A stretch of DNA of 64,000 nt from Octopus sinensis (Eukaryota), in contig NC_042997.1 of NCBI RefSeq assembly GCF_006345805.1, positions 183,892,001-183,956,000 on the forward strand, read 5' to 3'. Position 1 is the first letter of the stretch. The number at the start of each line of letters is the position of its first letter. A model generated the notes under the pieces. The model was not told the origin of the DNA and ran no database searches. It saw only the letters and a program-made list of their open reading frames with translations. Positions 1 through 64,000 of this stretch are shown here, one piece after another. Both the position numbers and the translations under genes were made by a program.

Positions 1-221
1 GATGTCTATAGAGGTAAAAAAACATTCTGTGCCGTATGAATATGTCACTCGTTTAAGAAACAGATTGGGTTTGTTTACATTTGCGAAGGAAAAAAGATAC
101 CCTTCCCCCCACCCTAACCCTAAAACAGATTGAAATGCAATAGATCGATACTAGGGTCATAATTATGGGTGACAATTTCATATGACACCGCTAGAAAAAA
201 CTGCCGTTTAAACCAAAAAGA
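1..221. mobile_element. Partial copy (one end) of the GGATC-terminal ~410-bp MITE family, just downstream of the SURF1 3' end
   Basis: Close match to 26330-26550 and to the reverse complement of 23799-24020. Ends in the TIR aaaactgccgtttaaaccaaaaagatcc and is truncated by the window edge. Confidence 0.85.
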
Positions 222-346
222 TCCCAAAACGTTTTAATATATTTGCTGATATGACTTGATGGTGTACAGTCTTGAACCAAGTTCTTAACAAATTTGAGGG
301 AAAAAAGAGAAAATTTATGAATACATAAATATAATTTATTCAAACA

Positions 347-455
347 CTATGAAAATTTTCTTGAATTAAATACTATATCAGCAGGGCGTTGAGGAGGTGG
401 AGGTCGGCGAAACATACGGTACCACATCCATGCAGTTATAGCACTTAATGTGTAC
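347..455 (-). CDS. SURF1: SURF1 exon 9 (last): (W)YTLSAITAWMWYRMFRRPPPPQRPADIVFNSRKFS*
   Basis: Polypyrimidine/CAG acceptor at 456-457, phase compatible with exon 8, TAG stop at 349-347, AATAAA at 340-335. Matches the second TM segment of SURF1 (TWYxLS). Confidence 0.93.
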
Positions 456-769
456 CTGTGGGCAAAAAAAATAATATTAGTAAACAATTTTTAAATGCAA
501 ACACTTAACATGTATTAAAATTATATCATCATCATTCTCATTTTATTTCATTTTTGTATGATAATATTCAGGAGGCTGTTGTCTTTAGGATTACATTCTC
601 AGAAATAACTATAAACCCCTATGTGTTTTGTTTTGCTTTCCTTTTAATCTCCAATATTTTTCAATATCTAAGATATTGCATCAGAAGTTGCTTTTAGGAG
701 ATACTCCATCCTAATTTTAATCTCTTTCTTAGCCAGCCAGTTATTAGAGTGTCTGTAGAGCTACTACAA

Positions 770-1230
770 CTAGTTTAAATATATATGTGTGTGTGTATTT
801 CAGTTGTGATTATATGGTTACGAGCAAAACGCCCCCCCCCCCGTCCAAAAATCCGGTGCTGAGTTGTCAAACATTTAAACCAAATTTTCTCTAAACAACT
901 TGTCCAACTGTCACATAGGTCTCCCCTTTGAGAAACACTTATTTAACCTAAATTTGAGACACCATGCATTTTTCTTGCGTATGTATAGTATCGATTGCAA
1001 CAGCTGATGTACTTGCGCGAACAAATGCACGTTCCCACGGCTTAATTGATCCCATTCTCACCTGGAATCGATTTTTGTAATTTTTTTCAAGACTTATACA
1101 CGCCCTGATACCATCAGCATCTACATATCAAATTGAGCGCAATCGGATGGAGGATGTTTGAGATCCTAGAAGACACACACACAGACAGACAGAACAACTT
1201 AAATATAATAGATAATCCCAAGTCAGAAAA
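770..1230 (-). mobile_element. Helitron-like non-autonomous element (degenerate)
   Basis: The minus strand begins a|tctattatatat followed by (GTCT)/(GT)n and ends near ctag|t. No clear 3' hairpin was seen. Confidence 0.4.
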
Positions 1231-1758
1231 CCTTATTTTTTTCAGCAGATCATTATTGCTATGTAAGAAATCATAAAGCATCACAGTTTGCACACAAGCA
1301 TTTTGTTTTTCTCTCTGACAGAAAGGTTTTGTTATCAACAGAAGTATTAGCTCCCTGAACTTTCTCCAGTTCCTTGTTATTCAAGCAATTATACTTTTAG
1401 GGCATCTCCCACTGCTAATTAGATTACCTAGGTAATGAAAGCTATTAACAATTCATAGGGGACCTTCCAGGAATTTGAATATCATAAGCTGGTTGGACAA
1501 GAGTGGCAATGCAGCTGGGGGACTTGTGCTTAATCCGGAAGACTTTTGTTTATAGTTCCATCAATGCACCGCAAGCATACAATATATGATGATGATGATG
1601 ACAACAAACCTTTCATACAGCCATCTTCATAACAACACAACCAGTGTTGTAAATTTCTAAACTTAATACCACAAACACACTAACTCGACATTAAATTTCC
1701 TTCTTTTTGTAATATAAACTATTCGAAAAATAACAAATTTACTGTCCCATATGTTTAA

Positions 1759-1979
1759 CCCTTTAGTGTTCAGATTACTCTGTTAAATCTAATACTTTTT
1801 CACTCAAATTGTTTTGAATTACTCATGCATTATCTTATAGTTTTGAGGTTTCAATGATGTGAATGTTTATTTTTAGAATGTCACTGTAGGTTAGGTGTGA
1901 GAGACTGGATATCGCCAGTTTGAATATAAAACATGTAGAATATATTGGGCCGGATGTGGCCGGTTTAAACACTAAAGGG
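1759..1979 (+). mobile_element. piggyBac-like MITE family E (~220 bp, TIR CCCTTTAG); other copies at ~3310-3525, 11275-11486 (-), 12558-12772 and ~32345-32545
   Basis: TTAA on both sides (1755-1758 and 1980-1983), termini ccctttagtgtt...aacactaaaggg, and several homologous copies in the window. Confidence 0.85.
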
Positions 1980-2019
1980 TTAAAGGAAATTGATCATGTC
2001 AATACTCAAATTCACTCAC

Positions 2020-2101
2020 CATGTAAATATGTAAGTCAGGTGTTCATTTCTTAGAGTAATTTTTGTTTGTCCACCCAGTGGGCCACCAGGCACTGTGCTG
2101 T
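2020..2101 (-). CDS. SURF1: SURF1 exon 8: (H)[26 protein letters not shown](W)
   Basis: AG acceptor and GTGAGT donor, 82 nt. Contains the hallmark SURF1 motif STVPGGPxGGQTxxxLRNEHLxYxxTW. Confidence 0.97.
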
Positions 2102-2772
2102 CTGTTGGCAAAAATAATAAAAAGGCATATTTCAAATGAAATGGTAATTCATTAAAATGTGTGAATGAATAATAAGAGTATTAATAACTAGAATATTTAC
2201 CAACACTGTAATGTAATTACATGAAATAAAATTGGAAAAATGAAAGAAAAAGAAGACATTGTTGCTTTTCTTTACAGTAATAATCTATAATCTACTGAGT
2301 CAACAAATAGCCTGTGTGGTCACTCAACCTATAAGAAATAACAGCCAAAATTACCTCAACCCACACCTTATTGTCTTTCATATGGAGAGGACACAAGATT
2401 GTCATAGCTTGAAAGCTTCTGATCATAGTTCTGCTGAATCAGGGTTGACCTAGGGTTAAACAATAACATGTAATCTACTAATTCATGAGTACTTCCATCT
2501 TCAAGAAATACAATGAGAGCAAGACAGCTTGATAATGCTTATCTTTTGATCGCAACTAAATTTGTAACCATGAAACCAAAAGTTGTTCACAGGAGGACAA
2601 GACATTAATGCCTTTCCAAAGAACACCTGTCATGCAATTGAAATGAAATAGTTCAAAATCATCCTTGTTGAAACAAAATTTTGACATGAATTGAATACAG
2701 CTAAAAATCCAGTATACCTACCATGTCTAGTCTAGTCTAGTCTGACCTAAAACAACATTACGTCTCATCACA

Positions 2773-2960
2773 TTGCCAGTGGTACATAAAAAGCACCCAC
2801 TACACTCATGGAGTGGTTGGCATTACGAAGGGCATCCAGGTGTGGAAACCATGCAAATCAGATTGAAACTTGGTGCAGCTTACCAGTTTTCAATCAAACC
2901 GTCCAACCCATGCCAGCATGGAAAACAGACGTTAAATGATGATGATGATGATGACGACTA
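2773..2960 (+). mobile_element. 5'-truncated RTE 3'-UTR copy with (GAT)n tail; further copies at ~14170-14400, 20600-20880(-), 22190-22596, 33570-33800(-), 34770-35025, 35810-36295, 38790-39008, 60480-60852, 62280-62740(-) and 63895-64000
   Basis: Homologous to the 3' UTR of the full-length RTE at 5304-5900 (aaaagcacccactacac..ggagtggttggcgttaggaagggcatccagc..ccaacccatgctagcatgg..cgttaaa(c/t)gatgatgat). Confidence 0.85.
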
Positions 2961-3082
2961 ACATCTGAAATATGATAATCATAACATTTCAGTCTCAAAT
3001 TCTAGGAAGTGACTTTTTTTGTTTTATGTCTATTTTACCATGCTGGCATAGGTTGTAAGGAGATTTGAGGCAGTATAAATAT

Positions 3083-3252
3083 ACATATATACGACGGGCT
3101 TCTTTCAGTTTCCGTCTACCAAATCCACTCACAAGGCTTTTATCAGCCCGAGGCTATAGTAGAAGACACTTGCCCAAGGTGCCACGCAGTGGGACTGAAC
3201 CCGGAACCATGTGGTTGGTGAGCAAGCTACTTACCACACAGCCACTCCTGCA
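3083..3252 (-). mobile_element. tRNA-derived SINE family B (short form); longer copies at 10782-11165(+), 42277-42652(-) and 46430-46808(+); older copies at ~29385-29750, 32850-33215, 42920-43200 and 60880-60980
   Basis: A-box-like tgtgtggtaagtagc and B-box-like gggttcagtccc, followed by ccttgggcaagt. Multiple near-identical copies in the window. Confidence 0.85.
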
Positions 3253-3571
3253 CCTATACTAAATCATAATTTACCATTTTTCTTGGGTATCAAAGCTTTT
3301 TCCTTTTAACCCTTCAGTATCCAGATTACTCTGTCAAATGTAATGCTTATTTATTCATTGTTTTCAAGTAATCATGCATTATCTTGTAGCTTCAAGATTT
3401 CAATGATGTGATTGTTTATCTTTAGAACGACATTGTAGGGTAGGTGTGAGAGGTTGGATCTGACCAGTTTGAATGCAAAACAGGTAGAATATTTGGGCTG
3501 GATATGACCAGTTTAGATGCTAAAAAGCTGAACACTCTTCTGATAATTGTTACCATCATGAAAATACTTAC

Positions 3572-3689
3572 GAATATCTGCATCAATGAAGACTGGTGAA
3601 CTTCCGGAAGCCCCTGCCATAGCCTCTATATCACGTAACATCCAGTAACCATGTGTTTTAGGATCATTAGTTGGGGTCATCATTCTTGG
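3572..3689 (-). CDS. SURF1: SURF1 exon 7: PRMMTPTNDPKTHGYWMLRDIEAMAGASGSSPVFIDADI
   Basis: TAG acceptor and GTAAGT donor, phases 0/1 compatible with the neighbouring exons. Matches the SURF1 W..RD.EAMA....P.FIDA motif. Confidence 0.95.
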
Positions 3690-3810
3690 CTACAAGAACA
3701 TAAAAAAAAAGAGAAAAATAATATAAGTCAACCTGGTTTTTAATCTTTAGGGAAAGAGCAGACAGACATTATTATGTGGTTAATAGGTACAATCATGATT
3801 ATGTGGTTTA

Positions 3811-4020
3811 CCCTTTTGTTACTGTATTTATATTGAGATCCTCTGTGTTTCTTTCAATTACTTTAAATATAACAAAGAATTTAGTAAAATAACTTAGTCA
3901 TCATTCAGCTAGTGTAAGGAACATTAATTGTGACTAAGGTTTGGTGGAAGATTTTAATTCAAAACTTATGAAAACAAGACATTTGTACTCGGAGCTAGAG
4001 CCGGTTTGGTAACAAAAGGG
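3811..4020 (+). mobile_element. piggyBac-like MITE family D (~215 bp, TIR CCCTTTCGTTAC); other copies at 18340-18554, 19420-19640, 53716-54150 and nested 53814-54033(-)
   Basis: CCC...GGG termini with flanking TTAA, most clearly at 18336/18555 and 19416/19641. An empty-site paralog exists at ~22630. Confidence 0.85.
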
Positions 4021-4885
4021 TTAAAAAGTTTTCTTTGCAATCGTGTGCTTCTAGATTCAATTCCATTGCACAGTACCCTAGAACAGTGTCTTCTACCAAA
4101 AGCCATGGGTTGGTCAATATCTTATAATTGAGATTCAACAGGCAGAAACTAAGTAGAAGCCATATATGTGTATATCTTTAAGTAAACCAATAAACTGGTG
4201 CTTTGAAACAAAAATTCCTTCAGCAAGCTGGCAGAATTGTTAGCATGGCAAGCGAAATGCTTAGCAGTATTTCATCTGTTGGGGTACACAAGGTTACATT
4301 AAGGACACAGTCTCTAACAAATATGGTTGGGTCATAGGGCACTGAGTTGCTGACATGATTGGGAATCAATGGTCATGGCTCAACTGTGCGACTGTTGTGA
4401 GGATAATTCAGATACCTAACAAAAAGAATTCTGCATGCAGTGTCTGAGCATGTAAGCTCACATTAAGGACACAGTCTCTAACTAACATGGTGGGGTCTTA
4501 GACACCATAAATTAGTATGTTAATGTACATGCATTATTTTGGTTTGGAATCAATAGCTGAAGAATATTTGTATGGGTTTTGTCTAAGCTTAGAAGAAAGA
4601 CTTTTTTATACTGAAGCTAAAAGACAATAGTTGCTCAGGTTTTAACATATTGTAGCATATTTTTCAAAATAAACACAGTGCATTCCAAACTGTTTTTATT
4701 CCAACAAATTGCTACCTATGGTACTACAGGAACAGGCTATTATTGCTACCATTTAGACCACACAGTTTGAACTCTACATCAGTTCATCCATTTAATACAA
4801 ACTACTTATATAATTTCAGTAGCTGTTTTTTCCAGTTTTAACAGAAGCAAAGCATGGACAATGTGGGCAGTCATATGTACTCCAG

Positions 4886-5273
4886 GAAAGGGGGTTTTCT
4901 GCCCCCAGGGGTCCCATTACTCATTATGTGAAAAATTTTAAGAGTCTAAAACCATCTCTGGAACATAAGTAATGTATGTTCCCAGAGAAAATCAGTTGCG
5001 AACTTCAGATGTTCTGTGGGTTTACAGACATACATCCTCAGTTTTATATATATAGAGAGGTAGAGAAATTATCACAAGTATGCCATCAAGAGTAATGTCC
5101 TTTTAACCAAGTTACATGGTTGTTCATATTGTTTACCTAGGAAAGAGGGTTTTCTGCACCCAGGGGCAGAATTTCCAGTATCTAAAACCATCTCTGGAAC
5201 ATAAGTAATGAATGTCCCCAGTCTGAAGAAAATCAGTTGCAAACTTCATTAGTTTTATATATATCCTCAGTTT

Positions 5274-5300
<27 letters not shown>
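4886..5300. repeat. Tandem ~250-bp duplication of a degenerate, possibly Helitron-like fragment
   Basis: The segment ggaaag.gggttttctgc..ccagggg...tctaaaaccatctctggaacataagtaatg...gaaaatcagttgc.aacttca...cctcagttttatatatat occurs twice. Confidence 0.55.
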
Positions 5301-5304
<4 letters not shown>

Positions 5305-5917
5305 ATCATCATCATCATCATCATCATCATTTAGCGTCCGTTTTCCATGCTAGCATGGGTTGGACGGTTCTACTGGGGTCTGTGAAGCCAGAAGGCTCAT
5401 CAGGCCCAGTCAAATCTGGCAGTTTTTCTACGGCTGGATGCCCTTCCTAACGCCAACCACTCCGTGAGTGTAGTGGGTGCTTTTTACGTGCCACCCGCAC
5501 TGGTGCCAGACAGAGCTGGCAAACGGCCACGAACGGATGGTGCTTTTTATGTGCCACCGGCACGAGGGCCAGGCGAGGCTGCAACGGACACGAAACGGGG
5601 AGGTGCTGGCAACGGTCGCGAAACGGAAAGTTCTCTTACATGCCACCGGCACTGGTAACACATCTGCAATTTCCATTGATCGATTTCCATTGATCGATTT
5701 CGATTCTGATCCTCACTTGCCTCAATGGGTCTTCACAAGCAGAGTTTCGACATGCCACCGGCACTGGTTAGCACATCCGCAATTTCCATTGATCGATTCG
5801 ATTCTGATCCTCACTTGCCTCAACACGTCTTCACAAGTAGAGTTTTGTGTCCCAAGAAGGGAAGGTATGCATACGTAGGCTGGCTCCATCCCATGTAGAA
5901 GGCCACGGGTTGTGGAC

Positions 5918-8900
5918 TCACTTGTCCTGCCGGGTCTTCTCGCGCACAGCACACTTCCAGAGGTCTCGGTCTCTAGTCATTTCCTCAGTGAGACCTAAAG
6001 TTCGAAGGTCGTGCTTCACCACCTCGTCCCAGGTTTTCCTGGGTCTGCCTCTTCCACAGGTTCCCTCAACCGCTAGGGTGTGGCACTTTTTCACACAACT
6101 ATCTTCATCCATTCTCGCCACATGACCATACCAGCGCAAACGTCTCTCTTGCACACCACAACTGATGCTTCTTAGGTCCAGCTTTTCTCTCAAGGTACTT
6201 ACACTCTGCCGAGTGTGAGTACCGGCATTACACATCCATCGGAGCATACTGGCTTCATTTCTAGCGAGCTTACGCATATCCTCAGCAGTCACGGCCCATG
6301 TTTCACTGCCATGTAGCATGGCTGTTCGTACACACGCATCATACAGTCTGCCTTTCACTCTGTGCGAGAGGCCTTTTGTCACCAGCAGAGGTAAGAGCTC
6401 TCTGAACTTTGCCCAAGCTATTCTTACTCTAGCAGTTACACTTTCAGCACACCCCCCCCGCTGCTGACTTGGTCACCTAGGTAACGGAAACTATCAACTA
6501 TTTCTAGTTTTTCTCCCTGGAAAGTGACGGAAGTTGGTCTCAGAGCATTTTCAGTGTTGTTGTTCCTGAGCATCTGCCACATACAAAAACCATCTTCCTA
6601 GTTAGCCTTCCTTTGACATTGCTGCATCTCTTATGTGTCCATAGCTTACACTTGGTGCATCTTATAGAGTTTCTACCTACACCTTTTCTACAGATCGAGC
6701 AGGGCCATCTACCTGAAGGTGTTTGTGATTTGTCTACCTTCCTACTGATTACGACTTTGGTTTTAGCTAGATTGACTCTGAGGCCCTTCGATTCTAATCC
6801 TTGTTTCCACACCTGAAACTTCTCCTCCAGTTCTGATAGCGACTCAGCAATTAGAGCAAGGTCATCAGCATAGAGGAGCTCCCAAGGGCATCCTGTCTTG
6901 AATTCCTCCGTTATTGCCTGGAGGACTATGATAAATAGGAGGGGGCTGAGTACTGAGCCTTGGTGGACCCCTACCTCTACCCGGAATTCTTCACTGTACT
7001 CATTTCCAACCCTCACCCTACTAGCGGCGTCCCTATACATGGCCCGCACAGCTCTCACTAACCATTCATCTATCCCTAGTTTTCTCATTGCCCACCAGAT
7101 AAGGGATCGGGGGACCCTGTCGAAGGCTTTCTCCATGTCAACAAAAGCCAGGTACAGGGGCTTATCTTTGGCTAGGTATTTCTCCTGCAGCTGCCTTACC
7201 AGGAATATAGCATCAGTAGTACTTTTCCCTGGCACAAACCCAAACTGCATCTCATCTAAACTAACTCTCTCTCTAATTAGTTGGGCTATGACCCTCTCCG
7301 TAACCTTCATCACCTGGTCCAACAGCTTGATACCTCTGTGTAGTTATTTGTATCTAGGGCATCACCTTTACCTTTGTAGCAGTTGACTATTATACTGCTA
7401 CACCAGTCATTGGGTATGACCCCTTTGTGTATCACCTGATTAACTATATGGTGACTAGGCTATAGCCGACACTACCAGACATTTTGAGCATCTCTGCAGT
7501 GATTCCTGATGGGCCTGGGGCTTTCCCTGTCTTCATGCTTCTAATTGCCTTAGCTACCACAGAACTATCAACTCGGATAGCTGGTCCCTCTGTGGGTCAA
7601 CATTCGGCAGACTCTCTTTATCCCATTCATTTTCTTCATTCAGCAACCTTTCATAGTGGCATCTCCAAACCTCTCTCTTCGCATCCTCATTTAGCGCAAG
7701 TGAACCATCTTCCATGCGAACACACTTCTCTCCTACCACATCACGATTCTCTCTCAAACACTGTCTTGCAACACGAAACACCTCCAGTCTTTGGTCCTCA
7801 CGGCGCAGAACATTGGCAAATTTTTTCTTATCTGCTTCCCCTCTGGCTAAATAAACCTGTCTCTAGCTTCTCTTTTGGCAGTCTGATACAATTCCCTGCT
7901 ACCCCCATTTTTCCAGACCTTCCAAGCCTGTCTCTTTTCTCTAATAGCCCTGTCTACAATATTGTTCCACCACCACGTTATTCTAGGTCGAGAGGGGACT
8001 TTGCACCAGCCACAGATCTGGTCAGTGGCTCTCAGCAGGTTGTCCCTTAGAAACGTCCAGCTGTCTTCTACCCCTGTGATGCTCTATCCCCTTCTACTTC
8101 GTCAGAGGCTTCAAGTAATATGTCCCTAAATCTCTGTCCATTTGCAGGATCTTTAAGCTTCCAGATCCTTCTTCTCCATATTTGTCGTCTTCTGGTTGTC
8201 CTCCTAGTCCTGATCCTAAAGTCACTAACTACCAGTCTATGTTGTGGGGTACATTCTTCACCTGGGAAGGTTTTGGCATTTATAAGCAGCCATCTCTCCC
8301 TTTGCCTTGTAAGGATGTAGTCAATTTGGCTGGTATGTTGGCCCGATTGGTAAGTGACTAGGTGGCTGGTAGGTTTCCTGAAGTTAGTGTTGCAAATCAT
8401 AAGATTATTTGCATCGCAGAACTCCAGCAGCCTGGTTCCCTCCTCGTTGCGGGAGCCATAGCCATAGCCTCCATGTACGCCATGGAAGCCCCCAGCATGT
8501 CGTCCAACGTGACCATTGAAGTCACCAGCCACAAAGATAAGGTCTCTGTCGTTCGTCAATGAGGTAGTCTGCAGTAGAGTGTCATAGAATCGGTCTTTCT
8601 GTCCATCGGGTAGCCCCGACTGAGGAGCATAGGCTGATATAATGGTTGCTAAACTATGATGAAGCACTAATCTAATCTTAAGTATTCTGTCACTTACTCT
8701 GATTACCTCAATTACTTTATCTACCCATTTCTCAGCGATAAGTATACCCACGCCACCAACCCCGTCAGTGTTCCCTGCCCAGAAAATCTTGTACCTGCGT
8801 TCCTTGCCTGTGAGGAGCCTAGCTGATCCTCCTCTCCACCTTATTTCTTGCATGCAACATATATCCACACATCTCCGTTCAAGCATCTCGACTATCTCAC

Positions 8901-9081
8901 CAGACCTACCTTTCAGAGTGCCAACGTTGAGGGTGCCAACCCTGAGGGTGTGGAAGGCATGGGCTCTAGAGACCCTGGGACGGTGGACAGTAGCTTCGTG
9001 TACCTGAAAAGAAAGCTCGCATTTGGCAGAATTCATGTGCAAGAAATGAAGTAGTAAAGTAGCCTTCAGTACAACCTGCAT
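5918..9081 (-). pseudogene. RTE ORF (endonuclease + reverse transcriptase + PHD finger) broken by a handful of small frameshifts
   Basis: ORF-track pieces 8068-9081, 7554-7781, 6540-7322 and 5918-6382 join into one RTE-type protein through small indels (near ~8070, 7615, 7450, 7345, 6555 and 6460). The catalytic YADD is intact. Confidence 0.9.
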
Positions 9082-9253
9082 AACGCTAGCCTTTCATATT
9101 TTGCACTGTATGAACATTACCTTACATAGGTCGAGACTAGGGGTAGGGAGGGGTATGGATGGTGAGAGCATTTGCAGTCTTCATGGGAAGCAACCCGGAA
9201 TGAAGAGAATAGGAACTTCCGGCATGCGTGGTGGGGGGGGGGGGGGGGGGGTG

Positions 9254-10177
9254 CACCGTAGCTGAGTAAAGAGGTTCTGTTAATCGTGAGCTAGCAAATG
9301 GGTTTGTATGAATCGGGAGACAATACTAAACGAAAAATTGAAAAATCAGAGTGGCTATGAACCTGGAGACAAGTCTAAACGAAAAAAAAATGTTTGAGCT
9401 AGACAGGGTAATGAGGGAATACTGAAAGAATAGTGACAATACAATGATGGAAATGAAGAATAAGGAAAGAATAAGGATGAAGAATAAGAAAGAATAAGGA
9501 TAAGTGCAAGAAGAAGAAGTAGTCGTAGCGAGGTTGGACGATTCACTTAACTTTTAGCCATTCATGATCTGTGCGTATTCTTTAGATATTTTGAAGCGAG
9601 TGGGGTTAACGATAAATGCGATGGCTCTTTAATGTATGGCGATGATGGTTTTGGGGAGGGGGGGCATAGAGGACCATGGCGATGATGGTTATGGGAAGGG
9701 GGGGACATAGCGAGAGAGAGATACGGTTAGTTAGAGAGAGAGGTCAAGGGACACGTGACAATAAGCGGTTTGAGGGAATTTGACTGGGGACGGCATTGTC
9801 GATAAATAAACATTAGATAAATAGGTTTGAAAATCAGAAAAATCAGAGGGAATATCATTATTGATAGCTAATATAACACCGTAGCTGAGTAAAGAGGTTC
9901 TGTTAATCGTGAGCTAGCAAATGGGTTTGTATGAATCGGGAGACAATACTAAACGAAAAATTGAAAAATTGAAAAATTGAAAAATCAGAGTGGCTATGAA
10001 CATGGAGACAAGTCTAAACGAAAAAAAAATGTTTGAGCTAGACAGGGTAATGAGGGAATACTGAAAGAATAAGTGACAATACAATGAGATGGAAATTGAA
10101 GAATAAGGAAAGAATAAGGATGAAGAATAAGGAAAGAATAAGGATAAGTGCAAGAAGAAGGTAGTCGTAGCGAGGTT
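9254..10177. repeat. Two ~290-bp direct repeats (9254-9537 and 9877-10177) around a ~340-bp spacer
   Basis: Both units run caccgtagctgagtaaagaggttctg...gtagtcgtagcgaggttg and differ mainly in the copy number of short internal repeats. Confidence 0.9.
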
Positions 10178-10230
10178 GTATATATATATATATATATTAT
10201 GACATATTTTAATATACAAATTTTACTTAC

Positions 10231-10278
10231 AGGGTCAGAGTGACGTACTACACCAACTATTTCTACCTCATCTTCAAT
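10231..10278 (-). CDS. SURF1: SURF1 exon 6: IEDEVEIVGVVRHSDP
   Basis: CAG acceptor and GTAAGT donor, phase 0/0. Matches SURF1 IEGEVDLIGMVR. Confidence 0.93.
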
Positions 10279-11918
10279 CTGAAATGAATTAATTTTATTA
10301 CAAGATAATGTCATGTAACATTAAACAAGAAATGAGTTAGTTGTTTAAGCTCAGGTCAACATTCATTAATGCTTACGTGTTATGAAAATAAGGAATAAAC
10401 AATTTAACAATGATTGGATAACAAGTAAGGAAATTTTATATTGCTATGAAAAAAAAATGTTATAACATATAGAACCAAAATAGAAACATGCACACATTTT
10501 ACAACTAGTGCACAAAGAGAAAAAATGTGGGCACTCAGGGTTTTCAAGATGAAAAAAAGTATTTTTTAATTGAAAGAATTCATCATGTAATTTCATAATA
10601 AAATCTTTAAGATAATATGCATTTGCTTAGGTGATCAATATGACATTGAAATAATGGCTATTTGTATGAAGGAGCACATACTTCACAAATAAAGAGAAAA
10701 TTTGCACCAACAAATTTCTATACACGCACGCACACACACACAGAGCAAAAAGTTAGAGGGAACAATGGTGGAAAATTTAAAAAGCTGTGTGGTAAGTAGC
10801 TTGCTTATGAAGCACATGGTTCCAGGTTCAGTCCCACTGCATGGCACCTTGGGCAAGTATCTTCTACTATAGCCTCAGGCCGACCAAAGCCTTGTGAGTG
10901 GATTTGGAAGACGGAAACTGAAAGAAGCCCGTCGTATATATATGTATGTATGTGTGTATACATTTGTGTGTCTGTGTTTGCCCCCCAACATCGCTTGACA
11001 ACCGATGCTGGTGTGTTTACATCCCTGTAACTTAGCTGGTTCGGCAAAAGAGACCGATAGAATAAGTACTAGGCTTACAAAGAGTAAGTCCTGGGGTCGA
11101 TTTGCTCGACTAAAGGTGGTGCTCCAGCATGGCCACAATCAAAAGACTGAAACATGTAAAGAGAGAGTATAACATTTGCTGGTAACCCAATCAATAAGCC
11201 CAGCACTAACATCAGCTCAATGTGGCAACCTTTTCTCAATGATTAATTTAAATACACTAAAAATGTAACCTTAACCCTTTAGCATTTAAACTGGCCGTAT
11301 CCGGCCAAAAGTATTCTGCCTGTTTTATGTTCAAACTGGCCAGATCTGGTCTCTCACACCAACCCTACAATATCGCTTTAAAAATTAACAGCTACTTCAT
11401 TAAAATCTCAAGATAATGTGTGATTAGTTCAAAACAAAGTGGATAAAAAGCATTAATTTTGGTAGAATAATGCAAACACTAAAGGGTTAATTGTACATGC
11501 ATCATGGACTAATGAATAAGAGCAGGTGGTATTACCCTTATTTCTAAAAATAAAGCTTCCTAGTACTGGTATTTATGTATACATTCAGAAAATAAGACAC
11601 ACTGACGATTAATGACCAAAACTTAAAGTACATGATAATATATTTTTAATCACTAAGATCAGGCTAATCATCTGAAAAATTATAATCCTATTAGCTTGTC
11701 TTAGACATTTAGATATTTATTCAGTTTTGCTTTTACCAACAGTAAGATTTATATGCAGGCTTGAACAACAACAAGGTGGTTTATAGTTTAAAAAATGACA
11801 TAACAGAACAAATTAGATGAAAAGATTAAGATTGCATGTTATCATTAAGTCTGTCTTTTGAAAATCCTGTTTGAAATATGAGACAAAATATCAGAATATT
11901 TCAAAAAAGACTCAACTA

Positions 11919-12440
11919 CCGTAAATCCTCGAGTATAATCTGCATTTTACCCCCAAAATTTAGAGGTCAAAATCCCTAGTGTGTACTATATACGAGGTTA
12001 AAAATGAAAAATATTTTCTAAGCAATGTCCGAGTCTCTATTTGCTGTCCAGCAATGTTTATTCAGATGCATTTTGTGATGTTGGGCACGAAAATACTTTA
12101 AGCTAAGCCTGAAAGCAATGAAGTCATAAAAGAATCATCCATAGCTTGCAGTAAGCAACATTTATTAAAATAAAAGTATTCAGAACACAGAATAACATGT
12201 AACAAAAACAATTTGCAAACATATTTACATTCCCATATAACAGTTAAGAACATCACCATTATTGTATTATGCATGCGCAGAAGTGTTTGTTCGATTAGGT
12301 GCTGCTGGCTTAATTACGCACGACTCAAGTTAGAGAGGGGGTGCATATTATACACAAGGTTTAGCTTTTTCAGAGGTACAGCCCCCTAAAAATCCCCTGC
12401 ATATTATACTCAAGGGCGGACTATACTCGAGGATTTACGG
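11919..12440. mobile_element. Tc1/mariner-superfamily (Tc2/pogo-like) MITE, 522 bp
   Basis: Perfect TIR ccgtaaatcctcgagtata / tatactcgaggatttacgg with TA on both sides. CCGTA termini are typical of Tc2-like elements. Confidence 0.8.
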
Positions 12441-12977
12441 TATTTGATCCAAGAAGCAATTAATACATCAGTTTTATCCTTTCCACTCAACAGAATACTT
12501 ATTCCATTTAACCCCCATATTCATCAATTATAGAAGCAAGATAACAGTTTATTTTAACCTTTTAGCATTCAGATTACTCTGTCAAATGTCATGCTTATTA
12601 ACATTGTTTTGAATTAATTACGCATTATGTCATAGCTTTGAGATTTCACTGATGTGATTATTTATTTTCAGAATGACATTGTAGGGTAGGTATGAGAGGC
12701 CAGATCTGGCCAGTTTCAACATAAAACAGTAAAAAAATATTGCCTGGATATGGTCGATTTAAATGCTAAGGATTAAACTCCCTTAATGTTTATGGAATGA
12801 GACGACTGGGTGCGATTGTTTGGATGCTGACAATTTGGCATGATCAACTGGACATGGAACCTGTTTTGGTGGTGGCTATTTTAGGCACTGGAGTCAAACA
12901 CAAGCTCACACCCACATGCATAGATATACATACACAGACAGAAAGTGGGAAATAGAGAGACATTACAATTTAATTCT

Positions 12978-13238
12978 TATTTCTTTATTGCCCACAATTA
13001 AGATTGCATGAAAGAACTATCGATCTGTCAATCCTACCGGTGTCCAGACCGGATGAGTTTTCCCGTGTTGTGTCAAATTAAGCCGCAGGCTCCACTCCTG
13101 GTGGGGACAAACAAGGACAGACGAAGTGATTAAGTCGATTGCATAACTGGTACTTAATTTATCGACCCTGAATTTATCGACAAAATACTGCTAAGCATTT
13201 CGCCTGGTGCGCTAACGTTTCTGCCAGCTCGCCACCTT
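12978..13238 (-). mobile_element. tRNA-SINE family A copy (rearranged) carrying an 18S rRNA insert, with an 18-bp TSD
   Basis: TSD acattacaatttaattct at 12960-12977 and 13239-13256. Head aaggtggcgagctggcagaaacgttagc and tail ttgtgggcaataaagaaataag. Confidence 0.9.
13008..13103 (-). pseudogene. ~95-nt 18S rRNA fragment (helix 30-31 region onward) embedded in a SINE
   Basis: The minus strand reads caccaggagtggagcctgcggcttaatttgacacaacacgggaaaactcatccggtctggacaccggtaggattgacagatcgatagttctttc, which matches the universally conserved eukaryotic 18S segment. Confidence 0.92.
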
Positions 13239-13791
13239 ACATTACAATTTAATTCTATTCAACCCAATTAACATAAACACCTCCCCTCTCCTCACATACA
13301 CAAAAAGGGGAGAGAGAGAGAGAGAGAGAGATGTGTTTGTAAAAAAAGGGGTCACATCATACATCTTGATGTTTTCTCTGATTTTTCTGCTTACAGTGAC
13401 AAAATTTCAATTCCTTCTCAATTCTACTTTGTCAAAGATGTACAGGAATTCACTGTGAGAAAACCACCCTTTTCTACATTTCATCTATATTTCACCAACC
13501 ATTATGTACATAAGTGTAGCAGAAAGTTAAATGAAGTTGAGTAGTTGTGGTTGCAAAATAGTTGTCAACTAGAAGAAAAACAAAATTTTCACAGTGCCAA
13601 ATGGTTCTGGGAACAAAATGTCTGAAATCAAATAAGTCAGTTTTGAATCATTAATGCCAAATAGGTAGGACCAAAACAGTTGTGTCAAAGTGTTTCCTAT
13701 CTTGATATTTAACAACTCCCATTTTTTAACAAGGAATTTTGCATTCACTTTTCCAATAATCATTGAAAATTTCACTAAATTCAGACATTAC

Positions 13792-13864
13792 CTGCCCTTC
13801 TAGTCTGGTTACAGGATATTTCTTTTTCATAGGTATCCAGCCTCTATTCACCATAATAATAATA
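13792..13864 (-). CDS. SURF1: SURF1 exon 5: (D)IIIMVNRGWIPMKKKYPVTRLEGQ
   Basis: CAG acceptor and GTAATG donor, 73 nt. Contains the hallmark VNRGW.P motif. Confidence 0.96.
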
Positions 13865-14465
13865 CTGAAAAGAAAAATTGACAGTAAAAACAAACTAAAA
13901 TACATATAAATGTAAGATAGGAACATAAAGTAACAGCTATTAAAACAAAATGTTGATTTCTGATATAACACAAGACATCTGAAGAAAGCTGGAGTGCACA
14001 ACTGAAACATACTGAAAGCAAAAAATCAAGATGAGGACACCAATCTGACTAATATAAACAGTATACATACACAAAATGTGTACTAATTAAAAGAACATTT
14101 TAAACTCTTGTGTTATAATATATTTTCTGTGTTATAATATATTGACTTCAAGTGACTGCAACAAAGGTGTCTGGCATACATTGTGAGACATATCCAATTC
14201 ATGGTTATATGTGGCACTTGTGCTGGTGCCCTGTCAAAAGCACCCAGAACACACTATGGAGTGGTTGGTGTAAAGAAAGGAAAAAAACAATGCCAGAACA
14301 GACAATGTAGCCAGGTGAAGTCCCTGGACTTACCAGCTTCAGTAAAACCACCCAATCCATGCCAGCATGGAAAATAGACATTAAATGATGATGATGATGA
14401 CACCAAGATTGCAAAAATTTTCACAAGGCCATCACTTAGAAACTGAGAGAATCTTCTGAATTCTG

Positions 14466-14700
14466 AAGGCGGCGAGCTGGCAGAAACGTTAGCAGTTCGG
14501 GCGAGATGCTTAGCGGTATTTCGTCTGCCGCTACGTTCTGAGTTCAAATTCCGCCGAGGTTGACTTTGCCTTTCATCCTTTCAGGGTCAATAAATTAAGG
14601 ACCAGTTACGCACTGGGGTCGATGAAAACAAATTAATCCCTTTGTCTGTCCTTGTTTGTCCCCTCTGTGTGTGACCCCTTGTGGGCAGTACAGAAATAAG
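14466..14700 (+). mobile_element. tRNA-SINE family A (~240 bp); other copies in the cluster 15215-16050 and at 26770-26960, 39412-39635, 40186-40660(-, tandem pair), 43600-43840(-), 53240-53345(-) and 63265-63470
   Basis: A box tggcagaaacgttagc, B box gagttcaaattcc, central gcctttcatcctttcggggtcgataaattaagtacc. TSD agaatcttctgaatt flanks this copy, and a 22-bp TSD flanks the 39412 copy. Confidence 0.88.
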
Positions 14701-14922
14701 AATCTTCTGAATTTAACACAATGTAAAATAGATTTATACTTTTTATGTCAGTAGTAGCATTCTAGAGAGTTGTAGATGTATTCTGGCAGTTGAGGACTGT
14801 GTGGGCAGGGGCTTGCAGTGGTATCAAACTGTGCCTCTGGTATGTTCAGATGATCTTAAGTAGTTTTGCTTCAAAAGAAAACAAAATGCCTTTCAGATAA
14901 TGAAGCAAAGTAAATAACTTAC

Positions 14923-15111
14923 TCTCTGTCTGACAGTTTGAATGGAGTTATGACGTTCATGCCAACTTTTTTAACAGCATCACGATTCACTAGTTTTGGA
15001 TCAAAATCCTCAACAAAGTTTGAGCGAGGTGCTATTGTAAACTCATCTTTGTGCATGAATCTTCCTTTCACTCTGATTCTGCGGTATTCAAGATTTTCAA
15101 GTTCTTCAAGA
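14923..15111 (-). CDS. SURF1: SURF1 exon 4: (D)LEELENLEYRRIRVKGRF...GMNVITPFKLSDR
   Basis: TAG acceptor and GTAAGT donor, phase 2/2. Contains the LEYR.V.V.G.F and VITPF motifs. Confidence 0.96.
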
Positions 15112-17114
15112 CTAAAAGGAAAAAAAAAAAAGAAAAATATTATAACAATGAAGTAACAAAGTGAAAAGTTAAGAGACAATAAGTAGAAAACATGGAAAAC
15201 TAAGAATTTTTAAAGTGGTAAACTGGCAAAATCATTAGCATGCCAGGCAAAATGCTTAGCGACGTTTTGTCCACCTTCACATTCTGAGTTCAAATTCTGC
15301 CAAAGTCAACTTCGCCTTTTATCCTTTTGGGGTCAATGAAGTAAGTACCAGTTGAGCACTGGGGTTGATAAAAATCAACTTAACCACTCCACTGAACTTG
15401 CTGGCCTTGTGCCAAAATTTGAAACTAATATAATTAACATGCCTCAAAGAAATGAGCTGGCAGAAACGTTAGCACGCAGGGTGAAATGCTTAGCGGTATT
15501 TTGTCTGCCACTACGTTCTGAGTTCAAATTCTGCCGAGGTCAACCTTGCCTTTCATCCTTTTGGGGTCAATTAAATAAGTACCAGTTACGCACTGGGGTC
15601 CATATAATCGACTTAAACCGTTGGTCTGTCCTTGTTTGTCCTCTCTGTGTCTAGCCCCTTGTGGGTAATAAAGAAATAGGTATTTCATCTGCCGCTATGT
15701 TCTGAGTTCAAATTCTGCCAAGGTCGACTTTGCCATTCATCCTTTCGGGGTCGATAAATTAAGTAACAGTTACGCACTGGGGTCGATGTAATCGACTTAA
15801 TCCCTTTGTCTGTTCCCTTTATGTTTAGCCCCTTGTGGGCAATAAAGAAATAAGAAGCATTAGATCATTGGATAAAATGCCTAGCAGTATTTCTACTAAC
15901 TTGTTACATTCTGAGTTCAAATTCTGTTAGGGTCAATCTTGCCTTTCATCCCTCCATGGTTGATAAAATGAAGTACCATTCAAGTAATAGGATCAACGGT
16001 AATAATTAATGCCCTCCCCTCAGAATTGCTGGCCCTAGCCAAAAATATGTGAAACCATTATCATTCTGTGCTTTTATAGGACACTTTCTCACATTAATAC
16101 ATATTGATAATACCTCAAGTATCATCACTCTCTTCCTCCTTTCAATCATTAGTACATCTGTAACACAAGCTCCATTTATCTGCTTTGATTTTGTTATTTA
16201 TTCTGTATTTTTTATGTAGTAGAAGCCAAGAAGCCAGGGTGGTGTACAGCCAGCTGAGAGGTTAGTAGTTTGTATCCAGTCACCAGCACTGGTGTGTCCA
16301 TAGACAGGGTAAATGGCCAACCAAGATGAAAATACATAATACAGAGTAGGAACAACTCTAGCACTGTTGTTGTTCTAGTAATTACGTAACCCTGGTCATA
16401 CCCTAGTCAAGCAGACTCATGCCATTTATGTAGTTAGTTGAATAGCTGTGATGTGAAATCTAACAGTCCAGAGCTTATGTATAGTTGAGGAGCATATAGG
16501 TATAGACATGGCTTTGTAGTTGAGAAGTTTGCTTTGTGAGAGAATATGGTGATGACAAGGAAATGACAACTTCTACATGTGCAAGACTAAAGAGTCCTCT
16601 CTATCTTATGCTATATCTATTTGTTGGTAACATGACTGAGAGAGTGATAAAAAGAGAGTGATGGCAGAGAGAAAACCAGAGTGATAGGAGTGAAAGGGTA
16701 ATAGAGGAATAAAAACTTTTATATGCTGGTTTTTGGTAAGGAGATTGAATAGAAAATAGCGTAAGTGGTGTGATGAAGGAAGTGAGAAGAAGAACACAGT
16801 GACAGAGGAGGGAGAACTGGAAATAAGAGAGAAAAAGCAATGGGGGATAGAGTGATGGATAGCAATAAACATGCATAATGAAAGTGAGTAAATGAGTGAT
16901 GGATGTTAATAATGGTTGATAGAGGGGGAAGTAAAGGGAGAGAGAGACAGAGTTATAGTTAGCAACAGAGTATGATGATAGCTAGAATGACACATGGAGG
17001 GTATTTTGTTGATTCTGCAGCTATCATAAATTGTCTGAAGTTTGGAGTGAGTGGAAATAGAATGTAGAGGTTAGATGTATATTTTCAGGACAAGCGTTTC
17101 TAGAATATTTTAGT

Positions 17115-17503
17115 ATAAAATTATTAACCATCTTACAAACAATAACACTGAGCCCCTTTTCAAACTCCACCTGTCTAATACCTATGGACATGTTTACAAA
17201 GTCAGAAAACAGCACAGTTCCCATGACTTTCGGAAACATTTTTTTACGCTGAGAGTTGCTGAAGCATGGAACAAACTGCCGGCATCAGTTGTTAGTTGTC
17301 GGAGCACTGCATCCTTCAAAACTTCCATGCTTCCTGAGATTCGCCAATACTACACCTGATTTTCTCCCCTCCATACACACGCAAGCATGTATCTGACTCA
17401 TATACTGTTCGCTTTCCAGACATTTGTACATTACTGCATATGCTTTATACGCACTTTTGACAAGTTGTGGTGCACCTGAGCACTGTATACAATAATTTCA
17501 TTA
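17115..17503 (+). mobile_element. CR1-like LINE 3' end; a second, longer copy lies at ~56700-57160
   Basis: Translates to GHVYKVRKQHSSHDFRKHFFTLRVAEAWNKLPASVV...FK, matching the CR1-type C-terminal TRGH..K...R..FF..RV...WN.LP motif. Shared 3' UTR ends aataatttcattat. Confidence 0.8.
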
Positions 17504-17848
17504 TACATTTATGAACCATCACCCATCAAAGCACATGTTTCTGATTAAAGGCTGCATATAATAGCTATTACTTGTTTAAATCATCTTGTAGTAGGGTAAT
17601 TCATTATCAAGTGGATATCTTATGAAACTGCAATGGTCAAATAAAACAAAATTGCATCCAAGACCATTTTTATACTTACTCCTACCTTGTATACTCTCAA
17701 CTACACTTTTTCACTATCAGCTTCTTTGTAGTACGTATGCACTTGTCATTTCATGATGCACATCTAATCATTCATAGCAACTCATTCTTTCTTATTCTCA
17801 GTTACAAAATTAGTGAAAATGAAATGTGAAACATAAGAGCTCCCTTAC

Positions 17849-17970
17849 TCTTCGGGTAGAGAAATAGGCTCTGCCATAGTGCGATCCTCAAGCATCTTAA
17901 TCAAATCAAGTTTCCATTCTCGACGACGAACTTGCCATGTCCCAAGGCCAAAAGTTGTTATAGGGATTAT
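17849..17970 (-). CDS. SURF1: SURF1 exon 3: [40 protein letters not shown]
   Basis: CAG acceptor and GTAAGG donor. Contains the hallmark [12 protein letters not shown] motif (first TM segment). Confidence 0.97.
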
Positions 17971-19852
17971 CTGGAAAAATAAAGAAGTATAAAACAATAC
18001 AACTGTAAGTGTTTGGATTATTTACTGTATTTTTAGAGGTATATATGACTGGCTTGATGCTGAATAGTTGTGAAAACATAGGCAATGAATACAGCAACTA
18101 AAGACAAATTATGCTGTGTAACACAATTTTTGTCCTTGAGTAGCAACTGTTATTTCTAATTTGCTTACTCCTAGAAAGTATGAAAAGCAGCTATTTCCTT
18201 CAAACTTTTCTTTTGTTTCATTTATTCAAACCCCAAAGAATCCTTCTCGACACATGACTATGATGCTCCCCAATAACTCCTACTCATGATCAGAGATGCA
18301 CATATTGTCAGCCACTAAGGGACATGCTCAACTGATTAACCCTTTCGTTACTGTATTTATTTTGAAATGCTCTGTTTCTTTCAATTACTTTATATATAAC
18401 AAAGAATTTAGTAAAACTTAGTTATCGTTAAGCTAGTATTAGGAACATAAATTGTGACTAAGGTTTGATGGAAGATCTTAATTCAAAACTTATGAAAACA
18501 AGACATTTATACTCAGAGCCAGAGCTGGCTTCAGCCGGGTTGGTAACAAAAGGGTTAAGGTGAAGCAACTGACAAGCAAATCTTTGGTATTGAGCAGAAT
18601 ATTTGTTATGATGATATTTCTGCTTCAGCAACTTAATGCCGAATCTGTCTGGAATGTAATGGAAAATTGGCCAGTTTCAAAACATTGGTGTCCAGATCAC
18701 AAAAGTTTGAAGGGAACAGTAGTTATTTCCTTTGATTTCTAGACAGAAGCAAATAGAAAATAACACTTACTGAACGACAAAAAAAAAATGTTACACAGTG
18801 TTGAGATAACATTGCACATTGGATGCACCATGTTAACTCCATACAGCTACAATGATATGAACATGTACTGTGAATGAGTGGTATATGTTGGGTTGCAAGA
18901 ATGTTATGGATTGTAACCATGCTTGAGACAAATGAAGGAACTCCAGGAAAAGGCTTTTAAGCTAAACCTGAGAATGCTGGACCTCACAGTTGTGATGTCA
19001 CAAATTTTAGACAAATAAAACTGTTGACTCTTTCAAACATAAGATATAAGGACAAGGAGAATAATAATGACAATGATATCATTATTCATAGAATTCACAA
19101 TTAGACTGAATTTCTAAAAAGAAGTTATTGTCTTCTTATTGTTAACAATAGAAAAGAATTATATTTTATGAACTCGGGAGGTTTTAGAGGGTGGTTGTGT
19201 CTGAAGAAGAATTGGGCAAAATACTTCATGCAGGTTTTATCCAAGATGTCAGACACAGAGGTAGCAAGAGGAGAGATGGGTGTCTGGTTGGCTTGAGTGG
19301 AGGGTATAACTGTCCCTGAATGAAGCAGAGTATTGAGAAAAACCTTTTGCAACTACAACCATTCGTCTCTTTTTTCTTTTAATTCAAACTACTTCATCCA
19401 ATGCTTCCTTACACTTTAACCCTTTCATTACCATATTTATTTTGAGATGCTCTGTGTTTCTTCCAATCAATTTTAAATATAAGAAAGAATTTAGTAAAAT
19501 AACTTAGTTATCATTAAACTAGTGTTAGGAACATAAATTATGACTAAGGTTTGGTGGAAGATTTTAATTCAGAACATTTGAAACAAGACATTTGTACTAC
19601 AGAGCCAGAGGTGGTTTCAGCTGGGTTGGTAACAAAAGGGTTAAAGAGGAAATGGTGATTTAGTAACAATTCATGGCAAGTACAAAGACCACAGTCTCAT
19701 TTTTTACTGGTGATAAATACAGTGGTCTGCAGCACTCAAAACATCCTAACCAAACCAAAGTTGTAACAAATGAGGAAATACACATATTTTTTTATTCCTA
19801 GAGGTTAAGATCTACTATTTTATAACACTCAAACTAATGGTATGCATAATTT

Positions 19853-20222
19853 GTGGAGGCGCAATGACCCAGTGGTTAGGGCAGCGGACTCGCGGTTTCG
19901 ATTCCCAGACCGGGCGTTGTGAGTGTTTATTGAGCGAAAACACCTAAAGCTCCACGAGGCTCCGGCAGGGGATGGTGGTGATCCCTGCTGTACTTTTTCA
20001 CCATAACTTTCTCTCACTCTTACTTCCTGTTTCTGTTGTACCTGTATTTCAAAGGGCCGGCCTTGTCACTCTCTGTGTCACGCTGAATATCCCCGAGAAC
20101 TATGTTAAGGGTACACGTGTCTGTGGAGTGCTCAGCCACTTACACGTTAATTTCACGAGCAGGCTGTTCCGTTGATTCGGATCAACCGGAACCCTCATCG
20201 TCGTAACCGACGGAGTGCTTCC
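19853..20222 (+). mobile_element. tRNA-derived SINE family C (~370 bp)
   Basis: A/B-box-like head (cccagtggttaggg, ggtttcgattccc). TSD atgcataattt at 19842-19852 and 20223-20233. Empty-site paralog at ~22835. Confidence 0.85.
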
Positions 20223-20503
20223 ATGCATAATTTAATAACATTTCTTCCCAGCAGTTCCTTTTTCATTTAGAGAAGCAAATGTAATAGTAGTAGTAAAAGA
20301 AAGCGGAAATAATGTATCAGTGATCTGGTAACAGTAATGTATTGGCAAATGACTTTTTGCTAATCAGACAAATGTCATTCTTTTAGATGCACTATGTGAG
20401 TGTGTGTGTGTGTTACAGTAACATTGTCACAGAGGGTTATGAGTTTACTTGAGATTTGCATTGAGTTAATAGCTAAGCAGAGTTGATTGGTATTTTCTGG
20501 GTC

Positions 20504-20551
<48 letters not shown>

Positions 20552-20552
20552 A
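20504..20552. repeat. (GA)n microsatellite
   Basis: Uninterrupted GA run. Confidence 0.95.
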
Positions 20553-21253
20553 AGAGCCTTGTCTTTGAAATGCAGTTTCGGTAATGTTATTTATATGAGT
20601 GAGGTTGTTCATCATCATCATTGTTTAACGTTGGTTTTCCGTGCTAGCATGGGTTGGACAGTTCGACCGGGGTTCTGGGAAGCCAGGAGGCTGCACCAGG
20701 CTGATCTGACAATGTTTCTACAGCTGGATGCCCTTCCTAACACCAACCACTCTGTGAATGTAGTGGGTGCTTTCTACGTGCCACCGGCACAGGGGCCAGA
20801 GGTGGCTGGCAATGGCCACAATCGGTCGGTGCTTTTTACGTGCCACACCAACCGATCGTAGCCATTGCCAGCCTCCTCAGGGACTGGGAGGCCCAGTTTT
20901 TGCAGCAATTTTGTAAGTCATGCATTTGGAGAAAGGGTATGATACAACTGTTCCCTTCATATATACATAATGTGTGTGACTTACTGCTGATGATAGAAAC
21001 TAGGCCATGATGTCCTGCAAGTTTTTCTTTGATAGCATATCAGTTTATCAGAGGTAACATAGGTCCCAGATGATCTTAAGCCTAATCCTGACAGTTTGGT
21101 GAAGTGGAGAACCTAAACTTAACTGTATTGTGCAAAAAAACAATGAAAAGGCCCTCGTGAATTCCAAATCAGACATTATGATTTTAAGGTCTGATAATTA
21201 ATTCATTCAACTATTTTACTACTACAATAGAATACAAAATAAAAAGTGCTTAC

Positions 21254-21370
21254 CAAGAGTACATATCCTGAAGGAGCTGATTTCTTTTTGGATACATATG
21301 GTTTGAGGCGAGGAACTTGTGAAGAATACTGCTTCAGTGATAAACTCTTTAGAACAGAACATCTTTTGGG
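21254..21370 (-). CDS. SURF1: SURF1 exon 2: PKRCSVLKSLSLKQYSSQVPRLKPYVSKKKSAPSGYVLL
   Basis: TAG acceptor and GTAAGC donor, 117 nt, phase 0/0. Basic, Ser-rich and acid-free, like a mitochondrial presequence. Runs in frame into exon 3 (YVLL|IIP). Confidence 0.85.
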
Positions 21371-23620
21371 CTAAATAATAAATAAAGTTTTTTTATGGAG
21401 ATGTATTCGCATAGCAAGTGACTTGATCTGAGATCATGTGCTGAAACAAAAACAATTAAAGCGTGGAAGGTGTTTACACAAAAACTGTTAGATTCACTTC
21501 AACATTTAAATTTAATTTTTCAAAATATTTTCATCGCTTTGAAATCATGAATTTGGTCTATACTGCCGGCGCATGAGGAAGAAGGATGTTCTTGTGTGAG
21601 AGAGGCCAGTGTTAACGTGATAGAGCAAAACTGCATGCTGGAATTGCTTTAGAGAAGTGAGACAAGGAACTCAAACCTGGCAGTAGCTACATTATGTAAG
21701 TGACAATCGGACATAGTAGAGAGCACCTTTTAGAGGGAGCTTGCTTATTCAGCCAATCACAGACTGAATAGAGTTGTAAACATACAGTGTTGTTTGAGCC
21801 TACCTGAGATCCAAAATGCATGTTTTAAGCTATGCTAGTACAGACATGCTACACACACATATATAGAGAGTTTTCTTATATATATATATATATATATAAA
21901 ACATATATATGTTCAATCTATCAGCTATTGTTTCACCCAGACAAGCCCTAAAATCAAAGGGATTCCATTCTTGACCAATTGGTCTTTTTTAAACACATCA
22001 TCCTGTATCAATTTTTTTGAAACAGTAGGGTGTGTAGTGTTTGCAGGGAGATTTGACTGTTATTTCTAACAGATTGAGTGACTACATAAATGCTCCTTCA
22101 CTGGCTCTTATTTGTAGGTTGTTGTTTATCCTCAGGCTGTCTCTGAATGAAGCAGACTCTGAAGAAAAACCTTTTGCAGCTACCAGAGCAGCTGTCTGGC
22201 TTCCGTGCCGGTGGAACGTAAAAAAGCACCATTTGAGCGTGATCGTTACCAGCGTCGCCTTACGGGCACTTGTGCTGGAGGCACATGAAAAAAAAAAAAC
22301 TTTCGAGCAGAGTCGTTGCCAGTGCCGCTGGACTGACTCCTGTGTAGGTGGTACGTAAAAAACACCATTTCAAGCATGGCCGTTGCCAGTACCGCCAGAT
22401 TGGCCTTCGTGCCAGTGGCACGTAAAAGCACCCACTACACTCTCGGAGTGGTTGGCGTTAGGAAGGGCATCAAGCTGTCCAACACTCTGCCAGATCAGAC
22501 TGGAGTCTGGCACAGCCATCTGGTTCGCCAGTCCTCAGTCAAATGGTCCAACCCATCCTAGCATGGAAAGCGGACGTTAAACGATGATGATGATGAATTC
22601 AAGCTACTCCATTCAATGCTTCCTTATATTTTAAAGAGAAAAGGGTGATTTAGTCACAATTCCTGGCAAGTACGAAAACCACACAATCTCCTTTACTGGT
22701 GGTAAACACAGTGGCACTCAAAACTTCCTAACTAAACCATAGATGTAACAATAAATGAGGAAATACACGAATTATTTTCTATTCTTATACTTAGAGGTCA
22801 AAATCTAGTATTTTATAACACTCAAACTAATGGTATGCGTAATTTAATAACACATTCCTTCCTAGCTGTTCCTTTTGGGTTTATAGTAACTAATGATCTC
22901 AGTTGGAAAGAAGATTGAAAAAACATCAGGGCTTTAGTAAAAGTATTTATGATATTGCATAATCTCGTCAGTCGCCGTTATCCAATTGTTAGTGCTTTTA
23001 TCTATATGGGAAACAACTTGTCGATAATATTCTTATTTCTTTGTACGTATTTTATTGTCCTAAAACCTAAATCCTTAAAGAAAACGTCAAAACGCCGGCA
23101 ATATTTAATTAATTGAGACCTTTTACGCTTCTAAATGAAATGCATCTGAGGTCATTATACCGAAGGATCGCCATAAAATATTCTGTACTAGAGCGATTTA
23201 ACATTCCTAAAAGCGCAGCTAAGGCATGAATTGAATTACAATAAAAGAATATGTTTTTCAGAGATTAATTCTCCTGTCAGTGGTTTATTTAAACGGCAGC
23301 CGACGTTTGAAGGTTAACGAATTCACTCTTTACATAACATAGAAGGAACAACTTCTGGCGATAATATCTTTCTGTAAATGAAACCGCATTTCATTAGTGA
23401 GTTCATAACAAAATGTATGATATTTATTGGGTTAAAATATATTTTATAGAAGTAAAACCTTCTGTATCGAAACTATTAGATTATAGGACCCTACTTAAAG
23501 ATACTTATTATGTAAGTGAAAAGTCATTAATTCGTAATTAAAATATTAAAAACACATTTGAAAAAACATAACGAATAGGAAAATATATTCATATTTTTCG
23601 TTAAAAGAACTTTTGTTTAC

Positions 23621-23659
23621 CTGTTGACTTAATAATCGTAAACAAGCATTCCACCCCAT
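23621..23659 (-). CDS. SURF1: SURF1 exon 1 (probable): MGWNACLRLLSQQ
   Basis: ATG in gtcATGg context, phase-0 donor CAG|GTAAAC, CpG-rich surroundings. Gives a total CDS of 897 nt (298 aa), similar in size to known SURF1 proteins. Confidence 0.7.
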
Positions 23660-23798
23660 GACGGTCGGTACGCGACGTTCAAGCACAAAATATCAGAGCG
23701 GTGCTATAAAAAGTTATGTCCCTTACAGAGCAAAGGCCTACTCTCTTGACTCTGATCCGGTACATTCCTTCGTTAGTAACTTCGGGGGAAAGTTTGTG

Positions 23799-24214
23799 GG
23801 ATCTTTTCTGTTTGAACAGCAGTTTTTTCTAGCGGTGTCATATGAAATTGTCACCCATAATTATGACCCTAGTATCGATCTATTGCATTTCAATCTGTTT
23901 TATGGTTAGGGGTAGGGGGAAGGGTATCTTTTTTTCTTCACAAATATAAATAAACCCAATCTGTTTCGTAAACGAGGGACATACTCATACGGCACAAAAT
24001 GTTTTTTTTTACCTCAATAGACGCCATTGATTGGTTGAAATTGCAGAAACTGAAGAAAAATCAACAACAAATATCTTACAAACCATAGAATTTTCTCAAT
24101 AAAGCCAAGAGAAAAAGATGTTTTATAAACACATTCTACCAGTATGCGAAGTTTAAAAGTGTTTAGTTACGTGGAAACTATTTTAAAAAACTGCCGTTCA
24201 AACGGAAAAGATCC
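23799..24214. mobile_element. GGATC-terminal MITE (416 bp) with a perfect 8-bp TSD; Merlin/IS1016-like by termini (inference)
   Basis: TIR ggatcttttctgtttgaacagcagtttt / aaaactgccgttcaaacggaaaagatcc. TSD agtttgtg at 23791-23798 and 24215-24222. Confidence 0.88.
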
Positions 24215-24339
24215 AGTTTGTGTTACAAATTCCTATTTCACTATCTCATGTCTGTTAATACTTCATGCCTGTGTATTACTTGTTGAGTTTGGAGGGGAAA
24301 GTATTGTCTATAATCTTTGTAGGCTCCCTCAAGACCAGA

Positions 24340-24700
24340 AGGTTTGATGCCATTGATGTTCCTTTTAGACTATTGCAAGCCAACTCCTGCAGGAAAGACG
24401 AGTAGGGAGAAAATTATAGAGCACCGATGTTCTTAGGAGAAGAGGACTTGGCATAATGGCTAGTGCAGGTCAGAGGAGGTTGGTAGATCATGAGTGATGA
24501 AGAGTGGGGTTACGAGATCGAACCAGTTTTGATGATCAGTAGCAATAGAAATGACAGAGAAGAGACAGTACGCTTGTAGGCCAGAGGCTGGAATACGTTC
24601 GTAAGTGATTAACTATCAGTTAGTTGAGTGGCCTTTCTCTGTATGCGTAGCAGCAACACTGCCCCATATGTAGGAACAGTAGGGGACAAGGGCTGAAATA
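24340..24700 (-). mobile_element. Degenerate LINE C-terminal fragment (CR1/Jockey-like); related pieces at ~19200-19350 and 25620-25950
   Basis: The minus strand shows remnants resembling YCSxIWG...RRxVxSL and FFxxTxxxWNxLP. Heavily decayed. Confidence 0.45.
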
Positions 24701-25338
24701 TATATATTTTAGAACATTTGTGGAGTATCTTATCGAAGGGCACAATATCCACATTAGCATTCAAAGTTATGATCAGTTTTTTTTTTTGCGTATTTATTTC
24801 CGTTAATTACTATTAGAGAGAGGGGGAGAGAGAAAGAAAATCAGTAGTTGACTGCCGTTTGGATATTAATGGAAGGTGGAAAAGTCAACAATTTATATCG
24901 ATCCCTTGCGTTACACCATCTCATTTAGAGCGCAATGTGCATCTCCCTCCCCGATACTCTCATCAACCATTTAGACATATGTAGTTAAAGCTATACGTTG
25001 CTGATGAAGTTAGAAAATACCGAACTATGTCTAGAGTTATCTCCCGTACTTGCCTGAATAATGGTAATAGTTTTTTTAAATATTGTTTTATTCATCGTCG
25101 TATATTTATTTCGAATTATCTTTATGATACTTCCTGCAATAAATATGTCAGCACTAACTTAACTAGTATAACTGATAAATGTTTCGTTAGACTGCACTGA
25201 ATTCAAATTCTCCCCTGCAATTGACAAGCCTTACTATCCAGAGTAGATGTTGCTCAATTGCTAGATTATACAGATGGAGATAGACCTCACAACTACGCCA
25301 GTTTTGCAGAAAATTTAAATACAACACTAACAATAATT

Positions 25339-25562
25339 GGTGCTACTTTGGCGTGTGATCTACAATTTCAAGTAACTTTAGGTTACTTTTCAATTTCTAA
25401 AAGATGTTGGCTAAAGATTTTTACAATTTTGAAAAAATATATTTACAATGCTAAATATATTTAAAAGAATTTATTTAAAAAATGTAGAAACTGAAAAGTA
25501 ACTTAAAACGTAACCTAAAGTAATCTCCCTTTAAATTGTAGATCACACGCCCATGTAGCACC
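25339..25562. mobile_element. ~225-bp element with ~60-bp imperfect terminal inverted repeats (MITE-like)
   Basis: ggtgctac.ttggcgtgtgatctacaattt..actttaggttac versus gtaacctaaagt..aaattgtagatcacacgcc.atgtagcacc. No TSD resolved. Confidence 0.6.
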
Positions 25563-26133
25563 AGACATTATTTCTCAATGGCAACATTTTCTGCTGATTA
25601 CAAGGTTTTCACCATGATGGGATAACTACGGTTAGTGTTAAGCTTGAACAGCTGCAAGCCGATGTCTTTAGGAAAAACATGGACAGGAAAAGAATTTCAG
25701 CAGGTTTGTTTTAGGTAAAGAAGAATTGGCATTCATTGTCAATGTAAAGCCTAAGAACCAGGACACAAAATTGGTTACGAGAGGAGAGATGGGTGTATCG
25801 GGAAGCTTGTGTCGTATTTGTAATCAGATAACTAGCTCTAACAACCAGTACATATTCTACTACCGGTAGAAGATACGGAATAATGAAATAGCACATCTGT
25901 GGGATGGTGGTTGGAGTGTATTGGTAAGTGGATCCTTGCCAATCAGTCAAATGTAGAAAATGGAAATACGAAAAAAGAGATTAATCTAAAAATGACTCAA
26001 GACAAAATTTCTTTTATTGGTAATTAATGTAAGATATAGTATTACAAATATTAAATACCACTTGAATGGGTAGTACACAAGAGAGCAATAATCGCTAATA
26101 GATTTGTCAACGGAATCGTTAAGCCTAATCTTG

Positions 26134-26550
26134 GGATCTTTTCGGTTTGAACGGCAGTTTTTAAAAATAATTTCCACGTAACTAAACACTTTAAAACTTC
26201 GTATACTGGTAGAATGTGTTTATAAAACATCTTTTTCTCTTGGCTTTATTGAGAAAATTCTATAGTTTGTAAGATATTTGTTGTTTTTTCCTTCAATTTC
26301 TGCAATTTCAACCAATCAATGACATCTATTGAGGTGAAAACATTCTGTGCCGTATGAAAATGTCCCACGTATAAGAAACAGATTGGGTTTATTTACATTT
26401 CTGAAGAAAAAAAAGATACCCTTGCCCCCATCCCTAACTATAACCCTAAAACAGATTGAAATGCAATAGATCGATACTAGGGTCATAACTATGGGTGACA
26501 ATTTCATAGGACACCGCTAGAAAAACTGCCGTTCAAACCGAAAAGATTCC
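26134..26550. mobile_element. GGATC-terminal MITE copy, inverted relative to 23799-24214
   Basis: Full-length homolog in the opposite orientation. Flanks taatcttg / caatcttg match at 7 of 8 positions. Confidence 0.85.
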
Positions 26551-27633
26551 AATCTTGTTCACCTACGACAGGCTTTTGCACAGTTCTGTCAACCAAATTC
26601 CACCCACAAAGCTAAAACATAGTAGAAGACGTTTACCCAACTGTACCACATAGTGGAATTGAATCTGGAACCATGAAATTACGAAGCGAACATCTTAACT
26701 ATACGACTTGCATGATGATAAAAAGAATTTCAAGTGAAACATTTTTCTAATTATTTTGTAGTTCTGAATAAGGCGGCGAGCTAGCAGAATCGCTACCGCG
26801 CCGGCCAAAATACTTGGCAGCATTTCGTCCGTCTTTACGTTCTGAGTTTCCACCGAGATTGACTTTCCTTTTTATTCTTTAAGTAAAATAAGTATCTGTT
26901 GGATGCTGAGGTCGATGTAACCGTCTTGCCCCTCCCCTAAAATTATTGGCCTAGTGAAACTAATTCGTAGTCCTGAATTGCTTTCTGATAAGCATTTAGG
27001 TGTAAAATATCCTTTATAGCTTTCGTTACACTTAGGCTTATCCGTATGAAATGGGTGCTGGGATAAATGGAAGATTACATTACAACATCTTGGAATTATA
27101 TAAATGTTTAATAAACTTATAATAAATAATTTGCAATTTTAGACCAAGACCACACATTTGGGGAGAGAGTACATTGTCTAAGGTGATTCCAGCATAATTT
27201 TTTTTTTGTTTCAATCCTGTTGGATCAGTGACGCAAAACTGATGGAGACGGGCTGTAAAAAAATTGACAAGTCTATTAAAATATTCTTTCAGAATCTTAA
27301 TTTGCATTGTATGAAAATAAAAATACCAAAATAAATAAATAAAGAAAGAAAGAAAAGAAGAGCCCCACAATATCTCGAGTAGTTTTCTCCCTTAAAAACA
27401 ATTTCCCAGCTCATTCCAAAATTCTACCTCAGTAGGATTTGAACTCAGAATGCACCCGTCCAGGTGCGGAATATATACGTCACTGAAACCAGCCTCATGC
27501 GCACGGCTCGAAAGGAAACATTTTATCATTGCGAGCAACTAAGAATTAACGAATCAACAACCGCCTAAGTGAAAAGCTTCCTCCAATCAAAAGTGTTCTT
27601 TTACTGGCCTCTTGGTTAGTATTAATAGGCATC

Positions 27634-27697
27634 ATGGCGGAGGGTTTACAGAAGCGGTTACAGAATGAAGTCGAAAAGTATCAAAGTGTTCAAAAAG
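27634..27697 (+). CDS. PFDN6: Prefoldin subunit 6 exon 1: MAEGLQKRLQNEVEKYQSVQK
   Basis: ATG in atcATGg context, donor AG|GTAATT. Matches the PFDN6 N-terminus MAE..QK.LQ.EVEKYQ..QK. Confidence 0.96.
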
Positions 27698-30600
27698 GTA
27701 ATTTATAACAAAACAATTTAAAATGTGACGATTTATCTGTGGCTACAGTTTGTTAAAAACTGTCATATTTTGCTGTTGTAAGTGCATGTACTGTCTTCCT
27801 CACGTGTATTCCGAAGGAAGGAGGCAGTTAATATTTTATGTATGAACGATGTGTGGATTGTGTAAATGCATAAGTAAAACGTTTTAATTATATGTGTAAA
27901 TATATAAATAGATGTGAATAGTGTAAATTTACACACAGAGTAAATGTATAGACAATATAAGCTTAAGTGGTGCTATTTCAGGATACTTGAGATTATTTTC
28001 ATATTTCTTTATCGTGTTCCCTTCCTTTTAAAGTGTGGTTACTGAAGATGTATTGAGTAAGGCTTCTCTGGCGAGATCACTGTTAATTACAAACAATATG
28101 CGTAATTAAACGTTACCTATACTAGTCAACATAATTTTGAACAGGTATACATGTGCGACTAAGAATTTAAAAAAAAATATTAGCATATTAAATTGCACCA
28201 CTTATGTATACATTTATACAGCAGTGTACATGATCAACTATCATTGGTATGTTCCAGGTAAAACACAAAACCTATTGATGTACTGGGAGCTAAATCACAC
28301 AGGTGATTAAAAAGGAAAATTTCTGCACAACACTTCGGTTTATGTAGTTGTTGAAATATAACTCTGAGGAACCTGTTCTTTAAATCTTTTCTTGCTCCTT
28401 GTACTTCTCTGGGTCTGTTGTCAACCTAAACGTTGATCTTTCGAAGCTATTTTAGCATTAACAAAATGCTGAAAATGTACTGCTTCGATAAGATTACCCA
28501 ATCATCTATTCTTCCGTATTAGATGAAAGTAAGAGACCTAACCATTTTGTGAATAACATTAAAAAAACTTAATCCGTGAAAAACATTTTGTCACACCATT
28601 ATTTTATACTTTTACAATTCCAATTCTAAAAATGAAAATGCTGCTTTTGCTATATGTCTCCAGTATTAAAAATAACTTATTTTATGTCTGATTTTCTATG
28701 CTAGAATGAGTTCAGTTAGTCTGCCCCTAGCACACCGTCTTTCGTGAAGGGCAACATCTTGAGATCGCCTTCCACTATTCCTTTACGAATTTCTTCCACT
28801 TGAATTGCTTGACATTTCTACAGTCATCTTTCCTACTTATCACAAGTTCCTTCCAGTTCGGTCTTCTCTTTTACACACTGCAACTCATTACTCAGACGTT
28901 CATTTTTCTCTTTAGCTCACCTGTGTATTGTCTTACATACACACTGATAGGTGCTTATTATCTTGATAGTATCCAATACATTCAAAATTATATTTTCAAT
29001 AGTCAATAATGAAACCGACCTCACTCTACAAGAGGTGTTCTTTACAGTTTTACCATTACATTATAACAATTTATAAGGATCACTATTTAGTGGTAGACAA
29101 CTCCTGCTAAACTATCTGATTTTAAAAGAATTGGGTTTCTGTAAGATTTATCAGTTCCATAGGACTTGAGCTTAGCACTGATGGTTAATGAACATGTGTT
29201 GATTATAGTCTTCTTGCTGGCTACAGGTAGATAAATTGGAGCAAAATTTTCAGGCCATGAACATTGTACAGTACTACCAAAGAGACGCAACCACTGACTC
29301 TTTGGCTGGTGGTTTATTGCCCATTTGGTTCAGCCCTCTCATACTTCAATATTAGTCTGCTAAGTACAGCTGTGGCTTATGATTTCGAAGTTTGCTTTGA
29401 AACCATATGATCTCAGGTTCAGTCCCACTGCATGGCATTTCAGGCGAGTGTTTTCTACTATAGTCCTAGTGGCCGAAACCATGTGAGTGGATTTGGTAGA
29501 CTAAAATTGAAAAACTCTGTCATAAATACATACACATATATATGATATATATGTGTCTTTGTGTGTAAACTTGTCTTGACATCATGTGATGATTGTAAAT
29601 GAGCATCACCGTCATGCAAACAATGCTTATTTCCAGTCTTCCATGAAATATTTATTACCTTGCTTGGAAACAGGTATGGGTCAATGATAGGAAGAGCATC
29701 CAGCTGCAGTAAAATTACCTCCACAAAGTTCTATCTGACTCATACAAGCACAGAAAAGGCTGTTCAAGAATTTGAACCTGGAGATCTCCATTTCCAGCGA
29801 CTTCGAGGGCCACCTCCCAGTGGTGTCAACGAAGAGCCCTTGACTACAACAAGATGACTAAAGTTTTTTTTTTTTCCAATGTCTGGGGTCTCTGGGCCCC
29901 TAAGCCCTAGACCATCACCTAATCACCCTTACCCATCTTGTTGCTTAACAACAACAGCACAAAAGTGGATAATGAACAAGGATGGTAGTCAGTTCATGAA
30001 AATTTCTAAGTGATGCATTTGGAGGCCAATTTTACTGGTGTCGAGGATGAACATTGTTTCTGAATGTATGCATATAAGTTCTGTGTATCTGAAACGCAAC
30101 TGAATTTATGGACTGGACATAATTTGGAGAAGCAAATTCTGTATAAACACATAAATGTGAAAATGTTTGGAATTAATGCTAGAGAGAACACATATGCCAT
30201 TATTTAATCTCCATCGTCTATTTAAATATTTTAAAAGTTACTACAATTGAGATAATTTTCAGTATAAATATAGCTTCCCAACCAAAGATCATGAAACTTA
30301 TATCAGTAATTTTTGGGGTTAATAATTTTCATCTACATGCCATAAACTACAGTGGTCTGCTATTTTTTCCCCTACATTTATCAGTTTGTTACTTTATAGT
30401 TATTTCATAAAGGCTTAATAATTTTAATCAATATTTCATTATTTATAGTTCTGAGTTCTACCCAGTCACATTTAACTATTAGCTTGCAATGCACTACAAA
30501 TTCAAACATATTTGTTGATAAGACACATGCAAGACAAATTATTTAGCCATCCATGTACTTGATCAAGAATTCATCACCTTTGGTATAGGAAACAGTGAAT

Positions 30601-30720
30601 AGTACATTCACTGATGTTGCAAATGGCTGCTCAGCTGAATAAAAATGCTACTTGACTTTATTTTTGTTAAAGTACATTTATATATGTTCCTCTATCAGTT
30701 TCATGTGACATACTTTTCAG

Positions 30721-30791
30721 ATATCCAGAAGTATATCATGGGAAAGCAGAAACTTGATGCCCAGCTCAATGAGAACACTTTAGTAAAAGAG
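30721..30791 (+). CDS. PFDN6: Prefoldin subunit 6 exon 2: (D)IQKYIMGKQKLDAQLNENTLVKE
   Basis: CAG acceptor and GTAATA donor, phase 1/0. Contains the QKL.AQL.EN..VKE motif. Confidence 0.96.
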
Positions 30792-31949
30792 GTAATAACT
30801 TTTTTCTACTTTTAATCACTATTATGATTTTGCTAAAAGCATTTTACCATCTGAGTTTTCTACTTACTTTTATGTATGAAGTATTTTTTTTTTTGGTCAA
30901 ATCTATCTCTTAATTTTTTTCTATGTAATAATTTTTGGTTTTTTAAAGTTTTAGCTTGGTGTTTTAATTTGTAAAATTCACATTTTCTGATCTCATTTTA
31001 TTACAGTCTAGACACTATTATATTGTCATGATAATTAAGAAGACACACAAGTACATTACATATGCTACCTTTAATAGTTGAAATTTCTTTACATTTGTAA
31101 TAATACTACTAATAATTCTGTCTAATTTTAGCTCAAAGCCAGCAATTTTGGGAGGGGGTGGGGAGGTTAGTTGATTACATCATTGCTGGTGCTTGACTGG
31201 TACTTATTTTATCAACTCTGAAAGGGTGAAAGACAAAATTGAATTCAGAAACCTTGTAAGCCTGAAGAAAAATACCAGAGTATTATTTCTTATGCTTTAA
31301 CATTTCTGAAATTTGTTTATAAGATTAACTAATCACTTTGATTAATGATGCTAGATAACTGAACTGGTCCATTGTAATCATAGTTCTTATACTGGAATTG
31401 AATGCATTCATGTCATACAAATTTTTATAGGTTGGAGTATTCAATTATTGATTCTTTTTTTATGTTAGTTTAACTACCCATTATCAAACTGGATAGAGGA
31501 ATAACTGACATAGATTTCAAAAGCTGCATCACCAGCTATCAGACAGAGGGCAGTGAACCTGAATAAGTATTAACACATGGTATAATGGAGTCTTTAAATC
31601 CTCACTTAGAACAATGGCATGATGAAATACACCCAGAAAACTTTGTAAACTACTTGATGGCAGGAAGGGCATCCACTTGTAGAAAACCATGTCAAATTGG
31701 AATGTATGAGTGAAATGCGGATTCTACAAACCACATTGCAAGCTACACATCTTGGAAAGTAGAAACTTGGTATAAAAACTGATATAGGTAGAGGAAATTC
31801 TTCAGTTCATCTTGCTTGGGGCAGCTAGTCTAGTATCAGTGGTGTGATGAAATGCATCTCAGACATAAACAAAACTGAAGTTGGCAGGTTTTTTTCTATT
31901 TTGTGCAAGATGGTGCAGGCTGTGATGACCCATCTAATCCATCCCAGCA

Positions 31950-32262
31950 AGGATGCTGAGACCCCCTTTGGTCATGGGATCATACCTAGAAAGTTACCCT
32001 CCCAGGCACCAGTCCAGGCAAGGTTGTTTATGGAAGGCCAGCAGTTGCCAATGCATACCAGCCTCCCATGTTATCCAAGGGAAAGGCAAAGGCCGATACA
32101 GCTTGGCACCTGTGATGTTGCAACTTGTTTCTACAGCTGAATGAACTGGAGCAACGTGAAATAAAGTATCTTGCTCAAGAACACAACATGCAGCCCGGTC
32201 TGGGATTCAAACTCACAATCGTAAGCTCGACACTCTAACCACTGAGCTATGCGCCTTCACTT
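31950..32262 (-). mobile_element. tRNA-derived SINE family D
   Basis: Minus-strand head gcgcatagctcagtggttagagtg...gagtttgaatcccagacc (A/B boxes), then gttgtgttcttgagcaag. Confidence 0.7.
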
Positions 32263-32607
32263 CAGCAAGGATAGACAGGTGTAAAATGATCTGAAATTTG
32301 TTAACCCTTTCAGTGCCATCTTATATGAAAGTATGAGGAGTTTAGCCCTTTAGCATTCAGAATTACTCTGGCAAACACAATGCTCATATATTCACATTGA
32401 TTTGAATTAATCATGCATTATCTTGTAGCTTTCAGATTTCAATGATGTGATTGCTTATTTTACAATGACATTGTTAGGTAAGTGTGAGAGGCCTGTTTGA
32501 ACATAAAACAGGAAGAAAATTTTAGGCTGGATATGGCCACTTTAAATTTGATTGTTTGAGTTGATATAAATTGCAATTTCTTTTTTTTGTTTTTTCCTCT
32601 CTTGTAG

Positions 32608-32732
32608 GAACTGGACATCCTTGAAAAGGAATCTTGTGTATACAAATTGATAGGTCCAGTTTTGGTAAAGCAAGATCTTGAGGAAGCTAAACAGAATGTC
32701 CAGAAACGTATTGATTATATCTCTAGTGAATT
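32608..32732 (+). CDS. PFDN6: Prefoldin subunit 6 exon 3: ELDILEKESCVYKLIGPVLVKQDLEEAKQNVQKRIDYISSE
   Basis: TAG acceptor and GTAAGT donor. Contains the hallmark VYKL.GPVLVKQ.L.EA...V.KR.DYI motif. Confidence 0.98.
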
Positions 32733-33939
32733 GTAAGTAAACTATCCTTTTTATGTTGAATATCCTTTAAAATTATTGGGGGTCAGTTTTTGTAAATGAA
32801 TTTAAAAAAAATTAAATTAGTTTTTTAAAACTATTCTGTAGTGTGTGAGGTGCAAGTATGGCTGTCTAGTTAAGCAGTTCACTTCCCAACATGGTTTTGG
32901 GTTCAGTCCCACTGCATGGCACATTGGGCAAATATCTTTTACTATAACCCCAGGCTGACCAAAATGTCGTGAGTGGATTTGGTTGATGGAAACTGAAAGA
33001 AGCCCATTTGTGTGCTACTTGCAAATGAGTATCACTGTCGTACAAGTGGTACCCTTTGTTTCCAATCTTCCATGAAAACATGTTCTACCATGGGAAAATA
33101 CCTTACTTGGCAAGAGGAAAGGCTTCTAACTGTACAAAATTTGCCTCAACAAATTCTGTGCAACTCATGCAACCTTGGAAAAGTGACAATGGTCATTGTG
33201 ATGATGAATTTGTCAGCTCGTGGCTAATAGGTCAGAAACTGCACTTGAACATTCTGCCATCACACCTGAAGTTAATTTTCTAAAAATTGTTGAAATATAC
33301 AAAAGAAATTAAACCAATAGTTCCTGTTGGGTATGTTTTATTAATTTCTCATGAAAATCAACAAAACAGATTATGTAGTGCTAATTAATGCTTTGTAAAG
33401 AAACAAAAAGTAAATTTGAAAAGTTACAAAATTTAAAGAAATGTTTGACAATATATTATTAGTGTTTGGTAATGTAAAAATATACACGTTCAACCAATCT
33501 ATATAGCATTTGCTGTTGTTTAATTGTTGGTTTGTGTTTTATTTTTAAGACTGGACAATAATGAAGTTTAAGTTCAACATTTAATATCCATTTTTCCATG
33601 CTGGCATGGGTTGGACAGCTTGGTGGGCACTGGCAAGGCCAGAGACCACACCAAGTCCCATTGTTTTGGCTTGGTTTCTATGGCTGGATGTCCTTCGTAA
33701 CAGCAGCCATTTTACAGTGTACTGGGTGCTTTTTACATTGCTCCTTGGTTTTAGGATCTTAGTTCTGTTGCGGTGGGCAGGTCTTCTCCAGTAGAGCAGT
33801 GCACTGCATATCTCAGTTCTCTGTAATCTCCTTCATAAGGTTCAGCATTTTGGGGGTCAGCCTTCAATACTTTGTCCCATGTCAATGTACTTTAAAATTG
33901 TTCTAGCCTATTTATTTATTTGGATTTTTGTTTTTCCAG

Positions 33940-34060
33940 GAAACGCCATGAAAACACTATTAAAGACCTAGAAAAGAAACAGGAAACCCACCGTGAGAAC
34001 CTCGGCAAATTACAACACCAATTCCAACAGGCTCAAGTGAAGGCTGCTGTCAGAGCTTAA
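33940..34060 (+). CDS. PFDN6: Prefoldin subunit 6 exon 4: (L)KRHENTIKDLEKKQETHRENLGKLQHQFQQAQVKAAVRA*
   Basis: CAG acceptor, phase compatible, TAA stop at 34058-34060. Total 381 nt (126 aa). Confidence 0.95.
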
Positions 34061-34571
34061 ACCTGTCACTATTTTAATTCTCCATTTTTTTTTTTATTAA
34101 TTTAAATAACATTCGAACAAAGAAGAATGTAAATGACACTGAACATTTATTTGTGTGATATGAAGTTTGAACAGCTATCTCTGCTAGGTGTGCAGTTCTT
34201 TAGTTTAAAGAGCTGGATATCTAGCTTTGCTATGTATACTCTTCTGTGGTTTAGAGAATTGGACATATAGCTCTGCCAATTTATTATTCAGGCTATATAA
34301 ACCGAATGCTTAACTCAACTAAGTGTACAGTATATTAGGTTGGACAATGGAATTTGACTCTGCTAAGTGTCCAACTTTATGTACTGATTCTAACCATAGA
34401 AATACTTCCATATTTTCATCCCCCATCTTAATTTTATGTCTCCTATTCATATAGGAGGATGAATTGATTCACTAGTCTTAGTGACAATTTTCATCTATTT
34501 TCACTGAGTTCTGCCTTTTATCTATCTTTCCAACATGGAACTCTGTGTCTATTTGTATTAAATGATAGCTC

Positions 34572-34577
34572 AATAAA
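34572..34577 (+). terminator. Candidate PFDN6 polyadenylation signal AATAAA
   Basis: First AATAAA noticed after the stop, followed by a T-rich tract. Confidence 0.5.
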
Positions 34578-36882
34578 ATGCTTTTGCTATTTTCTCTCAT
34601 GTATTTTTTAATCTGTTTTCAAACATTTTCTTACCAAATGTAAATAACTAATCAACATTTCTGCATATTGTAAAAGAAGCAACTTCCAGTGGATGGTCAC
34701 TATGGATTTTGTAATTTCTTTGTAGTGTTAGCAGCCCATAATCCATATTTGTCTGGAAATTGTAGATAAGATACCAGTGCCAGTGACACGTAAAAAGCAC
34801 CATCCGAGCGTGGCTGATGCCAGCGCCACCTGACTGGCGTCCATGTAGGTGACACGTAAAAGCACCCACTCACTCATGGAGTGGTTGGCGTTAGGAAGAG
34901 CATCAAGCTGTAGAAACACTGCCAGATCAGACTGGAGCCTGGTGCAGCCTCCTGGCTTCCCAGACCCCGGTCGAACCGTCCAACCCATGCTGGCATGGAA
35001 AACGGACGTTAAACGATGATGATGTTAATTGAACATCACTTCTAAGTTGATTTTATTCAACCTGTTCCTTTTTGGTTCACTTCCCTTAGTTCTTCTGTCA
35101 GTTTATAGTTTTGTAAATTTCTATGTTATCTCCTGTTAGCTAGTTTTCTAATTGCTCAATTTTGTAACAGAAGCATTACAGTTCTTATGTATATAGAGGC
35201 TAGCAGAATTTCATGTATTCCAGAGACATTAAAGTACATTGTCAACTTGTGATACCTTTGGAAATAGAACATTGACTTAACAGTTCAATCTGTATTAGAT
35301 TTTAACCTGTCATTATTGCATAACATCTGCTACAAAAAGTCAAACAAACTGTGGATTTTTAAAAACCTTCATTCTTGACTAACAAAAAAAAAACATGTAA
35401 ACATACACCCACAGGTCTATGTAAAAAGCACCTGTGTTAATCCATGTAAAAAAGCAACCATGCTGGTCCATGTAATAACAATAAATGGGTTGGATATGCT
35501 TAGGAGTGGGGAAGTCTGATTTTATTAGAAGTTTATTACTTTTGTTATGAATAGTAACTGAAATTTTAAGCATTTTAAAACAATATTTCAAAATGTTTGC
35601 AATAAAGTGAACTCTGTCGAAGGCACTCGGTGACGTAGTGCTATTAGGCCTATCGTGTCTTATTCTCTTTTTTTTTTTTCCAAAAGTTCCCCAATATTAA
35701 TGTGGAACGAGCACTCAAGAGATTGACAACAGGAAAGAGAATTTCAGTAGGAACACATATCTCAGAATAAAGCCAAGGTTCAGCAGAGGGAGCCTTTAGG
35801 TAGGCCAAAAGCATATAAAAATAATCGAAATTGAACCAATCCTATGGCTGGTACCTGGCAGTTGCCAGTGCCACTGGACTGACTCCTGTGCAGGTGGCAA
35901 ATAAAGAAACACCATTTCGACCCTGTGCTTGAGGAGACCTATTGAGTCAAGTACATCAACATCAAAAATCAATGGAAATTGTAGTTGTGATCCCTGTGCC
36001 AGTGGCATGTAAAAAGCACCATCCGAATGTGGCTGATGCCAGTGCCGTCTTGACTGGTTTCCGTGCTGGTGGCATGTAAAAAGCACCAACCGATTGTGGC
36101 CGTTGCCAGCCTCGCCTGGCACATAAAAAGCACCTACTACATTCACGGAGTGGTTGGCGTTAGGAAGGGCATCCAGCTGTAGAAACACTGCCAGATCAAA
36201 CTGGAGCCTGGTGCAGCCTTCTGGCTTCCCAGACCCCGGTCGAACCGTCCAACCCATGCTAGCATGAAAAATGGACGTTAAACGATGATGATGATGTGGT
36301 TAGAGAACATTTCGTAACTAATTAGAAATAATTACATTGGGTAGAAAAAAAAAACAATCTTTGAGTAATATTTTCATTTGTTCTTAATTATGGGAGACCA
36401 GCAGACATATTTTGGTTTTATTTTGACTTCATCTTTAGTCCTTAGTTGGTTGTATACTTTCATAAGCTATCAGCTGGTGAAAATGTGAATCTCCTCTAGT
36501 AATAATAAAATCTATCCTCTTCTTGCTATATATTTCACTTTAGCTCAATCTCAGTTGTTTTTGTGAATTCATTTAATTTTTTGTCTATTTTAGTCTAATA
36601 ATTGTAACTGCTATTAAGGTTACACTGCATAAATGTGTTTCCTTGCAACAACATAAAGAAGTAATTAGTTAGACAGTATTGTAATTTAATATGAGAAAAA
36701 TTTTGATAAGTTTTCTATATCGTAAAATGAAAATGTGCATGTAACTGGTTTGTCTTTTTATATGGTTCATTTACTGGTTGAAAGTAACCCCCCCCCCCCA
36801 TAATGGTAAATATTCTAAATGAAAAATATTGAGAAGCCTTTATAATTATGTAGAATCGATGTCATCTATTTTTTAAGAAGCA

Positions 36883-37372
36883 TTTTTACCCTGCATGCAA
36901 AAGCAGGGTATTGTAATCACTTGTCTTAGTCTGTTTGTCTGTGTTTTTGCAAAATTACTGGAAAATGGCTGAATGGATTTTCACTAAATTTGGCAGAAAT
37001 ACTCATTGGGTGAGTGGCTTAAAATGATGAAAATTTGGTTTTGTTATCTTGAAACATTCATAAATACATAGATATGTGACTGTGTGCATGTACAATGAAG
37101 GATTTGAGGGTTTTGTTTATTTATGAATTAATTTCATAATTACATCAGAGTATAAATACCTATAATACCTATAATGGTGATACTTAAAAAAAAAAAAATT
37201 TTTTTAATCGAACTTAAAAATTTCCTAATAAGCAAGTTTAGTCAATCGCAAAGCTTAATTCAGTTCAATTAAAAAGCATAGGTAAGCAACTTTGTAAGCC
37301 ACACTATAATTTACAAAAAAAAATTATCTATGTGCAGGGCCTGCATCATCCCTCTGATGCCTTATTTTTTTT
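36883..37372 (+). mobile_element. Helentron-associated (HINE/DINE-1-like) non-autonomous element
   Basis: 5' ttttt-accctgca..gcagggt (subTIR plus its inverted repeat), GTCT-like tract, tggattttcactaaatttgg core, 3' tgcaggg subTIR, stem-loop gcatca-tccctc-tgatgc and T-run. Confidence 0.7.
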
Positions 37373-38589
37373 CTCAAGAAATGTACTTTGTTCTTTAAAT
37401 GGCTTGGATATGCTTAGGAGTGGGGAAATCTGATTTTATTAGAAGTTTATTACTTTTGTTATGAATAGTAACTGCAATGTTAAGCATTTGAAAACAATAT
37501 TTCAAAAATAAACTGGACCTCTAGCTTTATAACCTTCATCAGTTTAGTTATGTGTTAATAAAAACAAAGAAATAGTATGACAGGATAAGAACTTGCAATA
37601 CTTGAGCTGCTTTGATCCATTCAGTTATTTTGACACGCCAGAGCTGTGATTCAGCCTACGTATAAAGGCAGATTGGAATTTAACCCTTGGCAGACAGCAA
37701 TCCAAGAGACTTCTGACGCTTTGAGAACTGTCTTCAGCCCATGGCCTTAGGATCATCTCTGCTGTTAATTAGGGACAAAACAACGCTGTTGACAGACAAA
37801 TGAGCAGACCTTTTTCACAGTGTCCTGAGTCATTCACTATCAATAAAGCAGCAAAAAGATTGTTTACCTCAAGCCAAAGTTATGTATATAGGTATGATTT
37901 GGATTTTGAAAAACATAATTTAAGGTTTTAATATATCCATACTAATGCTTGAGCCTTAATGTTGTTGCAGTCCTATGTATCTTTTATTCAATTTCTATAT
38001 GAAGTTTTCAATAGTTGTTTAGCCCCTGAACAAACAGATAAGTGGACTAATTCAGTTGAAGGTAGCCACTGGATGTCATTCTCAGTTAGTCAGAATGTAT
38101 CTACCCTCGTATGTGAATGAATATTATCTCTGAATTGAGTGGATGAAACTAATAATGGACTCCACTGCACATCTCAATAGATTGGGAAAGGAACTAGAAA
38201 AAGTACCCTAAACACAGTTTTGCTTACTGCAGCTGGCAGAGATCTTGAACTGGTGATTGAAAAATTTAATGTAAAACATCACTGTAGACAGATCAAGTGA
38301 ATAATCATAGACATCACCAATGTGGAGAGAGATGAGAAGAAAAAAAAAAAGCCTTGGGCACTAGAAAGCTCTCACAAAAAGGTATAAAGACAGTAGACTG
38401 AGTGAAAATCAAGTGACTGGAAAAGGCCAAGTCACAGAAACAGGGATAGGGAATATCTGGGCTGGTTGCAACATTGAAGAATGACCTAACTTGAGGTGAG
38501 CTTCGCTTTCAAGAATTGTGTCAGAAAACTCATTGGTCTTTGTCTTTCCAAGGGATTGAACAATTGGCTTATAACACATGCAATAAATT

Positions 38590-40150
38590 TTCATCGATAG
38601 TGCTTATGCATCCACAATAACAAAGCTGGAGGAAGTCAAGAAAAAGTTCCATGAAGAATTGAATGAACTCTTATCAGTTCTGTGCCAAACCAAGACAAGC
38701 TTAATGTTCTTGGGTTTGACTATGGGAGTTGTGAGGGAACAACTGGAAGAAGTAGAGTTGGAAAGTGCAACAGCAATGGCTTTCAGTTTTTATGAAGTGT
38801 AGTGGGTGCTTTTACGTGCCACCGGCATGAGGACACGTAAAAGCACCCACTACACTCTCGGAGCGGTTGGCGTTAGGAAGGGCATCCAGCTGTAGAAACT
38901 CTGCCAAATCAAGATTGGAGCCTGGTGCAGTCATCTGGTTCGCCAGTCCTCAATCAAATCGTCCAACCCATGCTAGTATGGAAAGCAGACGTTAAACGAT
39001 GATGATGGTGTACAGATCATGTTGCAAAAAAGTCATCTTCCTGCTCCTCTATAACTTGACATCATAGACGGACCCTTTCACTCTGAAATCTAGTCAACTG
39101 CCTTTTCGTTATGATTAAACACAGACTGTATGACCAATGCTATGTGTAGTGCCTATTACTAGACTCCTGTCCCAGTTTAGTATCTGCATCCAGTCTATTC
39201 AACTTTCTCAGGGGTGGAGGAACTAACCATGGAGCTGTCACCAATTTGTTTTCAATGTCTGCAAAAAAGCAAACTTGGGATGTTCAGTCTCTCCTTCACT
39301 GATGTAAACGAAGATTCAGCAGCTGTCAGAAGCTTATTTGGCTCTTCGCTGGCCCAAACAACTGGGTCAATTTGAAGAGAATAACACTGAGATATAAACC
39401 TTCTTGGACTTAAGGCGGTGAACTGGCAGAAACGTTAGCACGCCGGGCGAAATGCGTAGCCGTATTTTGTCTGCTGTTACGTTCTGAGTTCAAATTCTGC
39501 TGAGGTTGACTTTGCCTTTCATCCTTTCGGGGTCGATTAAATAAGTACCAGTTACACACTGGGGTCGATATAATCGACTTAATCCGTTTGTTTGTCCTCT
39601 CTGTGTTTACTCCCTTGTAGGTAGTAAAGAAATAGATATAAACCTTCTTGGACTTGAAGCACTATCTTCTCAGAGTTCGCCAGAATGACAGATTGCCCAA
39701 AAGCACGAAGTGTTCTTTCATCGTGATACACAAGACTGTCCTGGCTAAGCTGTGGCAGGTGCAGAAATCATGCCTATATATGAAAGCAGATTGAAATTTA
39801 ACCCTTGGCAGACAGCAATTCAAGAGACTTCTAAGATGCCTTGAGAACTGTCTACAAGTTCATGGCTTCAGTATCATCTCTGCTGTTCATTAGGGACATA
39901 ACAACACTGTTGAAGGACAAATGAGCAGACCTCATTCACAGTGGCCTGAGCCATTCACTATCAATAAAGCAGCAAAAAGATTGTTTGCCCCAAGCCGAGG
40001 TGAACATGTCACTGGCCAACCTTCCTGCTAAATGACCACAGCGTCTGAGCAAGAGAAGCAGACGAGTTGAATAGAAAGGGGAGGTGAGAAAGTCGAGAGC
40101 TACAGGTGAGTTATCAAATGTAAATAAATAATACAGACTCGTCAGCTGGT
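38590..40150 (+). mobile_element. Old RTE (BovB-like) LINE fossil interrupted by younger insertions; a duplicated piece lies at 37661-37879
   Basis: Remnant peptides SAYAST..EEVKKKF.EELNELL, GKCNSNG and ADSNSRDF.DALRTVY align by eye to the RTE EN and post-EN regions. Confidence 0.6.
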
Positions 40151-43100
40151 CACAAACATGCATCTGCAAAGGATGTCACAAATATCTGTTTCTTTATTAC
40201 CCACAAGGGGTTAAACATAGAGGGGACAAACAAGGACAGACAAACAGATTAAGTCGATTACATCGACACCCCAGTACGAAACTGGTACTTAATTTATCGA
40301 CCCCGAAAGGATGAAAGGCAAAGTCGACCTCTGCGGAATTTGAACTCAGAACGTAACGGCAGACGAAATACGGCTACGCATTTCGCCCGGCGTGCTAACG
40401 TTTCTGCCAGCTCGCCGCCTTAGGATGTCACAAATATCTATTTCTTTACTACCCACAAGGGGCTAAACACAGAGGGGACAAACAAACGGATTAAGTCGAT
40501 TACATCGACCCCAGTGCGTAACTGGTACTTAACTTATCGACCTCGAAAGGACGAAAGGCAAAGTCGACCTCTGCAGAATTTGAACTCAGAACGTAACGGC
40601 AGACGAAATACGGCTACGCATTTCGCCCAGCGTGCTAACGTTTCTGCCAGCTCGCCGCCTTAGGATGTCACAAATATCGTCCATACGTAACAGACGAGTC
40701 AAAGATTGTCACATAGAGTTATCTCCCATAGTTAGATAACTACTGCCATCTATTGTCAATACATCATATTCGTAAACTACGGGGAACCTTGGATTCATAA
40801 TTACCATACATAAAAAAAAAAAAAATTAAGAAAAAAAAGGAATTCAGACTGAATATATCATTTCACACAGTAAACAAGAAAATGGATGAAAATCCTTATA
40901 GCTATAAACTCGATCTTTCACATCGTAGTGCTGTTGAAGAATTATTAATGGGTCATTCTTTAGTTTGTCAGTTACCGTAACCGGCCACCTTCAGAATGAT
41001 CGTAAGTATACAATTATTTATTTAATTAGTTTGTTTATTTCGATAGCTTTCAGTAATATAATAAATATCTATTCAGCATTGTTTTAATTAAAATTCTATT
41101 GCTAGTATTCAAAACACCAATAACAACAACAAGTAGAAACACAGTACGATTTATAAATAAATAAATATCTTACAAGACAGCCTTGAGAAGCATACGTTTA
41201 TTTGTATCAATTTTTACCACAGATGTTATGAGTGATGAGAAGTTAGTTGATTCAAAATATTTTTCAAGATTCTTAAAACTTTAAACAAATTACTATCTTC
41301 TAATCAATTTGAGACTGTCACCACACGCATATGTCAAATTGTTGCGGGGATTATAGCCTATTTAATTAAACATTAACAGATTATTTGCCGTCGTTTATTC
41401 AAACGCAGCAGTCAGATGTTAAAGTCAGTGTATTTTAATGTTTGCTGAAATGAATAACATATCTAAGTGCAACAGAGTTTCATGTACACACCAAGCTTAT
41501 TTTTTTCTGTTTTCATAAGTGACTGAAGGGATATCAGAATACACAGATCAACGTTGTACATTAATTTTAATGGGCAGCTGTTTTTACTTATGGTATTTTT
41601 ATTATTTACTCCCAGAATTGTATGCTGTTATTTCTGATCACTGGTTACTATATATGACGTGTATACAACATAAAATTTCAGCGATTATTTATAAGGTTTT
41701 GAGAAAATACCTTTGCTATCCGAAATAAAAATTTACATAATCGGACATGTTATGGATATTGTGTAGTTGCGATATACATCACAATTGAAATTCGTAAGTA
41801 ACAGTTCTATTTCAGTTCAGGTTAAGGAGGTCTGTTATTTAGTTATATTAGTTTGATATTCAAAATATTAACTCTTGGAGTGACGAGTGCTGGAGGATTG
41901 AAAGCAAACTCCTACCGATCTGAGAATGTGACCTGGTTTCGTTTCGCAGTTGTAACATTTAGCTTTTATTTTGCTGAAGAAATGCACGGACATCCCACAC
42001 TCTCGTTCCCCTTCTCTACAAATGTGTGGTAGTGTGCTAAAACAAGAAATCAACATTAGCTTTTGGATGAGTCATTAGTAATGGCATTGGTATCGATAAC
42101 GGGTAAGTCTACACTTTGCCATCTTTGAAAGATTTGGATTTAAACGTATAGTATCTGCAAAAAGGCCCGTGTAAACTTGCAGTATGTTTAACTTTAAAAA
42201 ATTATTCAGAATGATGGTCTGTACACAAAGATGTTTTAACTTGCTTTCGTAATATTTTTCTGATGAAATAACGGTTCTTTTACTTGTTTCAGTCATTTGA
42301 CTGTGGCCGTGCTGGAGCACCGCCTTTAGTAGAGAAATCGACCCCAGGACTTATTCTTTGTAAACCTAGTACTTATTCTATCGGTCTCTTTTGCCAAACC
42401 GTTAAGTTACAGGGACGTAAACACACCAGCATCGGTTGTCAAGCGATGTTGGGGGACAAATAAAGACACACACACACATATATATACGATGAGCTTCTTT
42501 TTAAGTTTCCGTCTACCAAACACACTCACAAGGCTTTAGTCGGCCCGAGGCTATAGTAGAAGACACTTGCCCAAGGTGCCACGCAGTGGGACTGAACCTT
42601 GTACCATGTGGTTGGTAAGCAAGCTACTTACCACACAGCCACTCCTGCACCTAAAAGTCCACTCATATATCTGTCAATGGAGTGGGTATATTATCCGACC
42701 CCTAGTGCGAAACTGATTGGTAAAATTAGCCGCGATGGATATATAATACTGAACACTTCGGATAATATATATATATTTATCCTTGATGGATGTGAAACTC
42801 AGGGTAACCTCATAGACCAGCCATAACTATATCTAATTACTCTGCTGCTCTATAACTTATAGTGTGCTTCCCTTTCAGACTTATGATTTACTGACGATTA
42901 TATATATTGTTTCAGTCATTAAACTGCAGCACCACTTTGAAAGAATTTTAGTCAAAGGAATTGATCCCAGTACTTTTTTTTTTATATCTAAGCTTGGTAC
43001 TTATTCTATTAGTTACTTTTGCTGAACTGCTAATTTATGAGTTTGTAAATATACCAACACCGGTTGTCAAGTAGTGATGCGGGACAAAGATACACACATG

Positions 43101-43844
43101 GATATATATACGACAGGCTTCTTTCAGTTTCTGCCTACCAAATCTACTCACAAGACTTTGGTCAACCCTAAGCTAAAATAGAAGGCACTTGTCCCAAGAT
43201 GGCAAGACTACGTTTACATTGAGGATCCTCTTAAAGGTCAATTTCTATTTTCTGGCATTTGTCCTGACTGGCAATGGGCTAGGTCTGAAATTTGGTGGAT
43301 CAAGGGATCCAACTTTGTTTATTTGTATGTATGTATGAATGAATGATTTTTTAAAGTTTTATTTAAGTTCATAAGAGAGTTCAAACTGGTTGCTAACAAA
43401 GCGACAATAATTTTTTAATTAAGAGTTCCCAATGTTTGTAAATATGTAATTGAGTTGGTGTGTTGGTTGAGCTGTTGATGTACACATGTGAATAGTATTT
43501 GCAACTTTTCACATAAAAATCTCAGATGGAGAATTTTTGGAATGTTTTACAAATCTTCACTGTTAGTTTCTTTTGCTGTTTCATCACAAAACCTAGTATT
43601 TCTAGGTTTTGGGGTAAATTTGTCCCACAAGAGGCTAAACATAGAGGGGACAAACAAGGACAAATGGATTAAGTCATTTACATCAATCCCAGTGCGTAAC
43701 AGGTACTTCATTTATCAACCCCGAAAGGACGAAAGGCAAAGTTGACCTCGGTGGAATTTGAACACAGAACACAGTGGCAGGCGAAATACCACAAAGTATT
43801 ATGCCTGGCGTGCTAACGTTTCTGCCAGCTCGCTGTCTTAATGC

Positions 43845-44790
43845 ACCAATGATAGGTACAAATGGGAATTTATAGTCAGGGTACAATGTTCTCTTTTTCC
43901 TGGACTTTTAATTGTATATTCACATCTGCTGGGCAGTTGACCTCAACAACAGTGCATTACTTTTGTTCCCTGTCCTGCAGAACAATCTCAGGTATGTTAT
44001 ATTTGCACTGAACTGCTGTTTTTAAAGGTGTGAATACCTGTTGGTTCTGACATGCCTTCAATGTATACATCAGGGCAGTCCTTTCTGGACATAACATTGT
44101 AAATAGTCTTTGCAACTATATCATGCCTCAGGAGCAGATAGTATCTCATAGACATTTGGGGCAGTTACTGATGATGATGTGGGTGATATCTTCCACACTG
44201 GTATAGCAGAGCCTACATCTTTTATCACATGGTATCTTTGTCCCTCTTGTTTATCTGGTATTTAGTAGCTATCTCGTGCACTTGGATAGTAAAGGCAAGT
44301 AGGGTGTAATATATCTATCGCAGGTCCAGGAGAGGCTACTCTTCATGTCATTGCTTCCTAGGTTACAGGATATGTATCCATGCATTGCTTTTTGTTGGTA
44401 TGTTGCCTGGTTCACCTCCAAGCTTCTGTTTAGGTAGGCCAGTCCAGCTCCTTTGGATCACATCAAACAGTTGTATTCTCAGAGTACCTGCACAGCAGTT
44501 CTCCAACTCTGAAGATGTTGTTGCTCTCACCTCTGAGTATGCAGGGAATGTACTTATTTCTTTCTTTACTGTTCAGCAGGTGTTGCCTGAATGAAACTGT
44601 GTGACATTCCAAGACCATATGCCTCTTCCGGAAGTTGCTTGTGGTTTCCAGTACCTTCCCAGTTTTGATGTGCAGGCTGCATATCCTGTCAAGTGTCCAG
44701 TCCAATATCCCAAATGTTGGTACTAGGACTGGCACTGCAAAAGCTTTGTGAGAAAAGGTTTTGTTTAATGTAGGTATGAATGCATACCAC
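43845..44790 (-). mobile_element. R4/Dong-like (restriction-like endonuclease) non-LTR retrotransposon 3' fragment
   Basis: AFAVPVLVPTFGILDWT...GRG, then CRLC..VEDITHII.SNC..RHDIVA (CCHC+RHD), then PEIVLQD..CTVVEVNCPAD (RLE core). Frameshifted. Confidence 0.7.
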
Positions 44791-44811
44791 ATATTTATAT
44801 ATATCTATATA

Positions 44812-46133
44812 CAGGGTGGCGCAGAGAGAACGGATGTTTTGAAAAAGTCACAAAGTCATTAATTTTAGCTGCAAACAAATTTTATTGACATCAATGTGTT
44901 TGTATTGAATTAGCATTTGTCAAAATCAAGTGTGGAAAACAACATCCATCATGTGGTGTGTTTTCATTGATGCATTTCTGAAGGCATTCTTGGAAGTTGG
45001 CCTCTACTTTCTCCAGCATTGCTCTGTCAATTAGGGTGACTTCCATACAAATAGCCTCCTTCAAATCGTCCAATGTATGGGGCTTGTGTGCACACACATG
45101 TGCCTTGAGGGTTTCCCCACAAGAAATACTTACACATGGACAAATCAGAGGACTGGGGGGGTGAAGGAATGTCAGCAAACCTGGAAATGAGGTGGTCGCT
45201 GAAGAGAGGGCGAAGAATGTCCATTGCTGCCGTGGCTGTGTGGGCCATCACCCCATCCTTCTGAAACCACACACATCAAATACGCATATGTTTTCATCAT
45301 AATTCAGGCACAAAGAAGCTGTTCATATCAATGTAATGCTTGAAGTTCACAGTAACAACATTTCCATTATTGTCTTCAAAAAAGTAAGAACCAATAATGG
45401 CAATTTTTCCAACAGCACACCAGACTGTCACTTTTGGGCTATGCAGTGGTCTTTGGTGCAGTTCTCTTGGATTTTCAAGAGCCCAATAACAGTTCTGTTG
45501 ATTCACCATGCCACTAAAATGAAAATGAGCTTCATCACTCATTAACTAAATGAGGTTGTCATTTGCCTCAAAAATTGCTTCCATCTGATGGGTAAAGGTA
45601 AGACACCGTGCATAGTTCCATGGTTTTTCTAACTGTTGCTGAACGACCAACTTGTACAGGTGGAAATGCAGATCTTCATGCAAAATGTGTCTTACCAATA
45701 CCAAGTTCAGTGGAATGCCTCTGAGCAGAGAGATTTGGGTCCATATCAAAGCTTGTCTGACACGTTCCACATTTTCTAGGGTCTGTACCATTCGTGGTGC
45801 CCCCGCCAGTCTCCTACTCATTAGCATACATCGTGTACGAAGTGCATTCACCCAACAAAAGAATGTGTTACGGGTGGGAACAGCCTGATTTTGGTGAATA
45901 TTGAAGTGGCATTGAAACTCACACTGAACTGCCATGACAGACTCAATATTCTTCACGTAACTGTTGTAGGCAAACATGCGATGCTCTATTGTCCACAGCG
46001 CCATGGCTTCACCTGAAAAGAAAAAAAATGCTAAGACACCATGGACCGAATGGTACCTGTCAGGCATATGTCCCTCCCACTGGAGCTGAGTAATAGCCAT
46101 TTCAAAAACGTCCGTCCTCTCTGCCACACCCTG
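44812..46133 (-). mobile_element. Tc1/mariner DD41D (rosa/Visitor-type) transposon fossil, 1322 bp
   Basis: TA flanks and imperfect TIR cagggtggcgcagagag / ctctctgccacaccctg. The transposase starts at ATG 46004 (MALWTIEHR), with SDEAHF, KVTVWC and WFQKDG motifs. There are 41 residues from that D to the third catalytic position, which is mutated to K. Frameshifted. Confidence 0.85.
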
Positions 46134-48496
46134 TATTTGCATACAGGTTGAACCTGTTATATCTGGCTTGGGACTTGTGGATATTGCCAGACCATGCAAT
46201 ATGGTGGAAAACAGAAATTGACCCCCATGATAAACCTCTCCGTAGACATTAACTTTCCATCGCATTCCACATTTGTACTGATGTCTTATCAAAGCTTAAA
46301 ACAGGTATATGTGTGTGTTTTGAAAGGAAATATGTGAAGTTAGATGTTAGACCTGAGCTGAACCAGTTCAATAGTAACTTGGGTATTTAGAAATTTAAAC
46401 CTAAATGATGAAAAAGATTCTTTTGATAGGTGTAGGAGTGGCTGTGTGGTAAGTAGCTTGCTTACCAACCACATGGTTCCAGGTTCAGTCCCACTACGTG
46501 GCACCTTGGGCAAGTGTCTTCTACTATAGCCTTGGGCCAAAAGCCTTGTAAGTGGATTTGGTAGACAGAAACTGAAAGAAGCCCGTCGTATATATGTATG
46601 TGTGTGTTTGTGTGTCCGTGTTTGTCCCGTCAACATCGCTTGACAACCGATGCTGGTGTGTATATGTTTCCATAACTTAGCGGTTTGGCAAAAGAAACTG
46701 ATAGAATAGTACTAGGCTTACAAAGTATAAGTCCTGGGGTCGATTTGCTTAACTAAAGGCGGTGTTCCAGCATGGCCACAGTCAAATGACTGAAACAAGT
46801 AAAAGAGAGTAGATGAGCACACAAAAATGTATTTATCCTGCACGTTGCCAATAAATATGTTCCTAAAGTGCAATAATAGTGTTAGCAGTGGTTGATTGTT
46901 GGGTGTGCCATAAGTTAGAGAGCATATGGACGAAAAGCATGAAATGAGGTGAAGTAGGAGTAAGATATAAAGGAAACCAAAGCCAAAGGGGCTAGTAGAT
47001 AAGAAAAAACCACAAAACCAAACTTGACTCTTGAACCATCCCATACATACTATAACCATCGTATGTTTCATTGTCACAATTATTTCTTTCAAGAGCAGAA
47101 TTGATAGCGTCAGACAAATGCTGTTATGCATTTATATGACTGCTTGAAGAAAGTCTCAAAATCAGAGCTGAAGGAATAGAAATTTTAGAAATGTTGTGAA
47201 GTGTATCATCATTTTCATTATTACAACATGTTTGACAAATACTCAGTACAGCATGTCTTATTTAGTCTCAATTCTGTGAGACAGTAACATCTCAGATCTG
47301 ACCTAATTAGATTTTACATGGTCTATCTTTACTGTGAGTATGACAATTTCTTAGGCCACTTCATCAAAAGGTGTGTCCCTTCTATCACCAAATTGTGTGT
47401 GTTTTTTTAAAGTTGCCTCCATATAACAATGTCTTATTTAAAAGAAAGGCAAAATTTCTAATCTACCCTTTAACTACCTGCCACCACCCCCTCACTTCTA
47501 ACATTAAGAAAACAAAAACAAAACATAAATTATTGTTTCTTTTGTTATTCAGTAACCAGTAGAATCAGATCTGTTTTTCTTTGCCATTGGTAGAACTTAT
47601 CTCACACAATAATCTCCAAAGTTGCCTGCTTATGTCTTCCAAATATCTCTCATCTTTTGTTTTAAAAAATTCTTGTTATTTAGCTGGTATCAACAATTGC
47701 TCTCCTACCCACAATATATGAATTCTAGCTTCTTCCCACTCTTCAATGACCTTCTTGCTGTTACCTCTAACTATACACACTATACATGTGGACTCTCCCC
47801 TTCGTGTAAAGACCATTAGAATAACAGTAAGAAAGACACTGAATTTGACCAAGTGGTTGTAAAAGAATATTAGTCTATCAATTGGATATCTTGTTTGCAG
47901 AAGTTTTCTAAAATTGTAATATATTTGCAGATGTGTAAGCAATAATCTAAAGCAGGACACATTTACACTCAAGGAAAGTTAGCAATTGTTTGAGGAAGAA
48001 GCAATATTCCCTTTAACCATTTGAAAATATTTTTAATTCAAAGCTAGTGTGCAACATCTGAACTCTTGTGCAGTTTATCAAATACATTTGTAAATTAAAA
48101 TGAGAGCAACGTTTTGATGAACATAACACTAAACAGCAACTGCTTGGCACTGGGGAACTGTATGTTTTTGTTCTTCAGAAGAAATCAATTTTTTTTTATG
48201 TAGTTTCAGTTGTATAAATTTGTGTATTTTTATGTGAGAAGTTGACAGTAATTGTGAAACAAGTATTTGATAGGATCAGAGAAATTGCTTTTCTTTTTCC
48301 AGTAACACACAAAAGTATGTTTTCATATATCAAGTGTAAAGCCTCCTAAAGAGAAAAGAGGTGACCTTGTGAGTGGAGGTATAAATTCAGAGCACCCTGT
48401 CTCAGGGTTTGAAATAGTTTCTCACTTCTTTTTTATCTAAAAAAAAAAAACATTATATTCAGTTTTAAATATTTTTCATTCTTTTCTTTTCAGAAG

Positions 48497-51400
48497 ATGG
48501 TGGGTAATGACAGAGAGCAAAGAAGTATTCATGAAACTTCCTTATCGTGTGGAAATGTCAAGAACAATAATGAAAATTGCAAAGAAACCATTAAAAATGA
48601 TTGTATTTTAATGTCGATAAAAATGGAAGAAGAAGAAAATAGCGAAGAGGAGGAGAGTAACGATAATATCAGTAATAAATTGAAAAGTAATATCCACAAA
48701 GATAATGCAGATTCATTGAGCTATTATGCAGATTTCCTCAACAACATATTTCGATGCCAATACTGTAAGTTCAGCACTACAGATAAAGAAGAGTTAAACA
48801 AACATCGTTCTGTTCACAGTAAAGAAAAACAGCACAAGTGCAGCCAGTGTGATTATGAATGCCATTATCGTGCTGACCTTATTCGACACTGTGCAAAACA
48901 TTCAGATGAGAAACGTTATAAGTGTCCCCACTGTGATTTTGCCACAAAGTGGCGCCGTAATGTACGGCATCATCTTCTGAAACATACCAATGAACGGCCT
49001 TACCAATGTCAGATATGTGAATTCAGTTTCAAACGCCTACAAGACCTCAAATATCACATGTATCGACATAATGATGAGAAGCCAATAAAATGTGATGAAT
49101 GCGAATTCTGTTGTAAGACAAATTATGAACTTAAGTGCCACAAACTAAAACACAGTGATGTACGCCGATTTCCATGCACATTTGAAGGTTGCACCCAGCA
49201 ATGTAAAACCAAATCTGACCTTACTAAGCATCTTAAGACTCACAATGGTGAGAAAAATCACATCTGTTCTTTATGTGGGAAAGGTTTTACAACAGCCGGT
49301 TGTCTTAATAAGCATGTTCAGCGTCACGATACACGTAAGCAATTTATCTGCCATTTGTGTCTGAAGAAATTTAAATCCAAAGCTAGCTTAAAAAACCATC
49401 TTAAAATTCATGAAGGAATTCGCCCGTTTGTTTGTGATATCTGTGAAAAATCTTTCACTAATAAATACAATATGATGAAACATCAAGAGACGCATGGTGA
49501 CAACCGTCCATTTCGCTGTCCTATCTGTCCTTACGGAGCACGATCGAGTGAACATCTTTTAGCACACATTGGCTCTATGCATGGTCATTCTTATGCTTAC
49601 TTCTGTGAACTCTGTAAGAAACCATTCCGTCGTCATGGCCAGTTACGTATACATCTTAAGAGAATGCACAAAGGAAGTAAAGAGGCCACAGCTGCAGCAG
49701 ATTTTACTCATAATTCTACATCTTCACTACCCATTTCTAGATCCGAAAATGCAAAAAATACTTGTGATAAGCTTCCTGTCTCAAAATCTAATAATGAAAA
49801 CAAGTATTTGAACTCAAAGAAAACTGATGCTTTATCATCTAACATTACAAAGCAGTCTTGTTTATCTTCAACAAAACCTGTAGAAGACAAATCTGCTATT
49901 GATGTTGCTAAGACTGAACAAGCAAGTAATTTAGATAGTAAATGTCCCCCTGTTAGTGAGGACTCTAAATCTGGTATTAAAAATGGTGATGATGATGGTA
50001 ATCAGCATGTAGCTATAGAGACTACTGAATTAAAACCTACTAAGAAACAGAAAAATGATTCTAAGAAATATGTTGAAGGTTTTCATTTACCTCTTGCAAC
50101 AAAGGGTTTCACATTTAATTTTGAAAAAAAGGGTAAGAAACCTCGTTCTTGGTTTATGGATCCCAATTATATGCCTGCTGATGCTGCTGAGAAACAGAAA
50201 GCCTACCTCAACCGCAAAGCAAAATTATCAAAACTGAAAAAGTCGGAGGCAAAAGAGAAGATGAAACAGAAGAAGAAGTTAAAGATTGATGACAAACCCA
50301 AACAATCAGTTATTGTTCAAAAAACTGGCTTGGTTAAAGCCAGCAAAAAGAAGGTAAAACTTGTGAAAAACCTGAATACAAAAAAAATGTTAAGAAAAAA
50401 AAATAAGTCGAAAAGTTTAAAAAAGTGTATTCCTTTAACCGAAGGATGCAAAGTAAAGATAGAATCATTGAGGTCTGATTTTGAAGATGATGTTTGCTGG
50501 GAAAATAAATTAATAATAAACAACAAAAACAATCAGATGGTTAAAAGTGTCACTGATGAAATATATACACCTTATCAAGATATTCATCCTGAACTTTCAA
50601 TCCCCACCAAGATCAAACAGGAACCAACAGATGATCCTGGTGATATTTTAAACATAGAAATGCCTTCAAGTCCTGTAAAAACTGTTCTTTTTGAAACTCT
50701 TTTGAAGTCAGAGACTGGTGAATTTAGCACGGATTTAACAGAATCTGTGTCAACAGAAAGCAAGATTGGTGAGATGACAGAAACATCTGCTGATTATTGT
50801 GATAATAAAAGTTTGCCCTGCAACAACAGATTGGAATCTTCTAACCAGCTACAAATAACTTCAGATGGGACAACTAAAGATAACACAAGTCCTTTGTCGC
50901 CTTCAGGAGTATTTAAATTAGAAAATCTGTCCATACGAAAAACTGATTCAAATAAAACTATGCTAGTCTACACTATTTCTCAAGAAATTGGAGATACATG
51001 TCAGTCTTCGAGTTCAGATCTTCAAATAACTGAACTATTTAGCAGCTCAACTGGTCCTGGAGAAACTGTTATTAAACAGGAACCAATTCAGCTTGATAAT
51101 TACTCTCTTACTAACCAAATAAATTCTTTTAGTTTAAACCCTAACATAAACATTAAAATGGATAAAAATGAGCCCTTTCTTTTTGATCAAGAAAAACTCA
51201 ATAGTAGTATAACCTCTCCATCCCAAACACTTGCTCCTTTATCTGAGTCTAATCAAAATAATCAGGACAAGGAACTAAATGATCCTGTATCTTCTGAAAA
51301 TTTAGGTGGATTTGAAATAATAGATTCTCATACAAATAATAAATATTATATCAAACCCTTTACCACGCCAAATAGTGATAAAACAATTTCTCTTGCCAAC

Positions 51401-52468
51401 AACCTTACAAATGATTTTAGCTTAGATGGTTACTATGAAAAAATAGCCACTGTAGAAGGGATTCAAGATGGGAAATTAACCTTGTCTCATAGTTTCAATT
51501 TAGATCCATCCAAATCCTTGTCCACGTTAGACAAAAATGTCCACAACAACTGTGATTCTCTTTCAAACTCTGTGTCTTCAACTTCAACAATGGAAAACTT
51601 TTACAGTACTGAATCTGTGATTTCCCAAGAAGTACTTCCTAATCATTCACCTACCTCAAATTCGTCAGTGTTATCTCTACAGAAGTTGGATTGTGATGAT
51701 GTAACATTACCAGTTACTGTCACTGAAAAAGAGATGAGTCTGTCTGAAAGAGATCCATTTCAGTTTTCTTCTAATTTGGATTTTGGCCACCCAAAGTATC
51801 ATCAGTTTCTACAGACTCATAACTCCTTCCATGATACATCTAAGTGCAATGATTCTAACATTCTAAGAGTACCTCATATTAATTTGTCAAATAAAACTGA
51901 AAAGGGTTCTGATTTAGTTTACCCACCAACATTTCATCCTTCTAGCATATTAGAGGCAGTAGAAGCTAACCAGCAAGTAAGAACATCTGCTAATAGTATG
52001 GCTTTTAATTCTGAAAGCAATGAAATAAGCACTAAATGTCCTGTTTTGTTGTCAACACTAAACAGTCAATTTTTTGTTAATGAACCTTTTAAAGAAACGT
52101 CAGAGAAACTTGGAACAATCACAACTAATAACATCTTACCTAAACCTCCATCTGATGAGGCCCAAGCTTTGTATGAATATGAAATGGAATTTGATGAAAA
52201 AAGTATTCTTCGAGATAACATCAACATTACTATGCTTGGTTCCTATTCTTCTGAACCTCAGGAAAAAACAAATCCATTTTCAGTATTTTCTTGTACAAAT
52301 GAAAATAATAATTTGCTTGAAATGACAGTCAATTCTGATCTAAACGACAATGTTGGTCATAAGCCTGTATGCAATGATGTAAACTTAATATCAGCTAAAC
52401 CAGAACTTGACTGGGATTCTGAAGACAATTTGACTCAAAATTATATTCTATTAAATCCGAGTTGCTGA
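48497..52468 (+). CDS. C2H2 zinc-finger protein, 1323 aa: 11 tandem fingers (48749-49669), a Lys-rich NLS-like region and a long Ser/Thr/Asn-rich acidic C-terminus
   Basis: Uninterrupted 3972-nt ORF with 11 C-x2/4-C-x12-H-x3/4-H units. A strong acceptor (ttttcttttcag) lies 3 nt before the ATG, so upstream exon(s) probably exist. Confidence 0.93.
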   Translation: MVGNDREQRSIHETSLSCGNVKNNNENCKETIKNDCILMSIKMEEEENSEEEESNDNISNKLKSNIHKDNADSLSYYADFLNNIFRCQYCKFSTTDKEELNKHRSVHSKEKQHKCSQCDYECHYRADLIRHCAKHSDEKRYKCPHCDFATKWRRNVRHHLLKHTNERPYQCQICEFSFKRLQDLKYHMYRHNDEKPIKCDECEFCCKTNYELKCHKLKHSDVRRFPCTFEGCTQQCKTKSDLTKHLKTHNGEKNHICSLCGKGFTTAGCLNKHVQRHDTRKQFICHLCLKKFKSKASLKNHLKIHEGIRPFVCDICEKSFTNKYNMMKHQETHGDNRPFRCPICPYGARSSEHLLAHIGSMHGHSYAYFCELCKKPFRRHGQLRIHLKRMHKGSKEATAAADFTHNSTSSLPISRSENAKNTCDKLPVSKSNNENKYLNSKKTDALSSNITKQSCLSSTKPVEDKSAIDVAKTEQASNLDSKCPPVSEDSKSGIKNGDDDGNQHVAIETTELKPTKKQKNDSKKYVEGFHLPLATKGFTFNFEKKGKKPRSWFMDPNYMPADAAEKQKAYLNRKAKLSKLKKSEAKEKMKQKKKLKIDDKPKQSVIVQKTGLVKASKKKVKLVKNLNTKKMLRKKNKSKSLKKCIPLTEGCKVKIESLRSDFEDDVCWENKLIINNKNNQMVKSVTDEIYTPYQDIHPELSIPTKIKQEPTDDPGDILNIEMPSSPVKTVLFETLLKSETGEFSTDLTESVSTESKIGEMTETSADYCDNKSLPCNNRLESSNQLQITSDGTTKDNTSPLSPSGVFKLENLSIRKTDSNKTMLVYTISQEIGDTCQSSSSDLQITELFSSSTGPGETVIKQEPIQLDNYSLTNQINSFSLNPNINIKMDKNEPFLFDQEKLNSSITSPSQTLAPLSESNQNNQDKELNDPVSSENLGGFEIIDSHTNNKYYIKPFTTPNSDKTISLANNLTNDFSLDGYYEKIATVEGIQDGKLTLSHSFNLDPSKSLSTLDKNVHNNCDSLSNSVSSTSTMENFYSTESVISQEVLPNHSPTSNSSVLSLQKLDCDDVTLPVTVTEKEMSLSERDPFQFSSNLDFGHPKYHQFLQTHNSFHDTSKCNDSNILRVPHINLSNKTEKGSDLVYPPTFHPSSILEAVEANQQVRTSANSMAFNSESNEISTKCPVLLSTLNSQFFVNEPFKETSEKLGTITTNNILPKPPSDEAQALYEYEMEFDEKSILRDNINITMLGSYSSEPQEKTNPFSVFSCTNENNNLLEMTVNSDLNDNVGHKPVCNDVNLISAKPELDWDSEDNLTQNYILLNPSC

Positions 52469-52823
52469 TTATTTTTTTAGTCAAATTTATCAGTCAGAGA
52501 GAAATTTCATTTACATGCTATTTTGATTCAAGACAAAAATAAGGAAATTTTGATTGATTTTTGCAACAGTGAATGAAGAAAAATCTTTTTATATCAGAGA
52601 AATTAAAAAGAAATGTGTATAACTTATAAGGCACTTAAAAATATTTTTGTCCTCCCGTTTTTTAAGAATATCTATTGTATTCATGAGATCAATGATATTC
52701 AAGAAGCTGTTTTCTTAATTGTCCACATCTTTATAGATTTGATTTCAAGAAAGAATTTTCTGCCTGAATTATGGCTTACAAGAGTAAAATATTTATTGAA
52801 TAACAATGTTTCATTGTTTTAAT

Positions 52824-52829
52824 AATAAA
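52824..52829 (+). terminator. Candidate polyadenylation signal of the zinc-finger gene
   Basis: AATAAA about 355 nt after the stop, in an AT-rich 3' UTR. Confidence 0.4.
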
Positions 52830-55429
52830 ATTATTTTTTGGAAGTACATGCAGTTTTCATTGTATGAATTGAAGTTATTTTGAAGCATTTGATATACAAA
52901 TTATAAAAAAAACGTATTTTTGAAATAATGAAAATTATATTTTAAGTACTTAAAATTTTATTATTAAAGAAATACAAAGGTTAGTTAAAAGTTTAGTCTT
53001 TAGTCATGTTTATTATTACAATAGTTAATAGTTTCATATTTTCTTTGTAAGTCTAAAGTGGCATTTCTGTCTGTAATTATTTACTTTGTTAAACACTAAT
53101 TTGTGTGTAATAAGTATTTTACTTTTATCATCAGCTGAATTTTTTTCAGCTTTTCACATCCTCTGTTTTCACACCTTAACACCATCTGCACATTTCTCTT
53201 TGATTAGACAGAAGATATGGACATAAATATTCTTTTCTAATATAGACACAAGTCCTGAAATTTGGGGGGAGGGGGCTAGTCAATTAGATCAACCCCAATA
53301 CACAACTGGTACTTAATTTATTGATCCTGAAAGGATGAAAGGCAACGTCTTAATTGTTTCATTATTTTACTGTATCACATATGTATTAGCTTAAACTTAC
53401 TTTTGACAGAGCACAAATCATTCATATTAATAACAAGAACAGTAACTTTTCCTGCCATCATTGTCATTAATTAAGCAGTCTTCTAATTTTTCTTTACTTT
53501 TTGCATCCATCTTTCCAAAGTTCCTATACTAAAATTTTTAAGTTGTTGGTGCATTTGTTTTTACAGCTTGACGATGCCCCTTTTATTTCTAACCACTCAA
53601 TCATAAAGTATGAATGGAAACCAGTTTTTTGCTCATTCAGGCAAACAGGGCACAATACAATGACTATAGTAAGATCTAAACTTATGGCTATGTCATCAAT
53701 AGTTCATCTCCATAACCCTTTCGTTACTGTATTTCTGTTGAGATGCTCTGTGTTTCTTTCAATTAATTTTAAACATAACAAAGAATTTAGTAAAATAACT
53801 TGGTTATTATTAACCCTTTCGTTACCAACCCGGCTGAAACCGGCTCTGGTCTTTAGTACAAATGTCTGGTTTTCAAAAGTTCTGAATTAAAATCTTCCAC
53901 CAAACCTTAGTCACAATTTATGTTCCTAAAACTAGCTGAATGATAACTAAGTTATTTTACTAAATACTTTGTTATATTTAAAGTAATTGGAAGAAACACA
54001 GAGCATCTGAAAATAAATACAGTAACGAAAGGGTTAAGCTAGTGTTAGGAACATAAATTGTGACTAAGGTTGGTGGAAGATTTTTATTCAGAACTTATGA
54101 AAACAAGACATTTATACTACAGAGCCAGAGCCGGGTTGGTATCAAAAGGGTTAATCTCACAGATAAATAAGAGAAACAACCTATAGTTTCAACTAAACTA
54201 TTACTATAGTCTGTAATGTTAGGATATAGCATGGCTATTTGATTTGAAAGATCAGTCAATGCACCATTGAAATTAGTTTACTATTTCTTCGTTCAAAACA
54301 GGTTTATACCTGTTCTGCACATATTAGATATAATACCTCCTCTGTATTGCTCTTATTTAACTGTACTTTGTAACAAAGTCAGTGATTCAACTTTTGTAAA
54401 TCTTAACCATTAAATATTACTTGTATCCAAGTTTACTGTGTAGGACTTTCAAGTTCATTATTTCTAGTCTCAAAATTATTGCACTTCTGTTGATTAACAA
54501 AATAGATAATCTCTAAGCCTTTCCAGAAATACCAACTCATAAACGCCTTTCAACAGGATTTAAATTTCAGGGAATAGGAATTGAAATAAGAAGTGAGTTT
54601 CAAAAGAACTACAAGCTTCACAATCAGTGTTTAAATAGATGTTCTAAGTAGGATATCTATAAAGCTCAAAATGTTTTAATAAAGTAATACTACCTTTATT
54701 TTTAACATTAGTAATCTATTTTAACTCAAAATATTAATTTAAAAAGGAAAACATTTCAAAATCTTTATATAATTATTAACTACAACAATAACACAAAAAT
54801 AATTGAATAATAACCATTTAAAAAATATATTAAATCTTTTCTGTTTTTTCATTTAAGTGAACTGAGATCATTGATGATAGCATTAAAAGCTGGATTATAT
54901 ATCTCTCTTTAGATGCTTGAACTTCAGGCTCTCTTTCAAGAGAATTACTGAAAAGAATAATACAGCAAAAAAGGTGGGATTGATAATTTATTTTATATAA
55001 AATGGTTTTATTTAAGTTACTTTTTTTTATATAATGAATTATTGTTGTTATGAGTGTAGAGCAGTGGTCCATATAAGATTTTTGGGGGTCCACAAAACAA
55101 AATAGTAAATTGGGGATCCACAAAAATATTTTAAGGGCCTCTCAAAAAGTTTTGCATTAGATGTATGTATTGGTGTGTATTGCAAAGAAACAACTAGGTT
55201 TTTTTCTCTAATATTTTACATGGTTCAACCTACACAAGTTAATGTATGGAAAACAAAATAAGAATTTTGAAAGAAGTTTCTATAGAACTAATTTGTAAAT
55301 AATGAATGGCCATGGGGGTCTAACAAAATAAGATAGTAATCAAAGGGGGTCCGTAGTTAAAGAATGGTTGAGAATGCCTAGTGTAAAGTATATATATCTT
55401 GAAATCATAATGACCACAATGCTTGGCCC

Positions 55430-55900
55430 CCACCCAGTGATGCCATCATAGTGCTGTCCACCTTCCATGCCATGCTGCCGTTAACAAGATCATAAAGCAT
55501 GGCCTAGATGCCACAGGTTTCCCTTCCCAGCTCGAGCCAGTGGAGCTTGACTGAGGGGATGATAGCAGGCCGGACGGTATGACAATTTTCCTGTTCCCTA
55601 GTGGTAGGTCCCTCATCTGGGATGCTACATGCTATGACACCTTTTTCAGCAGCAACTTGGTATTGTCAACTACCAGCCCAGGCTCTGCTACTCATCAGGC
55701 TGAGAAAAAAAAACTGTCATGGTATCAGTCACTCTTCGACAGGTTTATAGTTGAGCCTGTGGCAGTTGAGACCTCTGGTGTTCTTGGCTCCTAGACCATA
55801 TCCTTGCTCACTGCAAATGCAAACCTCATGAGTCAGAGTGGCTGTTCCAGTGCATCTCCCTTGCTATCCTCTAGGGCAATGCCTTTTCCATTTTGTCTAC
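55430..55900 (+). mobile_element. CRE-like non-LTR retrotransposon 3' fragment (restriction-like endonuclease)
   Basis: HAAVNKII..LEP..RPDGMT..LIWDATC.DT..AEKKK..Y..L..PVAVETSGVLG matches the CRE-clade RLE motif series. Confidence 0.75.
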
Positions 55901-57163
55901 CGGTACCATGAGAAATGTTTCTATATTGTGAGAGGCAAGATTTTCTGTTAATCATAACACTTCTATTCAAAAGATTAGACTTCACACTTTCTCACTGAGT
56001 AATCTAACATACATTATTGCAGTAGTATTTTAACTAAGAATCCTATTTAAAAAGCACCACTGCAAAATGCTTCATAAATTATAACAGGACCATTTTATGA
56101 TGTCCCAGTGAGATTACATCAATGTAATATTGATATCAGGGATTTAATAGGCAAGTAAGAAAACAAAGGAATAAACATAGTGGGAAGGAGGAGTGTTAAA
56201 CAATGCTAATGTTTGTAATAGTCTTTGTTACCATTTGTAAATGACAGCATCAAAGCTCTGTGATTATCAATGTAATCTAGACATTTGAACTTAGGAAGAA
56301 GAGATCATAATTACACAGTAATGGGTCTAACCTACTTCTGATTTAACAACGAAATGCAAGGAGTATTTAATATGATTATGATCATTAAACTTGATGCGTT
56401 TTTTTTGTCTGAGATGAAAATATGGTGAATAAATACTTGAGTGAATGAAAAAAAAAATACATATATATAAAAGCATATCTACCTGCATTCGAACTCTTGG
56501 AGTAATTCACTTCCCTCAGCTTATTAAAAGAAACAACAAAAACAAAGAATAAACATCAATAAATTTTAAATTTAGGCAACTAAAAAAAGAATGTTTAATT
56601 TCAAAATTGATTGATTCAATGTAATTTTTATCTTATTTTTCCCTGATAAAGGATCCATGTTATTGGTTTAGTGTATTCTATAGTTTTCAAATTCATTTGC
56701 TAATTCCATATTCTGAATGCCTTACTTCCCTGGGCATGGATACATTGAAACTCTGACGTCAGGCTAGCTGACTTGGCAGACACCCATAAAATTATTAACC
56801 ATCTTACTAACAATAACTCTGAGCACCTTTTCAAACTCCACCTGTCTAACACCCGTGGACATGTTTACAAAGTCAGAAAACAGCACAGCTCCCATGACTT
56901 TCGGAAACATTTTTTCATGCTAAGAGTTGCTGAAGCATGGAACAAACTGCCGGCATCAGTTGTTAGCTGTCGGAGCACTGCATCCTTCAAAACTTCCATG
57001 CTTCCTGAGATTCACCAACACTACACCTGATTTTCTCCTCTCCATACACACGCCATACACTGTTCACTTGCCAGACATTTGTACATTACTGCATATACTT
57101 TATACGCACTTTTGACAAGTTGTGGTGCACCTGAGCACTGTATACAATAATTTCATTATTATA

Positions 57164-57865
57164 TCTATAAAAGGGAGGATGTGTGTGCGTGTGTGTATGT
57201 ACGTGATTGTAATTTATGCACGTCCATAAATTAGCATGCATGTCGCTCAAATTTTAGGAGGACATTTTTCAACACCCTATCTGGGTTTTGTCAACTTAAC
57301 CCCCCCCCCTCCCCACAAGGCACCCATGGGTAGCATAAATATCTATTTTCAGACATAGCTTTTTGATGGTGGCTAACAAAAAAATAAGATAAAGAAAAGT
57401 GGAAGAAGGAGGTAGAGAGCTTCATGGGAAAGAGAAAGTGAAAGAGGGAGAGAGGGAGAGAGAGAGAGAGAGAGTAAGTTATGACGTTCATAAAAAATAA
57501 AATGTAAAATGTTTTGTTTTTTGTTTTTGAAAGACACTATATTTCATAATCATAGTATAATATACTTGAGTAAAAATCGTGCAAGTGTTAATCTACAAAT
57601 TTAACAACATTTTTTCCTTTCATTTCTGTTTATGAACATGTATGCATTCACAAAACCTGCAATAGGTGTATGTATGTACATGTGTGTTCGTGTCTGTTGC
57701 CCATATATATTTATATTATATATGTATAACATATATAATATAACTAATTTCAACGGATTTCGCCCAAACTTGACGTCTATATTACTAAGTTTGGTTTGAA
57801 ATAAAGAACTTGATTAGCTTAATAATCGTAACTTAATCCTGGGCAAGGCCGGGTTATACTGCTAG
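57164..57865 (+). mobile_element. Non-autonomous Helitron (~700 bp)
   Basis: Starts A|TC (tctataaaa) and ends with an imperfect GC hairpin (atcctgggcaaggccgggtt) followed by CTAG|T. No TSD. Confidence 0.75.
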
Positions 57866-58509
57866 TTATTAATATATTCTTTAGAATTACAAAAATCCTT
57901 TTGTGAGAGCAAAACCAGAAGGAAAGAAAAGTACAATGTACTGTGGTATAACTAAGCCTTGTTACATTGAATATGCCATGCTTTCTGTCACTATTTCACC
58001 AGAACTCACTGTTTTCTACCGCAGTCCATAACTTGCCCTTCACAGCAACATTCTCATCTCACATTTGTATGTGAGGATGTTAGGCTTAGATGAATGATGT
58101 TCTAAATATTTCATGGGCAAACTGTCACCTGTGGGTCTCTTTGAATGGCATACATAATGAAAAATTGCCTTGAAGATTTTTAGTAGCGTGGCCCACTTGA
58201 TGAGCTATGTCTCATGTGGCCTGCTTCTAAAGAAAAAAGATTGCTCATGGCTGTTCTTAAATCTACTTTCTAACAACTTCAATAATTACTGATTATGTTA
58301 TGTTTAATTCCTTCATCTCATTATCTGATAAGTTATGTCTTAAATTATTATGATTACACAAGGACTTAAGTGATCCTCATATTTAAAATAAAATATGAAA
58401 GGATGTCTTTAAAAGTCTCTGATATCACACAGACTGACTTTATAACTGCAATCACTCCTATTTTTATGGATCCTGTTTATATTAGAGGATAGATAGTAAA
58501 ATGCTTGAA

Positions 58510-58700
58510 ATATTCTAAAATTTCATGTTATTTTAATCAGTCCACCAGTATAGGATATTAAAGTCCTTCTGTAAATTATTGCATTCATCGATATTCTTGA
58601 ATGCTTTTGATATCTTCTTATTATCAGCATAGCTAGTGAGAGTAGCTGTTATAATAAAGTGAGTTGTTGCAAACAGTAATGACACCAAGACAGTTCCATG
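58510..58700 (-). mobile_element. Decayed CR1-type RT fragment
   Basis: YADNKKISKAFKNIDECNNLQKDFNILYWW resembles the CR1 FADD.K....D...LQ.DL..L..W motif. Confidence 0.55.
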
Positions 58701-58721
58701 AATCATTCTACTCAAATTTGT

Positions 58722-59364
58722 GGATCTTTACCTTTTGACCAACAGATTTAAAAATAATTTTTTGTAATTAAACACTTTCAAACTTCGGACACTGGTAGAA
58801 TGTGTCATATAAAGCATCTTTTACTCTTAGCATTTTTGATAAAAACTTATAGTTACGAAGTTATTTCACATTAAAGTTGTCCTATTTCAGTAATTTCAAC
58901 CAATCAATGACGTGTATTCAGCTGAATAAAATTACTGCCGTTGTTTGTCAACAACAACTATCGGCGGTGTATATTTCGTTTGTCACTGTTATTTATGACA
59001 TCGTTCGTGCGTTTGTACTGGTTTTAGCTTCAAGGTTTTAAGGTTAGGTTTAGGGTGTTAGGGTTAAGTTTTTAGGGTTTGGGTTGTCATAAATAATAAT
59101 GACAAACGAAATATACACCACCAGAAGTTCTCGTTGACAAACAACAGCAGTAATTTTATTCAGTTGAATACACGTCATTGATTGGTTGAAATTACTGAAA
59201 TAGGACAACTTTAACATGAAATAACTTCGTAAATATAAGTTTTTCTCAAAAATGCTAAGAGTAAAAGATGTTTTATATGACACATTCTGCCAGTGTCCAA
59301 AGTTTGAAAGTGTTTAGTTACAAAGAATTATTTTTTAAATCTGTCAGTCAAAAGGTAAAGATCC
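58722..59364. mobile_element. 643-bp foldback element of the GGATC-terminal family with ~265-bp inverted arms and a perfect 8-bp TSD
   Basis: ggatct...agatcc termini, TSD aaatttgt at 58714-58721 and 59365-59372, and a central spacer containing degenerate TTAGGG-like units. Confidence 0.9.
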
Positions 59365-62300
59365 AAATTTGTTGACTTTTGAAAGGATATCATTATCAAC
59401 AACAATTTCACTTCTATTCCTTAAGATGTCAATTAACACTGTCCTAGTTTTCCAACAATGCCGAAATGACAATGTTTGCAACATGTTCAATGACTAACTT
59501 CGTTGGAAGTCTTTACAAATGTCAAGGTATATCACCTCAACATTTGACTGGTTGAGCCTTCTAGCTTCTATTTGGAGGGAAACTGTGCAAGGACTTACCA
59601 AATAATCTTATCAGTTTCTCATGCATTATTTATTTCCTAATCATGCTGATAATTTTTTTATATATTTTATATTGGGTTTAGTGAAATAGGCCAAGCACAG
59701 GTTATTTACACTTCTCACAGCAAGAATGACATGGTATTACTTGTGCAATTCCATGTGGAATAAATACCTCACCACATTACACAGGATATTTATATTCCAA
59801 AGCACTAGATTTTTAGTTTTCTGATATATTTTGGTGAAAGATATACATATTCTTTAACAGATTTCAGTTATTAGATTGCTGCCATGCTGATGCAATGCCT
59901 TCAAGGGTTTAGGTGATTATATCAACACCAGTACTCATTTCAGTTAGGTAAATATTTTATCAATCTCTGTTTGTTGAATCACTATATTTACAGGAGATAA
60001 GGAGACAAACAACATTGGTTTTCAAACCAGTGTAAACATAAACACACACACACAAACACACAGATTTACGCAGTTTCCATCTACGAAATTGCACAAGTTG
60101 TATTGGTTTCAGTAGAAGACATATGTCCAAGTGGTGTGAAGGGAGTTATAACTAGGAACTCAAACCTCTTAGCCACACAGTTATACCAGTACCAAATGTA
60201 TCATCATCATATATATTAGCCGAGGTACCTGGTATTGCCTGGGTGCTTAACATATAGAAACATGTCTTTATTATTAAACTAAATGATTTAACTAATAGAA
60301 AGTTACTATTTAGTTCTTTTAGTATAAAATCTTTTTGACAATTAAAGCTATAGAATATCAATGTTTGTATGCATATATATATACATACATACATACATAC
60401 ATATATCATCATCATCATCGTTTAACGTCCGTTCTCCATGCTAGCATGGGTTATATATATATATATATATATATATGTTGGGGCAAGCGAAATCGAAATC
60501 GAATTGAACCAGCCAGGATCCCTGGTCTGGTGGTACGTAAAAAGCACTATCCGACTCGTGGCCGATGCCAGCACCGCCTCGACTGGCTTCCGTGCCGGTG
60601 GCACATAAAATACACCAATCTGACCGTGGCCGTTGCCAGCCCCGCCTGGCACCTGTGCAGGTGGCACGTAAAAAGCACCCACTACACTCACGGAGTGGTT
60701 GGCGTTAGGAAGGGCATCCAGCTGTAGAAACATTGCCAAATTAGACTGGAGCCTGGTGCAGCCTTCTGGCTTCCCAGAACCCCGGTCGAACCGTCCAACC
60801 CATGCTAGCATGGAGAACGGACGTTAAACGACGATGATGATGATGATGATGACACACACACACACACACACAAACATTGATATTCTATAGTTTCTGTCTT
60901 CATATTCCATTTACAAAATATTGGTTCACCTATAGTCAAACAGATGACACTTGCCCAAGGTGCTGCACAGTGGGACTAAACCATGTACATATTTTGAGAC
61001 CCCCTTTCTCTGGTCTTTTCATCATCCTGAAGTACTGTGTCTGATATCACAATGTTTTTTTATATATTTTCTTTCAAGAAATCATCACATCCAAGACTTA
61101 GTGTGAAAATGACTACAAAACTTTTGATATACAAGTAAAACAACTGAATACTAAAATTTTCCATTGAAATGGAAATTAAAGTAAAATAGGAATTTTTAAA
61201 GAATTATCAGCACTAAAATAATCTGTCATTTGAAATATATTTAAATGTTTGTAGGAAAGATTAAAAGACAACAATTTAATATTTAATGAAATAAAAGTAT
61301 TGAATAAATTAGAAAAAAAAAACTATATTTATCAATTATTTCATGGTGATAAATGGTTTGAGATAACTTACAGGGGAGAAAACTAGCATCTTCAGCTGTT
61401 GGCTGAGTTATTCCAGATACTGTTTGCTGAAACAAATAGAAAAAAATTCTATTAGGATTCTGTTGTGTGGACGCCCCCAGATGATGAAGTAGGCTATCCC
61501 AATATGTAGATATAGAGGGAGAAGTCTAGATGTCGGGAGTTGAGTAGAGGTCATCGGAACGTGCAATATAACAGTGGCGACGAGGATTTTGTAGCACACA
61601 CAGCCACTGTGTAGTATTGCGATATAACAGATTCTTATCTCATATGAAATACAATGTTCATATTTTGTTTAGAAAAATTTACTTCAATTGTTTTTATAAT
61701 TTCCAAGTCCATTATGAAACATTTCAAATTCATTACTTTGCTATGTTAGGCTTATGGTTGTATAATAGTAAACTTCTAATATAGACTACTTTTCATAAAG
61801 AGAGTATAGTGAAATTATCTGAATCTCTTTCAATGATAATGCTAAGGCTTATTCTTTTCAAAATCAGAGAAACATGAGCATTAAATGCTGTAGATGTAGG
61901 AAGCTGCAGCCCCATCAAATGTGTAATGACCATCAGATCCCTGTTGACATTCCACTTATAGCTGACTTTTTAGGAATGAATGAGCAACCACTACTCATCT
62001 ACATTATACTCATGAGCAAGAGTTGCCTGACTGAATTAACATCTTTACTCAGTAGACATCCATCTTCACAAGAGAACCATTCTTTGAATTCCTCTGGCAG
62101 CTGCAGAAAGCACAAATTTTAATATCACATTATAGTAGATTCCATTCAATTAAATTTGAATCATTAAGCTATACTGGACTCTTGAACTTTTACATCGCTA
62201 TATAAGATTAAACCAGTGAAGCTTGGATGTTAATATCCCTTTTATGAGGTAACTGTATACTCAAAATAGCTAATACATATATCATCATCATTTAATGTCC

Positions 62301-64000
62301 GTTTTCCATGCTAACATGGGTTGGATGGTTTGACCGGGGTCTGGGAAGCCAAGAGGCTGCACCAGGCTCCAGTCTGATCTGGCAGTGTTTCTACAGCTGG
62401 ATGCCCTTCCTAATGCCAACCACTCCATGAGTGTAGTGGGTGCTTTTTACATGCCACCGGCACAGGGTCCAGAGGAGACTGGCAATGGCCACAATCGGTT
62501 GGTGCTTTTTATATGCCACAAGCACGGACACCAATCAAACTGGCGCTGGCATTGGCCACATTCGGATGGTGCTTTTTATGTGCCACCGGCATGGGTATCA
62601 CAATTACAATTTCCATTTGATTTTTATTTTGATGTTGATGTACTTGACTCAATAGGTCTCCTCAAGCACAGCAGGTTGCCCAATGATCCAAGGTAAGCAC
62701 AGCAGGTCGTTCTGCGAGCCATGGACTCACTTCATTTGTCGGGTCGTTATCATGCATACACACATTATCATTTACTTTTAACTCATACTTCAACGTACAC
62801 ATACTGACCATGCTTTAATAAAAATAGTTTTCTGTGGAGTCAATGTTTATTGTAAGAGCCCTTTATGAAATTTTAAGTTTTTCTCATCTTATACACAAAG
62901 TTATTATTACAACATATCAGGTATACCTGAAGTCTAATATATTTTTAAGGAGTTAAACCCTTGATTGCTAATTTAACAAGAAGAAATGAATCTGTTAAAA
63001 ATAATGAATGTAGGTGTAATACCTGCTTTAAGTCATGGTTTATTGCTGCATTTATGATTTGTTTCACATGAATTTTCTGTTCATTAAACATGAGTGAAAG
63101 CGCTCTATAGAGAGTGCTAACTTCTTTGTTGAGTTTTTCATTAAAATATTTACCTGAAACAAAATATTTCACATGAGAGAAAAAGTATGTTTTACTTTCA
63201 AGTCAATAATATATTAATCATCAACAGCAATATAAACATTATTTTAATATTCATAATTCTCTTAAGCTGGCAGAATCTAAATGCTGAGTAAAATGCTTAG
63301 TGGTATTTCATCCTTCTTTACATTCTCATTTCAAATTCCACTGAGGCTGACTTTGCCTTTTATCTTTTCAGGGTCAATAAAATAGGTACTATTTGAATAC
63401 TGGGGATGATGTAACTGACTTATCACCTCCCCCAAAATTGCTGGCCTTGTGCCAAAATTTGAAACCAATATTCATCGTTCTCCATGCTTGGGTTTGATAA
63501 ATCTGTAATATTGCATTGCTTCTTTCTTTTTGATCTTGCATCATCTCATGTAGATTAATCTAATCATTCATCTCACGTCTTTCTTTGTCTGTCTTCCCCA
63601 CAGATACATTTCCCCATCTACTTGCAGTATCATTTCACTCAATATGCTTCATTCTCATTAAATTAGACATTACTAAATGTATCTGATTTCCAACCCCCTT
63701 CCTCAACCATCTTGTAATCTATCTTTCTCATAAATCTGTTGTATATCCAAAGGACCATACTCTATTTATTTCTCTTCGGTTGCTGCAGCTCTTATTTTAC
63801 TTCCATACATTATCACACATCTCAGATACTCTTTCTTTTGCCTATATCTGCTTCCCTAAGTATTTATATCATCTAAAAAACAGAAATATTACTTGAGCGT
63901 GGCCGTTGCCAGTACCGCCTGACTGGCCCTCGTGCCGGTGGCACTTAAAAGCATCCACTACACCCTTGGAGTGGTTGGCATTAGGAAGGGCATCCAGCTG

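Follow-up and report, generated by a model that had tools for sequence, protein, structure and literature searches.

A single-copy SINE/18S rRNA chimera in a SURF1 intron of Octopus sinensis and a base change at the position equivalent to a hypermodified rRNA nucleotide

Background

Template switching by the reverse transcriptases of LINE elements is known to yield chimeric retrocopies in which rRNA is joined to LINE sequences as well as composite SINEs (10.1101/2025.02.02.635956, PMC4824008, PMC4758252). The 18S rRNA nucleotide m1acp3-pseudouridine blocks Watson-Crick pairing and gives rise to a strong and enzyme-dependent misincorporation, with a reverse transcription signature that was described in 10.1101/840132. 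Both misincorporation and stalling were reported at this base, also with reverse transcriptases of the group II intron type (10.1101/840132, PMC8336963, PMC10245971), and these publications support the respective statement of an earlier sequence-only reading of the locus described here, according to which m1acp3-pseudouridine is misread by reverse transcriptases or stalls them. A group II intron reverse transcriptase produced 21% mismatches at m1acp3-pseudouridine and the MMLV enzyme none, as determined by Sanger sequencing (PMC8336963), and MarathonRT in the presence of Mn2+ resulted in more than 50% mismatches (PMC10245971). The cited texts on m1acp3-pseudouridine state no base spectrum of the misincorporation and thus not whether A is preferred.

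The DNA analyzed in this study, referred to as the window, is a stretch of 64,000 nucleotides from the genome of Octopus sinensis (NCBI RefSeq assembly GCF_006345805.1, contig NC_042997.1, positions 183,892,001 to 183,956,000 of the forward strand), and the coordinates of all features described below without a contig or locus name refer to this stretch.

Results and discussion

Structure and genetic environment of the chimeric SINE copy

The element under study belongs to an abundant family of tRNA-derived octopus SINEs (family A); the copy has a length of 261 nt and is located at positions 13238..12978 on the minus strand. The SINE head begins with AAGGTGGCGAG at position 13238 and the tail finishes with AAAGAAATA at position 12978. 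Both borders are marked exactly by the two copies of a target site duplication (TSD) with the plus-strand sequence acattacaatttaattct, the left copy of which (12960..12977) adjoins the SINE tail on the 3' side of the element, and the right copy of which (13239..13256), an identical 18-mer with 18 of 18 matching nucleotides, is situated on the 5' side. The tRNA-related head, representing the A-box side of the SINE (AAGGTGGCGAGCTGGCAGAAACGTTAGC...GTATTTTGTC; 13179..13238, minus strand), shows 85-88% identity to other heads present in the window. According to an alignment with the consensus sequence, this region (nt 1-60) is retained and departs from the consensus mainly by CpG transitions. The head is followed by the SINE body (GATAAATTCAGGGTCGATAAATTAAG...CTTGTTTGTCCCC; 13103..13178, minus strand), which was delimited by alignment to the SINE consensus, and, beyond the insert described below, by the 3' tail TTGTGGGCAATAAAGAAATA (12978..12997, minus strand). 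The tail can be aligned with the SINE tails found elsewhere in the window, and the variant present in the SINE copy at ~15833-15852 has exactly the same sequence. Head, body and tail are colinear with the consensus and with six other same-family copies of the window, located at ~14466, 15454, 39412, 40421, 40661 and 43833 (the last three on the minus strand), which identifies the element as a member of SINE family A.

The sequence-only reading had reported that roughly 70 nt are lost around the B box. The loss itself is evident, and it is composed of a 54-nt deletion that takes out the B-box region GAGTTCAAATTCC and of a separate 14-nt deletion in the SINE body (CAGTT/ATGCAATCGAC). The junction of the 54-nt deletion bears a 6-nt local duplication (GTC/GATAAA/TTCAGGGTCGATAAATT), and the junction sequence GTATTTTGTCGATAAATTCAGGGTCGATAAATTAAG was found once in the 2.72-Gb genome and is private to the window copy. 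The 14-nt deletion type is present in ~49 other SINE copies genome-wide, and it was therefore possibly already contained in the source RNA. With the B-box region deleted, the combination of A box and B box that makes up a Pol III promoter is absent from the element. Since the B box is missing, the copy is unable to act as a Pol III source gene or to found a family; it is a defective and dead member of the SINE family and not a source gene. ARAGORN called no tRNA over the window.

Searches with Pfam profiles on six-frame translations, in which stop codons were read as Gly, detected three exons of SURF1 (PF02104), all of them on the minus strand, at ~17845-17967 (profile positions 2-43), ~14919-15101 (profile positions 47-94) and ~2019-2093 (profile positions 176-200). 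Since SURF1 exons are placed on the minus strand at both sides of the element, the chimeric SINE is intronic and in sense orientation to SURF1, which agrees with the location in a SURF1 intron proposed previously. The same intron also contains a LINE with endonuclease and reverse transcriptase domains.

The 18S rRNA-derived insert and its filler

An alignment with the six same-family copies of the window revealed that the 15-nt SINE segment TCTGTGTTTAGCCCC is replaced by 105 foreign nt, which consist of 93 nt derived from 18S rRNA and a 12-nt filler. The 18S rRNA-derived piece (13010..13102, minus strand and thus sense with the SINE) corresponds to nt 1726-1818 of the 2645-nt 18S rRNA, belonging to the h31-h34 region. 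The filler ATGCAATCTTAA (12998..13009, minus strand) separates the 18S piece from the SINE tail. An assignment of 13008-13103 to 18S rRNA was consequently right with respect to the identity of the segment, the true limits of which are 13102..13010, with the terminal 12 nt of the foreign sequence being filler. A comparison with the genome's own 18S sequence yielded 95.8% identity over 95 nt (E = 1.8e-46), which is far above chance; 93 of these aligned nucleotides constitute the insert, and the remaining 2 are a junction microhomology, formed by the CC at 13103-13104 and 18S nt 1724-1725. The Rfam model SSU_rRNA_eukarya matches the minus strand at the insert; an Rfam scan of the whole window at the gathering threshold gave no match.

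The insert differs from the species' own 18S sequence by four mismatches, namely T>A at position 13071 and C>T at positions 13053, 13046 and 13016. The three C>T changes are located +18, +25 and +55 from the site at 13071, the change at +25 affecting a CpG. The description of A at 13071 as a single mismatch is accurate for the interval 13103-13059, but does not apply to the complete 93 nt with their four mismatches.

The filler ATGCAATCTTAA matches neither 18S rRNA nor the letters usually found at that position of the SINE. Its 8-mer ATGCAATC also occurs in the body of the element, where it spans the junction of the 14-nt deletion; the chance that a random 12-mer shares such an 8-mer is p ~0.02. 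Judging from these letters, the filler appears to have been copied from ATGCAATC(GAC)TTAA, a sequence of this element situated ~90 nt further upstream.

The 18S piece is devoid of a TSD or a tail of its own, and its orientation is that of the SINE. Segments of different RNAs in the same orientation and within one outer TSD are features expected of a template-switch chimera, and they are present at this locus. Accordingly, the existence of a SINE/18S chimera, as claimed by the sequence-only reading, is established by the common orientation of its parts, by the single 18/18 TSD outside and by the matches to both the Rfam model and the species' own 18S sequence.

Genome-wide uniqueness of the chimera

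The assembly searched for further copies has a size of 2.72 Gb, and its 13,516 contigs include 30 large scaffolds; the SINEs and the long 18S sequence that it contains are typical of octopus. In a search that allowed up to 3 mismatches, each of the two SINE/18S junctions was found once in the genome, and among the 40 scored 18S-like hits the 3' junction was covered by the window alone. Both SINE/18S junctions and the junction of the B-box deletion are thus unique, from which it follows that the chimera is a single event and that no 18S-bearing SINE family exists in this assembly; the genome-wide inspection of the junctions thereby gave a clear answer to the alternative of single event or family that had been raised with the first description of the locus. 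The chimera might otherwise have been assigned to a subfamily of SINEs that contain 18S rRNA and pass it on as a module, since rRNA-derived SINE modules are known for 5S and 28S rRNA (PMC4758252). The single occurrence of each junction, the lack of the 3' junction in all other scored hits and the loss of the B box, without which the window copy cannot serve as a Pol III source gene, refute such a subfamily for the assembly and make this explanation extremely improbable. An assembly or read artefact is just as improbable, as the 18S piece resides inside a 261-bp element with the two SINE halves in register and a perfect TSD outside, and as its divergence of 4% from rDNA argues against a fresh rRNA or rDNA read artefact.

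The modified-base site in rDNA and in dispersed 18S fragments

The sequence used as 18S reference (L040:4258-6902, 2645 nt) is contained within a complete 18S-5.8S-28S unit. In the conserved loop GAC-U-CAACACGGG, the U represents 18S nt 1757, which is the equivalent of the m1acp3-pseudouridine site, and the corresponding window position is 13071. The genome was surveyed for this site with a 31-mer that contained N at the site and was allowed up to 3 mismatches, and this approach resulted in 28 matches. A T at nt 1757 was present in every examined copy within an intact-looking rDNA unit, a degenerate rDNA-like unit (C10717/C10971) contains G, and A was detected in the window insert and in one dispersed fragment (C24:21400865). 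The species' own functional 18S as the source of an A at this position is therefore rejected, and the A of the insert indeed differs from functional rDNA, as the sequence-only reading had presumed from the canonical eukaryotic sequence.

The dispersed fragment with the same T>A change at the site (L028, C24:21400621-21400895) comprises 18S nt 1745-2012. A SINE of a different family, with an intact 5' end and a (GAT)n tail, begins ~45 nt downstream of this fragment, and both parts have the same orientation; this layout is that of a classic bipartite template-switch chimera. The window insert and L028 also have in common the C>T change at +18 (T1775), and among the rDNA units of the assembly none was found with A1757 or T1775. 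Due to this second common substitution, the two A's may represent one observation. The two fragments (nt 1726-1818 in the window and nt 1745-2012 in L028) differ in their boundaries, flanks and chromosomes, and since neither of them contains the other, they are not DNA duplicates. A 22-nt sequence at C4:21347824 was considered as a third fragment with T at +18 and rejected, as it contains 2 mismatches, has no continuing homology and is probably a chance match, with an estimated ~0.7 matches of this kind expected by chance in 5.4 Gb (both strands).

An additional locus, L051 (C4:88583630), contains 18S-derived filler, one end of which is positioned exactly 3' of the site (site+1). This end is ambiguous on account of the flanking TATATA, such that the piece either ends beside the site or includes an A there. 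The piece has a length of 55 nt with an internally inverted half and looks like repair filler and not like a retrocopy. Among the fragments that kept T at the site is the 181-nt fragment L021, which is flanked on both sides by the 15-bp TSD TTTAACCAACTGACA and is hence probably RNA-derived, along with the isolated fragments L041, L046 and L048.

The sequences of 20 loci were read; the fragments at C20:21942546, C5:133789074, C11057:28565, C1:51503958, C8695:295888, C16:32547304 and C18:5706997 were left out. A census showed that the site is mismatched in three of 13 independent degenerate 18S lineages, and the lineage with G is the degenerate rDNA unit, representing a change at the DNA level. 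With a mean of 0.66 mismatches per position over 95 positions, the site yielded a Poisson probability of p ~0.03 when treated as an a-priori position, and it is no unique outlier, as two other positions of the 95 are also mismatched in three lineages. An excess of non-T bases at this site among dispersed 18S fragments had been named as an observation that would support misreading of the modified base; the outcome is weakly positive in this respect, and it is qualified by the two equally mismatched positions, by the lineage changed at the DNA level and by the possible connection of the two A's.

Template jumping and break repair as possible origins of the chimera

A template-jump origin of the chimera is considered probable, and there is a slight preference for its interpretation as a dead-on-arrival, single-copy retrocopy that was made by a LINE reverse transcriptase leaving its SINE template several times. 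All jumps would then have occurred during one reverse-transcription event, as we infer. In the proposed course, a LINE reverse transcriptase would have copied a tRNA-derived SINE RNA at a nicked target in the SURF1 intron, with five or six template jumps taking place within this aberrant target-primed reverse transcription. The enzyme would have copied the 20-nt SINE tail and subsequently 12 nt from higher up a SINE RNA, before jumping to 18S rRNA and copying it from nt 1818 back to nt 1726. It would then have returned to the SINE at ...GTCCCC, 15 nt upstream of the point of exit and with a microhomology of 2 nt, and two further short jumps, with microhomologies of 2-3 nt, would have dropped the B box.

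The sequence-only reading had taken the single TSD as evidence for a joint insertion of SINE and rRNA. This argument fails, since an 18S segment entering a resident SINE at a later time leaves an identical TSD, and the 18S piece might accordingly also stem from double-strand-break repair in the resident SINE, with a loss of 15 nt and end joining with templated filler. The repair would have taken the 12 nt from the nearby SINE body and the 93 nt from 18S rRNA, from an rRNA-derived cDNA or from ectopic 18S-like DNA; with mature rRNA as the template of the polymerase, the T>A change could still be a trace of the modification. We regard break repair as rather unlikely, even though the exchange of 15 nt for 105 nt with 0-2 nt of microhomology at the junctions is in accordance with it, and although exit and return only 15 nt apart on the same kind of template are odd for template switching and typical of repair. 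A filler copied in cis from ~90 nt away is moreover a hallmark of end joining of the polymerase theta type, and this enzyme generates templated insertions and accepts RNA as a template for reverse transcription (PMC11292364, PMC8195485). Furthermore, two other short 18S pieces of the genome, L051 with its inverted half and L028, are located in or beside (TA)n microsatellites.

The private rearrangement at the B box, ~130 nt off, speaks for template jumping instead, as this deletion with its duplication resembles a jump-and-recopy, is unexplained by a local break and would require a second independent event in the case of repair. Since a Pol III source RNA needs the B box, the rearrangement must have arisen during or after copying. 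Template jumping is also favored by the presence of a second, bipartite chimera (L028) in the genome and by a similar non-CpG divergence of the SINE and 18S parts. The SINE part contains ~12 mismatches in 150 nt, including 5 CpG transitions, and the 18S part 4 in 93 nt, which is compatible with one age of both parts. Further points for template jumping are the perfect TSD around the whole unit, the lack of a TSD or tail belonging to the 18S piece, its orientation, and the filler that repeats the element's ATGCAATC junction. By an approximate count by eye, CpG decay is apparently heavier in the SINE part, with 7-8 of 13 sites affected as compared with one of 6 sites of the 18S part, but such small numbers do not allow the two parts to be dated separately.

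The A at position 13071 and the modified base

The m1acp3-pseudouridine of 18S rRNA is conserved across eukaryotes. Tsr3 attaches its acp3 group at a late, cytoplasmic step, and therefore only mature 18S rRNA would carry the block. The chances are evenly balanced that the A at position 13071 of the insert represents a misincorporation opposite m1acp3-pseudouridine; such a misreading would imply mature, cytoplasmic 18S rRNA as the template. The change is a transversion at a non-CpG and universally conserved base, and the probability that one of four substitutions in 93 nt hits this pre-specified site by chance is p ~0.04. The same T>A change in L028 and the end of L051 beside the site are suggestive of misreading as well. 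On a more tentative level, a germ-line reverse transcriptase may have copied mature 18S rRNA at least two to three times (in the window, on C24 and on C4), with the modified base marking each copy, twice by an A and once by an end.

Only just short of an even chance is the view that the A is no trace of a modification, and that it arose either as a substitution after insertion or from a variant or pseudogene template (A1757, T1775) that also lies behind the C24 fragment. The insert has, after all, acquired three other substitutions, with the above chance probability applying to a hit on the site, and the two derived bases common to the window insert and L028 suggest common descent. The G in the degenerate unit C10717/C10971 is likewise a non-T base that arose at the DNA level, and T is retained in the TSD-flanked L021 and in L041, L046 and L048. 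In the assembly, however, A1757 and T1775 are confined to the window insert and L028, two fragments with unlike boundaries and flanks on different chromosomes, neither of which contains the other and both of which carry the identical transversion at this conserved non-CpG base. Moreover, mature 18S rRNA would be a vastly commoner template than any pseudogene transcript, and the C>U change at +18 would still allow G-U pairing within the Rfam consensus helix, such that it could be an rRNA polymorphism.

Implications

With respect to the overall interpretation given by the sequence-only reading, the genuine and unique chimera stands, the proof of co-insertion and the argument from a single mismatch were lost, and the interpretation of the A as a fossil of an RNA modification has about an even chance. 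The most likely origin of the chimera is template jumping, which would make it a known kind of product in an unusual layout, and the modification fossil is a suggestive and testable, though unproven, lead.

The locus itself is a neutral intronic oddity that illustrates the number of template jumps one reverse-transcription event may hold, and its value is that of a lead. If the lead is true, fragments of rRNA copied by reverse transcription keep RNA modification states in a form that can be read in DNA, and for the equivalents of human 18S:1248, 28S m1A1322 and m3U4530, both mismatches and 5' ends are expected to be overrepresented at one known base each. This idea would be testable at scale in any genome that is rich in rRNA retro-fragments. 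The acp3 marks would then show that mature ribosomal RNA served as template, and they would provide evidence for reverse transcription of SINE RNA in physical contact with ribosomes. This is relevant to a long-standing hypothesis in which the ribosome is the place where the LINE enzyme encounters SINE RNAs.

Comparison with known systems

The closest relatives of the window locus are the chimeric retrocopies made by LINE reverse transcriptases, such as U6/L1, 5S/L1 and 28S rRNA/L1 (Buzdin et al. 2003 via PMC4824008; 10.1101/2025.02.02.635956), which are bipartite or tripartite. The window chimera resembles them in combining unrelated RNAs in the same orientation within one TSD, in having an internal and truncated rRNA fragment, and in the little or lacking homology at the junctions. 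Its carrier, in contrast, is a SINE in place of a LINE, and its rRNA is 18S, whereas the rRNA partners in the 2025 survey (10.1101/2025.02.02.635956) are 5S and 28S. Moreover, the rRNA of the window chimera is positioned in the middle of the carrier and not at the 5' end, which requires a jump out and back, whereas L028 has the usual layout.

Families of rRNA-derived SINEs, with the 5S-derived SINE3 and with SINE28 from the 3' end of 28S rRNA as examples (PMC4758252), are similar to the window chimera in that rRNA is joined to SINE modules. SINE3 and SINE28 are multi-copy families in which the rRNA part acts as promoter or tail, unlike the window chimera, which occurs as one copy, contains 18S rRNA without an evident role and has lost the B box. 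Templated insertions at repaired breaks, including those made from RNA by polymerase theta (PMC11292364, PMC8195485), likewise share with the window locus a small deletion and a patchwork with one piece taken in cis. They differ from it in that a second rearrangement 130 nt away would not be expected with them, and the window contains no microsatellite or fragile motif at this place.

With regard to the modified base, no published modification fossil in retrocopies was found in the collection of papers searched, which does not prove that none has been described. The nearest counterpart is the RNA-seq signature of m1acp3-pseudouridine at human 18S:1248 (10.1101/840132, PMC8336963, PMC10245971), which concerns the same nucleotide in the loop GAC-U-CAACACGGG and which is also characterized by a non-reference base solely in the copy made from RNA. 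This signature is a property of laboratory cDNA, whereas the mark in the window would be part of germ-line DNA and would have been made by an endogenous reverse transcriptase.

A second 18S/SINE chimera

A second chimera composed of 18S rRNA and SINE sequences was identified on the minus strand of C24 of the O. sinensis assembly (C24:21400621-21400895, locus L028). This locus shares with the window insert both the T to A exchange at the site equivalent to m1acp3-pseudouridine and the C to T exchange at position +18. Its components are arranged in a single orientation throughout, in the order of an (AT)n stretch, nucleotides 1745-2012 of the 18S gene, approximately 45 nt of unassigned sequence and a full SINE copy, which belongs to another abundant family and carries a (GAT)n tail. 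No recognisable TSD was detected at L028.

Ribosomal DNA copies in the genome

Dispersed rDNA units and partial units with identities of 91-100% are present on many chromosomes of the assembly (L031-L047, located on C1, C2, C3, C7, C8, C11, C17, C18, C19, C25, C30 and small contigs), and several of these copies are rearranged. A deletion of approximately 410 nt inside the 18S gene was found in L025, L026 and L044 and a different deletion in the rDNA copy L027, while L038 is a mixture of IGS repeats, 18S sequence and a 28S piece. Additionally, repeated and strongly degenerate rDNA-like units are located on C10717 and C10971 (L022-L024, L049 and L050), with an 18S region that is approximately 87-91% identical and contains deletions, and an ETS of approximately 70% identity. 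These units read GAC-G-CC-ACACGGG, with a T to G exchange at the modified site and an A to C exchange two bases further; they may represent pseudogene arrays of the host or, alternatively, may derive from another organism.

SINE arrangements and other features of the window

The window contains a SINE dimer on the plus strand (15454-15852), in which the tail of a full copy directly joins a second copy that begins with GTATTTC at approximately nucleotide 50 of the consensus. The 54-nt deletion of the chimera starts a few bases past this point, after GTATTTTGTC (approximately nucleotide 60), and the SINE region around nucleotides 50-60 may be a preferred spot for jumps of the reverse transcriptase. 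Two further SINE copies are arranged in tandem on the minus strand (40170-40677); since each is preceded by an identical ATATTTGTGACATCCT flank, this SINE was duplicated along with its flank.

The SURF1 intron housing the chimera also holds a non-LTR retrotransposon on the minus strand (approximately 6747-8934), with endonuclease (PF03372/PF14529) and reverse transcriptase (PF00078, E = 2e-29) domains. A weak Rfam match to the C/D snoRNA family snoZ185 on the plus strand (13953-14021; 20.5 bits, E = 0.54, under the gathering score) is probably a chance hit.

Other dispersed 18S fragments

A naked 18S fragment of 181 nt, covering approximately nucleotides 1716-1896, is located on C28 (10474613-10474808, corresponding to L021:1487-1682). 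It is flanked on both sides by the 15-bp TSD TTTAACCAACTGACA, is devoid of a SINE and of a tail, and contains T at the modified site. The same nucleotide is present in an older 18S-like lineage, four copies of which (C1618:7189, C7755:241186, C8702:408823 and C9496:179639) have CAACGCAGAAAAAC in common. Finally, a (TA)n tract on C4 (88583636 onwards, L051:1507-1561) encloses a 55-nt filler derived from 18S, consisting of nucleotides 1758-1784 in sense orientation followed by the reverse complement of nucleotides 1786-1813, and with one end exactly 3' of the modified site. This segment looks like the filler of break repair, with an inversion at CCGG palindromes.
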